A DNA stretch of 64,000 bases, from positions 744,001-808,000 of the forward strand of contig JAMWBK010000012.1 in the NCBI GenBank assembly GCA_029953675.1, given 5' to 3'. The notes below the pieces were generated by a model that was not told the origin of the DNA, did no database searches, and saw only the letters and a program-made list of their open reading frames with translations. Within the stretch, counting starts at the first letter, position 1. Each line of letters starts with the position of its first letter. This document shows positions 1-64,000 of this stretch, one piece after another. The position numbers and the translations under genes are program-made. The stretch is from Rhodosorus marinus CCMP1338. Taxonomy: Eukaryota; Plantae; Rhodophyta.

Positions 1-643
1 GCTGAAAGCGAAGAGCACCAGAAGAAGACACCGCTATGTAAAAGAAAAACGTTCATCCAGCTGTCTTGGTTTTCAAAGTCGCGCAGTGCTCCCTTGTCAA
101 AAAGTCTTCAGCTCGATTGATTCTCTGAGATCTTGTTCAAACTGTCATTCATCTTCATCAGTCGATCAAGACTCAGGTGTATAGGAACTTTGCTCATCAC
201 AGACGAGATATTCCCGTGCGTCAGATCTACTAGATATTCAGAATGCCCGGGGTCTTGATGGCCTTGGTTTGATGATGTGCTTCCTCACAAGCCGCGCCTC
301 CGGTCAAGACTGTTCGGATAAGCGTATCGTATTTCCCTTGGCTGAGAGGTAGATTGACTCAATGATTCTGTCGCAGCTTGTTCCTTCATCATCTTCTATG
401 GAACGACGATCTGTTTTCTCTGAAGGTGGTCGAAAACGTCCTTCTCTGTTTCACGGCCTTGACAGAACAGCACGACGATTTTCTGTTTCCAAATGCGCGT
501 GTAGTTCTTCCCCAACCCGTTGATAGAATCATTCGAACCCCTATCGGCAGATTGTTCCTTGTCCGCTTCATCACTGCGCGACGATCTGCTGCTGCTGCTG
601 AAGCTTTCCCAACGATCTCGGTTCCCAACTTTCGTAGAAAGGC

Positions 644-1328
644 TCAGCCGAATCCGGGTGCAGCCTCCTTCTCTGGATGCTGCGGTACATCGACTTCCGC
701 TCGTCCTTGTCGGTGCAACATGTAGTCATCTCGACGGGTGAGGGAACGTACGCAGTCATGTTGAGCTTGTGATTTTGGGAGGACGATGGCGATGAAGCCT
801 TGATCAAAGTTCTGTGTTTTGAAGATTTACGGGGTCAGGTGAATGCGTTTTGCGCAGTCTATAAGATGAAAATGAAATCCGTACCTCGGTTTTGATCAAC
901 GCTGGGTTCGTAGTTAGGTTCTCGTTGAGCTCGAGAAGAACACCGCGAATCCTTGCTCTTATCTTGTAGCTCTTCGACTTTGTGTGGACCGTGCAGAGGG
1001 TCGACTCTTCCTGAACAAAAGTTCCCTGTCGCTTGCGTTTACCCTTGGGCTCTTGAAATCCCTCTCTCAGCTCGACTTTTGTGACGTCCTCATCGCCCGC
1101 AACGACGGCATGCTCCTCTGACAGCGTCACCACGCAGATGCCGTTGGAGTGCCTCATCACGCATAGGTCCTCATCGCCATTCTCGCTCACCCAGTACCAC
1201 CTGGTGTAGTACCGCTCAAGAACACTCCAAACTCGAGTACCGTCCTCCTCCTTGTCTTCAATATCGTTGTCGAGTAGCTTCACCCTTGATCCATCGTCAC
1301 TGATTACGTACTCGTCTTCTACCGCCAT
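644..1328 (-). CDS. ABITRAM: Abitram/FAM206A (Simiate) family protein, glycine-cleavage-H-like fold; 2 exons (885-1328, 644-811)
   Basis: Motifs RYYTRWY, DLCVMRHSNGICVVTL, YKIRARIRGVLLELNENL. GT..AG intron at 812-884 (73 nt) restores the frame to NFDQGFIAIVLPK...GFG*. Confidence 0.85.
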
Positions 1329-2505
1329 CTTTCTCCCACACAAACAACGCTTGCAAAATTTTCGAGTCTTAGGCCTTCTTGTTAGCTGCCTACTTCATCG
1401 TCGCTTGTGATGGAAGCCTCCTCAACAGATCCCCTGGTGACATCGACTGGAGAGTCTTGTACCAACTTGAGCGTCTTCTACGTGGTGATATTGGTGACCA
1501 CGGGGTGTCCAGAAGCGCCAGCAAAACAAGTTTTACAAAAGGCCATACATCATCTTCTTCCACCTAACCGATCTGGATCTATTGCTAAACGGCGCTGATT
1601 GACCTTCCAGAGCCAAGAGCTTCCTCCTCAAAGGGCTCAGGTTGCATCCATTCGGAGGTAGCGTCAAGAGACGAGATCTTTAACGAATGTAACCTGCCTC
1701 CTCAGATCCGAGTTGTGGCTGTCGTTCACTAAGTCTTCAGACCCGACTAGTTTGCATACCGGCGCTGAATGACCTTCAAAGCGCCAACGCTAAAAACCAA
1801 TACAGAGTCACTCCTCAAAGAGCTCCGGATGACATCTATTCGGAGGTGCCCATCGCTCACGGACGTTACCTTCCTCCCAGCTCCGAGCTTGTGACTATCG
1901 CTTTAAACGGAGGTGAGGTATTGCCTCCCTCGGAGGCATTTGTTAAATCCTATCGCTCGCCAGTCGAGGAACGTCAACAGAGTCTTCTTCATCTAGTTTC
2001 GCGAGATACGATCTCCGAACTTCTTCCTCGTCAATGTGGTTGTGTTGGTGGTGGAAGCCACCACCTTCATCCTCAGTCGAAAAAGCAGATCAGTAATTTT
2101 TTCAACGAATCTTCTTCTTCAGTAGGCAGTCGTCTTCTTCATCACTCTTGGGGGGAATGGGGGTTGGGACGTTGATCTCCTAACGCTGAGAGAATTTTTC
2201 TTCTCTTAGACTCTGTTTTTTCTTTTTTCTTTCGTCTTCATCTGTAGCAAAATTTCTTTCGGTTTGGAGCAGGGGAAGCAGTACACAGGCGGTGGTCTGA
2301 ATGTCCGTCGGTCTGGTCGGTATTGCCAAACGGACTAAGGTTTTTGACTGTAACAGAGCGGGTTACCTGGAGTTTGTGGGGTGGAGGGTGGATTTTGTCG
2401 TTGGGTAGTTGGACATTGATCCTGAGGAGAACTGAAGAGGCGTTTTGATCAGGTGAAGTGTTGTTCTGGGTATTTGTGGTGCAGACGTCTGTTTCTCTGG
2501 TCAAG

Positions 2506-4311
2506 ATGGCGTTTGTGGGTATTGGATGTGGTGTTCTGAGGAGCCGTAGGGTTTCGGTTTGTTGCTGTGCGGAAGAAGGGAAGAAATCTGTGCTTGTGGT
2601 TGGGGCTAGCGGGAAGCTTGGGAGGCTTGTGGTAGAGGAGCTGTTGCGGAGGAAAATGAGCGTAGTTGGCTTGGCACGAGATCGCGATCGAGCGAAGGAA
2701 GCTGGGCTTGGGGACGATCTGGAGGGGCTTGATATGAGATTTGGGACTTTTGAGGATGGTAGTGCCGTAGAAGCTGTTGAGGCCGTGAAGGAGGATGTGG
2801 GCGCGGTCATTTGGGCAGCTGGACCGTCCAGAACATCGCCTTCAGCTATCGTTGATAATCAGGCCGTGAACGACGTGGCGGGGAAGTTTAAGGACTTGCT
2901 CGCGGGTAAAGATGACTACCTTTTCGATTTTGAGAATTCGTCCAGGACGCAAAGCTTCAGGCAGGTTGATGACGTCGTCATGGGCGGTGTCAGCCGCAGC
3001 ACCATTCAGTCCGCGTCTGAAGGCAATGAACAGTATGCGCGATTTCAAGGTATCCAGATCACCGCACGAGAGAACTGCATCGTCCTCTGCGACTGACTTT
3101 AGCCATACGTCCTCAAACGCAGGAAACGTGAGTTTCGATAACAACGGTGGATTCTGTGCGATTCGGAACGATTTCTCTCCACCACTCGACCTGTCCAAAT
3201 GGACTGGCATCGTTCTTCAGGTCCGTGGAGACGGAAAACGGTAATTACAGAACCCAAACCAAGGCTAAATCAGACTTGAAGCTATGATCTGAGCCGTTCC
3301 CTTTTTGATAATCGTTTGTTTAACAGCTACAAAATGAGTATCAAAGTAGATGAAGAGATGGAGTTCAACTATCAAGCAAAGTTCACAACGTCCGCACGGA
3401 GCACTGGTCAGCCCTGGGAGACGATTCGGATACCGTTTAGCCGCTTCACGCCGATGAAAAGGGGTAAAGAAATCTCCACAGAGTCGTTCACGTACCATCC
3501 CAACTGCCATTTGACTGGAACCTTTTTCGTGGGGTTTCAGGACGACTTCAGCTCGGTAGCCCGGAAGGAAGAATGTTCAACGTGAACCTGGACCCGTCTA
3601 AAGTCGTATCTGTTGGATTCTTGAGGAGCAGTATTGAAGGCGGGTCTCGAAACCCTGAGTTTGAGACCGGTCCGTTCCGTCTGGACGTTCGAAAGATCGG
3701 AGTTTACAAGGCCGTTCCTCCGCGATTCGTTCTGCTGTCTTCCGCAGCCGTGACTAGACCATTGTAAGGCATCACATCCTTCGTTGTGGCGCTTGTGTAA
3801 TTGTTGTACTGATCCCGAACACCGTTCCTTTGCAGTTGGAGTAAGGAGAAGAAAGCACAGTATCCTTCGAGCTACGACATTCCGATCGTCCAGCTGAACC
3901 CAGGGAACGTTTTGGTCGAGAAATTCAACGGAGAACAACAAGTCCGTAAGAGCGGCATACCCTACGCCATCATCAGGTTGGTTTGGGCCAGAATTACCTT
4001 CAATATCCTCCCGGCACTCATCGGGTCTTAGACTTGACTTCGTCCTAACGAGCTGCACGAAACTGTGTCCCAGGTATACTGGACTAAACGATGATCAGCC
4101 TGATGGCACGTTGGTTCTGGCTCAAGGCGATACTCTGGTAGGCCGGATCAACAGAAAGGATGGGGCGAAGCTCGCGGTGGATGTTCTGATGGACAGCGAC
4201 GCGTACTACAAGACTTTTGAGACGATGACAATCACAAAACCCAGTGCCAGTAGTGTCCAGTCCCTCGGACTGTTGAGCCTGGATATAGTCGATTCGGCTC
4301 CAAGCGGATGA
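2506..4311 (+). CDS. Plastid-targeted atypical SDR: NAD(P)-binding Rossmann domain interrupted by a CIA30 domain (HCF173/At4g18810-like); multi-exon
   Basis: MAFVG transit-peptide start; VLVVGASGKLGRLVV; CIA30 motifs VDDVVMGGVSRS, NNGGFCAIR, WETIRIPFSRFTP; SSAAVTRP, YDIPIVQLNP and the C-terminal Rossmann half across several short introns. Confidence 0.8.
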
Positions 4312-5248
4312 GCGGAAAGTTCCCGCTTCCGGCGGTACTGGGCCTCTAGTGCGGTCAGCTTCGATGGAAATAGTGAAATAGTTAAGCTGGCAGCCCAAGC
4401 CTCCCCACTCTCCAGACCGAGAGGAGGAAGGAGTAGTATCTGAGACCTAGCCATGGAGACTTACGGAGAGGCGGGGCCGTCTATTCTCCTAATTTACGCT
4501 TGCCCAGTAAGATTCCACATAAAGAGTACAAAAAAACCTGTCCAGCTGGGATAGTTACACACTCCAGAACGATAGGGATAGTGTACCCTTGGCACGGCCA
4601 CGAAGACTTGTCCAGACGAGAAAGGGCACACGGGTTGTTCTAGTTCAAGCCAAACCGGGTTTCTGCATCAGTGACTGATGCAGTCTGTCCAGACCTTCCC
4701 AATGCTGCAACTCCACTATACCCGCACGCTGAGCGCTAAGCCCACGCGCTTCTAGAACAGGGGGGAAGCGAATCAAAGGCGTGAGGTTGATGCTCTTCTC
4801 AAGGAGCTTGATACATGGTACCTCTAGAACAGACGGACCAGACCAGACCAGATCGGGTTTAGTCGGAGCCCAAGGTCCCTGAATGAGGAGTACGCTTCGC
4901 CCCGTCACCTGAACTAAGAAAAAGCGTTTCACGAGTTCAGTCAATATTGGTAAAAGAGATTGAACATGGATGTGCAATAGTCTTCTTCCTTTTTTCTTCT
5001 TTTTTGATAGTTGGAGGGTTGGAGTCGCACGTCTAGACGTAGGACGCTCTGGTCTGAAGAGTATATAAAGAGCGCCGACTGAAAAGTTCGAGGAAGGGGT
5101 TGGAGGGGCGGCTGGGGGAGAGGTGAAGTGGAGAGGGCGATTGGGTAGGAGTGGGGGGGAATGTAGTAAGCTATAGGAAAGGAATTGGTGATTGGAGGGT
5201 GGTTTGTATTCGCTTTGAGGTTTTGAGAATTTTTTGTTTTTGGAGGTG

Positions 5249-5608
5249 ATGCGGAGGGAGCGTGAACGTGGTGGGGAGAGTGTGGTTGTGACGAGTACCA
5301 CGGCTCGGAGTGATCGTGAGGAGGGTGGTCAGGTCTTGAAGCTTCGTTTGAGGTCTAGGAATGGACAGAGGGTAGCTTGGACGGAGGAAACGCATGATAA
5401 TGAGCATGATGGGAAGAAGAAGTCAAAGAAGTGTTGTATATTCCACAAGCAGCGGGCGTTTGATGAGTCTTCATCGGGGTCTGAATCCGATTCTAGTTCG
5501 AGTTCTGGAGGAGGACCAAGCGCCCCAAGTTCGGAAGCTTTGGCTCAGAGAGGTGTGTCCGTAAGCGAAACGAGTCAGGAGCATGCGGACGAAAAAGGCG
5601 GCGGTTGA
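5249..5608 (+). CDS. YPI1: Protein phosphatase 1 inhibitor-3 (Ypi1/PPP1R11 family)
   Basis: Signature LKLRL...[36 protein letters not shown] (RVxW PP1-docking motif plus KKKSKxCCI). Confidence 0.9.
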
Positions 5609-6794
5609 CTCGCTTCGGACGTGCTAGTTCAGAACGAATTTACTCATAAGGAAAAAAGGCGGGAGAAGCAGATTCTCTGTTCTGGTCTCTGTCTTAAGTA
5701 TTTACACGAGTAGGTCACTAGTAGTTTTCCAGAAACCATGCTCGGCGAGATGAGAGAACTATTGAGAGCCTTCCGTTAAGCCACTTCAAGGAAGGTGAAT
5801 AGGTGATCGTGAGCGTAGAAAAAGATGCTGGACTACGATTTTCGATAAGCCGGCGCTTAGCCTTGCAAGCTGCTGGACTGAAGCAACTCCACAGGCGAGG
5901 AAGATGGTTGGCAGGACGCGATTCCGGAAAAGCTCGCGGTCGAGTTTCTGACATGCGTTTCTAGTTGAACTGACTCCTCCGAGCTCTCCACTGCGTGATT
6001 GTTGCGGGCGTCTGGATGTTTTGATGGAAGAGATGTCGAGCACGGATCTCATACCCTCTGGACATGGGTAGCTTAGAGTGCTCCAGGCTCAGGTTCCGGA
6101 GTTGAGCTGGTCCAAGGCCATTCGATGAAAGTGTCGCTCCGGCGACGGGCGGCGTCCCGTTCGTCTCTACGAGCGTGCTAACAGCACAACCTTGGTGGCT
6201 GAGAGAAATAATAACCCCCTGCTCGTGAGAAAATTGCGACAGAGAGAAAACCCCAGATCAGGGAGCTCTACCCCTGCGAGGAAGGAAAATGCTGGCTTGA
6301 CCCCTTGATAGGAGACAAACCTCATTAAAACGCAGCGCAGCAATACCATCGCTGACGAACCCACCTTCGCATAACTCGAGACCATTAACAACCTACATTT
6401 CCTGGAGCCTAACCTTACCATCGCTCATCCAAGCAGTACACCACAGACTTTGTCGATACCCTCCACGCCATTCTCCTTAATCTTCACGTACGAAAGCCAC
6501 CGAAACCAGAGGTCCAATCAAGAAATAACAAGCGTCTTTGCTTACATTTTAGTCCGACTATTATCCAATTAATCTCTTCTAACGCTTGTTGTGGACATGA
6601 GTCATATAATAATTGGATTATAACTCCAGCTCTATCCAATGACAATCATGCAAGGGATTGGCCTGTTTGCGAGCCTTCCGTTTTGTTCGTTTTGGGGCGG
6701 TTGTATGGATGAGGAATGGCGTTGTCTTGGTTTTCTCCAGTTTACTTCAGGTACCGAAAGTAGGAGCTAAGCATACGCAAGGAAAGCAAGGTTT

Positions 6795-7875
6795 AAAGCT
6801 AGACCAATGAGACCCCCCAGATCGGCGTTCTGATACTACAGTGTCTGGACGTTTGTCATCTTTACGAGGGCATGGATCGCCAATCGAGCGTTACTACCAC
6901 GCCTCTTGTTGTCAACTCGCATTAGCGCTTGTGCGTCGTCCGCTCTCTGCGATCTACATGTTCCGTAGCTTCTGCGAGGAAGTCTTGGCCAAAACCCTTC
7001 AACCGCGAAAAGTTTCCAAATAGGGGCAAGTCATGTTGCTGCGCCGACCCACGATGCTCGGCTGTAGTCTACGCCTCCAGCTCAGCACGATCATGACGAG
7101 GCACTCAGGCTCGGTTTTTTGCTTTTGGAAAGGAAGAGAGTTTAGCTAGGCAAAGGAGACCCCAGACATTTATCACTCTCTACGTCTAGCATTTAACGCC
7201 AGGCTTGCCGGACTACCCGCCGATTGTTATCGATTCAATTCCACTCGCACTCGCGCATGCAGTTCGTTTCGCCTCTCTGCGCTCTACGTGTTCCGAAGTT
7301 TCTGTGAGGAAGTCTTGGCCAAGTCCACCAAAGTCCTTCAACGGCGAAAAGTTACCAAATTGGGGGCAAATCATGCTAAAGCTGCCCCGATGGCACCACG
7401 AGGCTCGCCTAGGATCTGCGCCTCCAGCTCATGGCGACGATGACGAGGCACTTAGGCTCGAGATTTTCGCTTTCGGAAAGGAAGGGAGTCTAGCTAGGGC
7501 TAAGGAGACCCCAGGCTCGGAGTTAAGATACTACAGTGTCTGGACATTTATCACTCTCTACGCCTGACATGCGAGCGGTACTACCACGCCTTTTTGTTGT
7601 CGATTCAAATCCACTCGGATTAGCGCTAGCGCGTCGGTTCGCCCTCTGCGCTCCACATGTTCCGTAGCTTCCGTGAGGAAGTCTTGGCCAAGTCTACCAA
7701 AACCCTTCAAGGGCGAAAAGGTTCCAAACTGGGGGCAAGCCATGCTGCTGCCCAGATGGTAACACGAGGTTCGGCTAGCGTCTGCGCCTCCCGCTCCAGC
7801 ACGATGATGAAGAGGTACGTTTTAGGCTTGCTCGCTCGTGGGTTTCGCTTTTTGGGAAAGGGAAAAGAGTTTAGG
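6795..7875 (-). repeat. Three diverged head-to-tail copies of a ~330-370 bp unit; each resembles the C-terminal/3' end of an RLE-type LINE
   Basis: Anchor GAGGAAGTCTTGGCCAA at 6976, 7306 and 7675. Minus-strand translations include LFAVEGF, FSPLKDFGGLGQDFL and FSPLKGFGRLGQDFL...RVDLNRQQKGVV, resembling the RLE consensus PFAVE.FG.LG...R.S..LQR. Confidence 0.75.
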
Positions 7876-8451
7876 TGCTCGTGATCAACCATCTCAGTTC
7901 ATACAGTTAAGGTAAACACCGGAGGGAGAAAGCCACTGTCTTTGCCGTGGACAGACGGAGTCTTCTTGCAAACGAGGGCCGTTCGATTGGGAGGGTTGTT
8001 GTTGCTGGTTGGGGAAGGAGATTTACTTCGTGAAACCGGTGTGAGAACGATGTGAAGAGAGCCTCAGAATAAAACAAGCGACTGCTTGTATCAACATTGG
8101 AATTTGTATCTCGTTTTGGTTTCTCGCGGGGCGGCTCCTGGAGAGAGGTTTAGCGGCAAGTATTTTTTTGGTTCGTGGCGAGAAGAAGGAACGGGAGATG
8201 CGTGTTTTCTGCCAAGAGGAAGATGGAAAGTAGGATTTAGCTGAGCTTTGATTCAGGTCTTTAGAGCTGGATTTTGTGCTTGCGGAGGGTTGACTGATTT
8301 GGTGTGGGAACGTCTCTCTACAATCTGAGACCTACTGCGGGAAGACGCGCTTTTTTTTTTCGAGTGAGTGGAATGTTTACCTCGAACCAAGGGAGGTTCT
8401 CTATGTAAGGGGAGTTTCAATTTGTTGTATTGCTACTTGGAAAAAGGAGGT

Positions 8452-10526
8452 ATGGTGGAGACTGAAGTTAAGGAGGCGGATATTCCGCCGGAGTTGGACG
8501 TTCAGACGGATGAAAGTAATGGTATGACTACGAGAGCGGTGACGCAGTTTGCGGCATATCGGCAGGGTCAGATGGTTTCTATCTGTGATCTGGACATGGG
8601 ATCTGGTGAAGGAAACGAGAACATGGAGATTAAGCTGCTAGGATACGTCGTCAACGGTTCGAAAAAGCTCAAAGTTGAGGTAAAGGCAGACCGCAGATAA
8701 GAATTTCTTGTCCGGTTATACCATCTCCAACTGCAAACTAATAAGCACCTCGGCGTCTCACTTTTCACCAGATTGGTCCGCTCGTGGAGTGGTGTATAGA
8801 GTACGGCAACGACCCGACACTTTGGACGCACACGGCTCGAGCTTGGTACAAGATTTTATCTCCGAACAAGGAGTACCAAAAAGTTCACGAACTGGCAAGA
8901 AGAAGGTTTGAACTCTGTTCCAGATTGTTCATCCTAGCTGTTACAATCATGCCCGAGCAATGCACATACAAGAGCCTTGTCAGTGTCCTGGCTGCCCCGT
9001 ACAAGCAGATGAAAGGTGCCCTTCCATTCTAAATCCGTGACTTCGGATTACCTCTTCTCTTACCTTTGTGAAAATCCGCTTTTGTTCCGGATGCATCGAA
9101 GGCTACTCGGAGAAGGAGATCCTAATGGAAAGCAACTTCATCCTGGACCAAGCCGACTCTCTGGACGATCCGTCGCTTCGGAACACAGACTTTGCGAAAA
9201 CTCTGCGTCAAAAGGCAGCCCAGATCGCGAAGGAGCAGAAAGCAGAACAGAAAGCAGAACAGAAGAAGCAGGAGAAGGCCGCCCCCAGCAGGAAAGACAG
9301 TACTGCTGCCGACAAGGAGAAAAAAGAGAGAAAGAAATCGAACAAGCCTGCTGCGGGCTTTATCTGGGAGCCGAGATCTGACGATCAAGCCGTTAATAGT
9401 GCCCTCTTGAAAAGGTAAATGACCAGGTCAAACCCCAATTCTGGGAAGCAGCGCATAGTGCTTTCCGCTTTACCCCATCGCCTACTCTGCGCAGCCGCGC
9501 TGGTTTCCTCCTGGGCCGGCCGCTGAAGAGCCAAAGGCAGCAGTCTAAAAAGGATGGACGGCGATGTAGGCTGAGACTCGCGTGGGACTGTTTTATTGTT
9601 ATAGATGTGCTAAGATACTGAACAATCTGATGAAGGACAAGCTGGCTTGGTGGTTTCTGCAACCGGTTGATCCTGTTGCACATGGATGTCCCAACTATCT
9701 GGAGGTCATCAAAGAGCCGATGGATCTTGGGACAATCACGGCGCGACTCTCCTCTGGAAAAGTATATGAGAATGCTGGGCAGGTGGCTCGGGATGTTCGT
9801 CTTATCTGGTCCAATTGCAAGTAAGTTCCTGTCTTCCTTTTCCCTGCTAGAAAATCGACGAGTATCCTTAGCGCGAAGGCTTGCTGTGTTGGATAGGAGA
9901 TACAACGAACCCGAAAGTGAACTATCACTCATGGCCAGTAAACTTCAAGCCAAGTTTGAGGAACTCATAGTTCGTGAGGAGGAGGACGTCCTAAAGGACC
10001 CAGCCAAGTTGGTAAGAAGCTCATCGGTGGCGAGTAAGAGAACCGCTGAGGAGAGGGCTGAGGCCGGATCTCCATCAGACATTGACCCCGAGTACGGCGC
10101 GAGCGCCGCGGAGCGGGTGAAGAAGGGACGCACCGCTAAGAAAGCAGTTGCTACAGATTTCGGTGATGCGGGTGCACTGTCAAGACGACTCTCAGAAAGG
10201 CAAATGGTAAGGCCCAAGAAAGAACCTTGACGAACCGAAGCTCAGACCGTCTGAACGTGGGCTTGGAGTTTCAGAAACTGGCGGAGAAGAACGACAAGTC
10301 TGGTACAGAAGAGGCTGCTAGTGATCCGGTGATCTTTGAACCTCCTCCACCGACGCCTACGTCAGCTACTCCGAAGCGGTACTGTATAGCAAAGAGGTGT
10401 AAACGTGTAGCTAAAGGGAGTAGCAAGTACTGTGGAACTTCTTGCGTTATGGTTGTTGCCGAGGCAAGAGTCAAGGTGGGTGGCGGTTGTCCCTCCTCCA
10501 GTTATGATACGACATCCGGTTTCTGA
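8452..10526 (+). CDS. Chromatin-reader protein: N-terminal RFTS (DNMT1-RFD)-like domain, bromodomain and C-terminal CxxxxC...YCxxxC motif; multi-exon
   Basis: After splicing, KLKVE|IGPLVEWCIEYGNDPTLWTHTARAWYKILSPNKEY (RFTS-like); AWWFLQPVDPVAHGCPNYLEVIKEPMDLGTI...WSNC..YN (bromodomain); CIAKRCKRVAKGSSKYCGTSCVMVVAEAR. Confidence 0.8.
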
Positions 10527-11282
10527 AGCGCGCGATTTTGTATTGTATATTTAATTTTCCGCGTTTAGATAATGGCGAGGGTGATGACAGAAGAAGAAAT
10601 CTTGACTGTCATCGGCGGAACGGCACGTGAGATTCATAAAGTTGTGGTGGATGCTGGTATAAAGCAGTAGTCACCCAGTACAAAGGGGCAGACTAACTAT
10701 CCGGCCTGGAAGGATGCGCCCCCCAAAATCCCTGTTCATGGATCGTTAACCCCAGCAGTAGTACTGCTCTGGAGAGCGGTAGTATTAGGCTCGCAACTAT
10801 TTTCACCAGAGTGTGAAACTGACCTGGCTAAGGTGGAGTTTAGATCCAAGCCGCTGATGAAGCTCGATGAAGAGGGGAAGCTTCGACTCTTTCGCAACAA
10901 ATCAACGATTGAGTGGTAGCAGCAATCACATGAACATAACCGAACCACGCCTTGTCTCTAGACTAGGATGTCAATAGTAGCAGAGCGGGGAATCCGCTTG
11001 CAATAAAACGTGAAGTGGTAACTTTCTCCCTTTTTTAATGAAATCTCCGGTGTTATGAACGTTTCATTCTTCGTTGGTTGATAATTTTCTCTGATGATCG
11101 TCTTCATCTCCTTCGAGATGTCGCTTGTCCGCTTCCGTCGATCTCCTCTGTTACCCACATTAGGTGTGAAGTAGTTTTAGATGCAATTTTCTTTTTTGGC
11201 TTATTTTCTGATCTGTCATCTTCTTCCGCTGCGGGTGAGGAGGCATCAAAATTAAATCAAAAGCCTTTCCGGAGTTGTCAAA

Positions 11283-11687
11283 TTAATGTGCACGTGGCCG
11301 GTCTGGATTGTCAAGATCTTCATAAAAGGGCTCGACGTTGATAAATCTAAGGCTCCTTCTCCCAATGACCTTGCCGACCATGTACGTCAAAAAAATTGAA
11401 AACGAAAACCAAGCTAGGGGCACTAACTCCTGCTCCGGATCCACCGTCGGTTTCTTCACAAGCTGGTTCAACCTCTCCCGCAGCAAAGCAAATTCCTTCT
11501 TGAACTCCGAGACCCGATAAGGCATTCTCTCCACAGAAGTCGCAATATATTGCTGCCGAAGCTTCTGGGTCACCTCCCATCCAGGTTCGGCAACGTTCTT
11601 CATCCTTACAATATTATTCTTATCCAAAACCCCAATTCCAAACGTCATCATGTTCAGAACATTCCTGATTGCCTCCCTACCAGCCAT
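11283..11687 (-). CDS. Probable mitochondrial ATP synthase subunit g-like protein (divergent)
   Basis: 134-aa ORF with one C-terminal hydrophobic helix ending LTYMVGKVIGRRSLRFINV, resembling the subunit g motif F.VGE.IGR..L.GY.V. Confidence 0.5.
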   Translation of the reverse strand: MAGREAIRNVLNMMTFGIGVLDKNNIVRMKNVAEPGWEVTQKLRQQYIATSVERMPYRVSEFKKEFALLRERLNQLVKKPTVDPEQELVPLAWFSFSIFLTYMVGKVIGRRSLRFINVEPFYEDLDNPDRPRAH

Positions 11688-11879
11688 CTCGTCTTCCTCT
11701 TCCCCGAAACCAAAACAACAACAACAAAAAAACACCACCCCCCTCCCCCAACCCCTCCCCAACCCCCTTTCCTCCTCCAACCTCGCCTCCAAAATCGTTA
11801 AATAATCAGTCTAAACAGTTTTCTTCCTTATTTCAACTAATCTAACCTCCAACGTATTCCTAAAACTAAACTCAAGATC

Positions 11880-11985
11880 TCCTCCCCTTCCTACCTCCCC
11901 TTCCTACCTCTTCCTTCCTCCTCCCCTTCCTACCTCTTCCTTCCTCCTCCCCTTCCTACCTCTTCCTTCCTCCTCCCCTTTCCCT
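11880..11985. repeat. Polypyrimidine/polypurine tandem repeat, 26-bp unit CCTACCTCTTCCTTCCTCCTCCCCTT, about 3 copies
   Basis: Directly visible tandem copies within a nearly pure C/T tract. Confidence 0.9.
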
Positions 11986-13020
11986 CCCTCTCTATCCAAT
12001 CTCCCAAACCGTCCCGAAAAGCACAAAAGTCTCCATTGATCACAACTTTTTCCCAACCCCTCAAAACCGATCCAAAAACACTGCCCTGACCCATTTTCCA
12101 AACTCGTCAAAAAAAAAGTCCCTAACAATACTAACGGCCAGAAAAAATTATTATGAAATAGAAATCAATCCTCCAATCTCATACTATTTCAATACCCCCC
12201 CTCCTCTTCCTTCATTGTAGAATTCTTGATTTCACTTCTTCACCTCACCCCCCTTATATTTTTTTTTGTTCTTGGTAATTATTATATTTAAAAGTATTAA
12301 TTACCTAATTTAGTCCTTTTCACTTTAACTTTATCTCCTCCTCCAACAAAAAGAAGTGTTTCTTTGTTGTGTAACACAATAAAAGAGTTTGCAAACGATG
12401 TTCCACCCCTGGGTGCTTTTTTTTTGAGTGGAAAACGGTATCGGATCTTGGGAGGGGGAGAGAAGGTGGTGGAGTGTTTTTTTTCGTTTTAGGAAAGATG
12501 GATATTCAATCTGTATTTTGAATAGTGATTGATATCACGATAATGATTGGATGTCTAGTCATTATTGAAAACCCGGGGGGTGGGGGATCGAGTGGATGAG
12601 GCATTGTTGTTTACTCGTCGCACTGTCTCGTGAAGCGTGAGAACGTCGAACAGATCTCGGCAAACTGCCCGGGGTTTTGAAATCGAAGCGTCGGCTGACC
12701 GTCTTGTTTACTGGGTAGACACCCCGCAAGTACTCCGCACTATCCTACTCACGCGATTTTCGACGACACCAAAGCGGTTGGCTCTGCGGTGACGCGCGCC
12801 TTGGCGATCTCTATAAATACATTTTTAAGCTCGTGCCTTGATCCCTGGAAATCGTTGCGCGAGCAGCTTGCAATTCCCTCGGTTGCGCCGCGCTCGCTCG
12901 GCATTCTCGAGCACATACTCACGTTTAACCCCAGGGCTATTGGACCGGTTGACGGCAAGCGGCTATAGCAATGGTTCGGTCCCCCAATCAATCCGTTTCC
13001 TACCTTTGACCTCTCAAAAC

Positions 13021-14237
13021 TCACACCGCGCCCACGCTCTCAAGCTGTACGCTCTCAAGCTGAGCGCTCACATTCTCGCTCGACACAGCCTCCTTGCAGA
13101 TTGGACAGTTCTTGCCACTTTGTGACATCAACCACTTCTTTATGCACGTCTGATGGAAGAGGTGATTACATCTCAGACCCACCGTTTTGTCACTGCAGTC
13201 AGGTCCGCCATAGTCTTCTAGGCATATTGCACAAGTTGCAGGGTCCTGAACATCCACCTCTTCTAGAAGAATTTTCAATTCTTCTTCTGTAAGAACGGTC
13301 TGCGTTTCCAAACGGTCATACAAACGTCAGCGGGGTAGGGAGAGTGCGGGACACCCGGCGGCGGCAAATGTTTTCAGACTCACCTGTGGATGCGACCCAG
13401 CCGAATCGCCAGCGAGCGGCATGGACCCCACCATGGGGTGGGGAATGTATGGGCGAATTACGAAGATGGAAGTGCGCCGGTAGAGGTAGCTGACGAACAA
13501 ACCGAGAACGATGGCGTACAAAACACAAGCAATGGTCCATATTATGGGACCGGTGATGACGGGTTCTTCGCAGTCAAGTTTGATGTCTTCCTGGTTCTGA
13601 ACGTTGGCAGCGAAGAGATGCAGGAAGCAATAAAAGCAAACATTGATTTTTGGATTCAGTACGTCGTACTCTTCAGGGGTAAAGCCAGAATGAGAAACCC
13701 GCATAGCACTTGGGAGCGCACGTTTGGATCTTGGTGGCACACTACATCTCCTCCCGATTCAGCGCTTGCCAGGAACGGTCGTGCTTGTCTCTTAGCTTCC
13801 GGACACCGAATAAAAACTCCGATTTCAGAAGGAACAAATGCGACCACTGAAGTGAATCCAGTAGTATTCTGACCCGGCTCCACTTCGACTTGCAGGCGAC
13901 AGAGAACACCCCGAGCCGGAGGAGGAGCTGGGCTTTCCTGAACCTCCACTGAGGTCGCGACACAATTCACTTCGTCAAGATCTTCGCAGTCTGCTACTCT
14001 ATCCTACAACGCGATGCGAATTAGAGACCGAGGATTTCAGCTCTCCCACAACTATCGAGATGGCACTCCAAAATGAAAACAAAAAAAGCAGCTCTGAAAA
14101 AAAAGGGGACCATTACTCACATTGTAAACTTGCCAGGAATCAATCGCGTAGAACATAGCGCCTCCCAAAATCGTAAACAGAACAGCCAACATTAACGTGC
14201 CTAGGGCTATAGTCCCCCATGATGCCCTCTGCGGCAT
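13021..14237 (-). CDS. Transmembrane RING-H2 E3 ubiquitin ligase (signal/TM, luminal region, TM, RING-H2); multi-exon
   Basis: C-terminal CAICLEDY...CNHLFHQTCIKKWL...CPICK; TM helix IIWTIACVLYAIVLGLFVSYLY; hydrophobic N-terminus WGTIALGTLMLAVLFTILGG. Internal exon structure not fully resolved. Confidence 0.8.
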
Positions 14238-16751
14238 GTTTTTTTTTCTTTCCCTCTCGCCCTCTCTTCAGCATGGGCGGAACACGTCCCCCCTAGAACT
14301 CAATACGGGGATGAAGTATTACCCCGAAAACAGCTAAGCGCACCTTCCAATCCCTCTCTTCACATCGCCGACAAGCACAAGCAGCCCACAAAAGCAAAAA
14401 AAAACAACGCAGTTCGTCCTGAAGACCTAAAACCAACACCCAAACCTATCTCTTCTCTCGTCGCTAGTTCCAACTACCCTCCACTCCCACGTCCAAATGC
14501 TAACCTCACTTATATCTTCCGAAACACCAGTTCCTTCATCTCCATCCCACCCCACCCATTTCTTCTTTTCCCATCAAACACGTTCTTCCCCATCCTCTGC
14601 GTCAGCAATCCAACCCAAAAAGGTAAAATGCTCACCAGTTTCCCCTCCTCCTGCTGCCACTAAGCAAACCTAGCAAGATCCAAAAACACATATCCCACCC
14701 CTCCATGCAATTCTGATCATACCAAAGTATAAACGATATAATAGCGTTTATTTTGTATATATTATTGTTTGGATAAAATTTAACGATTGTATACACCTTA
14801 TTTTGGTGGAAAATTTTTGTCACCAGCCCTATCGATTTTGGGATTTTTTCTTTTTCGGTTGAGGGGTTGGATCCTCTGACCCCCCCCCCTGCGGCTTTCC
14901 CCATCGAGAAAATGTTCAGCTGACGCTTGAGTTGAGTGTGCAAGTTGGCTTGTAGAACGATGGGCTTTAGAGCGGTTTGAGCACGTCGTCTGAAAGGTTT
15001 CTATTGTGAAGATGGAGGTCCTCCTTCCCCTTACGTTTGTGTGTTTGTAAACTCACCTGGAAAGAACTTTCCACAACCCCGTTGAGCCTGTCTGGACTCG
15101 TCTTCAGCATCGCTCCCAAAAAGCTCGTCCAGGTTAACCTCCAACCACCTAACCCCTTCCAAATCTCTCTCCATGACAGTACCCAATATTTTATTATAAT
15201 ATACATAAATAGTACGTAGAAAAATAATTATTTTGTGCGCTGGCAATGATTTTTATATCAATATTTCTTTACGTTATATTTATATTCAGGTTTTGATCGC
15301 ACTGCAGGCTAACCCCCCTTAAAAATCAATGAATACGAATGCGAGAATTCTGGTTTTCTACTCTTTCTGGTGGAAGTGCGGGACCATCGCGTTCTCCGTT
15401 GGTGGAAATAGTATCTTTTGAATAAAATTAATTTTAGCTTATACTAATCAATTTCGTGGTTTTCGTCCAATTAGCAAGGAGTGAATAAAATGAGAAAATA
15501 TTTTTGTACGTTGTACTTTCCTACCCCTGGATCTTTGCTAATAGGGTTTTGTGGTAATAATATCGACATATCTCATGCTTTTGGAATTGATTTTAGCCCC
15601 TATACGGCTGTACGTTTAGTGTGTAAGTTTTACTGAAAAAAACTGTTAGTTTCAGCAGGTCATGGGATTGCTTGTACTCGAATCGTTGTATTTATTACGG
15701 ATATTCAATGGTTGCGGTCGCTGGGATATGATGGGATGGAAAGTGTGGTTAAATATTTTTTTATTCATTGTTTGAGGACTGGTTGGCAAGACTAGCTGAT
15801 GCCATTGCCTCGATGACAGGCTGCGGGTTGGGATGTGTGTTTGCCACAGCCAGTTGATGATGCACGGCTCGACTGATCAGAATCAATATTCCAACGGCGA
15901 GCCTTGTGTGCGGATCAAGCACTGTCGTACCATTGCGCTCCTCTGCGCTGTGTATGTGTGTGTAGCTGTTTTCGGCTCATCCAGATCTGATTCTGAAAGC
16001 GCGAAAGCAACGGTCTTCAGGATCAAATCTGGTTGAGACGATAATTGGGACACCATTCCTGTTAATGATTCTCGCCCAGTCGAGTAGCGCAGTAGGTTCT
16101 TGCGGTTTCAAGCCTCTGGCCGGTGGCTTTTCCGTTGGATGCTATGAACCAGACCTCGTTGGAGCCAGCACCAAATTCAATGAATATGAGCGGTCTCGTT
16201 GTGCCTAGCACATTTCTCGTGTACGTCCACACCAAGTCCATCAACCCCTCCTGATGTACACCCTTGGAGTTTGCCATCTGGGTACACCTTGCTTCATCCG
16301 GCTGCTCGTGAAGATGGTGGTGCCGCTTACTGTAGATCCAAGCTCGGGTCCCAAAGACGCCGACCAGAATTCTGACCATTTGGCCTCCTGAATCCGACCT
16401 GCAGGTTGCGTGCGAATCTTGTTAGTAGCTTCGTTCCTCGGCGTCATGCGCAGGCTACGCTGGTAGTTCGAAGCTCGACGAGAGCCCTCAGCTCCTCCTT
16501 GCGACCGGGATAACACAAGGTGTCCGCCGTTCGTGTGTGTGGGTATATCGGTTTCAAACCGTCATCGCTGCCAATAGCTAGGTGGGTGAGCATCAGTTCA
16601 AGGTGGTTACGCATCCCAGTCGAGGGTGACGAAGGAAAAGGCGACAAAGGAACGCCATCAGCCCGTATTAAGCTTCGATAGGTTAATGTAGGCACATGCA
16701 GCCCTTCTGTTTCCCCAGATCCCTAACTAGATCTCTTGAAGATAGATTGAG

Positions 16752-17594
16752 TCATCGATTTGTACATGTAGCGTCCACCGGACGCAACCGTGGTGAACGC
16801 GACGACAAGCACCAGAGAATTCTTGACCATAGGCAGGTCCAGATCTGACAATAGTGGTTAGAGAACAGCATGTCACTATGAGTTCCTGCCGAGTCTTCCT
16901 CCGGACAGAGAAAAGGCAAACTCCTACCGTTATCTATCAGGTTGAGCATCGAGTACGCGGCTAAGACCAACTGCAAGCTCGTGTTCGCCTTGCTTATATA
17001 CTCCACTTTTATGGGCACTGGAGGTAGGTTTGTATCGAAGGCGTGACGAAGGCCTAAACCCCTCGAGCTGAGCTGCCTTCTCCTTAGCACGATCCATCCG
17101 CTCATGAGAAGCACGTCTCTTCCGATGATCATGCCGAAGAGCCATACGGGTATAACGGACTTCCAAGCCAGTCCAGTGAAAACTGATGACACGAGCACCT
17201 TGTCTGCCAGCGGGTCAAGAACGGCTCCGAGAGGGGTCTTCATATCATATTTCCGGGCGATGTAGCCGTCCAAATAGTCCGTGATCCCGAGCAAGACGAC
17301 ACCGGCAGTTGCTGCTTGTGGATAATCCGCCACGATCAAACATCCGAGCGCGGGGGCACACGCAATTCGCATTGAGCTCAACAAGTTCGGGACTCCAAAG
17401 TTGCTCTTCCCCTTAGACTTTGACGGAGTCGAATGTGAAGCACGCAAAAGTATCTGATTTCCCGAAATTTTACCCCGCTGACTGGCCTGGCTCAGTCGCG
17501 CCGCTCTCAAGCCGCCACGACCGACCCACCAAAGGCCGTTCCACTCCCATCTCCATCGCAGAACCGCACTGGGACGAAGCAAACCCACCTGCAT
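16752..17594 (-). CDS. CRD1: CDP-alcohol phosphatidyltransferase, most like cardiolipin synthase (CMP-forming); PGP synthase not excluded
   Basis: VPNLLSSMRI, TDYLDGYIARKYDMKTPLGAVLDPLADK (family signature), IIGRDVLL, ISKANTSLQL. Both termini approximate. Confidence 0.8.
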   Translation of the reverse strand: MQVGLLRPSAVLRWRWEWNGLWWVGRGGLRAARLSQASQRGKISGNQILLRASHSTPSKSKGKSNFGVPNLLSSMRIACAPALGCLIVADYPQAATAGVVLLGITDYLDGYIARKYDMKTPLGAVLDPLADKVLVSSVFTGLAWKSVIPVWLFGMIIGRDVLLMSGWIVLRRRQLSSRGLGLRHAFDTNLPPVPIKVEYISKANTSLQLVLAAYSMLNLIDNGRSLPFLCPEEDSAGTHSDMLFSNHYCQIWTCLWSRILWCLSSRSPRLRPVDATCTNR

Positions 17595-17774
17595 CTAAGC
17601 CAACGACCATAAGATCCTCAGAACTTGTTCAGTATCGAAACCTTGGAGATAACAAAATTCTTTTCAAATGTAGGTTGAACAAAGTCCCATTTGTCCTCTC
17701 CCAATATCTGCTCCGCTTCCTCTCCCCACTCCCTCCTCAAGCCATCTGTTTTCCATCCTCAAAACAATCACCAC

Positions 17775-17993
17775 TTTCAGGGTGATGTGAATAGCTGAGC
17801 TGGAAATAGCTAGTCACCCTGAAATCTACCCTTACTAAATCCTACGCTTACCAACCCATCGATTCAGGGTAGCGCTCTTCTTTTTGCAGAAAAGAGCTGT
17901 CACCCTGAAGTAGATTCCAAACTCTGGCTGTGCTAGGGTATTGCCTCAGGGTGACCTGACTTGCTGCATAGAAAATCAATAGTCACCCTGAGG
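17775..17993. promoter_or_regulatory. Array of three inverted-repeat pairs TCAGGGTGA-N27/28-TCACCCTGA in the divergent CRD1/RPA1 intergenic region
   Basis: Nonamers at 17777, 17814, 17864 (TCAGGGTAG variant), 17900, 17946 and 17983 in strictly alternating orientation. The structure is seen directly; the regulatory role is inferred from position. Confidence 0.6.
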
Positions 17994-18299
17994 ACGAGAT
18001 TTTTTCTTGTCGAGTATATCTTGTTGAGAGGGTGGGTGGCATGGCTCTTGAGCTGTTGGTGAAGAGGTTTCTATAGATTTGGAGATGAGTGTATGTCCTG
18101 ATCAGGTTAAGAGAGGAGCTAAGACTTTATATGGTTTCAAAGTAAGCGAAGAACCGTTTGTTGGATTCGGAAGGAAAGGCGGTATTTCTGCCTGTGGTTT
18201 CCTGGATGGACGAACTGATTTGATTCGTTTTTTTTTTCTTGTCTGCCTCTCTTGCAGATTGTTTTTAAGTTGTTTTGCTGGTATTTGAGGAATTTTTTA

Positions 18300-20415
18300 A
18301 TGGATCAATGGGATTCCAAGTTGACCAAGGAGGCGGTGAACAGGATGGTGTCTGGAGATACGAGCTTTCAGCCCGTGGTTCAGATCGCCGAGATGAGGAA
18401 GGTGCCGAACCAGAAGGGAAGCGATAGATGGCGGTGTCAGATTAGTGACGGAGGTCACAGTTGTGCGGCGATGTTAGCCTCACAACTGAATGAGCTCGTC
18501 AAGAACAATGAGCTGCAAAACCTCTCCATCGTTCAGCTCAAGGAGTTTATTGCCAATACCATTCAAGGAAGAAAGTAAGTAAGCGTTTTTGATATCCTCG
18601 CAACCGGAATTTTTTGTGATATTAGACCGTCTGGCAAAGGACGAAGAGAAGAGAACCTCACCGTTGGGACATTGTTACCTACAGGGTACTGGTCATCTTA
18701 AACCTTGAAGTTCGGAGTCCACCCCTTACACACAAGATCGGAAATCCACAAGATATCAATGGAAAAAGCGGCGTTCCCAAGCCGGATCCCTCTCTTCAAT
18801 CAGCCGCAGCGAGCCCGGGAGCATCTCCAGTAAGCGCTGGTAGCTCCGAGGTCAAGGGCAACGCGGCGGTCAAACGTGAGCCTTGGCGCTCTGGAGGAGG
18901 AAGCAGTGGTGCTATTCTTAGGGTTGGAGCGGAGCAGGTCAGTGGGAGCCAACACTTCTTCCCGATCATGACCATCAATCCGTATCAGAATCGATGGAGA
19001 ATCCGCGGGCGGGTGACCAACAAGGGAGCTCTTCGAAAGTACCAAAACGCAAGGGGCGAGGGCCAAGTCATGTCCTTTGAGATTGCCGATGACTCCGGAA
19101 GCATCAAGGTGGCTTGTTTCCAGGACATGGCCAAACAAATGTCCTCGAGGATCGTCATGGGGAAGACCTACACCATCGCCAAAGCGAATCTCAAGCAGGC
19201 CGACGCTCGATTCAACCAATGTACTTCGGAGTGGGAGATGATGCTCAACAACGACTCGGAAGTGGAGCCGTTTGAAGACGATGGAAGCATTGCCCAGATC
19301 AAATATAACTTTGTCACCATCGGTGGCCTTGCTACAATGGAGTCCGGCAGCTTCATAGATATCCTCGGGGTTGTTATTGAGGTTTGTGGTTTCCGTTTCT
19401 CCCTCGTGAACTCAGCGAATACGTTGGTGGACGCCAGCCTGCTGGCGTTGTTCGTGGCTGCTCCTGAGCTGTAGGAAGAGGACGGTGCCTTCGCTGACTT
19501 CGCTGACTTCGCTGCCCATCATGTGTTCAGGTTTCTGATATTGTAGAACTTACATCGAGAAGTACTGGAGATCTGCTACTGAAGCGGTCGGTTACGCTTA
19601 CGGATCGGTCTGAGAAATCCATTGCCTTGACGTTGTGGGGAGACCTTGCACAGAACTTGATTAGTTCGGCGGAGGGAAATCCAATCCTTCTCTGTAAAGG
19701 CGTCAAGCGGGGCGATTTCCAGGGCATTTCGTTGGATTCTCTGCGGTCATCGTTCTTCGAACTCAACCCAGCGATGGATGAAGCGTTTACGCTCAAGGGA
19801 TGGTACGACGCCACGGGTAAATCACTGAAAATAGAGTCGGTGAATAGTATGGCAGGTGGCGGTATCGGTTTGAACGATACCGAGCGGCTGACGATTAAGG
19901 AAGGGATTGAACTGAAGGAAAAAGACCAGGTGAATGATCCAAAGGGGATGGTGTTCACGATTAGGGCTGTGTTAGTGATGATCAAGAAGGATCGAGACCT
20001 CTGGTACCCGGCAGATCCAGAGACGAATAAGAAACTTGTACCGAGCTCCACAGGGAAGTGGAGGAACGAGGTGACGAGCAAGGAATACGACGATCCAAAC
20101 TACCGCTACGTACTTAACGTCAACGCCCAAGACCACACGGGTACGATGTGGCTCAGCTTCTTCGATGAGGCGGCGCAGACAATCATTGGTAAGTCCGCAA
20201 CGGAGATGAGCGATCTGCAGGAGTTCAGGGAGAATGAATACGAACGGCTGTTGGAGGCACCGCTTTTGAAGCCGTACGTCCTTCGAGTGCGGGCAAAGCA
20301 GGATACGTGGCAGGATGAAGTCCGGGTTAAGTATCAAGTTCTCAAGGCGAGTCCAGTGGACTTTGGGACGGAAAGCAGAGTAGTCATGGAAGAGATTGGA
20401 AAGCTCCATCAATAG
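18300..20415 (+). CDS. RPA1: Replication protein A 70 kDa subunit; multi-exon
   Basis: N-terminal OB domain (FQPVVQI..DRWRCQISDG..AMLASQLN), TINPYQNRWRIRGRVTNK, YNFVTI..IDILGVV, LTLWG..LKGWYD, RYVLNVNAQDHTG, FRVRAK-like C-terminus. Confidence 0.95.
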
Positions 20416-20670
20416 CCTCCTCTACTCCCGACCGTCTGTGCGCAACGCTCTTCGAGAAGGTTGATTTGTCAAAGCCCCTCTCCAGCTCCTGCAAGCGACT
20501 AGCAAAATTTCCTCAGAGAGGGCCTCCGAAGATTCTGATCAGAAGGGTCTACGAGGTGTTCTCGCAAATCCCAGAGACCAACGAGGTGAAGCTCGTCCTC
20601 CTGAACTTGTGAGTTGCTAGTGAATTCATTGGGGTCTCTCTGCCGTAACAAAGAGACGACCTACTCTTGT

Positions 20671-21060
20671 TCAGCGGGCACGACGGGCACAACTGGCGTT
20701 TGCCACGCCGTTGTACATAAAAATAAATCTGTAAGTAAAATTTGGTGATAAGAAGCGATTGGAATGTGGAATAAATCGCGGAGCGGAAAAACTGTTTCCG
20801 AGCTCGCAAAGGATATTTCTGCTTCTCGCGTCAAGGAAATGGTTGTCATGGTTGTCTATGTATGTAGTTGTTCTGTGCGGTTGTGCGATGTCTTGCCGTA
20901 AGCCTCTCGGCAACGGATTGGCCAAATTTCTATGATCTCTTGTTATCCTCGTCTTTCTTGGAAAGAATAATGACGTTCCTGCAAGGGAAACTGTTGAGGT
21001 TGATAAAGAGGGCCATGGCGTCTGAGACGGCGTCGGATCGTTCGCGGTTGGCTTTCTCAA
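20671..21060 (-). mobile_element. Decayed RLE-type LINE fragment
   Basis: GLRQDIAQPHRTTTYID...APRFIP resembles the RLE PD..D motif and the RRTTYVD motif of the 40.7-41.1 kb copy. Confidence 0.4.
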
Positions 21061-22458
21061 TCATTCCGAACGCGTCGCTGCACATATTCACAGAATACTA
21101 TCAACCACCGTAAAAACCGCGGAAGCAACTTGGGCGGGGTTTCCTGGAGTACTGGGTCAACAACAACTGTCCTATTGGGACGCAGCTTTGCGCGGTCGAA
21201 ACCCGTCCCAATGCATAACTTGTTAGCCGCACGATGCGAACAGGATGACCAAAACTGATCTCACCCTGAAGTCCAATTCCAGGATATTATTAACCAGTAT
21301 TCGGAACTGGGGTCTAGGTTGCAGAAGAGGCTACAGTACCTATGCTCCTTCCTTTCTCTACTGGGTCCCTACGAGGAGTTACGGACCAGCAGATTCAAAC
21401 CCTAGCTGCGAGCATGTGTGAGCTTCTGAAGCCGCTTGGTAGGCACCGGCAGTTGGTCGCGGAGCTCCGTCACCTACCACCTGGTTTTCCGTAGTCTTCG
21501 TTGTTGCTCTCTCGGTAGTGCTGCAGTCAGAGGACCTACTGGCCTCGCTCGCCGCCAACCTATTGGGGCCCTAGCGTACCTCATCCGGGATTTGGGGACC
21601 TCCCCGGAGATTCCTGATGCACAAGGAACTTTGATGTGTGTCAGGACATATCTAGAGGAGGATTTGAAAACCAAATTTGCACATCTGGACCTTAGAGAGC
21701 TCCCCGAGGGACTCTGATGTACAAATCATAACCCCTACCCTCCATACCGAAAACAGACTGAATTATCAATCAAAATTAACTATTTGGACTGAATTCCGTT
21801 GTGACGCTTGAAGCTTACTTCAAAGCGTGGCCAAACATCTGCTTGCATGTACATTGATGCGGCTCGGCTACCTGTCTGCTGGTTCTCGCCGTCAGGGTTC
21901 TGCAGCGAGTACCCTGCGGTAGGCATAAGGAATCATTGTACATGGACCTCATCAACAGCGCTGAGTTTTTCCCTTTTATGTTGCCAATCCCGCGCCTGGC
22001 TCCATGGTGGTTTTTTTTTTTTGTTTTCCTGCCGTTCTCTGTAGAGGGTCTTCGTCCTTGCTTGGCTTTCTGTTGTCCGTTTGACTGCCCTGATGCTCCT
22101 CCTCGACTGTATGCTTCTTTGAGTCTTGACTCTCTGGCGCGCTCTTTAGCGCCTTTCCCCCTGGGAGTAAGTCAGTCAGACCTTGGCCACCGATGAAAAC
22201 CGACGATATCTGCTGTCAAAAGAAGAAAACCTGGTGATATCCGATGAGGACCGGATACAAGCATTGGGGATGGGGGGGAGGGGCAATGGATTGACATCTC
22301 TTCCGAGAAGGTTTTCCTGCTGAGAATATTTGGTTACTTCGGAGCATTCTGCAGTCTGTATTCTCTGGAGAGGGTGAGCGAGGTGGTGGGTTGGGATTTG
22401 TAAACAAATAGGAAGTTTGGTTATTGGTTTTTTGTTTGGAAGAGTTTGAGGGGCTATT

Positions 22459-23532
22459 ATGCCTGGATATAGAGAGAAGGACGCGATTTCTCTGTTCAAC
22501 AAGTACAAGGAGGAGGATGGTAAGTAGATCTGAGATGGTTTTTGTTTTTGTCTGTTGTCTTGGGCACTGAAGGTCTTTTCGCGCTTGGATGGCTGGTCGT
22601 TGATTTGTTTGTAGTGGATAAGATCGGGTTGGATGGTCTGGAAAGGTTATATGGAGACCTTTCCATAAGCTTGGATGATATTGTAACACTCCTATTCGCG
22701 TGGCGGCTGAATACGGGCACGCTCTGTGAGATCACCAAGGATGAGTTCCTCTCTGGACTAAGGGGCATGAGAGTTTGCGATATTCGATCGTTGAAGTCAT
22801 CAATCGGTGAGGAGATCTCTCGACTATGCTTCCCACCAAGCGACTTCACACTCAGTCCTCTGTGTCTTTCCAATTAGAAAACCTCCGCCCGCTAATCTAC
22901 GATCAAAAGAACTTTCGAGACTTCTACTTGTGGTGCTTTGACTACTTCAGGGATTCAAGGTACAAGACTATGGATCTGGTTCGTATAGCTCCAGTCCTCG
23001 ATCAGTTCCAAATCGCTCCTCCTGAAGCTCTGATCAGGATAAGCACCAACGATCTCAACGTCTAGGAAACGGCAAAGGCAGTCTGGGCCCAACTCTTGAA
23101 GGAGCAGTACACCCATCTCGATCTCTGGTTGGAATTCATCGAAGCCAACGTAAGATCTGTGGTGGACGCTCAGTTCTCGCGCGGCTAAACCGTCGTGAAG
23201 ACCACAAGCTCGCCCGGTGTCCTTTCCCTAAGTTTGTTTTTTTCCGTGCTCTGTGTGTCTCCAGGCTTGTGCGATCAGTAGAGATACTTACTCAGTGTTC
23301 CTCAACTTCACTTGGAGCGTTGCCGATGATTTTTCTGGTTATGACGATACTGGTGAGTACCGCAGGACCTTCTCAAGTCGACGAATTGGTTGAACGGATG
23401 GGAGATGAGTTTTGCGACCGACCACTGAAAACCCGTGTTTTGCTTGATCAAAAAGCGGCCTGGCCAGTGCTAATAGACGAGTTCGTAGAATACGCGAGAG
23501 GAAAACTTGCGGAACGGGAACAGGAGATCTGA
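22459..23532 (+). CDS. DCN1: DCN1-like protein (defective in cullin neddylation); multi-exon
   Basis: SLFNKYKEEDG|DKIGLDGLERLYGDL..DIVTLLFAWRL...EITKDEF; FRDFYLWCFDY; AVWAQLL..LDLWLEFI; AAWPVLIDEFVEY. Confidence 0.9.
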
Positions 23533-23802
23533 AAATTTTCAGGGAAAGCCGGATAAGCACATCTGTTCTGTATGGAGTTTGATCAATGACAGAGCTTGTT
23601 CTAGAGAGGTCCAGCCTGCGGTGAGAGGTGTTGCTGACTACGGTTACAGTTGCACTGCATCGCGTGAAGAGGCGCTGCAGGTCCAACCATGTCTCACCAT
23701 GTACATCAGCGAATCACGGTTGGAGAACTCCCAACGCTCCTCTGCGTTCAGTTTTGAACCTCTTTTCTTGGAGGTTTTGTTTTTGAGGAGCTTCGCTGTA
23801 TT

Positions 23803-24270
23803 TTGTCGGAGCAGCCGCCCGGGGGGCAGGAATGTGCCAGGGCGAAGCAGGACCCAGCAAGGTACCTAGCTCTTGGAAAAAATGCTGCGAACATCGTTGC
23901 CTCGAGTCGTGGCAGAGGCTATAGTGTGAACTTGACCCAAGATGTGGAACAAAGGGATTGTCTGACCTGGGCTTTTCCTAGTTTCACTGGCTGCGTGTAC
24001 TACGGAGCGCATTCGAACCGGGATTACTGGTTCGCCAACAGAACAGCTGCTCGAGTAGAAGAAGCGCCAGGGATACCAGGCACTCCGACTGGGGTTGGTA
24101 GCCGGATAGCTCAGTGGATCGCGGGCACATGTGGCAACACCAAACATGGTACATCAACTCATATGGTGTCTACGGAAGGAATTTGGAAGCTGCTTCTTAA
24201 CCAACCGGATTTGCCCATCTGGCGCGCCCCTACATTCGTAAATCCTTCCAATATCTTCGGAGAGATGTGA
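23803..24270 (+). CDS. Possible hypothetical protein or decayed coding fragment
   Basis: Open 155-codon frame only; no recognised family and a non-ATG start. Confidence 0.2.
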   Translation: MSEQPPGGQECARAKQDPARYLALGKNAANIVASSRGRGYSVNLTQDVEQRDCLTWAFPSFTGCVYYGAHSNRDYWFANRTAARVEEAPGIPGTPTGVGSRIAQWIAGTCGNTKHGTSTHMVSTEGIWKLLLNQPDLPIWRAPTFVNPSNIFGEM

Positions 24271-25059
24271 GTTGAACAAAACAAACGGCGAAGAACGCTT
24301 GAAAACGTAGACACTTTGTACAGCCAATGCTTCAACTGGCCAGCACGCGCCATCGCCGCATGGGTTCGCTTCTTTCAAGTATTTTTCCTACCACGATTGA
24401 GAATCGACTTGACCAGAGTCTCAAGTCCTTGCTCCGACCCTCCGTGCGATCTGCGATCGAACAGACAGTCCCAGGCAGACCGGGTTTGCCACCTACTAAC
24501 ATATCTGAAGCAATTCCCTGCTAACACGCTGCAGAAACCTCTGAATCTTAGTAGACGCAGTCTTCTCAGTCCGTCCAAGACCAGATCCGTCTGAGCAACG
24601 AAGCCCAATCTCTCCTGGGCAGCAACCTCAGTACTCGCTCCCTCTCATTGTCTGTTTCTCTAAAATAAATCCATCCGTTGCGCGCCAGGGGGATATATTA
24701 TTTCAAAAAAGCTATGATTGTCATAAAACGTCTAACATATAATATGGAATAAACGAAGAAAACTCGCTTGCAGTCGACAATAAATATTTGAAAAAATTGT
24801 CTGATTAATGCAATTTACCAGACGTTTGTAGTCAAAGATTTTCATCCATAAAGGAGTATTTTATTCGTTTATTAGATATAATTTTGTACTAATTTTGTAC
24901 TAGACTTTTTTATCGGACGAAATATGACACCCAAAAAACGATACTTTTTATGTACTTTTTTGGAAGAGAAAATTGGTCGTTTGTCCATAAAAGAATTTTA
25001 TTATTATTATTTTTTTGGCGACGTCTCAACCTATGGAGCCTCTAGCTTGTGTATCCAAG

Positions 25060-25420
25060 TTGGGCGGTGGCGACCGGGTACATGAGAAGATGTTGCTTAG
25101 CCAACGCAAGTATGTGATGATTATCGATAACATATTAGGTATCGATAACTCGCGATCGATGAGGACACTACCGCAGTGTCTGTGACAAGGAGCAAGACCG
25201 CAAAAGCTTGCGAAGCCCCCGCTGAATGAGCGTCCATACACCGGGAACTGGTGGGTAGTCTGATGTTGCTGGCAGCGAGGACGCGCCCGTATATATTTTT
25301 TGGTGTTCGGGTTCAACTGCAGCAACTACGGCTCGGAAGAATCGCAGAAGGCCAAGAGTGGGTTGAGATATTTATTGGGTACTCCGCGATGCAAGCTCAG
25401 CATAGGTGTTCGGACTTGGA
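25060..25420 (+). mobile_element. Ty1/Copia reverse-transcriptase relic (frameshifted)
   Basis: Consecutive motifs across frames: MLLSQRKYV, PY-RELVGSLMLLAARTRPYIFFGV and KAKSGLRYLLGT, matching the Copia RT consensus LSQ.KY, YRELVGSLMYL..TRPDI.FAV, AKRVLRYLKGT. Confidence 0.75.
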
Positions 25421-25589
25421 AAATATCTCAACACCCTCTTGACATCCATGCTGAGCTTGAATTGCCTAGCACCCCGTAGACATCTCGACCCAACGTACCT
25501 CAATCGGGGACGTTAGCCTCCTCAAATTCAGCGCATCCATCAATCGACGATTCCTATCCTTCTTCAGCACGTGGATTCTTCGTTAGCAC

Positions 25590-25690
25590 TTTGCGCCCGG
25601 GGGAGGTTTGGTGGGTTGCGTGAGTGTTACCGAGACCGCCCTGCTGCTCTTTCTCAACTGTATGAACTCTCTGGTTTACTGGAAAACTAA
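25590..25690 (+). mobile_element. Short RLE-LINE C-terminal relic
   Basis: RDRPAALSQLY; shares TGCTCTTTCTCAACTGTA and upstream similarity with the minus-strand relic at 44.34-44.62 kb. Confidence 0.45.
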
Positions 25691-26151
25691 CAACCCCGGG
25701 CCCTTAAAAGTTGCCGTATTCGTCGAGACCCCGCTCTCCTGATCCGATCACCTAACCAACCCCACCCCTTGTGGCGAAACTGGATTAACAAAAAAAAAGA
25801 AGAAAGGACAAGCTGTCAAAATGATAAATAATCATAATTCAATACCACGCCCGCGATTCCAACAACAGAATGGGTAGAAACACCAGAATCTAAAAAACAA
25901 ACAAAAAAACAAAGGAGACAATAGAGACGTCTCACGTCAGCCATTTTTGCACAGCCAGAAAATCCTCAACTTATGTGAAAAAAAGTTATTTCTCGCACAG
26001 AACGTGCGGAACTAGTGTGACAAGTTTTGTTCTAAAAATCCTTAATAAAAGACCATAAATATCTAGATTATGAACCAAAACCCGTTATGCATTGTAATAT
26101 TTTATAGATTATAGAGATATATAGGTTTTGAATTTCGATGTTTGGGGGTAC

Positions 26152-26358
26152 ATGTGCCCTATCTGGGGTCAAGTCGTCGATTCCAACCGGTTGCGCTCAA
26201 CTTTTGATGCCCTATAGCAGGCCCGATGCAAAGCCCTATGGCCCCGCCTATGTCAAGATGTTCTTCCGTGCCGAACCTCTCAGGGCAGCAGCTGAGGAGT
26301 TGTGAAATGAATGGGATGAGTTCGAGCTTGTAAGATCGGATGGTTAAGGGAGTATGGG
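26152..26358 (+). repeat. ~205-bp dispersed repeat, copy 1 (copy 2 at 32824-33036)
   Basis: Direct alignment by eye, including long near-identical stretches such as TGTGAAATGAATGGGATGAGTTCGAGCTTGTAAGATCGGATGGTTAAGGGAGTATGGG. Confidence 0.9.
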
Positions 26359-26609
26359 GGAAGTTTTGACCGTGGCGCTGCAATCGGTTGGCATTCTCAC
26401 CGGACCCCACAGAACGTCGATTCTCATAATGAGCTTATTTTCATGGAATATAACGATGGAAATTAGCGATATGTGTTGTTGTTTTTTTTGTTTGTTTTTG
26501 GATTGGTTTAGCCCCTGCGGCGGACTGTCACTTTTTTTCAGGTATTTAATGGACGGAAATGGTGGGATATTTTGTTGTGGAGAAAATGGGGAATTTGGAG
26601 GAGGAGGAA

Positions 26610-27050
26610 AGGGTTTGTGGGGGAGGTGGGGAGGTGGGGAGTGGGGGAGTTAGGGAGTTGGGGAGTTGGGGAATTGGAGAGTTTGTGGGGGAGGTGGGGA
26701 GGTGGGGAGCGGGGAGTTAGGGAGTTGGGGAGTTGGGGAATTGGAGAGTTTGTGGGGGAGTTGGGGAGGTGGGGAGGTGGGGAGTTGGAGAGCTGAGGGG
26801 AGTGGGGGAGTTGGGGAGTTGGGGAGTAGGAGAGTGGGGATGGTGTGGTTGGGTGAAGTTGGGAGGGAGATTTTGGAGCTGTGGGATTGTGGGGGTTAGG
26901 GAGGACTGTTGGTTGGGGTTGGAGTTGGGAGGGAGATCTTGGAGCTGTGGGATGGGGGGGGAGGGGGAGGTTTGGGAGGACTGTTGGTTAGGGTGAAGTT
27001 GGGAGGGAGAATTGAATCTGTGGGGATGGGGTGAGGTGTGGGCTGGGGGA
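26610..27050 (+). repeat. G-rich degenerate tandem array (GGGGAG[T/G]T-type units with a ~60-bp higher-order repeat); G-quadruplex-prone
   Basis: Dozens of GGG/GGGG tracts separated by 1-5 nt, directly upstream of the zinc-finger gene. Confidence 0.85.
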
Positions 27051-27089
27051 GCGGAGGAAGGGCCGGAATTTTACTATTATTATTTAAGG

Positions 27090-28427
27090 ATGGTTAGCCT
27101 GGATAAGAGTTCTAGGAGGTCATTATTTGGCTCGTATCCGTTGCCGGATGCGGTTGTTTCGTGGTTGACGTTTACTGATGAACGCGCCAATGAGAACGCG
27201 CACTGGCTGGATTCGTCTGTGGTTGTAACGAAGGGTATTGTGGAAACGAAAGGTGTGGTCCCGGGTCAAAGCCGGCCTCAGATATGGTTGGGGAGCAAGA
27301 GGTCGATGCTGATGATGTGCGAGTACGACTCCGAAGGTTTCTGTTTGGGCACCCTTACGAATGGGGATCACCCGCTCGTGGCGGCATTGATGGGAAACGA
27401 ACGGACCTCCCGCTTTGCATTAGTGGCAGACAAGGAGAACCTATCGTTCAGGTCAATGGTCTCTTGTAGTTATGATTCTGGTTACGTTTCGATGACATTT
27501 TACGAAGGCGTGCCAGGTCGGCAGAGCAACGTCGCAGCCGTATCTCAGCGGACTGCTGTGTTCAAGAAGGACACTCCACATATTATTGAGAAAGAAATTA
27601 GGGCTTTTGAACCCTGTGATGAACACAAACCTCGCGGGGGTTCATACTCCCATATACGTACGCCAAGCGCACTAGCGGATGGATCATGCTGGGAGAGGTT
27701 TCAGCTCATGGCTCCTGCACTCTTCAAGGGATGGAGGAATATATGCGTGGAAGTTGATAACTCTACGCAAGCGGGGGCATCACGTGTCCCAAGCAAGAGG
27801 AAAACGATGGATATGAGAGTATACAGCCGGGTTGTCCGTGATGAAGATGAACTTCGGGAGATCCGCAGAGATTTTGTGAACAAACTATTCGAACGAGCTT
27901 TGCGTCCGACGGTGACTCCAGCAGACGAGGCTTTGGTGTTTTCCACGCACGGGGAGCCACTAGCCCTTGAGTATTGGAGCTCCGTCGAATCAAGTTCGGG
28001 GTTGGATTCAGTACAGAAGGTGCCAACAACTCGATCCAAACAAGCTGGACCTCACACCTGCCATCAGTGCAACCACGATTTTAAGCGTATTTATGAACTA
28101 CATCGCCACATGGACAACGTTCACAACGGTGTTCGGAAGTTTTCGTGCAAGGTTTGCGGCAAGGCGTTCACTCAGTCTACACATGCGCGGGTGCACATGG
28201 AGACGGTTCACCAGAAGGTAATGTCGTGGTGCTGTGACCTATGTGGACGTGGGTTTGGAACAAAGCACAAGCTCGCGAGGCATCAAAAGTCTGTGCATGA
28301 GAAAGAGAGATCTCACGCTTGCTCAGTGTGTGGCGCGAGCTACTTTCAGAGTTCGGACTTGAGGCGGCATATGAAACAAAAACATGATGATGAACCAACA
28401 TCGACAACGGTCCCTGGCGTCGAATAG
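27090..28427 (+). CDS. C2H2 zinc-finger protein (4 C-terminal fingers) with an unrecognised ~330-aa N-terminal region; intronless
   Basis: CHQC..LHRHMDNVH, CKVCGKAF..HMETVH, CDLCGRGF..HQKSVH, CSVCGASY..HMKQKH. Confidence 0.9.
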   Translation: MVSLDKSSRRSLFGSYPLPDAVVSWLTFTDERANENAHWLDSSVVVTKGIVETKGVVPGQSRPQIWLGSKRSMLMMCEYDSEGFCLGTLTNGDHPLVAALMGNERTSRFALVADKENLSFRSMVSCSYDSGYVSMTFYEGVPGRQSNVAAVSQRTAVFKKDTPHIIEKEIRAFEPCDEHKPRGGSYSHIRTPSALADGSCWERFQLMAPALFKGWRNICVEVDNSTQAGASRVPSKRKTMDMRVYSRVVRDEDELREIRRDFVNKLFERALRPTVTPADEALVFSTHGEPLALEYWSSVESSSGLDSVQKVPTTRSKQAGPHTCHQCNHDFKRIYELHRHMDNVHNGVRKFSCKVCGKAFTQSTHARVHMETVHQKVMSWCCDLCGRGFGTKHKLARHQKSVHEKERSHACSVCGASYFQSSDLRRHMKQKHDDEPTSTTVPGVE

Positions 28428-28544
28428 CATTCTAACCACAATAGGAGATTACTTTGTAGAGTGCAATCGGTTCGGTTGTTCTTGCTAATGCTTATCACTT
28501 TTAAGTATAGCAACTTTTCCGTTTCCAAGTATCAAGATGAACCC

Positions 28545-28850
28545 CTGTCTTGTGCATGGGAAGGAAGTGATCGAGGCACCATTTAAATTCTATGATAACA
28601 ACATCCTTATCCCCATGCGTGAACCCTGGCAACTTGGTAACCAACTCTCCCGTAGAATTGCAACCCCATGCAGGTTGCTGCGAGGTGTCCCGTGCGGAAG
28701 GGATAAAGAAATACCTCGGATATCAGTCGGTCCAATCGTAAGATCAGTGTGGCGCGATAAGGCACTTCCTGGTGCTCAACTCCAATCGAAGCCAGTCCCA
28801 AGTGTGAAGCATATTGCCGTGAACTGCCAAAAATGACTGAGTCCAGTAGT
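28545..28850 (-). mobile_element. Possible Ty3/Gypsy integrase relic
   Basis: VTKLPGFTHGDKDVVII...HFLPMHKT resembles DFITGLP...G.D.ILVVVD..K.AHFIP..KT; stops nearby. Confidence 0.35.
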
Positions 28851-29501
28851 ATTCGTTCATTCCTCCGCTGCATGAGGGTTTCGATAGGAATCGATTTCAG
28901 TGAAGTGCCCCTCGTTCGTCACCTCAATCTCAGGAACAGACTGATTTGATTGTCAGGGGGCGTTTCTGTACTCGATCCCGTCCTCGATCTACACATTGTA
29001 CCGACTACTCGCTGCTAGAAACCACCACTTAGCTCCTTTCCGTCTGTTCAGTGGGGTTGCTCTAGCAGTATGCTTGCCGAGGTTTGCAACCACCGACTCG
29101 GGTTTACTTCCTCGTACCTGGGTCCTATTACACCCCTACCCGTGCGCAGCGCTGAACGCTATGTCAGTTAAAACCATTTCTACGAGGTTCGCATACGTGA
29201 CTGACCACATGTGAAGCCCTCAGTGCGGCAAAGTCGGGTAAGGCAGAGAGCACTCAGAGACGAAGTTCAGAGCGCGGAGATCTGGCGCATGAAAGTTGTT
29301 CACATGTCCCGGATTGCAACCGAAAACATAGGCTTTTTATTTTGAAAGGAATTTGAAGCTCTTCTTTTATTTTCACTTCTAAGAGCTGTGCAGTTGCTAT
29401 ACAAGGCTCATTGACGCAGACGTTTCAGAAGCTCTGCGCGGACTCCCGCCGAGGGATAGACCCGTGTTCGATGCCGCCCCGAACAGCAACACCGAATGTT
29501 C

Positions 29502-30290
29502 TTAGTGAAGCCTCTGAGGCTCTCCGTAGAAGAAGTCGTCCATGACAACGATCTCGCAGCCGTGACACTTCTTGTCGTTGATCTTACCGTTTCCGAGCTT
29601 GACGCTTACACGCGCAATGATGGGCTCATGGAAGTAGAATCCGAGGAAGGAAAGTCCCTTGGGGCTGGCCTCAACGTAAGACTGGGCGATAATGCAGTCG
29701 TCAGCATCGTAAGCGATCATCTCAGTGACGTTCTCGAGGTCGACTCCAACGAAGACGGCTCCGAATCCCTTGACAGCGGCCCTGGTGTTCTTGCCGGGGA
29801 CGGTGAACTTGATCCAGAATTCGTTGTCCTTGATTGGAGTGAACAGCCGCTTCTCACTGAACGCAACGAAGGTCTTGGATTCAGCGTGGTTGAGGGTCGA
29901 GAACTTTCTGTCCTTGATAGTGTTCGGCTTCGGGTTGCTGACGCGGAATTGGTTTTGCTTGCTGAACAAGTTCAATCCGCGCGTGACGGTTTCATCGAAG
30001 AAATCCTTGGGCATCTCGAACGGAACGATCGGGGCGTCCCAGTTGACGCTTCGCTGCCCGGACGGGAAAGGTCCCGGGTTGCTTCCATTGTCTTCTCCAC
30101 CCAAAAGTCCCTTGAAGTGGTCCACAGACGTGCTCAACCACTCGGGACACTCACCAGCCCCGTGAACGATGGTCTTAAAAATCGGCTTTTCAAAATGGGG
30201 ATTCTTGCACACAAACTTCCTGGCGGAGGTCTGCCCTGCCATCATCACCACCGCCATAGCGGCAATCAGTGCAATCGTGCTGATCTTCAT
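29502..30290 (-). CDS. Secreted protein of an uncharacterised family resembling bacterial exported (PEP-CTERM-associated type) proteins; intronless
   Basis: Signal peptide MKISTIALIAAMAVVMMAG; motifs LGGEDNGSNPGPFPSGQRSVNWDA, FSEKRLFTP, FTVPG..AAVKGFGAVFVGVD, LSFLG, VVMDDFFYGEPQ; strong codon bias. Confidence 0.85.
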   Translation of the reverse strand: MKISTIALIAAMAVVMMAGQTSARKFVCKNPHFEKPIFKTIVHGAGECPEWLSTSVDHFKGLLGGEDNGSNPGPFPSGQRSVNWDAPIVPFEMPKDFFDETVTRGLNLFSKQNQFRVSNPKPNTIKDRKFSTLNHAESKTFVAFSEKRLFTPIKDNEFWIKFTVPGKNTRAAVKGFGAVFVGVDLENVTEMIAYDADDCIIAQSYVEASPKGLSFLGFYFHEPIIARVSVKLGNGKINDKKCHGCEIVVMDDFFYGEPQRLH

Positions 30291-32823
30291 GGCCCTTACT
30301 TGTTTTGTCTTTTTTGCGTATTTGTCGCTGTAATAATCTCTCTCTTTTTCTCTCTCTCTCTTTGTCTCTTTGCTTGCTTGGTCCGTTCTCGATCTCCTCA
30401 CGATTCAGACGTTCCAGGTCTTCCTCTTATAGTGTTCGAAGGCACTCTGATAGTCTCCGCACGCCCATGGAGCTGAACCAAAGCAGCCTACGCCCCTGAC
30501 AATCAGAGCTCTCCCATTTGAAAAGTGCGTTTAGCACCATGCTGACTGTCGTTTAGAATGGAAGAGCGAACACAAGAAATTTCAGTGTTGCTGTCTCCGC
30601 AGGTGTGCAATACCAGACGCAAGGGTCAGTACCGCCCGGCATCCCTTGCCCCCTTCCAGGAACCGAGCCAGGCGCAGAGGTCAGAGAAAAAATTGAGTAC
30701 AAAACATGCCGGTCTAGAACCGCTGCTCAGATTCGAGAAACTTCTTCACAGCTTGGCTCAAAATTGGCCTCCTCAACAGCTGCGCAATCCCTTGGCTGAG
30801 TCAGGAGCTTGTTACGAGCACGGCACAAAACGCAATAGGCCCGACGGTGAACTGAACAACTCGTGAACCGGATTTTTTTGGCTGGTTTGGTGGTGATTTG
30901 ACTTAGGCTTTCGTCAACTTCAACTTCACCACAGGCGGCCGCTCATTTTCGGTCCACTGTCGATTAGCCTACTTCTTCGCCTACCTCCCTCGAATTTTTC
31001 ATTTCAAAGAACTCTTAATTCACTGAATGTGCTGCCTACGACGGCCTGTCAGCCGCCTTTAGAAGGAGCATTCCCCCACTTGATTCAAAGGCAACAACAT
31101 CCGGGAAAAATAGGAAAATTCTACAAACAAGGAGGAAGTCGCCCCACTTCGGGACTGAGCCAAACGAAGCTCAACAATGTCGACCCGACAGCCCACCCGC
31201 ACCAACCAGCCAAACCCAGGGACCCCGCACGTCATCAGGAATTAAGACGATTCCCTTTTTTGCAATCCCTTTTCGTTCGATGCTGATTCCCGTAAAATAT
31301 TTCCTAAACGTGACCACCCGTCCGCGGGATACTCGGGTGAAGATCCTAAAGGGTGACAACACGTCTCGAAACACAACTCGGGTGAAGAACCTGCTTTGCC
31401 CGCGTTCTTAACCCTTCCACCTAGCCCCTCTCCAGATGCCCACCACCCTCCAACTGGGGAAAGCCTTGGCCTTTGACTCAGATCAGAAACCAAAAGGGCG
31501 GTCCTCCCCATTGCTTTCAGAAAACGGCTTGCCCTTTAATATAAGAAATAAAACCGATGATCCGCATGCGAGGCTATTAATTGGACAAACACATCCTGAA
31601 TTGTTTCTTACTTTGATCAAGAGTTAAGTTCAGTCAATTTTATTTTGACTGACTGTGATGGGGGATGGGTTGGGACGTATTTGGGTTATCAACGACGAGC
31701 TTTGCCTTGAGGGATGCTCCTTTTTTTCCTTTTTGTTTTGTTTGGCATAGTGGCGGGCGCTGGTTCCATCAGCGACTGAGCGACACAAACCCTCGTCCTC
31801 GCGCCGTGGCACACACGTGTTCAGTACATGGCGCGAAAAAATCGTCCTTTGCTATGTTCGAATTATTTTCGAAAAACGGTAAACGAGCTGCCTGAGGACA
31901 AAGGAGCCGGTTCTTCGAGTCGAAGACTCCCTGGTTGCACCACTCGATTCTGATGCTCCAACATAAGTGCTCTCCATTCTTGCTGCCGGACCGTCGATGG
32001 CAGCGGAGCTCTCGTGGCAACTCAGAAATTCCCTAATCTGAGTGTCCTTGTAGCCTAACGCAGTCCGACCTGGACCATGCCTAAGAACGGTTGTGGATAC
32101 TGAGACAAAACCAATACCAACTGACGTCCATTCGCTTGGCGAGGAAACAGCCTTTAGATGGGCCTGAGTTTCTCCACTATACAATACGATCGCCATGTCA
32201 GAGAGAGTCAGATCGAAATCCGCAGTAATCTCAACAAACTCGCGTGTTGTCGTAGTGGAACTCGTTTATCATCATCGTGACGTCCGTCGTGGGGGGTATT
32301 AGTTGGAGTGCTTCCACCATCTAGTGGACATTCTGTGACGGCGGCGTGTCGTCACCACTCTTCGCTGGACTACTCGCGACTCCAAGCTAGACTGTGAGGC
32401 TAAACATTGGTAAACCGCAACCTAACCTGGCTCAGTATCTAGCTTTGCCCAAAACGGAACTATTGGCGCTTCACATGGTTGTTGAACGCCGTCGTATTGC
32501 TCAGCGAGGACGTTGAATGCGTTTTCAGATTGCAACCAAGTTCACTCAAATCTCGAGGTTTATGCTCCGGTCTTCTCAGAAAAAAAGATTTGCTCGGATC
32601 TGAGCATGTCGAAAAGATGGCAAAATTTCAAAGACGTGCCCCGATGTCCTCCTTGCCGATCTTCTCGGTAGAAGTCCGTTTTCACTGTCTTTCATAACTG
32701 TTGGTTGTACGAGTACAATTTCACTCCTCACTAACCTCAAGAGGCAGTATGTATGGTGGCAATAGGGCACGCCCTATCGCCCCATGCATATTTCGGTACT
32801 AATTTCAACGGTTTTGCCCTAAA

Positions 32824-33036
32824 ATGTGCCCTATCTGCGGTTCAAGTCGTCGATTCCAACCAGCCCGCTCAACTTTTGATGCCCTGTAGCAGGCCCTATG
32901 CAAGCCCTATGCAAGCTCTATGGCCCTATGTCAAGATGTTCTTCCGTGCCGAACCTCTCTGAGCAGCAGCTGAGGAGCTGTGAAATGAATGGGATGAGTT
33001 CGAGCTTGTAAGATCGGATGGTTAAGGGAGTATGGG
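32824..33036 (+). repeat. ~205-bp dispersed repeat, copy 2
   Basis: Matches 26152-26358 with scattered substitutions and a small internal duplication. Confidence 0.9.
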
Positions 33037-33857
33037 CATTCTGTAAAATTGCAATTCCAGCATTACCCAAGCCTCCTCCGCTTCTTGTTTTTGTCCTCCA
33101 CCCATCCTAGATTAAATTTACCGCAACCAGACTCATCACCAGCTTCATGTTTCTTCAGACAAAAATCCGTCAACGAGGAAAACATGGACAACCCCTTTAC
33201 CTCCTCAGGATCCGTCGAGACGCGGCAGGCTCCCCCTCGCAAAACGTTCGCTGGAATTATTCCTCTTCTTGTCTTTCCATGTCCTTGCGATGCCCATTTC
33301 AAGAAGCCGGACAGAGGGGCCTCGTTACCCTCCTACTTGATTTAGCTACCTATGCCGCTAAACTCTGCGGTTGCCACCGAAGTTTATCAATAAACGGATG
33401 TGAGGTTCATCATCACCATCTTATTCGGGGCTCAGAGAGAGGCTGAAGACACGTGCGGAACAACAAAGCATCGTTGGAGACCCGGGGCGTCAAAGATAGG
33501 ACCGTGAGGAGGCGGTAAAGACGTCCGGGGTCATCACGAAAGACAAAACTAACCACGGTGTAAAAGCCCAAAGAATTCGATAATGAGCGGTACATACCGA
33601 TCAAAAAGCGAAGAGTCCCGTAACGTAGGATTCGTCAACGCCTCGGCGTCTGAAGGTTCGTTCAGCCGAATGTTCATCATCTTCCGTTTATTAAGAGACT
33701 AACTACCCTTCGGAGAAGGGATTCTTCAGTGAATTTCTCCTCAAACTTTTCTCCTCAAAACTCTTCCTACAATCTTTTCAGAAAGCAGGTAGGTCCCCCG
33801 TGGACTATGGTATCCTGAATTTTAGTTGAATAATTCGGTATACAGATCGAACGAATG

Positions 33858-33940
33858 GTTTAATCGGAGGCTGAAAAAAAAAACCCCGAGGGGAAAAAAA
33901 GACTAAGCGCGGCGAAGTACTCGCGCCTCCAACATCAAAG
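33858..33940 (-). mobile_element. Very short 3'-terminal fragment of the RLE-LINE family
   Basis: Reverse complement matches the 3' ends at 35.6, 40.3 and 40.6 kb (TTGATGTTGGAGGCGCG..CGCCGCGCTTAGTC-T tract-CCCTCGGGG-T tract-TCAG). Confidence 0.75.
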
Positions 33941-34499
33941 GTATACAGATAGGGCAACGAAGTAGCGTTAAAAATGGCCCTAGGGCCGTATGAAAATGGT
34001 TCAGAATGGAGGGGTGCACCTCGAATTGTTTTCATTATGGCGGTGCCCTATCGAACCCTATATAGGGCTGGCCCTATGGCCCTATTACCACCTTACAGTA
34101 TGTCCACCTCCAGGCAGTCTCTTCAGTGCAGGGCGTACTACGCTGACAGTACGCCTGATCGATCTGCTGAATAGGGTTTGCTACAAGTCTACCTCGATGC
34201 GTTCTGGCTAAAAGATAACTGTCGTGAAGCTTCTCACATACCAGTGACAAGCTACTTATAGATTTATCATCATCATCATCGTTAACTCGGAGACAGCAGC
34301 CCTAGGAGGAAGAGGGATAGGCTAAACCAAGAAAACGGGCCTCTGGAGACCAAGGCTGCACTAGAACGCCACAGCATAGATCAATCACTGTAACGAGGAG
34401 CGATGATTGTTGGCCCGCGGTGTAACCCACAATGACCACAGTGACCGACACTGCGGTGAAAGTCACATTCTGGAGACAAGTCTAGCGACTTTGAGTACA

Positions 34500-35280
34500 A
34501 CCCATCTCAATTTAAATGCATCGTTCGAGGGATCTTCATTGTGTGTACTCCGGCACAAGAGCGTGGATCTCTGATTATGCTCCAAGAAACGATTTGAACA
34601 ACTCCACTTCTACCAAATCTCTTCTCTCCTCAGAAATTGAGAGGCTTGTCAAATCTTGACATCGGTTGTACCAGGAAGGGCAAAGGTGGTATTATCGGAC
34701 GCCAGTGACGTGGGTGTTGGAGCAATACTACAGAAGACGGAAGACGGTCAACTTCGAGCAATTTCTTTGCGTCAAGGAAGTTGGGGAGCGTGTTGGAATT
34801 CTGCTCTGGCGTTGAATAGTGATCATTTCTGGGTGTGACAGACTATCACTCTCGATTTAATGGCTTTTCTATATGCATGATGAATCATAGCGACCGTCGA
34901 TTAGCGACGTATTGACTTGGTATAATATCCCAAGTCCGAGTAGTGGTAGAGGGGATAGAGCGGAAGAGGGAGAGAGATTTGCAGTAGAGGCAAAAGTTGA
35001 AATTCTTGAGACGGGTGAGTTCTCAAGTGGATTGTATCTATTGCGTATTGGTGTGATGCTTCACCATCGAATCGCATACAGCGGTCAGCGGGAAGGAGTT
35101 TCATGAAACAACTCTGCGTGATTGCGCGTGTCGAACCCTCTTTCTCTGGCGATTTTGGAACGCGAAAGTTTCATCAGATATTGCCTGTAGGATTCCAATA
35201 AGCTTGTACACGTAGGTTGTATTTCTTATAACTTAGGTTTGAAATAAGAGGTCAGATCAAGTCACTGCGATTTACAACAG
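34500..35280 (+). mobile_element. Ty3/Gypsy pol relic (RT-RNaseH and integrase Zn-finger remnants)
   Basis: VVLSDASDVGVGAILQKTEDGQLRAISL (RNase H TDAS motif); downstream degenerate segments with stops. Confidence 0.6.
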
Positions 35281-35559
35281 AGCGGGCACATTGACAAAGA
35301 CTATCTAGTTGGCAAATTTGCCGCATGATCATCATTCGCACCCCTCGTTCTTGAGCACCATGAAACACCATTATATTTTATTGGACAGGCTGTTGTGAAA
35401 CTTATAAATAAACGTAATTCAATACATGAGAGTGACAGTTTGTCATCCGAGAAGTAATCATAATTCAATACCTCTATTACCCCAGATGATTGATTATTCG
35501 ATTTGTGTTGATTGAATATCGGACGTATATTTCCGAGTATTGTTCAGCAAACTCGCAGG

Positions 35560-35708
35560 GCGTCTGTCCTCGCTGTTTACCCGTGTTCAAGCTTCTTGCC
35601 GTTCCGTATGAACGCTGCTTTGACGTTGGAGGCGCGCGATCTTCACCGCGCTTAGTCTTTTCTTGTTTTTTCCCCCTCGGGGATTTTTCTTTCAGTCTCC
35701 GATCAAAC
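35560..35708 (+). mobile_element. 3' end of RLE-LINE family copy
   Basis: Encodes ...FRMNAALTLEARDLHRA* followed by the shared 3' tail. Confidence 0.75.
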
Positions 35709-37174
35709 AGATTCATACATTATATGCAATGAAAAGGCCGTACCGATAAATCGTACGGCCTATGAGAACCTTAGTGGGACCGAAACCGAATCCATGAAAC
35801 CAACACTGTTGGTCTGGTGGAAAGCCATGAAATGTTTCTACAGACTGCGGCGATAAAGAGCGCTAGGACAAGCAGAGTTTGTAAGGAACCCTCCCCGACG
35901 GGGGGGTGGTCAACCAGTTTCTACGGGAAAACAACTGTTTGGAGAGACCAATCGCACCATGAAAACCGAAACTTGGAACTTCCAAGGGTATCCAAAGCGA
36001 TGCGGCCCCGTTTTCCGCCGGGTAGCACAAATCCGCAGCGTTCGTGGCTCCTTTGTTGGACGTCTCAGGGTGGCCACCTCTCACTTCACAGAGCACCCCC
36101 TCAGCCCTTCAGATAACGACAAAAGTGGGGGGATTTACTGAGGAACATCAAGGTCCAAACATGCGAATACCGTAGTAGCTATCTTCACAGGCCTCAGACC
36201 ACCTTCCTGCATAGCAGTTGCCATGCCGTCTGGGGTTCAGGAGGTGACAACAACGCGTAGTCGCCCAACATGGCCGTTTTTTGAAAATACCTTCTGCGCA
36301 AATAAAAGCCTGCATGAATTGTTTCCTTGAGAAAAACAAGCCAAAATGACAAAAACAGAGTCTAAACACAAACAACAAAAGCTAAAAAATAGAATAAACA
36401 TTTTTAGTCTATGATTTTACCAGATCTTGGAATGTCTTTGATTGAAAATACCCAAACAACTCAATTATGGTAAATTTTAGTCCAAATTTTGATTGACGCT
36501 AGTATGGAATCAAGTAGTTGGATATTGTTTATTGGAAATAATATTGGAAACAAAAAGGACCTTTCTGGGCGTTAAAAAGGACATGGTGAATAGGCTTTTT
36601 CCATAATTATTTCGAGGGTTATATTTTTCGTTCAAATTTCAATAATTCTAGTGGATAAAAAAAAGTAAAATTTATCATATAGAGAAAATCCTACTTAGAT
36701 TTTTTCATTTTTCGCTACACATTTAATATTATATTAGCTTTTCAATTTCTGGAGGGGGCAGCCGGTTGAGGCTCGGGAAAGGTGGCAGAGAGAGAGAGAG
36801 AGAGATACATATATATAAAGAGGATGTAAAGACCAACGGCAGATGGAGATGGAGGATCGGCAGGCCGTACTGGAGGATATTTCAGGGACGGAGGAGAGCT
36901 ATCAAATGGAGAGCAGGGCGGGCTAGATTCTTTTAGTTGAGCTATGTGGTGAGAAGATATAGATAGGTTGCAAAGCGGGAACATTTAGTGGGGACATGGG
37001 CAAGGGTTTACTTGGTAGCTTCCGACTCTGTTAGTGAATGTAACGATTGGATTAAGAAAGATTGTAACTGGTTATGAGATTGAACTCGTCAAGTTTAGAA
37101 AGCAGAGTACCACCGCAGCGAAGAACTAGAGCAAGGGTGTAGTGGCGTTTGTTTCCTCTTCGCTTTTGGTCGAG

Positions 37175-39193
37175 ATGAAGGGGTTCGTGTTTTTTTCAGC
37201 GACTGTTTTGCTTTTGCTTGCGTGGGAGGGTTTTGGTGTCCATGGGAAAGTGATGGACTATATGGTTTCTTTCCAGGCGAACCTTCCGGGCTTCAGTTTG
37301 CAGGCTTTTAAGGAATTGCCGGATGGGAACTTTGCATTCGTTGTTAAGCCACGGGATGATCCCAAAACTTGCATGTACCGTCGACTCGACAGAAATACTG
37401 GGGTTTTGTCAAAGGCTGTTTTGTTAGAAGGTGGATGCGAATACGTTGCGTGGGCTGAAGATGGCAGTTTCGCGACGAAAGCCTACCCTTGCGATTTTGG
37501 CCGAAGCTGTCCTCCTGGATACAAGTTCGCAGACGTGTATCCGTGGAAAGCTGACGAGCTCGACTATTTCATAGCAGACTATGTCAGAAAGTACGATTCA
37601 AGAGGACAACTGCTCTGGAGGGCTCCATTCGCCATCCATGAAGACGAATACGTTCCAGGGAACCTCGCCGTTTTTAGTGATGGATCGGTTGTTGCAGACA
37701 ACGACTTCCCGGTCAAATACAGTGCTAGCGGGAAGGTCCTGTGGGAGGCCGAAGACGTCATTCCAAAAAATTACGGAATCAAGCGCGGTGGTGGAATCGT
37801 TGAGGTGGAAAACGGAAACGTCCTCGTAACAACTAATGACTATTACAGTGCAGTAGCCGTCCACAAGGTGACGCCGAGCGGGAGGAAGTTGTGGACCAAA
37901 GTTTTGCAGAGAGGTTGTAGGGCAGATGAGAGACTAAGTCCGGTTGTATCTTCGGGCGGCAATTACTACGCTGGATGCACAACAGGATATTCCCCGTCTT
38001 ATGGCGATAAGATAGACCAGGGCGACTACAGAGTCTACAAGCTGAGTCCGAAATCAAAACTACTGTGGACCAAGACTGTGAAGGCCCCTGGGGATGAGCA
38101 ATTGTACCATCTTATACCGGAGGATGATGGTGGCGTGCTTCTCATCGGTCGCTCTGGTTCTTCGAAAGGGCAGGACAAGATGGCAGAGCACGAAGGGCAA
38201 TGGTTTGTTAAGCTCGACGCTCGTGGAAACGTTGAATGGGATTTCGTGCCAACGGATAAAGGTGCAAGTGAAACATGGGCGAAAAGCAGCCGTGGGTACC
38301 TGTCCCATGGAGGACCCGCGAGCGGATTTGTGGAGCTCGTAATCAATCAGCCCCTGGCGTCGAAGGATCTTCCGTCTGGCTCTGTGATTGCGATCAAATC
38401 TGAGGAGAACAATCGATACATACGGCTCTCCAACAAGATCTATGCTGACGCAAAGGCAGTTACCTTTTCTGGCGAATGGATGATCTTAAAAGACAAGCAG
38501 GAAGATTCTTCGTTTGCCCTCCGATCGCTGGGAAACGGCAAGGTAGCATCGCTCAGCGAAGTGAAACCATCAAAGGTTGTTCTCAAAGCTATTACCGCAG
38601 CAGTTGATCCGCGGTCCAAGCGGCACCGTTTTGAAATCAGGAATCTCGGGCGTGGATCAGTTGCGTTTCTATCCGATTCCCGAAACTACGGGTACCTGAG
38701 ACCAGCCTTGACAGATGGGAGAGTTTTGGCTAAGCCTTCTAAACAGTCAGATAGGAAGATGCGGATCACAAGGATACATTCAGGGCACCCACTCATCGGA
38801 AGCGAAATTGTGCTTCGTATGAACTCGAAGAACGTCCTTATCGAGTCTAGTCCAAGCGGAAAGATCACAGCAACAAGGACCTTCTTGGGCAAGGACAGGG
38901 ATCCGTTTGTTTTCAAAGTCGCTGCTACAGACTCCCCCCGCGGCTTTATTCAGCTGAAGTCGAAGGCTTCTGGAAAGTGGCTGGTTGTATCTAGCGCTCA
39001 AAGAGTCAACGCGATTGGAGCCAAGTCTTCGCCCAACTCCATGTTCTACCCGATAATCTCCAGAGAGGGCTACATCAAGCTTGCACGGCGTGGGCTTGAC
39101 TGCCTTTGGGTTAAGGGCAAGGGTGGACTCTACGCCGGCGGCAAACTGTCAAAGACGAGCTGTGAGATTCTCTTTGCCCCGATCAAACCATAA
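37175..39193 (+). CDS. Secreted 672-aa protein: beta-propeller-like repeats followed by two fascin-like beta-trefoil domains; intronless
   Basis: Signal peptide MKGFVFFSATVLLLLAWEGFG; repeats KYDSRGQLLW, KYSASGKVLW, KVTPSGRKLWTK, KLSPKSKLLWTK, KLDARGNVEW; fascin-like IAIKSEENNRYI, FALRSLGNGK, FIQLKSKASGKWL. Confidence 0.85.
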   Translation: MKGFVFFSATVLLLLAWEGFGVHGKVMDYMVSFQANLPGFSLQAFKELPDGNFAFVVKPRDDPKTCMYRRLDRNTGVLSKAVLLEGGCEYVAWAEDGSFATKAYPCDFGRSCPPGYKFADVYPWKADELDYFIADYVRKYDSRGQLLWRAPFAIHEDEYVPGNLAVFSDGSVVADNDFPVKYSASGKVLWEAEDVIPKNYGIKRGGGIVEVENGNVLVTTNDYYSAVAVHKVTPSGRKLWTKVLQRGCRADERLSPVVSSGGNYYAGCTTGYSPSYGDKIDQGDYRVYKLSPKSKLLWTKTVKAPGDEQLYHLIPEDDGGVLLIGRSGSSKGQDKMAEHEGQWFVKLDARGNVEWDFVPTDKGASETWAKSSRGYLSHGGPASGFVELVINQPLASKDLPSGSVIAIKSEENNRYIRLSNKIYADAKAVTFSGEWMILKDKQEDSSFALRSLGNGKVASLSEVKPSKVVLKAITAAVDPRSKRHRFEIRNLGRGSVAFLSDSRNYGYLRPALTDGRVLAKPSKQSDRKMRITRIHSGHPLIGSEIVLRMNSKNVLIESSPSGKITATRTFLGKDRDPFVFKVAATDSPRGFIQLKSKASGKWLVVSSAQRVNAIGAKSSPNSMFYPIISREGYIKLARRGLDCLWVKGKGGLYAGGKLSKTSCEILFAPIKP

Positions 39194-39699
39194 CTAGAGC
39201 CAAGCTTTGTGACTATTCGGCCAGTCCCAGCAAGCCGGGTATTGGCGTTTCGCTTGACCGTATCTTCGTAGTACGGTAAAGATCAAACTTAAGAGCCAGA
39301 GCAATAGACACACAGTTGCTTTCTGTACATCTCGACTCCAGCACGAAGAAAACCACTTATCTGTCCAGTTTCTGTCGTGTAGCAGGGTGCTGAAGAACCA
39401 GCAGAGCTCCCACCGCAGAGGTACAGCGTGTCAAGGAAAGGGCTTCGGTCACTCCGCGGTCCGACACGCGATCGCCTTACATCTCTGTGAGTCAGTGTAT
39501 AGTTGAGACCCCTACGTAGGGGGCTTGAGTAAGTTCAGCACGTACTACGAGTGCAAGTGGTGCGCTTCTGTAGATGTCCAATAAAGGCTGCTTTTGCTTT
39601 CTGAGCTTCAGTGTGTCTCTGCCTTTGCTTGCACTCTTCACAGGCTAGAGCTTTGTTTCTACTACTGCGAGACCCTGTTGCGCAAAAGAAGCGCTAAAC

Positions 39700-40345
39700 A
39701 ATGGCAGGGGATGGAGAGACCCAATAATATTTGTCCATTGTTCGAGTGTCTTAAGTACTTCCTTCCCTTCCGTGCCAGAAGATTATCAACCACAAGGCGA
39801 TGTGGAGGGATGGGATCGAAGGTGTCAACCTGTTCTGTTACAGCTTTGTCAATACTTGGTTGTGGTCTTCAAGTGTTCAGCAGATAATTCGAGCGTCTGT
39901 CGTTCTATCTTTTATACTCAGATAATTAATTTCGAAACTGGGTATACCGTACTTGTATCGCTTCAAAACACACTTGGTCAAGCCGTTTCTGAATTCGTTG
40001 ACAAATGCTATCAGTCTCGGTTTGGAAAGCTTAGTGCTCAAGGTTCCAAGCCAGGCCGCGAACGCCCTGACCACGTCTGTCCGTTGTTTACACGTTTAAG
40101 TTTGTTGCTGTGGCATATGAATAGGGTTGTGCCAAGCGGGTCGGGTTTTTCGCTGTTTACAACCCAGAAGTGGTTAAACTCGCGAAAACAGGAGGGTTTA
40201 AGGGGGGGTGGGCGGTGGGTCGTTTACGACCCACCGCCTCATTTTGCACAACCATAATATGAACGCTGCTTTGATGTTGGAGGCGTGCGATCTTCGCCGC
40301 GCTTGGTCTGTTTTTTTCCCCTCGGGGTTTTTTCGTCAGTCCCAA
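39700..40345 (+). mobile_element. Decayed RLE-LINE 3' fragments
   Basis: ERPNNICPLFECL; INFETGY...LGQAVSEFVDK...RERPDHVCPLFTRLSLLLWHMN; ends in the shared 3' tail at 40258-40339. Confidence 0.7.
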
Positions 40346-40585
40346 AGGCAATGGGCATGAATTAAGACCATGAAGGTGACAAGAAGTAGACCAGACTATT
40401 GCAGGTTTGTATTCTTGCAAATGAATCTAAACCCCTGAGAGGAGTGTCGTGCAACCCTCAGGGTTTGGCTCCGTTTGTCTAAGTGGATATTGCAAAGCTA
40501 ACATTTACCTTGGGGTTCACACTGACTCTGCGAAGGATAGATGTTAGTCGGGTATTTTGTCCCGTAGAAAGAATTGAATGAGCGT

Positions 40586-41340
40586 GTTTAATCTGAGCTG
40601 AAAGAGAAAAACCCCGAGGGAAAAAAAGACTATGGGCGGCGAAGATCGCGAGCCTCGAACATCACAGCAGAGTTCATACGCCACAGCAAGAAACTTAAAC
40701 GGGTAAACAACGGCGACAAACGGTCAGGGCGTTCGCGGAACACTTCCCGAAGCCAAACGAGACCAACGGAATTCAGAAACCCAAAGCACGCAATGACCAG
40801 AGGGACCAGGCGATGAGCTAGAGCCGAAGCACAAAGCCCCGAGGAAGACAAAGGCGCCCGCAGATTTCAAGTCTTTCTGCGACGTCTCATACTGGCAGCG
40901 GGCAAATCCACGGGGCTCTCGCGCACCGGAAAATAACGACTGAGGATTAGGAACAGCAAGATCAACGTACGTCGTCCGGCGGCTATCGTCATAGGTGACC
41001 CCGAGGTCAGCCACGAGGCGTTCATCATTTTGGTAGTCTGCGACAGTCCAGAGGGCCTTGACTTGGGTTAATGTTATTGGCAACTAGTAATAGCCGCTAG
41101 TAGATGGATTTGAAGCGCGCTGAAGGATCCCATTGGAGTTCCTTAGAAGTAGCTGTTCCCATGTTAGAATCAAGCTGAAGACTATATTAGACGGCTGAAG
41201 GCCGACCTTGGGAAGGTAGAAGAGGAATAAAGTATCGAATTCTGGTTACAAGTGATATCAGACTTGATTAGGTTTGCTCAGAGGCCTTTAGGAGTCTTTC
41301 GGGAAGTGGAGGGCGAAAATTGGTGAGATCCCTTTATATG
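40586..41340 (-). mobile_element. RLE-type non-LTR retrotransposon, 5'-truncated 3' portion with endonuclease domain
   Basis: RLVADLGVTYDDSRRTTYVDLAVPNP...YETSQK (PD..D..K-like) and FRERPDRLSPLFTRLSFLLWRMNSAVMFEARDLRRP*, then the shared tail. Confidence 0.75.
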
Positions 41341-41350
41341 GTCTTTTCGC

Positions 41351-41880
41351 TGAGCCAACCGCGTGCAGGACCATTACAGAGACACGAGAAGATGCATCCG
41401 TTGCCTGCCGGGAACTTGTTCCACCGGTGCCATCTGGAGTTTATTGGACGATTACCCGACGGCTAGAAGTTTTGGGAATAGGGGGATACTGGTGGCCGTC
41501 TAGTCGGTGTCGAGATGGTCGGTAGTGCGGGTGATGAAAGAAGGGTACGGTTGAAAATGTGGCGAGGTTCTTCTATGAGGAGACGCAGTACGGTGCTCCG
41601 GAAGTAATGCGGACGGATTGAGGTCAGAATTTCATGGCACAAGTGCTACGTGAGTACGTACAGCTCTCACCGACAAAACAGGTGTTCACATCCCCATATG
41701 AGCCGCGGACGAAATCCGGGAGTGGAGCGCTGGAATCGGACGTTCTAGGAGGTGTTGGTGAAATTAAGTCATGGCACGATCAACCGTTGGGACCGGCACG
41801 TACATCAGGCCAACTTCGCCATGGGAGTGCGAGCGTCACGACTCAAAGGGATGACCCCGTTTCAAATCTTGTAGGGAGAA
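41351..41880 (+). mobile_element. Ty3/Gypsy integrase relic, plus-strand copy
   Basis: QPRAGPLQRHEKM..LFHRCHLEFIGRLP; SGVERWNRT..EVLVKL...VHQANFAM..MTPFQIL; stops and frameshifts. Confidence 0.8.
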
Positions 41881-41919
41881 CGTCTAGGACCGTCTGCTCG
41901 TTCACGAAATACTGCCACT

Positions 41920-42950
41920 TCGTTCACCGGATCAAACAAAAGCGGCGCTTGATCCACCCCCAGTATGCGCGGCCGTACAGAATTTGGAACGGAGTCTCCG
42001 TCATCCCCGTGACGCGCGACGCTCGCACTCTCATGGCGAAGTTCGCCTGATGTACGTACCAGCCCCAAAGGTTGACCGCGCCATGAGTCAATCTCACCAA
42101 CACCTCCTGAAGCGTCCGATTCCAGCGCTCCACTGCGGAGTTTATCCGGGGGTGATATGCGGATGTCAACACCTGTTTTGTCTTGAAGGGTACTCACCCA
42201 CGACTTGCGCCATGAAATTCTGACCTCGATCCGTCAGAATTGCTTCCGGAGCACTGTAATATGTCACGCTCTCCTCATAGATGATGCGGCAATGTTAGAC
42301 TCTACGCTTCGAGATTCGGCATTGTCCTATCAGTTTGTTCCACTCCATCATCGAGTGCTTTGGTTTAGTTGATAGTGTAGGTTCTCGTTGGTTGCGTGGG
42401 CTCTTTCGGAGCAACCCAGAGCGTCTTGATAGCCTCCTCACGGAGCCGTCCATGACGTTCTGGTGTTCCAACGCTGCTTTATTGTTGGACGCGCGTTGTC
42501 AGCGTCTTGTTTATCGACTATCAGGGTAGTTACGCTCTGATAGACGGATGATGATGATGGTAAACCTCGCCACATTTTCAGCCGTACCCTTCTTTCAACA
42601 CCCACACTACCGACCATCTCGACAACGACTCCACGGCCACCAGTATCCACCTATTCCCAAAACTTCTAGCCGCGGGTAATCGTCCAATAGAACCCAGGCA
42701 CCACCGTTGGAACAGGTTCACCGAAGGCCACGGATCCATCTTCGCGTGTCTCTGTAATGGTGGTGCACGCGGTTGGTTCACCTGGCAGTGCCTCGCGGCG
42801 TGGAGAACACTTTGGCGCAGTGTGTGCCACCAAAACCGCTGCCGCAACCGGTTATACAACGGTTTCGCCGGCTACACGCCTGAGGGTGTGGTGAACGTTG
42901 CTGATCACATCCAACCGCTCTTTCGGTGGCACCCAGGTCACGCGTCGACC
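41920..42950 (-). mobile_element. Ty3/Gypsy integrase relic, minus-strand copy with a ~280-bp insertion (~42281-42561)
   Basis: VPPKERLDVISNVH, YNRLRQRFWW, GNRWILVAVESLSRW, TSAYHPRINSAVERWNRTLQEVL, TPFQILYGR. Confidence 0.85.
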
Positions 42951-42954
42951 AATT

Positions 42955-43315
42955 TGAATCACGCTGAGGGATTCATTGGAGTTACTTAGAAGCAGCTGTG
43001 ACTATGTTAGAACGACGATCGTCGCCCTTGACTTGGGTGAATTTTTAGTGGCTATTAGCAATAGCCTTTACTAGATTCGAATCGCGCTGAAGGATACATT
43101 GGAGTTACTTAAGAGTAGCTGTGAGTATGTTAGAATCGCACGGAACACGGAAGACTATATGAGATATCCCTAGGCCCAAGTTGGGAAGGTAGAAGAAGAG
43201 TAAAGTAACGAATTCTGGGTACAAGTGATATCAGGCTTGGCTAGGTTTGTTCAGTCGGTCTTGCCTTTGGGAGTCTTTCGGGAAGTGTTGGGCAAAATTT
43301 TGTGAGACTCCTCTA
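42955..43315 (-). mobile_element. Second copy of the LINE segment at 41075-41340, with a partial internal duplication
   Basis: Direct similarity, e.g. TTGGGAAGGTAGAAGA..TAAAGTA.CGAATTCTGG.TACAAGTGATATCAG in both copies. Confidence 0.75.
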
Positions 43316-43500
43316 AATTTCGTAAGTTATTTTTATTTTTAACGGAAATGCGGTAAGAAATTCCAATTACCTACCGATGGGACAACAATGTTAGAAACCG
43401 GGGATCCGCGAGCAGACTGTCCGGCAAAGGGTGCTACCCGAAGTCCGAGTAGTGATAGTGGTGGTTTTACTAACATATCCTTAGGCGGCACGTAGGGTGT

Positions 43501-43718
43501 AATGCGAACTGGAGACCGTTTACTTCAAGCTACTGATATGTAGGGCTGGAGGTCCGCAAGAAATGTAAATTGAGCTAGGCTAAGGAGACCCAAGGGCGGG
43601 TATGATACTAATGCGAACTGGAGACCATTTACTTCAAGCTACTGATATGTAGGGCTGGAGGTCCGCAAGAAATGTAAATTGAGCTAGGCTAAGGAGACCC
43701 AAGGGCGGGTATGATACT
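43501..43718. repeat. Near-perfect 109-bp tandem duplication (43501-43609, 43610-43718)
   Basis: One mismatch seen (CCGTTT vs CCATTT). Confidence 0.95.
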
Positions 43719-44339
43719 ACGTGGTCATCGACCAGCCAAGTTAGTTGAAAGAGTTCTGGCGGGGCTCTCGAGAGAAGATCCCGTTGGACAGAAAATCGTT
43801 TATAGAAAAGTCGGGGCGTCTTCCAATAAAGTCGCACAATTGGATGGTGCAGGAGTACGGGGTCATTGCATATCAGACAGCGATGGTAGGCGGCGAATCG
43901 GGGTGACATTCCAGGTTGGCTAAAACGACAGAATGAGTACGCTTTTATCCCGCTCGGCGTCGAACTCTTTGGGTTTATTGACAGTGCTTCAGCCTTCTGG
44001 CTGAGTGAATGATTTGAGGATCAACTTGATCAATTCTCATGCTTCCGATCTCTTCTTATTTTACTCGGAGCACAGTCGCCCTCATCCTTGATGCTCGTTC
44101 CTTAGGTCGAGCGTAGTTCTCCCTTCTCGAAAGGAGTTTTGAACGGCTGACCTCCCCTGCCTGGGTTTCCTGCAGGAGCCCTGCTCCTAGAGGATCTTCG
44201 AGGACAGTACGCTCATTGAACCTTTTATAAGAGCATCTCCGATTCCAGCTAGAGGTGAACAAGGCAGAGTATATGCCGTTATGCAAAGACAGACCGGTCT
44301 AACTTGAACAAAAAGGTCCCTGAATGAAAGTACTCTCGG

Positions 44340-44620
44340 AATGGCACGGAGAGCGCGCCTCCAGAACTGACGCTGCACCGTAGCGCCAGAAATTCAACCT
44401 CAAACAAGCGTACAGTTGAGAAAGAGCATCAAGCCGGTCACGGCAAAACTCCGGCAAAACCGATCACCCCCCGCGGAAGACCTCAATAACCCCAGAGGAC
44501 AAAATCAATGAGCAAGGGCAGACTTCAAAAGCCTCAGCGTTGGTAGGCGCCTCCACATACAACCCCAGATTCCTTATACCAACCGCATCCCCTAAGGGAC
44601 GGGAGCAGCCTCACCCTCTT
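44340..44620 (-). mobile_element. Older RLE-LINE C-terminal relic
   Basis: FCRDRLDALSQLYACLRLNFWRYGAASVLEAR aligns with FRERPDRLSPLFTRLSFLLWRMNSAVMFEAR. Confidence 0.55.
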
Positions 44621-45559
44621 CCAGAGCAATGAGTCATCCACCATCGCCATCGGTTCGCCGATTGGGACCGAAATTCCCGAAAATTGGAAAAAAGTTAGCT
44701 TGCAACAAGTTTTAAAATATATTTAAAGGTTATATAATATAATTAAAACTTATTGTCATTTAACATTCATTTTTAAAATTATTTATATCAGATTTTAATA
44801 ACATCTAATAGGTAATTATTATTACTATTAAATGTAAGCGAGATATACATTTGGAATTTGTTTATTTTATAAAATTGGGTCCGTGCGCACAGCGATCGTA
44901 AAATAAATAACGCTTTCCGATCTGATGAGAAATTTTACAGTAATTTATGTCCTGTTTAGTAGTGTATATATGCGTTTATATAGATTTAAAAAACAATATA
45001 TGGATGGTATAATCAATATAGCGGAAAAGGTATAGATTAGCCCTTCCGATTACATCGTTTATTACAGTGTAAAACTGAAACTTACGTTTTTATGAATAAT
45101 TAGGATCAATATATACGTTACATTTCCTTACACAGAGTCCGATGTTCATTTTCCGTTTATACAATAATACTTAGTGTTGATTTCATATACTTATTGAAAA
45201 AAAGTAAACAGATTCAGAAAATATATAGATCGTATTCTGTACGGCGGCAAAAACGTATCTCTCTATCGCTCCAGTCGTTTGTCCCGGTTCACCTTGGCCT
45301 GAGTGAGATCCCGAGGATGAGTCCAGCGATGTATCTAACCTGCGCTTGGATGGCAGGGTGTGGCTATTGGGGGAAGAGCATAGTGGTACCTGAAGTCCTG
45401 ACAAAGGTATATATCTCATCTCCCCTCATACATACAGAGAAATAAAAGCACAGCGAAGAAGAATGATCGTTCTCCCGGGACGCCGCTCAGCGCGACCCCC
45501 CCCAAACAAACCACTTTACTAAAAACGAGGCCGAGGTCGTGTGCGGGGTCCTAGACCTC

Positions 45560-45720
45560 CCGTCTCCAAGCCTGCTTATCACAGACTTTGGAGTTGTTCA
45601 TTATTTTGGCCTCCAAGTCAAGCTTTATTGGTGTTCAATCATCACCTCAGTCCCCCTACTAACGTCCTTGCTGCAGGGCGCCAACTCTTGCCCTCTTTCC
45701 AAACTCCCGACGCATCGGAT
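45560..45720 (-). mobile_element. Possible Ty3/Gypsy RNase H relic
   Basis: LSSDASGVWKEGKSWRPAARTL resembles TDAS...G..RP.AF.SR.L. Confidence 0.3.
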
Positions 45721-45991
45721 GATAGACTAGTCAACCCCTTTGTCGTGTCGGGAAAAACAATGAAAAATTGGATTATTATTATTATTAAAAGAATATTAGG
45801 GACTTGGATAAGAGGGGTTGAGAATTGAAACAAAAAGGGATCCATGCCATCGGATGGAGAGAATATCTGGGAGGGTATAAAGGGGTATATGGGGAATGGC
45901 GGGGGGAGTGGGGAGGGAGGAGAGGGTGGGAGGAGCAGGAGGAGGTGTCTGTAAGCTGCTGTTGCTGGAGGGGACTGGTTTAGAGAAAGCC

Positions 45992-48040
45992 ATGGATCGA
46001 AAGAGTGAGAGAGTGTGTTTTCTGCCGGCTATGCCGGTTGGTAATGGTAAGTTTATGGGTCGATCGTTCGTGGCAAGTCGGAAGACCGGGCAGACGCGTG
46101 GCGGAGGTTTGGGGCCTGTGCGGATGCAGATGGAGCCTGGGATGATGAGCTTCAACGGTGCAGAGTTGGACGAGGAGGCTCAGAGTATCTACATGGGATA
46201 CAACTGGGCGCCAGTGAAGAAGGAGTTCATCCTGTGTGAGCTGAAGGGAAAACAGTACGGAAAGATTCCGAAGGAATTTCCTTCGGGAATGTACCTTCGA
46301 AACGGACCGAATCCGCTGCGTGATCCGGATAATCAATACGGATGGTTTGATGGATCGGGGATGATCCATTCGGTCAGGTTTCAGGAGGATGAAGATGGTG
46401 TCCAGCGCGCCTACTACACGAATCGATGGGTCAAAACTGGGTTTATCAAAATATCGGATCTCCTCCAGCGGCCACCGCTCAACGTCACCGTGCAGAAGGG
46501 CATCCTGGGCCTGTTCAAGGTTCTGCTCAACCTCCTCCGAGTCGTCCGCTTCGACGCACAGGAGTACCGATATGATAACTACGCACTGCTGGGCACGGCC
46601 AATACCGCCGTCTCATACTTCCCGCTCAATGACGGAAACGGCAAACGAAATGCCATTCTCGCGCTCTACGACTCGGACGCTCCTTACGAGATCAAATTGA
46701 CGAAGGCAAGGGACCCTATCGTTCAACACACCCTCGGAACCGGCATCTACAATCCGTACGGCCTGGACCATCCCATGACGCCCCATCCACGCTATTCCCC
46801 ACAGACCAAAGAGATGATCTCCTTTGGCGTCGGCATGGACTTTGCAAGAATCATCAGGAAGAGCACACCAGTTCTTTTCATCAACAGTGAGGGTAAAATC
46901 TACCGAAGCACCGAAGTGAGGACGAGGACGTCAGTCTACCAGCACGATTTCGTAGTCACGAGGAACTTTGTGATCATGCAGGACAACCCAAATACTGTAA
47001 ACCCCTTCCGGATGCTTCTGAACCCGTTTGCTGGCACACCGATCTCCTGGAAGGAAGGGAAGAGGACCAGCTTTGTAATGCTTCCGCGAACGTCGCCTGA
47101 CAATCCCGAGAAATCGGAAGGGGCCAAGATCCTGCACGGCGATGAGACTCTCGTCGACAAGACAAAGGAGTTCTTCCTGCCGAAAGGAGAGGAGTGTTTC
47201 GTCTTCCATTACGCCAACGGATGGGAGGAGGGCGACAACAAGGTCGTATTCTACGGGACCCACCACGCGAAGCTGAACCTCGTCCGTTTCAACAGTAAAT
47301 ATCCGCCGCCGAAGGACCTGCTGCCCAAATTCTACCGGTTTGAGCTTGACCTCACGACTGGAACCGCGTCCAAGCAGCTGGTGTTCGGCTCGGAGGACGC
47401 CCTGGTGACAAAGCTTCCCGACCACGTTGACTGTCCCATTGACGACCTGGTTGTGGACTTTTGCAACGCCAGCTTCGAAAAGTCCGGCGAAAAGAGCGAG
47501 TTCCTGTATATGTGCTACACCAAGGCCGTCGTGAACGGAGATGAGTTGATCTCACCCGATGATATCAACAAGGGATGGAGCTTGGGATTCTGGCAGGGGG
47601 TCATCAAGCTCAATACAGCAACCCACGAGGTTCAGGCCATTACATACCCGCGTCTCATGAACGGCGGTGAGGCTATCTTTCAGCCAAAGGTCAACGCGCA
47701 GTCAGAGGACGACGGTTACCTCATTAGCCACGTCACGGCTCTTGAGCCCGCCGATGAGGAAGGTGGAGAAGCAGAGGTAAGACCTATCGGACACGTTGGC
47801 ATTAGCTCGCGGACCTAACAACTGAAACGCCGGTTTCTGCTCTCACAGTACAAGTCGTACATTGCACTGATGGACGCGAAGAACATGAGCGATACGAAGA
47901 GCACGGATGCTGAGTTCGCGGACGGGTTCATCTACTGTGCCCAGCTGCCTGCGAGAGTGCCATGGGGTTTGCACGGACTCTTTCTTTCTGACGAGTTCAT
48001 GTGCAACGAGAGCGACCTGCCGGAGGAGTACATGGAATAG
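45992..48040 (+). CDS. Carotenoid oxygenase (CCD/NCED/RPE65 family) with probable plastid transit peptide; 2 exons, intron 47777-47848
   Basis: GMYLRNGPNP, WFDGSGMIH, MTPHP, YQHDF, FHYANGWEE, GGEAIFQP..EDDGYL, RVPWGLHG (all four Fe-ligand His). An alternative upstream ATG lies at 45896. Confidence 0.92.
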
Positions 48041-48388
48041 AATTTCTAGTTCGCCTTTCGTCTGATGAGGTTGTACATCAGTCGCTTTCAAAAGCTCCAA
48101 TGTTTTAAATGTATTTTTCGGGGTGGAGAGGAAACCTTCCGCTTTCCGGTTTTGGTCACACAAGCAAATGTAGCCAAAGCTTCCAACTGGGCTTGAAGAC
48201 ATAAATCCAACGGGAGGGGGCTCCAGATCCAAGCCCGAACTGCCCAAGTACGCCAAGGAATGCCTGAATCGAAACGATAGGCAAGCCTTTCCCCAAGCCG
48301 GAAGGCACCGGCAGGGCGATGTAGCTGTTGTCTGGGTTCATCAGCCTTTGTGGTGCTTTGAGTCTTGAGAGAGGAAGTTCAGGCGAAG

Positions 48389-48631
48389 ACTAGAGAACAT
48401 GGCGGTGGACAAGGACGCTGGCCATTTGTCTTACAGCTGATCCTAGCTGCAATGCGTTTCTAGCAAAACAGGAGCGGCTCAGCGGCGCTATATCCCCCGA
48501 ATCAGACGCTTACTAGAGAACATGGCGGTGGACATGGACGCTGGCCATTTGTCTTACAGCTGATCCTAGCTGCAATGCGTTTCTAGCAAAACAGGAGCGG
48601 CTCAGCGGCGCTATATCCCCCGAATCAGACG
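48389..48631. repeat. Near-perfect 120-bp tandem duplication (48389-48508, 48512-48631)
   Basis: Copies identical except one A/T change; 3-bp spacer CTT. Confidence 0.95.
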
Positions 48632-48981
48632 GTACATGTCGTCTGGTTATGGCCTTCTTCTTTGACTGGTCTGCGAACCAAGGCATGGGCTACAGCAGCT
48701 TCGACCTGCGTCGATGGGTAGCATCCTACAGAACGAACGGGTGCTCCGCTCGATCCTCCTCGATCGATCCTCCATGACCAGGAAGATCTCCCTTCAACGC
48801 AAGAGCATATACAGATTGCCCATCTCGGGAAGGGTCGTCCTATCTTTCCATCTATCCATCTGTAGGGGGGTTTGTTTTGAGCGAGCTGTGCGTTCTTGCC
48901 CAGCTATGTTTGTCAGCCACAGAAACAGCTCTGAGACCGTAAATCTTTATACTGATGTCCACCACAACGGTGAACTTTCGC

Positions 48982-49230
48982 AGGCAGGAGAGAAAAGGTT
49001 ATGAGCCCAGAGCTAATGACTTGATAGCCAGCTTTGGTACTCACTTGCCAGCCTCAGCTCTGGACTCATAAACCCTTCATCTCCTGCCTACCATACCTAA
49101 TCACGACAGTGAACTATCGCAGAGAGCGGCAGGTTATGAGCCCAGGGCTGATGAACACCTGATAACCAGCTTTGCTACTCAGTTACCAGCCTCAGCTCTG
49201 GACTCATAAACCCTTAGCCTCCCGCCTACC
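48982..49230. repeat. Two tandem ~100-bp units, each with terminal inverted repeats (MITE-like or hairpin)
   Basis: TTATGAGCCCAGAGCT...AGCTCTGGACTCATAA arms; unit 1 arms extend to AGGCAGGAGA/TCTCCTGCCT. Confidence 0.7.
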
Positions 49231-49339
49231 ATAGTTCACAGAAGACAGTTTCTGGAGAAAAAAAACCATAAAAAGCCAGTCACCACCAGCCGACCTTCCA
49301 TTTCCACTTCCAATCACATCACACCCAGCCGTACAACAC

Positions 49340-50550
49340 GAAACCTCCCCACACTAAGTCCATACACGGTCTCCAGCCAGCGCCCAAGGCGCTGGCTATC
49401 GGACAAGAATGAACTGAGTTGTTGTAGTTTTGGCAGATGTAAGAGCACCTAACGCAACCCATACCCTCCCCATCACCCAAGCCCATCAGATAGAACCTGC
49501 GAAAACCCGAAGTCCATCCCGCCCCACCAGCGGCGTCTTCGGTGTGGACTGAGTTGTGGCTATTCGGGAAGCCTTAAGAGCACCCTTACCCCGACTTTAT
49601 TATTGGTTCCATGAACCATCCCCGAAGAAAAAGAAAAACCAACAGCGTTGGTCCATCCTCCCACTCTCCCGCCCGGCGTTTCAGCACTAGCTATCGGAGT
49701 ACGGAGGACTCAGCTGTGGATACTAGGGGAAGTTTGAGAGCCCGATTACCCAACTGCACCCCATAAACCCGTAAACTCTCCCAATCAACCTCCGCAAACC
49801 TCAGTCCATCCTTCCTCTCTCCCACCCACGCCTTCGGCGCTGGCTATCGGATTACGATGGACTCAGCTGTGGCTATCGAGCGATGCTTAGGGTTACAATT
49901 ACCCAACACTACCCCATAAAACCACCCCCGCAAAACCTGCCACCCCCAAAGTCCACCCTCCCGCTCTCCCACCCCGGCGCTGGCTATCGGAGTACGATAG
50001 ACTCAGTTATGGCTATTTTTCGACGCTTAAGATTGCCATTACCCAACACTACCCGATAAAACCTTCTCCAAAACCTCAGCCCAACCTCCCCCACTCCCAC
50101 CCGGCGCCTTCAGCGCGGGTTAACGAAGTCCGATCGACCCAGCTGTGGCTATTTGTCAACGCTTAAGATGCTACCATTACCCAAACAGTGTTGGATAATC
50201 CTAAAAATTTTATGGGGTAGTCCCCATCAAAACTCCCCCAAACCCCCAAGTCCAACCTCGCGCGCACTCCCACCCGGCCGCAGCCCTTCAGCGCGGGCTA
50301 TCGGCATCCGATCGACCCAGCTGTGGCTTATTTGTCGACCCTCAAGATTGCTATCCAATACTCAAATAGTGTTGGATAATCCTGATTCGTGGGGTAGTAC
50401 CCATAAAAACTCCCCCAAAACCCCAAGTCCAACCTCGCGCGCACTCCCACCCGCCCCAGCCCTTCACGCGCGGGCTCTCGGAGCACGATGCACTCAGCTC
50501 CGGCTATTTGTCGACCCTCAAGATCTCTTAACCATTACCAAACACTAGTT
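49340..50550. repeat. Degenerate satellite-like array, 8 units of ~135-180 bp
   Basis: Anchor GAC(T/C)CAGCTGTGGCTAT-like at ~49412, 49547, 49707, 49860, 50000, 50136, 50314 and 50491; C-rich top strand; no consistent ORF. Confidence 0.85.
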
Positions 50551-51149
50551 GGGTACCCTCTTATACCCCCCTCCCCACTCTGCCAACTCCTACCGACTCC
50601 ATCCTGCCAAACCTCCTCATCCAAAAAAAAAACCTCGATATCTAAATCGCTCCTCATATTTAATTAAAACATCTTACCCCTCTCTAAAAAGAAACAAAAA
50701 CAATCCGCCTCCTCTCTCTCTAAAATAATAAATTTTTGATAGAGGGTAGACTATTGAATACATCTAGAAAATTAATATGTTTTGTCGTGTGTCTCTTTGA
50801 AATGCTTCTAAAAAACTTGTCCGGTGGCTCGTCCGGTATGTAACTCCTGAAATTCAATCAAAGGTTAGTCTAATAATCAATCATTTGTGATAGTGATGTT
50901 GAATTATGATTCTTTTTGGGTATGACAAGCTGTCGCTTTTGTGTATTTGAATTATGAGTATTTTAAGTTCGACAGGCTGTCATGGACGAATCTGATGTCG
51001 TTGGGGGGAGTGAATGATGTTGGAAAGTGTTGCGCTGCTAAGAGGGCCATGCCCCAGACAGGACAAGTGGCTATACTAGATGCGAGCTACTCTGAGAGGA
51101 TACTGTGCTACTGAGGATGCATGGTGCCCGTCTCAAACAACAATGGGGC

Positions 51150-51425
51150 GTTTATTTCCCCTTCGTAGACGTTTGCCGTGTCTCAGAGAGCCGGGGTTTT
51201 GCGTAAAAGTGTGCCATAACGTGGCTGGGCGTTAACGGAGGCAGTCTTTGCAGCCAGGCAGCTTCCACCTATCCATCAAGAATCCCGGAACGGCTCAATC
51301 ACGAAAGGGACGAAGACCATGCGTCATGACCGCTGTGCGATTCCCGAGGCTGCAGGAGCGTTAGGCACTTCTCAACACTCGTCCCTAGATGCAAAAACTC
51401 CGGACAAAAACACTCCCCCCCGCGA
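51150..51425 (-). mobile_element. Possible RLE-LINE relic
   Basis: MVFVPFVIEPF motif; 51385-51425 resembles 44445-44480. Confidence 0.35.
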
Positions 51426-52089
51426 AGAAGAAGATTGAAATACAATCAATATAACTCATTGATTGAGTAATATCGGACGTTTTATTCTATCGATATCGAA
51501 CAGTTATCAGACGAATAGCATTTAATTTGTTTCTAATTCAGGTCTAATAAATTTATATCAGACGCGACCAACAAAAATTAAATATCATAAATTATTAATA
51601 AATTAAGATACAACCAACCTTAATCTGACGTCGGATATAAATATTGAATATAATCGGACAGTCATTTTGTCTGGCCGATATGACAACCTTATTTTAGATG
51701 ATATTTGATGGGGGGTAAAATAATTATTAATATTTTTCTTTGGCAATCTCGTTGGGATCCAACCCAACCCGATGGAGGTGGGGGGGAAAGGGTTTAGGTT
51801 GGGATTTGGAGGAGGATTGGAGAGGGTTGGAGAGGTTGTTTTGAAGAAGCTGGGTGGTAAGATGGAAGAACTTGGATTTCTGAATCTTTTGATTCACCAG
51901 GAGGTGATTTGTGAGATTCCTGGGTCGTTGAGGAAGTGGGTGAGGAGGTCGGAGTGGCGGTATCGATCGAGGGGTGGGGTGAGGTTGGGGGTGAATTTTG
52001 GAGATTGGAAAGGTGAGAAGGGGTCGGATAGAAATGATGAGGTTGAGAAGATATCTAGCCCGAGAAAATGGACCAGTACGCAGAGAACT

Positions 52090-53086
52090 ATGGTTCCTTT
52101 CCTGCTTGGTAAGGAGGTGGAGATCGACCCCTCCCCCCCCCTTCCCCCGCGCAAGAGCTTAACGTCTGACTGGCTTTGTTTTTCTCGGTCACAGTTACTA
52201 TCGCAGGAATGGTTTTATCGGCGAAGCTCATGTCGAGTTCAGAGTACGCTATCGAAATACAAATCCTTCACAACAACTCCGCCATTCTCAGAGTGCTTTT
52301 CGCTGCTTTTGTTTGGTAGGTGGAGCAGTCGTATCCTGAACTGTGCTGATGATTTCGGGGTAGCGAGGACCGCTTCGCTCCTCTTCGCGCTCAACTTTGT
52401 CGCAAGCTCAATTCCCATTGGTAGCACCAGTAACTTTGTAACCCTGACTGGTCTAATTCTGGGACCCTACTACGGATTCTGGGTCGCCTTCCTGGCCAAA
52501 TTTAGCGCCGCAATGGTTATCTTCGCCTTCGGGAGAACGTTTCTCAGAGACTTCGTCCGTAGACAGCTCAAGGGCTACCCAAGCAGCGAGAAGGTAACGC
52601 CCACTCAAGCCTTGCCCTTGCGGTTCTTCTCTAAAAACCGGATTCCTTTTCTCGCTGATCACAGATCCTCATCGCAGCAGAAATGGAAGGCTGGCCAGTA
52701 CTCATAGCTCTAAGACTATCTCCCGTACCGACTGTACTCATCAACTACGTGATGAGCTTAGCCGATGTGAATCTCAGGGTCTACTTCTTCTCCACAGCCG
52801 CCGGAATGGTGCCGTTTCTACTTCGGTAAGCAACCGCATTCCAATAATCCACAGCAGCAAAACAACAGAATGCTCAGGCTCATCCTGGCTCGCTCTTCTA
52901 CTGTCACACAATACCACCAGCGCAATCCTGTTCGGGGCAGCTGCTCGTAGAGTAACAGATCCAAACATCGACTTTAAAGTCACGATGATTTGGTTAGTGG
53001 TCGCAGTCTTCGTTACCGTCGTCCTCGGCAGAGTCGCAACCAGAGCGAAAGCTATGATTGAACGCGTAGAACCACCAGCTGAGTGA
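52090..53086 (+). CDS. VTT-domain (SNARE-associated Golgi protein, TVP38/TMEM64 family) membrane protein; multi-exon, start uncertain
   Basis: TLTGLILGPYYGFWVAFLAKFSAAMVIFAFGRTFLRDFV; after splicing LIALRLSPVPTVLINYVMSL..YFFSTAAGMVP. Confidence 0.75.
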
Positions 53087-54228
53087 CATTTTGCCTGCCT
53101 GTGTGTACAAAGTCGGATCGCTCGGCATGCCCCCCCTGCCAGGGCGATGCTGGTCAAGCAGGATCAGAGTGAAGAAGACGCAAGTTTGTATAACTGAAGC
53201 TGCGTGTTATAAGATAGATAAGTAGGACTGCTTGTATGTAAAGAAATCGCTGTTAGTTTTGTTGTTGCTGGAGGGTAGTGTAGGCTATCTGGGTCAAGGT
53301 GGATTCTCAAGCTCAGGAGAGCTTAGGACGTGCTGGCTCTGGCGCTGGGAGAGACGGGAGGGATAGTCCCCTCTGACAAAAGGTCGTTTTGCGATTCGAG
53401 CCTTGCCCCCATGGAAGCGATAGTGCTATCGTCTCTGTGAACCAGCTGACCCAACTCAAAAGTTTTGTAAAGCGATCCGAACATTCAGTTCGTGCTCGTG
53501 CCCTCGCGGGCGGGGTGCCGGTATGTCATCGACGTACTGGACAGCCTGATGCGCCAGTTTTGTCTACTGTATGTTGACATTAGACTGATACATTTCAAGC
53601 CCCCGCGAGCCCAGCAAGAGGTGGATGTGGGGAGAATAGCAGGACGCTTGAAGGGGCATAGACCGGCACAAAATGGTCTCCTTGTGTACGAACAAAGGGG
53701 TAGTTCGGTAAGTAAAGACTCTGAGACTGTCGGTGGTAGAGTAACGCTAAAGAGACAACCAGCTTTTGCTGGTTCACAGAGGCGTTTTAGCTTTGAAGGT
53801 CGATCGGGCCAGTGCAGGTGAGATCTAGTCACACCGGCCGCCACGGACTGGCCAAAGGCGCATGAATTGGGAAGATTTTGAGAACCAGAAGTCATTGCTA
53901 CAACCTCACATCGCTCAGACTGCCATTCCCAAGGCATCCACCAACCCCAAACCCCAAACCTAAACAGTGCCCTTCTACCGTTCCATAATATATGCACCAA
54001 TGCTACTAGGTCAACGTACTACTATTGATAAAAATTACATTTATTAACCATTTCTAGGAACTCACAAACTGAATCCAATGCTCTTCGCTGTACTATTGCT
54101 ATTATTTTTGATCGTGTGTATGTCATGGTGTTTCTAGGGTGGGTAGTGTGCATAAATTTCGGAACGGTTGGAATACTTCCCGCGAACACGATGAGATGGG
54201 CTTGGATCGGTTTATTGATCCATAGCAA

Positions 54229-55741
54229 ATGGATGTGGACGCGAGGAGGCTCTGGGACGAAGAGAGGGTCAGTTAGTTAACATTCTCAGGAGAATAATCC
54301 GAAACTTCTGGTCGGTTTGTTGTAACAAGTTCTGTGAGCTTTTCGTTGTGGGACAATGTCTCCATCCTCTAGGCCGGCGAAGAAGGCGAAGGTAGGCGGG
54401 TTTCGGAGTTGTGGTGCCCCTCTGCTCGATCTTTTGAGGTCATAACTGAGTGGCTGTTTTCTTTCCGAAAAACCCAAAAAAACAAGGTGGATGGAACAGA
54501 GCAAAAACCGACGCTGAAGAGCTCAGCGAACGAGTGTATTTATATCAAATGCTGCCGATCGCAGAAGGACTTTTACAGCGACAGCGAAGCGCTGTGGTAC
54601 AAGCCCAAGTTTGTAAACCAGATCTTTGAGAACGAGGAGATTCATGGATACGAGGACTTGAAAGTCACCATCTACTTTGCTTCGAATTCTGTGATGTACT
54701 TCCTGAGAATCGTCTTCTCCCGGAAGGAGCGCGGCGCGACGGACATTGACGCCGCCCTCGCGCCTCACATCGGGATGGCGCTTTGTAAAACTGAAGAGGA
54801 GTTTCTCAAGGTCTGTGAGAAGCAATTCGTTCCCACAATCCGCGATCCCGTTTGCAGCTACTCCGAATTCCGAATCTACAAAATGCACCTCGATTCGGCC
54901 AAGGAACTGACTGAAGACGGCACCACCATCAAAGACTACCACCGAAGAATACAGTTCCACGCCCTGGTGAACATCGACGGCGCCTCTTACATCGACGAAG
55001 CTGATCCGAAGTGGGAGATCTACATCATCTTCGAAGCAGCGAAGGGCTTACCAAACTACCACTTCATCGGGTACGCAACCATGTATCCATTTCTGGGACT
55101 TAAGAACAGCTCCCTAAAGGAAGGATTCTTGGAGCGGATACGAATCAGTCAGGTTCTAGTACTACCACAGTACCAGAGCAAAGGTGAGTCGTCTTTTGCC
55201 ATGCTCCCGCATCCTGATCGCTGCCGTGCTGATCATACCCCACCTTCCGACACCATTTCCAGGTCACGGGTCCAAGCTTCTCGACACATTGTACAAAGAG
55301 TGTCTATGTCGAAAATGCTTGGAGATCACCGTTGAGGATCCGTCGGAAAGCTTTCGAGTGCTCCGGGATTCCCAGGATCTTCAGAATTGTATAGAACAGA
55401 AAATTCTTCGTGAGGTGCCGCCCCCCGGGCAGCCCGCGCAGAAGAGCGAGATCGAGGTCGTCCAGGATAAGACGCGGATCACGGCCAACCAGGTCGTGCG
55501 CTGCTACGAGATGAACATGCTGAGGAACATTGAGGCCGATGACGAGCTCAACAAGAGAAAGTTAAGGCTCATGGTGAAGCGAAGGCTCTATGTACAAATG
55601 GCCGACGTTTTAGGAACCTTCGCCCCGGAGGCAAAGAAGATTAAGCTCGCTGAGCTTTACGACGATCTGGAGCAGGAGTACCTTACTGTGCTCAGGGTTC
55701 TCAACAAGAGGGGTATTCCGTGTGCATACTTGGGCGCTTGA
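54229..55741 (+). CDS. HAT1: Histone acetyltransferase type B catalytic subunit; multi-exon, start approximate
   Basis: SSANECI, FENEEIHGYEDLKV, IDGASYIDEADPKW, FIGYATMYPF, RIRISQVLVLPQYQSKGHGSKL, EITVEDPSESF..LRD. Confidence 0.93.
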
Positions 55742-55976
55742 AGGAGCGAAAAAGACAATACCTCTATAGCGCTTAAGATCCTTGAGTAACCATCGCCATG
55801 CTACACTGGGACGTGTCCTCAATCAGAACTTGGAGAAGTAGCCGCGTTGATATTCTAATGAACCGTTGCCTCTTTTACTAGCAATGTGGTCGGGTTCTCT
55901 CTTCCTGGTCTTCTTTTTCGGGTTTTCCGTACTTTTGTTTTTCCTTACAACACTGTTTACACAAATTAATAACAAG

Positions 55977-57308
55977 CTAAAACTCTGCCTCCAACGAAAA
56001 CACCTGCGCGGTCCTCTCGCTTGTCACCCCAGCCTTCTGGTACTCGCCCACTCTCTTCTCGAAAAAGTTGGTCTTGCCCTCCAGGGAGATCATCTCCATC
56101 CAGTCGAACGGATTCGTTGAGTTAAAAAGCTTACGATAGCCCAGCGCGACCAAAAGCCGGTCCGCAACAAACTCGATGTACTGGCTCATGAGCTTGTTGT
56201 TCATCCCGATCAGGTCAACCGGCAGGGACTCGCACACAAATTGTTTCTCACACTTCACGGCGTCGATAAAGATCTGCAAACCACATGAAAAGGAGTGGAT
56301 TAGCTTCTTCCCGTCAAAAATTGGAAGTGCCAGCGTGTCGCTTACGTCGTGAATCCTAGACTCTGCGATTCTGTCCTCCTGAGGAACCATGCTGTAAAGC
56401 AGACACGCGAAATCACAGTGCAAACCCTCATCACGAGCGATGAGTTCGTTGGAGAATGTCAGACCAGGCATGAGCCCACGCTTCTTAAGCCAAAAGATCG
56501 CACAGAAGGATCCACTGAAGAAGATCCCTTCCACGGCAGCGAACGCAACTATCCGTTCGAGGAAAGAGTCGCTCGAGTCAATCCACTGGATTGCCCAGTT
56601 CGCCTTCTTCTTGATGCATTCGACCTAACCAATGAAACACGGATCTATGGTAAGCGCGCCAAGTTCAAGCCAGACTGCAGACGAGCCATCTAGAAAATGT
56701 ACTGACCTCCTCCATCGCGCGGAAAAGGCGCGTTTTCTCTTCTGGGTCCTTTATGTAAGTATCAATCAGCAGAGAATATGTCTCAGAATGAATGTTCTCC
56801 ATCATCATCTGGAACCCATAGAAACAGCGTGCCTCCGGGAGTTCAACTTCAGTGGCAAAGTGCTGGGCAAGGTTCTCCAGGACAATTCCATCAGAAGCGG
56901 AGAAAAATGCTAGAACGTTGGAGACAAAATGCTTCTCCCCGGGGTTGAGGCTCTCCCAGTGGGCGATATCTCCCTCCAGGTCAATTTCCTCAGCGGTCCA
57001 GAACGACGCCTACAGGTATAGATAATCAACCGCACAGGTCAGAACCCAAATGGACGCGCGGACGCGTCCAATTACGAAGTGGATCCATCCTAAAATACCT
57101 CATGCTTTTTGTACATATCCCAAATCGGTTTGTGCTTAATCGGGAACAGGGTGTACCTCTCCGAATTCTCCGCCTTGAAAATCTCCGGAACCCTGACAAT
57201 TCTCTTCGTTTCCTCAACAACATCATCCTTCCCGTCGCTCATGTTTTCATCACTCATTTTCTCCAGATCGTGACCTTTAGTCAACAGAATATCAACCGGC
57301 GGTGCCAT
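55977..57308 (-). CDS. RNR2: Ribonucleoside-diphosphate reductase small (R2) subunit; multi-exon
   Basis: [90 protein letters not shown]. Confidence 0.97.
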
Positions 57309-58419
57309 CTCCGTAGCTCAGACAAAAACCAACCAAAAGACAAAAACACAAAAAAACACCAAACTAACAAGGTCGGGACAGAAATTGAGAGAGAAACAGA
57401 GAAAAAAAAAGGGCCAGGGTCCTCTACCACTCAGCCTTGAATCGGTTCTACCTTGCTTAATAGTCGAACCTTTCCTAATCTCCCAAAAACTCTCCCTCCT
57501 CCCCTCCTCCCAACAAAAAGTATCCTTAATCCTCACCTCCCTCCCTTCCCACACCCAACTCAACTCCTTCGCTCCTTTTAAGTACTCAAAACTCTTTTGC
57601 TCCGACCCGGCGAATGTTACCACCCAAAAACCCGAAAAAAATTCCTCCCGTAACAATGGCTTCCCTCACTTTTTGGCCAACAAAAAACTACCTAAAAACT
57701 TATACAAGACCAGACCTGTTCTAATGCTATCTTCGTTTGGCACAAGAAAAACAGGACAAGATTTCCGGGCCAGAAAATTATTACACAACCAATGTTCTCT
57801 CAGGGAGAGATATGTATGTTGTTCTACATCCAATTAAACTTCTTCCCGGTGATATCTACAACCAATCAAAGTTTCTTATCTGGTTCGTCCAATATTTTTG
57901 GCGGTTTACACCCTATTACGGATCTCACCCTTTCCCGGATTAATCTTACCTTTTTCTGTTGTATTTTAGACCATCGACAAACGCGGGAATTTATATCCCT
58001 CGTTACTTCTTCTGAATTCAATAAAACGTGCTGGTCGCGAGGGAGAGTAGATTTTTAATTGCTGGTTTATTGTCACCAAGCCTCGTGGTCAGGATGAAGT
58101 TGTAGTTATGTAAAATAGTTTAATTAACAACTATTTTGGACGGGAGTGATGGTGACGTATAGATTCGTTGTTGCGGTCGTTATTGGAAATATCGATCCGG
58201 AAGCGGGAACATGATGACTGATGGAGAGCTTCTCTGGATAGGTTTGTGAAAGACAGACTGTGCGAAATGGAAGAGTGAGGTGGGCCTTCGTGCATCCCAG
58301 TCAGTTCTGGAAGAAGACTGTGTGTGTGGCAGCTGGATGTTGCATCCATTGCACTTAGCCTAGTACTGTTTCCTTGAGGGTTCACAGGGGTTGTGTACCC
58401 TGTGGATTGAGAGTTGGGG

Positions 58420-58795
58420 AATCGTCGCGAGCAGCAGGAGCTTCGTTTATCGTGATGAAAAATAGATCATCTGCAGGCGAATTGAGAAGCTGGGAAACCT
58501 TGGCTTAGCATCAAGCGCGTCCAACGTGGGATTATTCAGTCGTCGGAAGTTGCCAAGGTCATGGATTAAAGTGCTTCGTGGAACCCAGCCGCGTCGAGGG
58601 ATCGTATTGTTTACTTGATGGTTTACATGGGTTCTGCATCCGCGTGTGAACGTCGCGAACAGCAGGTGCCTCGTTTATATCGAGGAAAAAAACAGATCAT
58701 CTGCAGGCGAATTGAGAAACTGGGAAACCTTGGCTTGGCAACAAGCGCAACCAACATGCGATCGTTGAGTCGTCGAAGTTATTCTGGTCATGGAC
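58420..58795. repeat. Diverged direct duplication of ~150 bp (period ~230 bp), possibly a LINE RT relic
   Basis: Both copies contain AGATCATCTGCAGGCGAATTGAGAA.CTGGGAAACCTTGGCTT.GCA and translate to ICRRIEKLGNLGLA. Confidence 0.8.
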
Positions 58796-59051
58796 GAAAC
58801 CGCTTCATAAACCCTGCAGCGGCGAGATATCAAACCCGACCAGCCCCGCGCCGAGGCGGTCAGCTCCGACTGCATCAATCCGTGAAAACAATGTGAGTAA
58901 TGCCTGCATGATAACTGCCAAAGCGGTTTGCGCCAGAGTGTAACCAGGGGACTAGCAGTGTTCAGATATTCTACCCGAACGTCGCAAGAGATACAAGGAA
59001 AATTAGCCGAAGCCCTAAATACAGATCTCATGGGATCCAAGATACGTTCCT

Positions 59052-59127
59052 TCGCGTCCACTACACTCCGCTGGACATGGTCAGTCCTCTCGCGTCCACT
59101 ACACTCCGCTGGACATGGTCAGTCCTC
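59052..59127. repeat. Perfect 38-bp tandem duplication
   Basis: TCGCGTCCACTACACTCCGCTGGACATGGTCAGTCCTC x2. Confidence 0.95.
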
Positions 59128-61055
59128 TCCTCCGCAGTCGATCATCAAACGAAACAGAGCTTTTGGGAGGCAAAAGCAGCGCACATCTAAAATTTAACGA
59201 AATATATATATTCCAATCAACAAAATTACTCTGTTTACTTTGGGTTATTCTAAAATCATGATATTCATATTCTGAATGCGCTATGTTATTCCATATCTCA
59301 AGTTGTTTACAAGTTTATCAGGAATGTGATGGATTTCTAACCCTTTTTCAAGTAAATTTCAATGGTTTAAGCGCAACATCAGGCTGACGCTTTAGGTTGG
59401 GTCGATGACTACGCACTCCAGTGGATGAATCTGAAACTTGAAGCCTGTCACTGGTACTAGAGATTTCAATCATGGCTACGTCACCCTACTAGTTTCTTTT
59501 CATAACTATTCATGAGAACACTTGCTTGAGATGATGCAGCAAACGAACGAACAAAAGTCTCCGTTCTCAGACGGGATGAAATGTGCATCTATAGACTTCT
59601 TCCTTTGCTCGATTGGAAACCAGAGAAGCCCTTCGCGGCCTGAGGCGTGGAGCGAAGAGAGTGTGTTCAGTGTGTTCGACGTGGTCGATCTTTCTCATCC
59701 CGTCCCAACCTGCACTGATCGGCAGATAGTCTACATTGTCGATGGCCAGAAGCAGCACTTACAAGACCATCCGAACAGGGGGCTGGGGTCCGTATGCTCT
59801 ATTCAAAAAGCTGGAGGCTCTAGTACTCGGCTAAAAGCATATAAATCGATTCTTGAATGGATCCCGCTCCTGGTGAGTGGCTCCACAAACGAGAACCAAG
59901 TCCGTGTGCACATCGAAACTTATTGTACGCCTGCCACTATCCAAATTTTATGAAACACAATATTTCGATGAAAAAAGTTACATCTAATTATTTAATTAAT
60001 TCAATACAAACAATCCTCTATCTAATTTTTTCTGTCATACCTCAACCATGCAGCGTATCCGTCAATCTCCGAACCTTTACCATCTTAGTCGCTTATACAT
60101 GTGAGTCGACTGGCTTCTATTCAGTGCTCTTGTAGTCCCCCTACCAGAGGGCACAAAAGCCGAACCCTCGATAAAGACTGACCTCAGTCTTTATTATTTT
60201 CATCGTATACAGTAAACATATTACAAAATTATTTTCTTATACGAACAATACTAAAGTATTTTGTCGGACTTTATCGTAAAATACAGCCAGCATTCTGATT
60301 TTCTGCTTCCCAGATCGGGAGATCTCGACGTCTTCAAATTAGCAGCGATCTCCTGGCTAAATGAAGGCCCCTAAGCCACGATTGGCGGGGAAAAACACGC
60401 GTCAATTATATATTTGTCATCTGTTTAATATACACCAATTATCATCTAGCACGCGTCTTGTCAATAATTTTTTTCCGGCGATACAAACATTCGGCTGGTG
60501 ATGTTGGCGGTGACAGGAATAGCCATAAGGGGGGGGGGGGATGTTCGAGATGTGATGTATTTATTGTCTTTTGAAAACTTTATGTTCTTGAACTACTGTT
60601 TTTGTATGAATCGTCTTGGCCAAACCTGGATCCGCGAATATTACCGTGAGGATGAAAAAAAAAAAATTTGGGAAGATTCCTGGCCGTGGGAAACTCTGAA
60701 AGAAACAGGAGAATAGAAAGGGGGGGGGAGGTGAGGGGCTGTAAATTTTATTTTTTTCTGCTAAGCTGATTCTTGCTGAAGCGATGGGGTTCAGCGAGTA
60801 GATTTTAACTAAATGAGATTCTTTTTTGGGGGGTGGTTTGAGAGGCTCAGTGCGGAATTTTTTGGAGGTTTTGAGAGAAAGGGAATATTAGGTGTTTGGA
60901 GAGGACGCGGGGGGAGAAGCTAAGCAATTGGGGGAGGCACGGGACGTGGGGTGGTTTGCATTTGGACATTTAGAGAGAGAGAGAGAGAGAGTGAGAGAGA
61001 GCGGGGACCATTTTTTCTTCCTTTTCTTTTTGGACAAGATTTGTTTTACGAGAAG

Positions 61056-61847
61056 ATGGCTTTTATTGCTGGATCGTCATTCGCCGGAGCCTCAGTGAAG
61101 ACTGAGCGGGCAGTTTGCACAGGTGAGTAGGGGCATGGGGTTTTTGATTTTTTTGGGGCAGCATGTTGAAGTTCGGGTTTTGTTTTTGTTTTTCTGTTGT
61201 TTGTGGCCAGGACGGGCTGTGGTGAAGATGTCGTCTGATTCAGATGTGACCAGGCGACAGCTTCTTCTTGGCGCGCTTGCCGCGATGGTTCCTGCTGCGG
61301 CCCTTGCCAAGGGCGGAGATTCGCCCAAGTACTCAATCTTCGGTGGGGAATCCCAGTCCAGTCCGTTCGTTTACATGGATCAGAGGAAGGGAAACGCCGT
61401 CTACAAGGCTTTGAATGATGAGGAACTGGCTGAAATCACGAAGAATCTGGCTGTCAACCGCGCTCGACTTGAGGAAACCGCGGACTTCATTGATTTACCT
61501 AGTTGGGATGATGTCCGAAGCTTGGTTCGACTGTAAGAAGTGCCGCGTCGGAAACACCCTTTTATTCCCCAGTACCCAATCTCCAATAGTTTGCCTAACC
61601 ATAATCATGTTGCACACCACTCAGGGAAATGTACGACACAAGGCACAACGTCAAGAAGATCCATGAGAGCCTCGACGATCCGAAGAGGGTTGACAGGGCC
61701 GAGAAGGTGTATGCGCAGTTCAAGAAGGATATTGAGGCTCTTGACTACGCATGCGTGGTGAAGGACCAGGCCAAGGCGAAGAAGGCGAGAGCAGCTGCTC
61801 TGAAGTCTTTCGACTCATGGGTGTCAACCACCGGCGTTTCGATTTAA
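61056..61847 (+). CDS. psbQ: Photosystem II extrinsic protein PsbQ' (red-algal type); 3 exons
   Basis: Bipartite targeting (MAFIAG... then TRRQLL..AALA); mature GGDSPKYSIFGGESQSSPFVY, WDDVRSLVR, FKKDIEALDYAC, matching the red-algal PsbQ' pattern. Confidence 0.92.
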
Positions 61848-62115
61848 AATGTGTTAGAGTCGATTTTTCCTTGTGAGGACCCCACGGGAAAGCTAAAACA
61901 GATAAAGCCACGGAAAAACAGTTTAGAAAAGTAAAATGGAATACGAGTTCTCTTGCCGCATCGAAGAGGACGTTACGAACCAAGCTCCAAGACTTATCCA
62001 AAGCGCGAAAAAAGGGTTTTTCCCTTTCCCAGCGACAGAACAGTACTTGAGCACTACCATGAACTATATCATTAGGCGCAAGGGGGGGGGGGGAGGGGCA
62101 ACCCGCAAAGGCTAA

Positions 62116-63950
62116 ATGGCGCTGGAAGTACTTTCAAGGGAAGCTCTGGAAGGGAAATATATGGGGATCCGGATACATCTTCTACTGTGTCCACTTGTGT
62201 TCATTCTGCAAGGATGGATCAACCTTCGACAACCCGAGCCGTACATGGACGAGCTGTTTCACATCCCTCAGGCTCAGGCGTTCTGCAGCTGGAACTGGAG
62301 CTACGATGGCAATATCACGACTCCTCCAGGCGCTTATCTTCCGGTGGCAATGATCGGCTTTGCGATTAAGCAGGTTAATCCTGAAGCTGGTGAATGGGTA
62401 AGCGCTCAACGACAGTCCAGTCTACCTCAGAGCTCAAACTAATGTGCTAGTGGGTTTGTCGCGTCGCGGAAGGTATGCTCCACAGCCGGTCTCCGGCTCT
62501 GGAATATGTTCCTCTGGATTCTGCTCGTTGAGCAGTTGATCCTGCGAACGAAATCTGAAGCTACGGCGATCGCTCTCGCGCTCCACCCAGTCCTGTTGTT
62601 CTACTCCGCCCTGTTCTACACCGACCTGACGTCGCTACTGCTGTGCCTGACGGCCTGGGAGCTGTCGAGGAGAGAGAAACACGGCTACTCTGCACTCTTC
62701 AGCGCAGCCGCAACGCTGACGAGACAGAGTTCAGCGCTGTGGCACTTCTTCATTGCCGCAGAAGGAGCTTGTTGCATCGCATATAGTAAGGATCTGCCAA
62801 ACCACAGTACCTAACCATCGTCCAAGGCTGAAAACTGGCCATTGTCTTGAACAGATAATCCAACTGTTCGCTCGGAGTTCGGTTTCGACTACAAGTCGTT
62901 GCTTGGGGTCCTTCAGCGTCAACGCAGGTCTATTGCAGTGAATCTGTGGCCGCATATCGTCGTCGGTGTTGGCTATCCTATCGCAGCATTGGTCAACGGG
63001 GGTATCATGGTACGCCGCTAGTCGCGGTCGCGATGCAGAAGGCAACCCGAAAGGCTAGCTTTTGTTTCTAAATCGATCGGTTTACGTTCCTCTTGAAAAA
63101 GGTTGGCGATCAGGATCGACACGAAATGGTTCTGCACTTCCCGATGGTGGCCTACTTTGCTGTTTACTGGGTAGCGTTCACGACGCCGCTTCTCGGCTTC
63201 CTAAACCGCTATCACAGGTGCCTTAGAGAGCCCGTTGTGATGTCCTCCTTAATTTCCTTCCTGTTCCTCGCGTTCCTCAGCGCGATGTCCCTGTACTGCT
63301 GTTTCTACGTCCACCCGTTCGTCCTGGCGGATAACAGGCACTTCGTTTTCTACATCTATCGGGTACGTGACCTCGATGACAAGGCTCGTGTGCCTGTGGA
63401 TGAGGATGTGCCTGACCATCTGCCGGTCGTCCTTCCCACAGAAAATTTTGCTGAGAAGCAGTTGGTCAAAGTACGTCATGGTTCCGTTCATAGCGGTCAG
63501 TTCATCCTGTTTACTTCGGGACCTACAGATCGATACCTTTCGCATTGTACAAGACTTGTTTCCCGTCGTGGATGTGGCAGAGGTTCCAGCTGTTCCGAGA
63601 CGTAGAACTGCAGTACGGATGGTCTTTATCTTGACGCTGATTCTGGTTCTGGTTCCTTCAGGTTTGTCTTGAGAAGACCATTTCTCACAACGCGCTTCGT
63701 GGCTCGCTAAGCTTTCCCTGCAAACTATTCAGGACTAGTAGAGCCGCGGTATTTTATCACGCCTTTCATCTTCGGATCGCTTCTCGCCCTCGAAAGCGCA
63801 GACCAAGCAGAGCTCTTCGTCAAGAGCGCGGTTGCCGTGTCCGTGATGATCAGTGGAGCACTCTTCTACGTCTTCTTGGAGATGCCTTTCGATCGCGTGC
63901 TGGACGCTCACATGCCGAACGATCTGTCACCCGGACGATTCATGATCTGA
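62116..63950 (+). CDS. ALG10: Dol-P-Glc:Glc2Man9GlcNAc2-PP-Dol alpha-1,2-glucosyltransferase; multi-exon
   Basis: [75 protein letters not shown]. Confidence 0.92.
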
Positions 63951-64000
63951 GAGATAGAACCCGATCCTAGAGTACATTTGAAGCTTCGCTTCCACTTGCT

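Follow-up and report, generated by a model that had tools for sequence, protein, structure and literature searches.

What kind of element places six copies of one nonamer, in strictly alternating orientation, between two divergent genes of a red alga, and would it be read as duplex DNA, as RNA, as a DNA structure or not at all? The motif array lies at contig JAMWBK010000012.1 761,775-761,993 of Rhodosorus marinus CCMP1338 (GCA_029953675.1, 17 contigs) and was analysed within a window of 64 kb, the whole stretch of DNA under study, in which position w corresponds to contig position w+744,000. The red-algal host assumed in a preliminary description of this stretch agrees with the carotenoid-oxygenase ORF in the window, which is 100% identical to the Rhodosorus marinus hypothetical protein NDN08_004938. 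As NCBI gene calls on the same contig place both neighbouring genes there, the 705-bp divergent intergenic region between the phosphatidyltransferase and RPA1 CDS starts is real. The array falls inside the 17594-18300 interval, i.e. between the divergent CDS starts, at 180-400 bp from one and 310-525 bp from the other. On the RPA1 side, splicing out two introns reproduces the 618-aa product length, and the protein features Rep-A_N, REPA_OB_2 and Rep_fac-A_C domains. The phosphatidyltransferase (a CDP-OH_P_transf CDS in the NCBI call) features an Arg-rich N-terminal extension or presequence, and its top NCBIfam match is the cardiolipin synthase ClsA, at 87.5 bits and below the 240-bit cut-off, with pgsA next. 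The setting had been named a CRD1/RPA1 divergent promoter; the divergent intergenic region and RPA1 stand with the NCBI calls, whereas CRD1 is no more than a plausible label, the ClsA match lying below cut-off. A 5'UTR intron is possible between GTATGT near 18092 and CAG near 18258. A CT-rich tract is seen just 5' of the array, at 17690-17770. The features of the locus, in window coordinates, are as follows.

16752-17594, - strand: first coding exon of a CDP-alcohol phosphatidyltransferase of the cardiolipin/PGP-synthase type; CDS starts at 17594
17775-17785, + strand: unit 1 left arm, TTTCAGGGTGA, with the nonamer at 17777-17785
17786-17813, no strand: unit 1 spacer, 28 nt, with TAGCT/AGCTA self-pairing that is not significant
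17814-17824, - strand: unit 1 right arm, TCACCCTGAAA (= TTTCAGGGTGA on the - strand)
17825-17862, no strand: linker 1, unrelated to linker 2
17826-17834: weak core CTACCCTTA in linker 1
17863-17872, + strand: unit 2 left arm, degenerate TTCAGGGTAG, with 7/9 nonamer positions
17873-17899, no strand: unit 2 spacer, 27 nt, strongly self-complementary (GCTCTT.../...AAGAGC)
17899-17909, - strand: unit 2 right arm, GTCACCCTGAA
17910-17943, no strand: linker 2, with weak core CTAGGGTAT at 17932-17940
17944-17955, + strand: unit 3 left arm, CCTCAGGGTGAC
17956-17981, no strand: unit 3 spacer, 28 nt between nonamers, self-pairing not significant on the + strand
17982-17993, - strand: unit 3 right arm, GTCACCCTGAGG
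18000-18005, + strand: T6 run in the downstream flank, read from sequence
about 18013-18019, + strand: putative TATA-like GTATATC in the downstream flank
18026-18034, + strand: putative ninth AGGGT core, AGAGGGTGG, in the downstream flank
18300-20415, + strand: RPA1 (replication protein A large subunit), 618 aa, introns 18575-18684 and 19382-19530
21261-21269 (feature 21242-21269), no strand: solo exact nonamer TCACCCTGA, the only exact copy outside the array in the window

The array comprises five exact nonamers and one degenerate copy, which by their strict alternation form three inverted pairs. The exact motif TCAGGGTGA occurs on the + strand at 17777 and 17946 and its complement TCACCCTGA at 17814, 17900 and 17983, while the degenerate copy TCAGGGTAG occupies 17864-17872, so that the six alternating sites of the preliminary description were recovered by pattern search at positions 17777-17983. 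Its further measurements hold as well: the spacers within pairs are near-constant at 28, 27 and 28 nt (with linkers of 41 and 37 nt), and the repeat finder returns pair 1 as an 11-bp perfect inverted repeat (17775-17785 / 17814-17824) and pair 3 as a 12-bp one (17944-17955 / 17982-17993). Within a pair the site centres lie 36-37 bp from each other; between sites that point the same way the distance is 82-87 bp. The GC content of the array is 0.47. Written in one orientation, the six sites read TTTCAGGGTGATG, TTTCAGGGTGACT, ATTCAGGGTAGCG, CTTCAGGGTGACA, CCTCAGGGTGACC and CCTCAGGGTGACT; they share the consensus YYTCAGGGTGAC, and the two positions 5' of the site are pyrimidines in all six copies. 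The resulting bipartite module is YYTCAGGGTGAC and GTCACCCTGARR separated by 26-28 bp, 46-50 bp in all.

Such a concentration of sites is far from expectation. The window holds six exact nonamers, compared to 0.60 +/- 0.65 in dinucleotide shuffles (0/100 shuffles reach six), which agrees with the rarity claimed earlier and with the single further copy noticed at 21261. Likewise, the paired arrangement CAGGGT-N20-36-ACCCTG is found three times in the window against 0.04 expected, and nonamers with one mismatch occur at chance rate (21 vs 16.9). The solo nonamer at 21261 falls in the 2 kb of unannotated DNA that separates RPA1 from a DCN1-like gene. At 10 nt upstream, ACAGGATGA matches it in inverted form at 7/9 positions, which is of marginal significance; the link of the solo nonamer to the array is uncertain.

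Comparison of the three units indicates which part of the array is repeated. Units 1 and 3 are 74% identical across 46 nt according to the repeat finder, and their spacers, compared in register, agree at 16/28 positions (binomial P=4e-4); for units 1 and 2 the count is 13/27 (P=0.01) and for units 2 and 3 it is 10/27, which is not significant. The earlier statement that the spacers are unrelated is thus contradicted by units 1 and 3, and unrelatedness applies only to the linkers, which do not align and show identity at random level; the 30-nt flanks beside each unit likewise agree at 4-12 of 30 positions, about as many as chance would give. Because the spacers are related and the flanks and linkers are not, the repeated entity is the inverted-repeat module itself, a 46-50-nt palindromic unit present in three copies of one orientation. 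A covariance model of the unit scores the array copies at 57-67 bits on the + strand versus 18-34 bits on the - strand and, with filters off, detects no further unit in the 64 kb. An 85-bp tandem repeat or minisatellite was rejected, given linkers at random identity and no array of about 85 period called by TRF; linker 1 does carry a 16-nt x1.9 tandem repeat, AAATCTACCCTTACT.

Within the module, conservation is unevenly distributed. Between units 1 and 3, identity amounts to 18/18 in the arms, 16/28 in the spacer and 13/60 in the flanks, a difference that for these two paralogous units reaches Fisher P=8e-4 for arms versus spacer and P=1e-9 for arms versus flanks; at the divergence rate of the spacer, 18 unchanged arm bases would have P ~4e-5. 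Since the arms are far better conserved than spacers or flanks, they are under constraint, kept either by selection or by some homogenising process. The constraint, moreover, bears on arm sequence and not just on complementarity: 7/12 stem pairs never vary across units, and the covariation score is matched by 43/500 shuffles. Invariant, non-covarying arms point to sequence-specific recognition. The two outer stem pairs do change between units, from TT/AA in unit 1 to CC/GG in unit 3, which could be covariation or, equally, a pyrimidine preference 5' of the site.

The folding of the units bears on whether the array might instead work as RNA. Every unit folds well on its own (-21.7, -23.1 and -26.2 kcal/mol; z -4.1 to -5.5), and the three local hairpins persist in the fold of the whole 246 nt (z -5.2), as would be the case if the + strand carried three stem-loops, in the RPA1 5' leader or in a separate upstream ncRNA, that are recognised by a protein or by the translation or decay machinery. 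This reading, which we consider quite unlikely, would also accommodate the paired change of the two outer stem pairs from U-A to C-G on both sides, the four G.U wobbles that fit the + strand versus one on the - strand, and the placement of the CT-rich tract upstream (17690-17770) and of the T6 run 6 nt past hairpin 3. The stem, however, is invariant rather than covarying, and the fold energies do not favour one strand throughout: on the - strand units 2 and 3 fold better. When only the spacers are shuffled, unit 2 is significant (p=0.03 on the + strand, 0.0005 on the - strand), in accord with the earlier description of pair 2 as an extended imperfect hairpin, and units 1 and 3 do not differ significantly from their shuffled versions (p 0.2-0.3). 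As only the spacer of unit 2 folds better than its shuffles, a hairpin extending beyond the arms is no shared property of the units. Three 5'UTR hairpins of at least -20 kcal/mol strength would furthermore stall scanning ribosomes on an essential gene, and an RNA reading leaves the AGGGT cores outside the hairpins unexplained.

Known RNA classes fare no better. Rfam returned no relevant family at E<=10 and none at gathering score, and ARAGORN found no tRNA. Continuous stems measure 12 bp and the longest interrupted stem, in unit 2 only, ~19-22 bp; at 12-19 bp the stems fall short of what a Dicer-type precursor needs, and a miRNA-like hairpin cluster, which calls for a stem of at least ~21 bp able to hold a small-RNA duplex, was rejected. 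The same applies to a box C/D or H/ACA snoRNA, whose boxes are missing in units 2 and 3 (a C-box-like GUGAUGU occurs in unit 1 only), and to a tRNA-like or Pol III gene, for which an A-box-like TAGCTGAGCTGG is present in unit 1 only and no B box is found. An introner or splice-site element was also dismissed: YYTCAG|GGTGAC resembles fused splice sites, but a GT...AG frame exists in no unit.

Folded as DNA, the units form hairpins of -11.4 to -13.3 kcal/mol (z -3.8 to -5.0). The perfect 11- and 12-bp arms and the near-complete 47-nt palindrome of unit 2, whose ~19-bp hairpin closes on a 4-nt loop, would give stable DNA hairpins, which raises the prospect of cruciforms extruded by negative supercoiling between the divergent genes and serving to absorb or sense supercoils or to dock structure-specific proteins. 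In the twin-supercoil-domain model negative supercoiling accumulates between divergently transcribed genes, and the position of the array suits it, as do spacers that are AT-rich around a common GAAA tract. We nevertheless judge this reading very unlikely. An unpaired centre of <10 nt, as a cruciform calls for, is approximated by unit 2, whereas the centres of units 1 and 3 span 26-28 nt with no significant pairing and would disfavour extrusion. A structural role would also allow covarying arms, and the arm sequence is fixed; finally, the additional AGGGT cores, which are not palindromic, suggest that it is the sequence that is read.

Conserved arms around variable interiors are likewise the pattern of terminal inverted repeats, here with arms of 9-12 bp, and the array might therefore be functionless palindromic DNA: a small TSD-less mobile element inserted three times, a decayed local amplification whose copies gene conversion kept alike, or a piece of non-coding DNA from the mitochondrial minicircles (NUMT). 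The arm starts with CAGGG, as do many hAT ends. The window itself is prone to local intergenic duplication, with 109-bp and 123-bp units at 99% identity and arrays of 140-177 bp. The published genome (31.19 Mb, 8392 genes, 24,821 introns, 15% repeats) is dominated among its repeats by LINEs (PMC10250338). In favour of such an origin, the genome contains 6757 unclassified repeat copies, NUMTs are reported as abundant, and the constant regions of the 13 minicircles carry tandem repeats (PMC10250338). Its DNA transposons, on the other hand, amount to 35 hAT fragments or 0.03% of the genome, and Tc1, Harbinger, CACTA, MULE and Helitron elements are absent (PMC10250338). No target-site duplication was found at any plausible element boundary tried, where the flanks extend the palindrome instead, and no other copy exists in the 64 kb; together with a genome nearly devoid of DNA transposons, this upholds the earlier view that a simple MITE is unlikely. 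Helitron and Spy-type TSD-less elements were rejected, as the flanks do not fit.

Other routes to functionless repeats meet their own difficulties. It is improbable that separate insertions would strike the same 220 bp three times with one orientation and even spacing. Simple tandem duplication predicts linkers that are homologous to each other, and the observed ones are random; nor does TRF call the array. Gene conversion within a palindrome preserves complementarity but not arm identity between units, and the array GC of 0.47 contrasts with minicircles described as high-GC. We regard an origin as functionless palindromic DNA as unlikely. MITEs and the subterminal repeats of hAT and CACTA elements resemble the array in their TIRs around a short variable interior, and in a 9-10-bp motif present in both orientations over ~200 bp, but the array differs in that it lacks a TSD, a transposon body and any other copy in 64 kb, and in that its host genome is nearly free of DNA transposons. 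Bacterial BIME/REP arrays are similar in their short palindromes, strictly alternating orientation, short linkers and intergenic position; unlike the array, they belong to prokaryotes, number in the hundreds and are associated with RAYT transposases.

Searches beyond the window returned little that resembles the array. Pattern scans covered metagenomes, prokaryotic genomes and viral contigs: the strict unit pattern had 0 metagenome matches, the loose one yielded >120 single matches that are chance-like, mostly bacterial and without spacer similarity, and the two-unit pattern gave 6 bacterial matches (REP-like palindromes or chance) and 0 viral ones. The bacterial matches L019, L122 and L127 are longer, unrelated palindromes, recovered because the pattern required the motif; the REP-like matches contain GCTCAGGGTGAC only because the search demanded it. 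Protein searches yielded only distant homologues, at 51-52% identity and on short contigs, among them one relative, found with the RPA1 C-terminal exon (51% identity), on a 3.4-kb Logan contig without promoter or motif. A diverged Rhodosorus strain stands at about 86% protein identity. Exact-product look-ups of the phosphatidyltransferase and RPE65 ORFs gave no match, and a homolog search with the 672-aa lineage-specific protein recovered no paralogs. Literature searches with the nonamer and 10-mer strings returned only primers and unrelated sequences, and no string matching the array occurs in PMC10250338 or its supplements.

Features outside the hairpins help to weigh these readings against one another. 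AGGGT/ACCCT cores number nine in 17779-18033, eight of them within 220 bp; outside the array no 220 bp of the window holds more than three. Three lie outside any hairpin: CTACCCTTA and CTAGGGTAT in the linkers and AGAGGGTGG downstream. The two linker cores compare with 0.13 expected (P=0.008, post hoc). Clusters of transcription-factor sites typically combine strong and weak sites, and the weak extra cores are predicted by neither the RNA nor the mobile-element model. The preliminary description had offered an operator array, a cruciform or origin-like element and a triple stem-loop RNA side by side; arm constraint, the extra AGGGT cores and the divergent intergenic region lean towards the first, and the RNA and cruciform alternatives gain slight support.

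We therefore favour, tentatively and at somewhat short of an even chance, a reading of the array as a promoter-embedded homotypic cluster of bipartite sites for a candidate sequence-specific protein. In such a model, one bipartite module would have been copied locally three times in the same orientation, after which the 9-10-bp arms and the inter-arm distance would have been held constant, while the spacers drifted to ~50% identity and the linkers to random, and weak extra AGGGT cores appeared between modules. The putative factor would read TCAGGGTGA(C) on double-stranded DNA and might bind each inverted pair as a dimer or a larger oligomer, and the presence of three pairs could place one or both flanking genes under cooperative, switch-like regulation. 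Protein binding, as well as the oligomeric state of the factor, the gene that it would regulate and the direction of its effect, are parts of the model that we infer.

A search for cell-cycle-type promoter elements suggests where such an input might fit. The intergenic region (17595-18299) contains no E2F (TTTSSCGS) or MCB (ACGCG) sites, unlike the upstream regions of the RNR small-subunit and HAT1 genes in the same window, which carry E2F-like sites (TTTGGCGG, TTTCCCGG and TTCCCGC; TTCCCGCGAA), leaving room for a different input. The array, if regulatory, would represent an input distinct from the E2F-like one on these two genes, upstream of which the nonamer is not found in the window.

Several observations speak against the site-cluster reading. 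The RNR small subunit and HAT1 are the obvious candidates for co-regulation in the window, yet they lack the motif. The 36-37 bp between site centres far exceeds the spacing of classical dimeric eukaryotic sites and puts the two half-sites on opposite helix faces. Binding to duplex DNA requires neither the complementarity that runs into unit-specific flanks (TT/AA, CC/GG) nor the near-complete hairpin of unit 2, and conserved arms with variable interiors are also expected of mobile-element terminal repeats.

Among known eukaryotic systems, the closest architectural counterpart is the UAS of the yeast GAL1-GAL10 divergent promoter, with its four palindromic Gal4 sites of the form CGG-N11-CCG. 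Both feature clustered inverted-repeat sites within ~120-220 bp of a shared divergent promoter, as well as conserved half-sites, a fixed spacer length and a free spacer sequence. They differ in half-site length (9-10 bp in the array vs 3 bp) and spacer (27-28 bp vs 11 bp), so that the likeness is one of architecture and not of family; the array, moreover, belongs to a red alga, and its factor, of the Zn2Cys6 or another class, is putative.

A second comparison concerns telomeric-type Myb sites, represented by the TRF1 half-site YTAGGGTTR, the plant telo-box and the palindromes of fungal Tbf1. For TRF1 dimers, tolerance of inverted half-sites that lie far apart has been reported, and telo-boxes occur in promoters of proliferation genes. 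The array shares with these sites 9-bp half-sites and an AGGGT core, its site matching YTAGGGTTR at 7/9 positions; it departs from them at two core positions (C for T and G for T), and the similarity is not significant given the many motifs compared. By this analogy a telobox-type Myb protein may be named as a candidate binder, as a lead only.

A second such lead is a 4-finger C2H2 protein of 445 aa encoded nearby, at 27090-28427, whose recognition code, read roughly, gives ~GCA-GGT-nGA-GnG against TCA-GGG-TGA-C of the array (P ~0.04 after alignment choices); resting on multiple comparisons, it is a curiosity and not evidence. RFX X-box, T-box, GLI/KLF and nuclear-receptor half-sites were rejected as poor matches to the motif.

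A composite of these readings, in which supercoiling or replication stress extrudes the arms, and an oligomeric factor, or RPA itself via the single-stranded spacers, reads the TCAGGGTGA stems and tunes RPA1, is a long shot in our estimate. If true, such a dual sensor would amount to a DNA-structure switch by which the main single-strand-binding protein regulates itself; no eukaryotic switch of that type is known to have been described.

Overall, the feature is real, statistically striking and locally constrained, and its kind, a cluster of repeated palindromic promoter sites, is already familiar. Should it prove to be a scattered repeat or a NUMT instead, it would be ordinary genome debris that sits in a promoter by chance. 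The cis-regulatory logic of red algae is almost unknown, and the R. marinus genome itself is only recent (PMC10250338). If YYTCAGGGTGAC pairs mark a coherent set of promoters, the array would define a new red-algal regulon. It would also offer, for isolating the factor, a bipartite site of unusual length and wide spacing, as well as a compact candidate element for red-algal transformation promoters.

Linker 1, which separates units 1 and 2 of the inverted-repeat array located between the CDP-alcohol phosphatidyltransferase and RPA1 genes, contains a 16-nt unit present in 1.9 copies (17822-17851; AAATCTACCCTTACT / AAATCCTACGCTTAC), the first of which harbors one of the ACCCT cores found outside the unit arms. 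Within unit 1 itself, ATGTGA at 17784-17789 constitutes a minimal start-stop ORF, and longer uORFs begin near positions 18041 and 18085; all of these would be relevant only if the RPA1 transcript begins upstream of the array.

E2F-like sites are absent from the RPA1 intergenic region, whereas five of the TTSSCGS type lie upstream of the gene for the small subunit of ribonucleotide reductase (57843-58203) and a palindromic TTCCCGCGAA is found upstream of HAT1 (54177-54186). A repeated GGACGCG motif that includes ACGCGT, GGACGCGCGGACGCGTCC, is also present at 57052-57069, apparently inside intron 1 of that ribonucleotide reductase gene.

Pattern scans for the array motif also matched bacterial metagenome and MAG contigs (L019, L122 and L127), which feature tandem repeats of 13 and 19 nt as well as palindromes of the REP kind, with (G)CTCAGGGTGAC. 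These are unrelated to the algal array, the contigs having been matched only because the search pattern demanded the motif. In L019 the repeats and palindromes are located as follows:

L019, 2147-2235: bacterial repeats/palindromes
L019, 3606-3710: bacterial repeats/palindromes
L019, 5120-5215: bacterial repeats/palindromes

In a large protein search, the annotated R. marinus RPA1 (618 aa) was not among the matches to its own 262-aa C-terminal exon, and two other proteins of the window, P0002 and P0009, did come back; the absence of RPA1 looks like an index gap rather than biology.

Further along the window, unannotated DNA flanked by a DCN1-like gene on one side and a C2H2 gene on the other contains two perfect 12-bp inverted repeats at 25362-25459, GTTGAGATATTT/AAATATCTCAAC and CAAGCTCAGCAT/ATGCTGAGCTTG, interleaved in the order A-B-A'-B' with gaps of 15-18 nt. 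Such an arrangement is pseudoknot-like in topology, and by a rough estimate about 0.2 such 12-bp repeats would be expected per window by chance. About 26 G-rich octamers of the GGGGAGTT type follow at 26613-27031 with higher-order periods of 66-86 bp, this array extending as far as the start of the four-finger C2H2 gene (CDS from 27090). A 299-aa ORF on the reverse strand (29502-30401) is absent from the NCBI gene calls covering that stretch and has no Pfam match; it plausibly encodes a secreted protein, and the other strand carries an overlapping ORF of 326 aa.

Tandem repetition is also observed in three intergenic regions:

43500-43719: near-perfect tandem duplication, 109 bp x2, 99% identity
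48389-48631: near-perfect tandem duplication, 123 bp x2, 99% identity
49788-50524: older tandem array, about 3 copies of 140-177-bp units

The R. marinus genome appears to have a tendency towards short duplications of local sequence.
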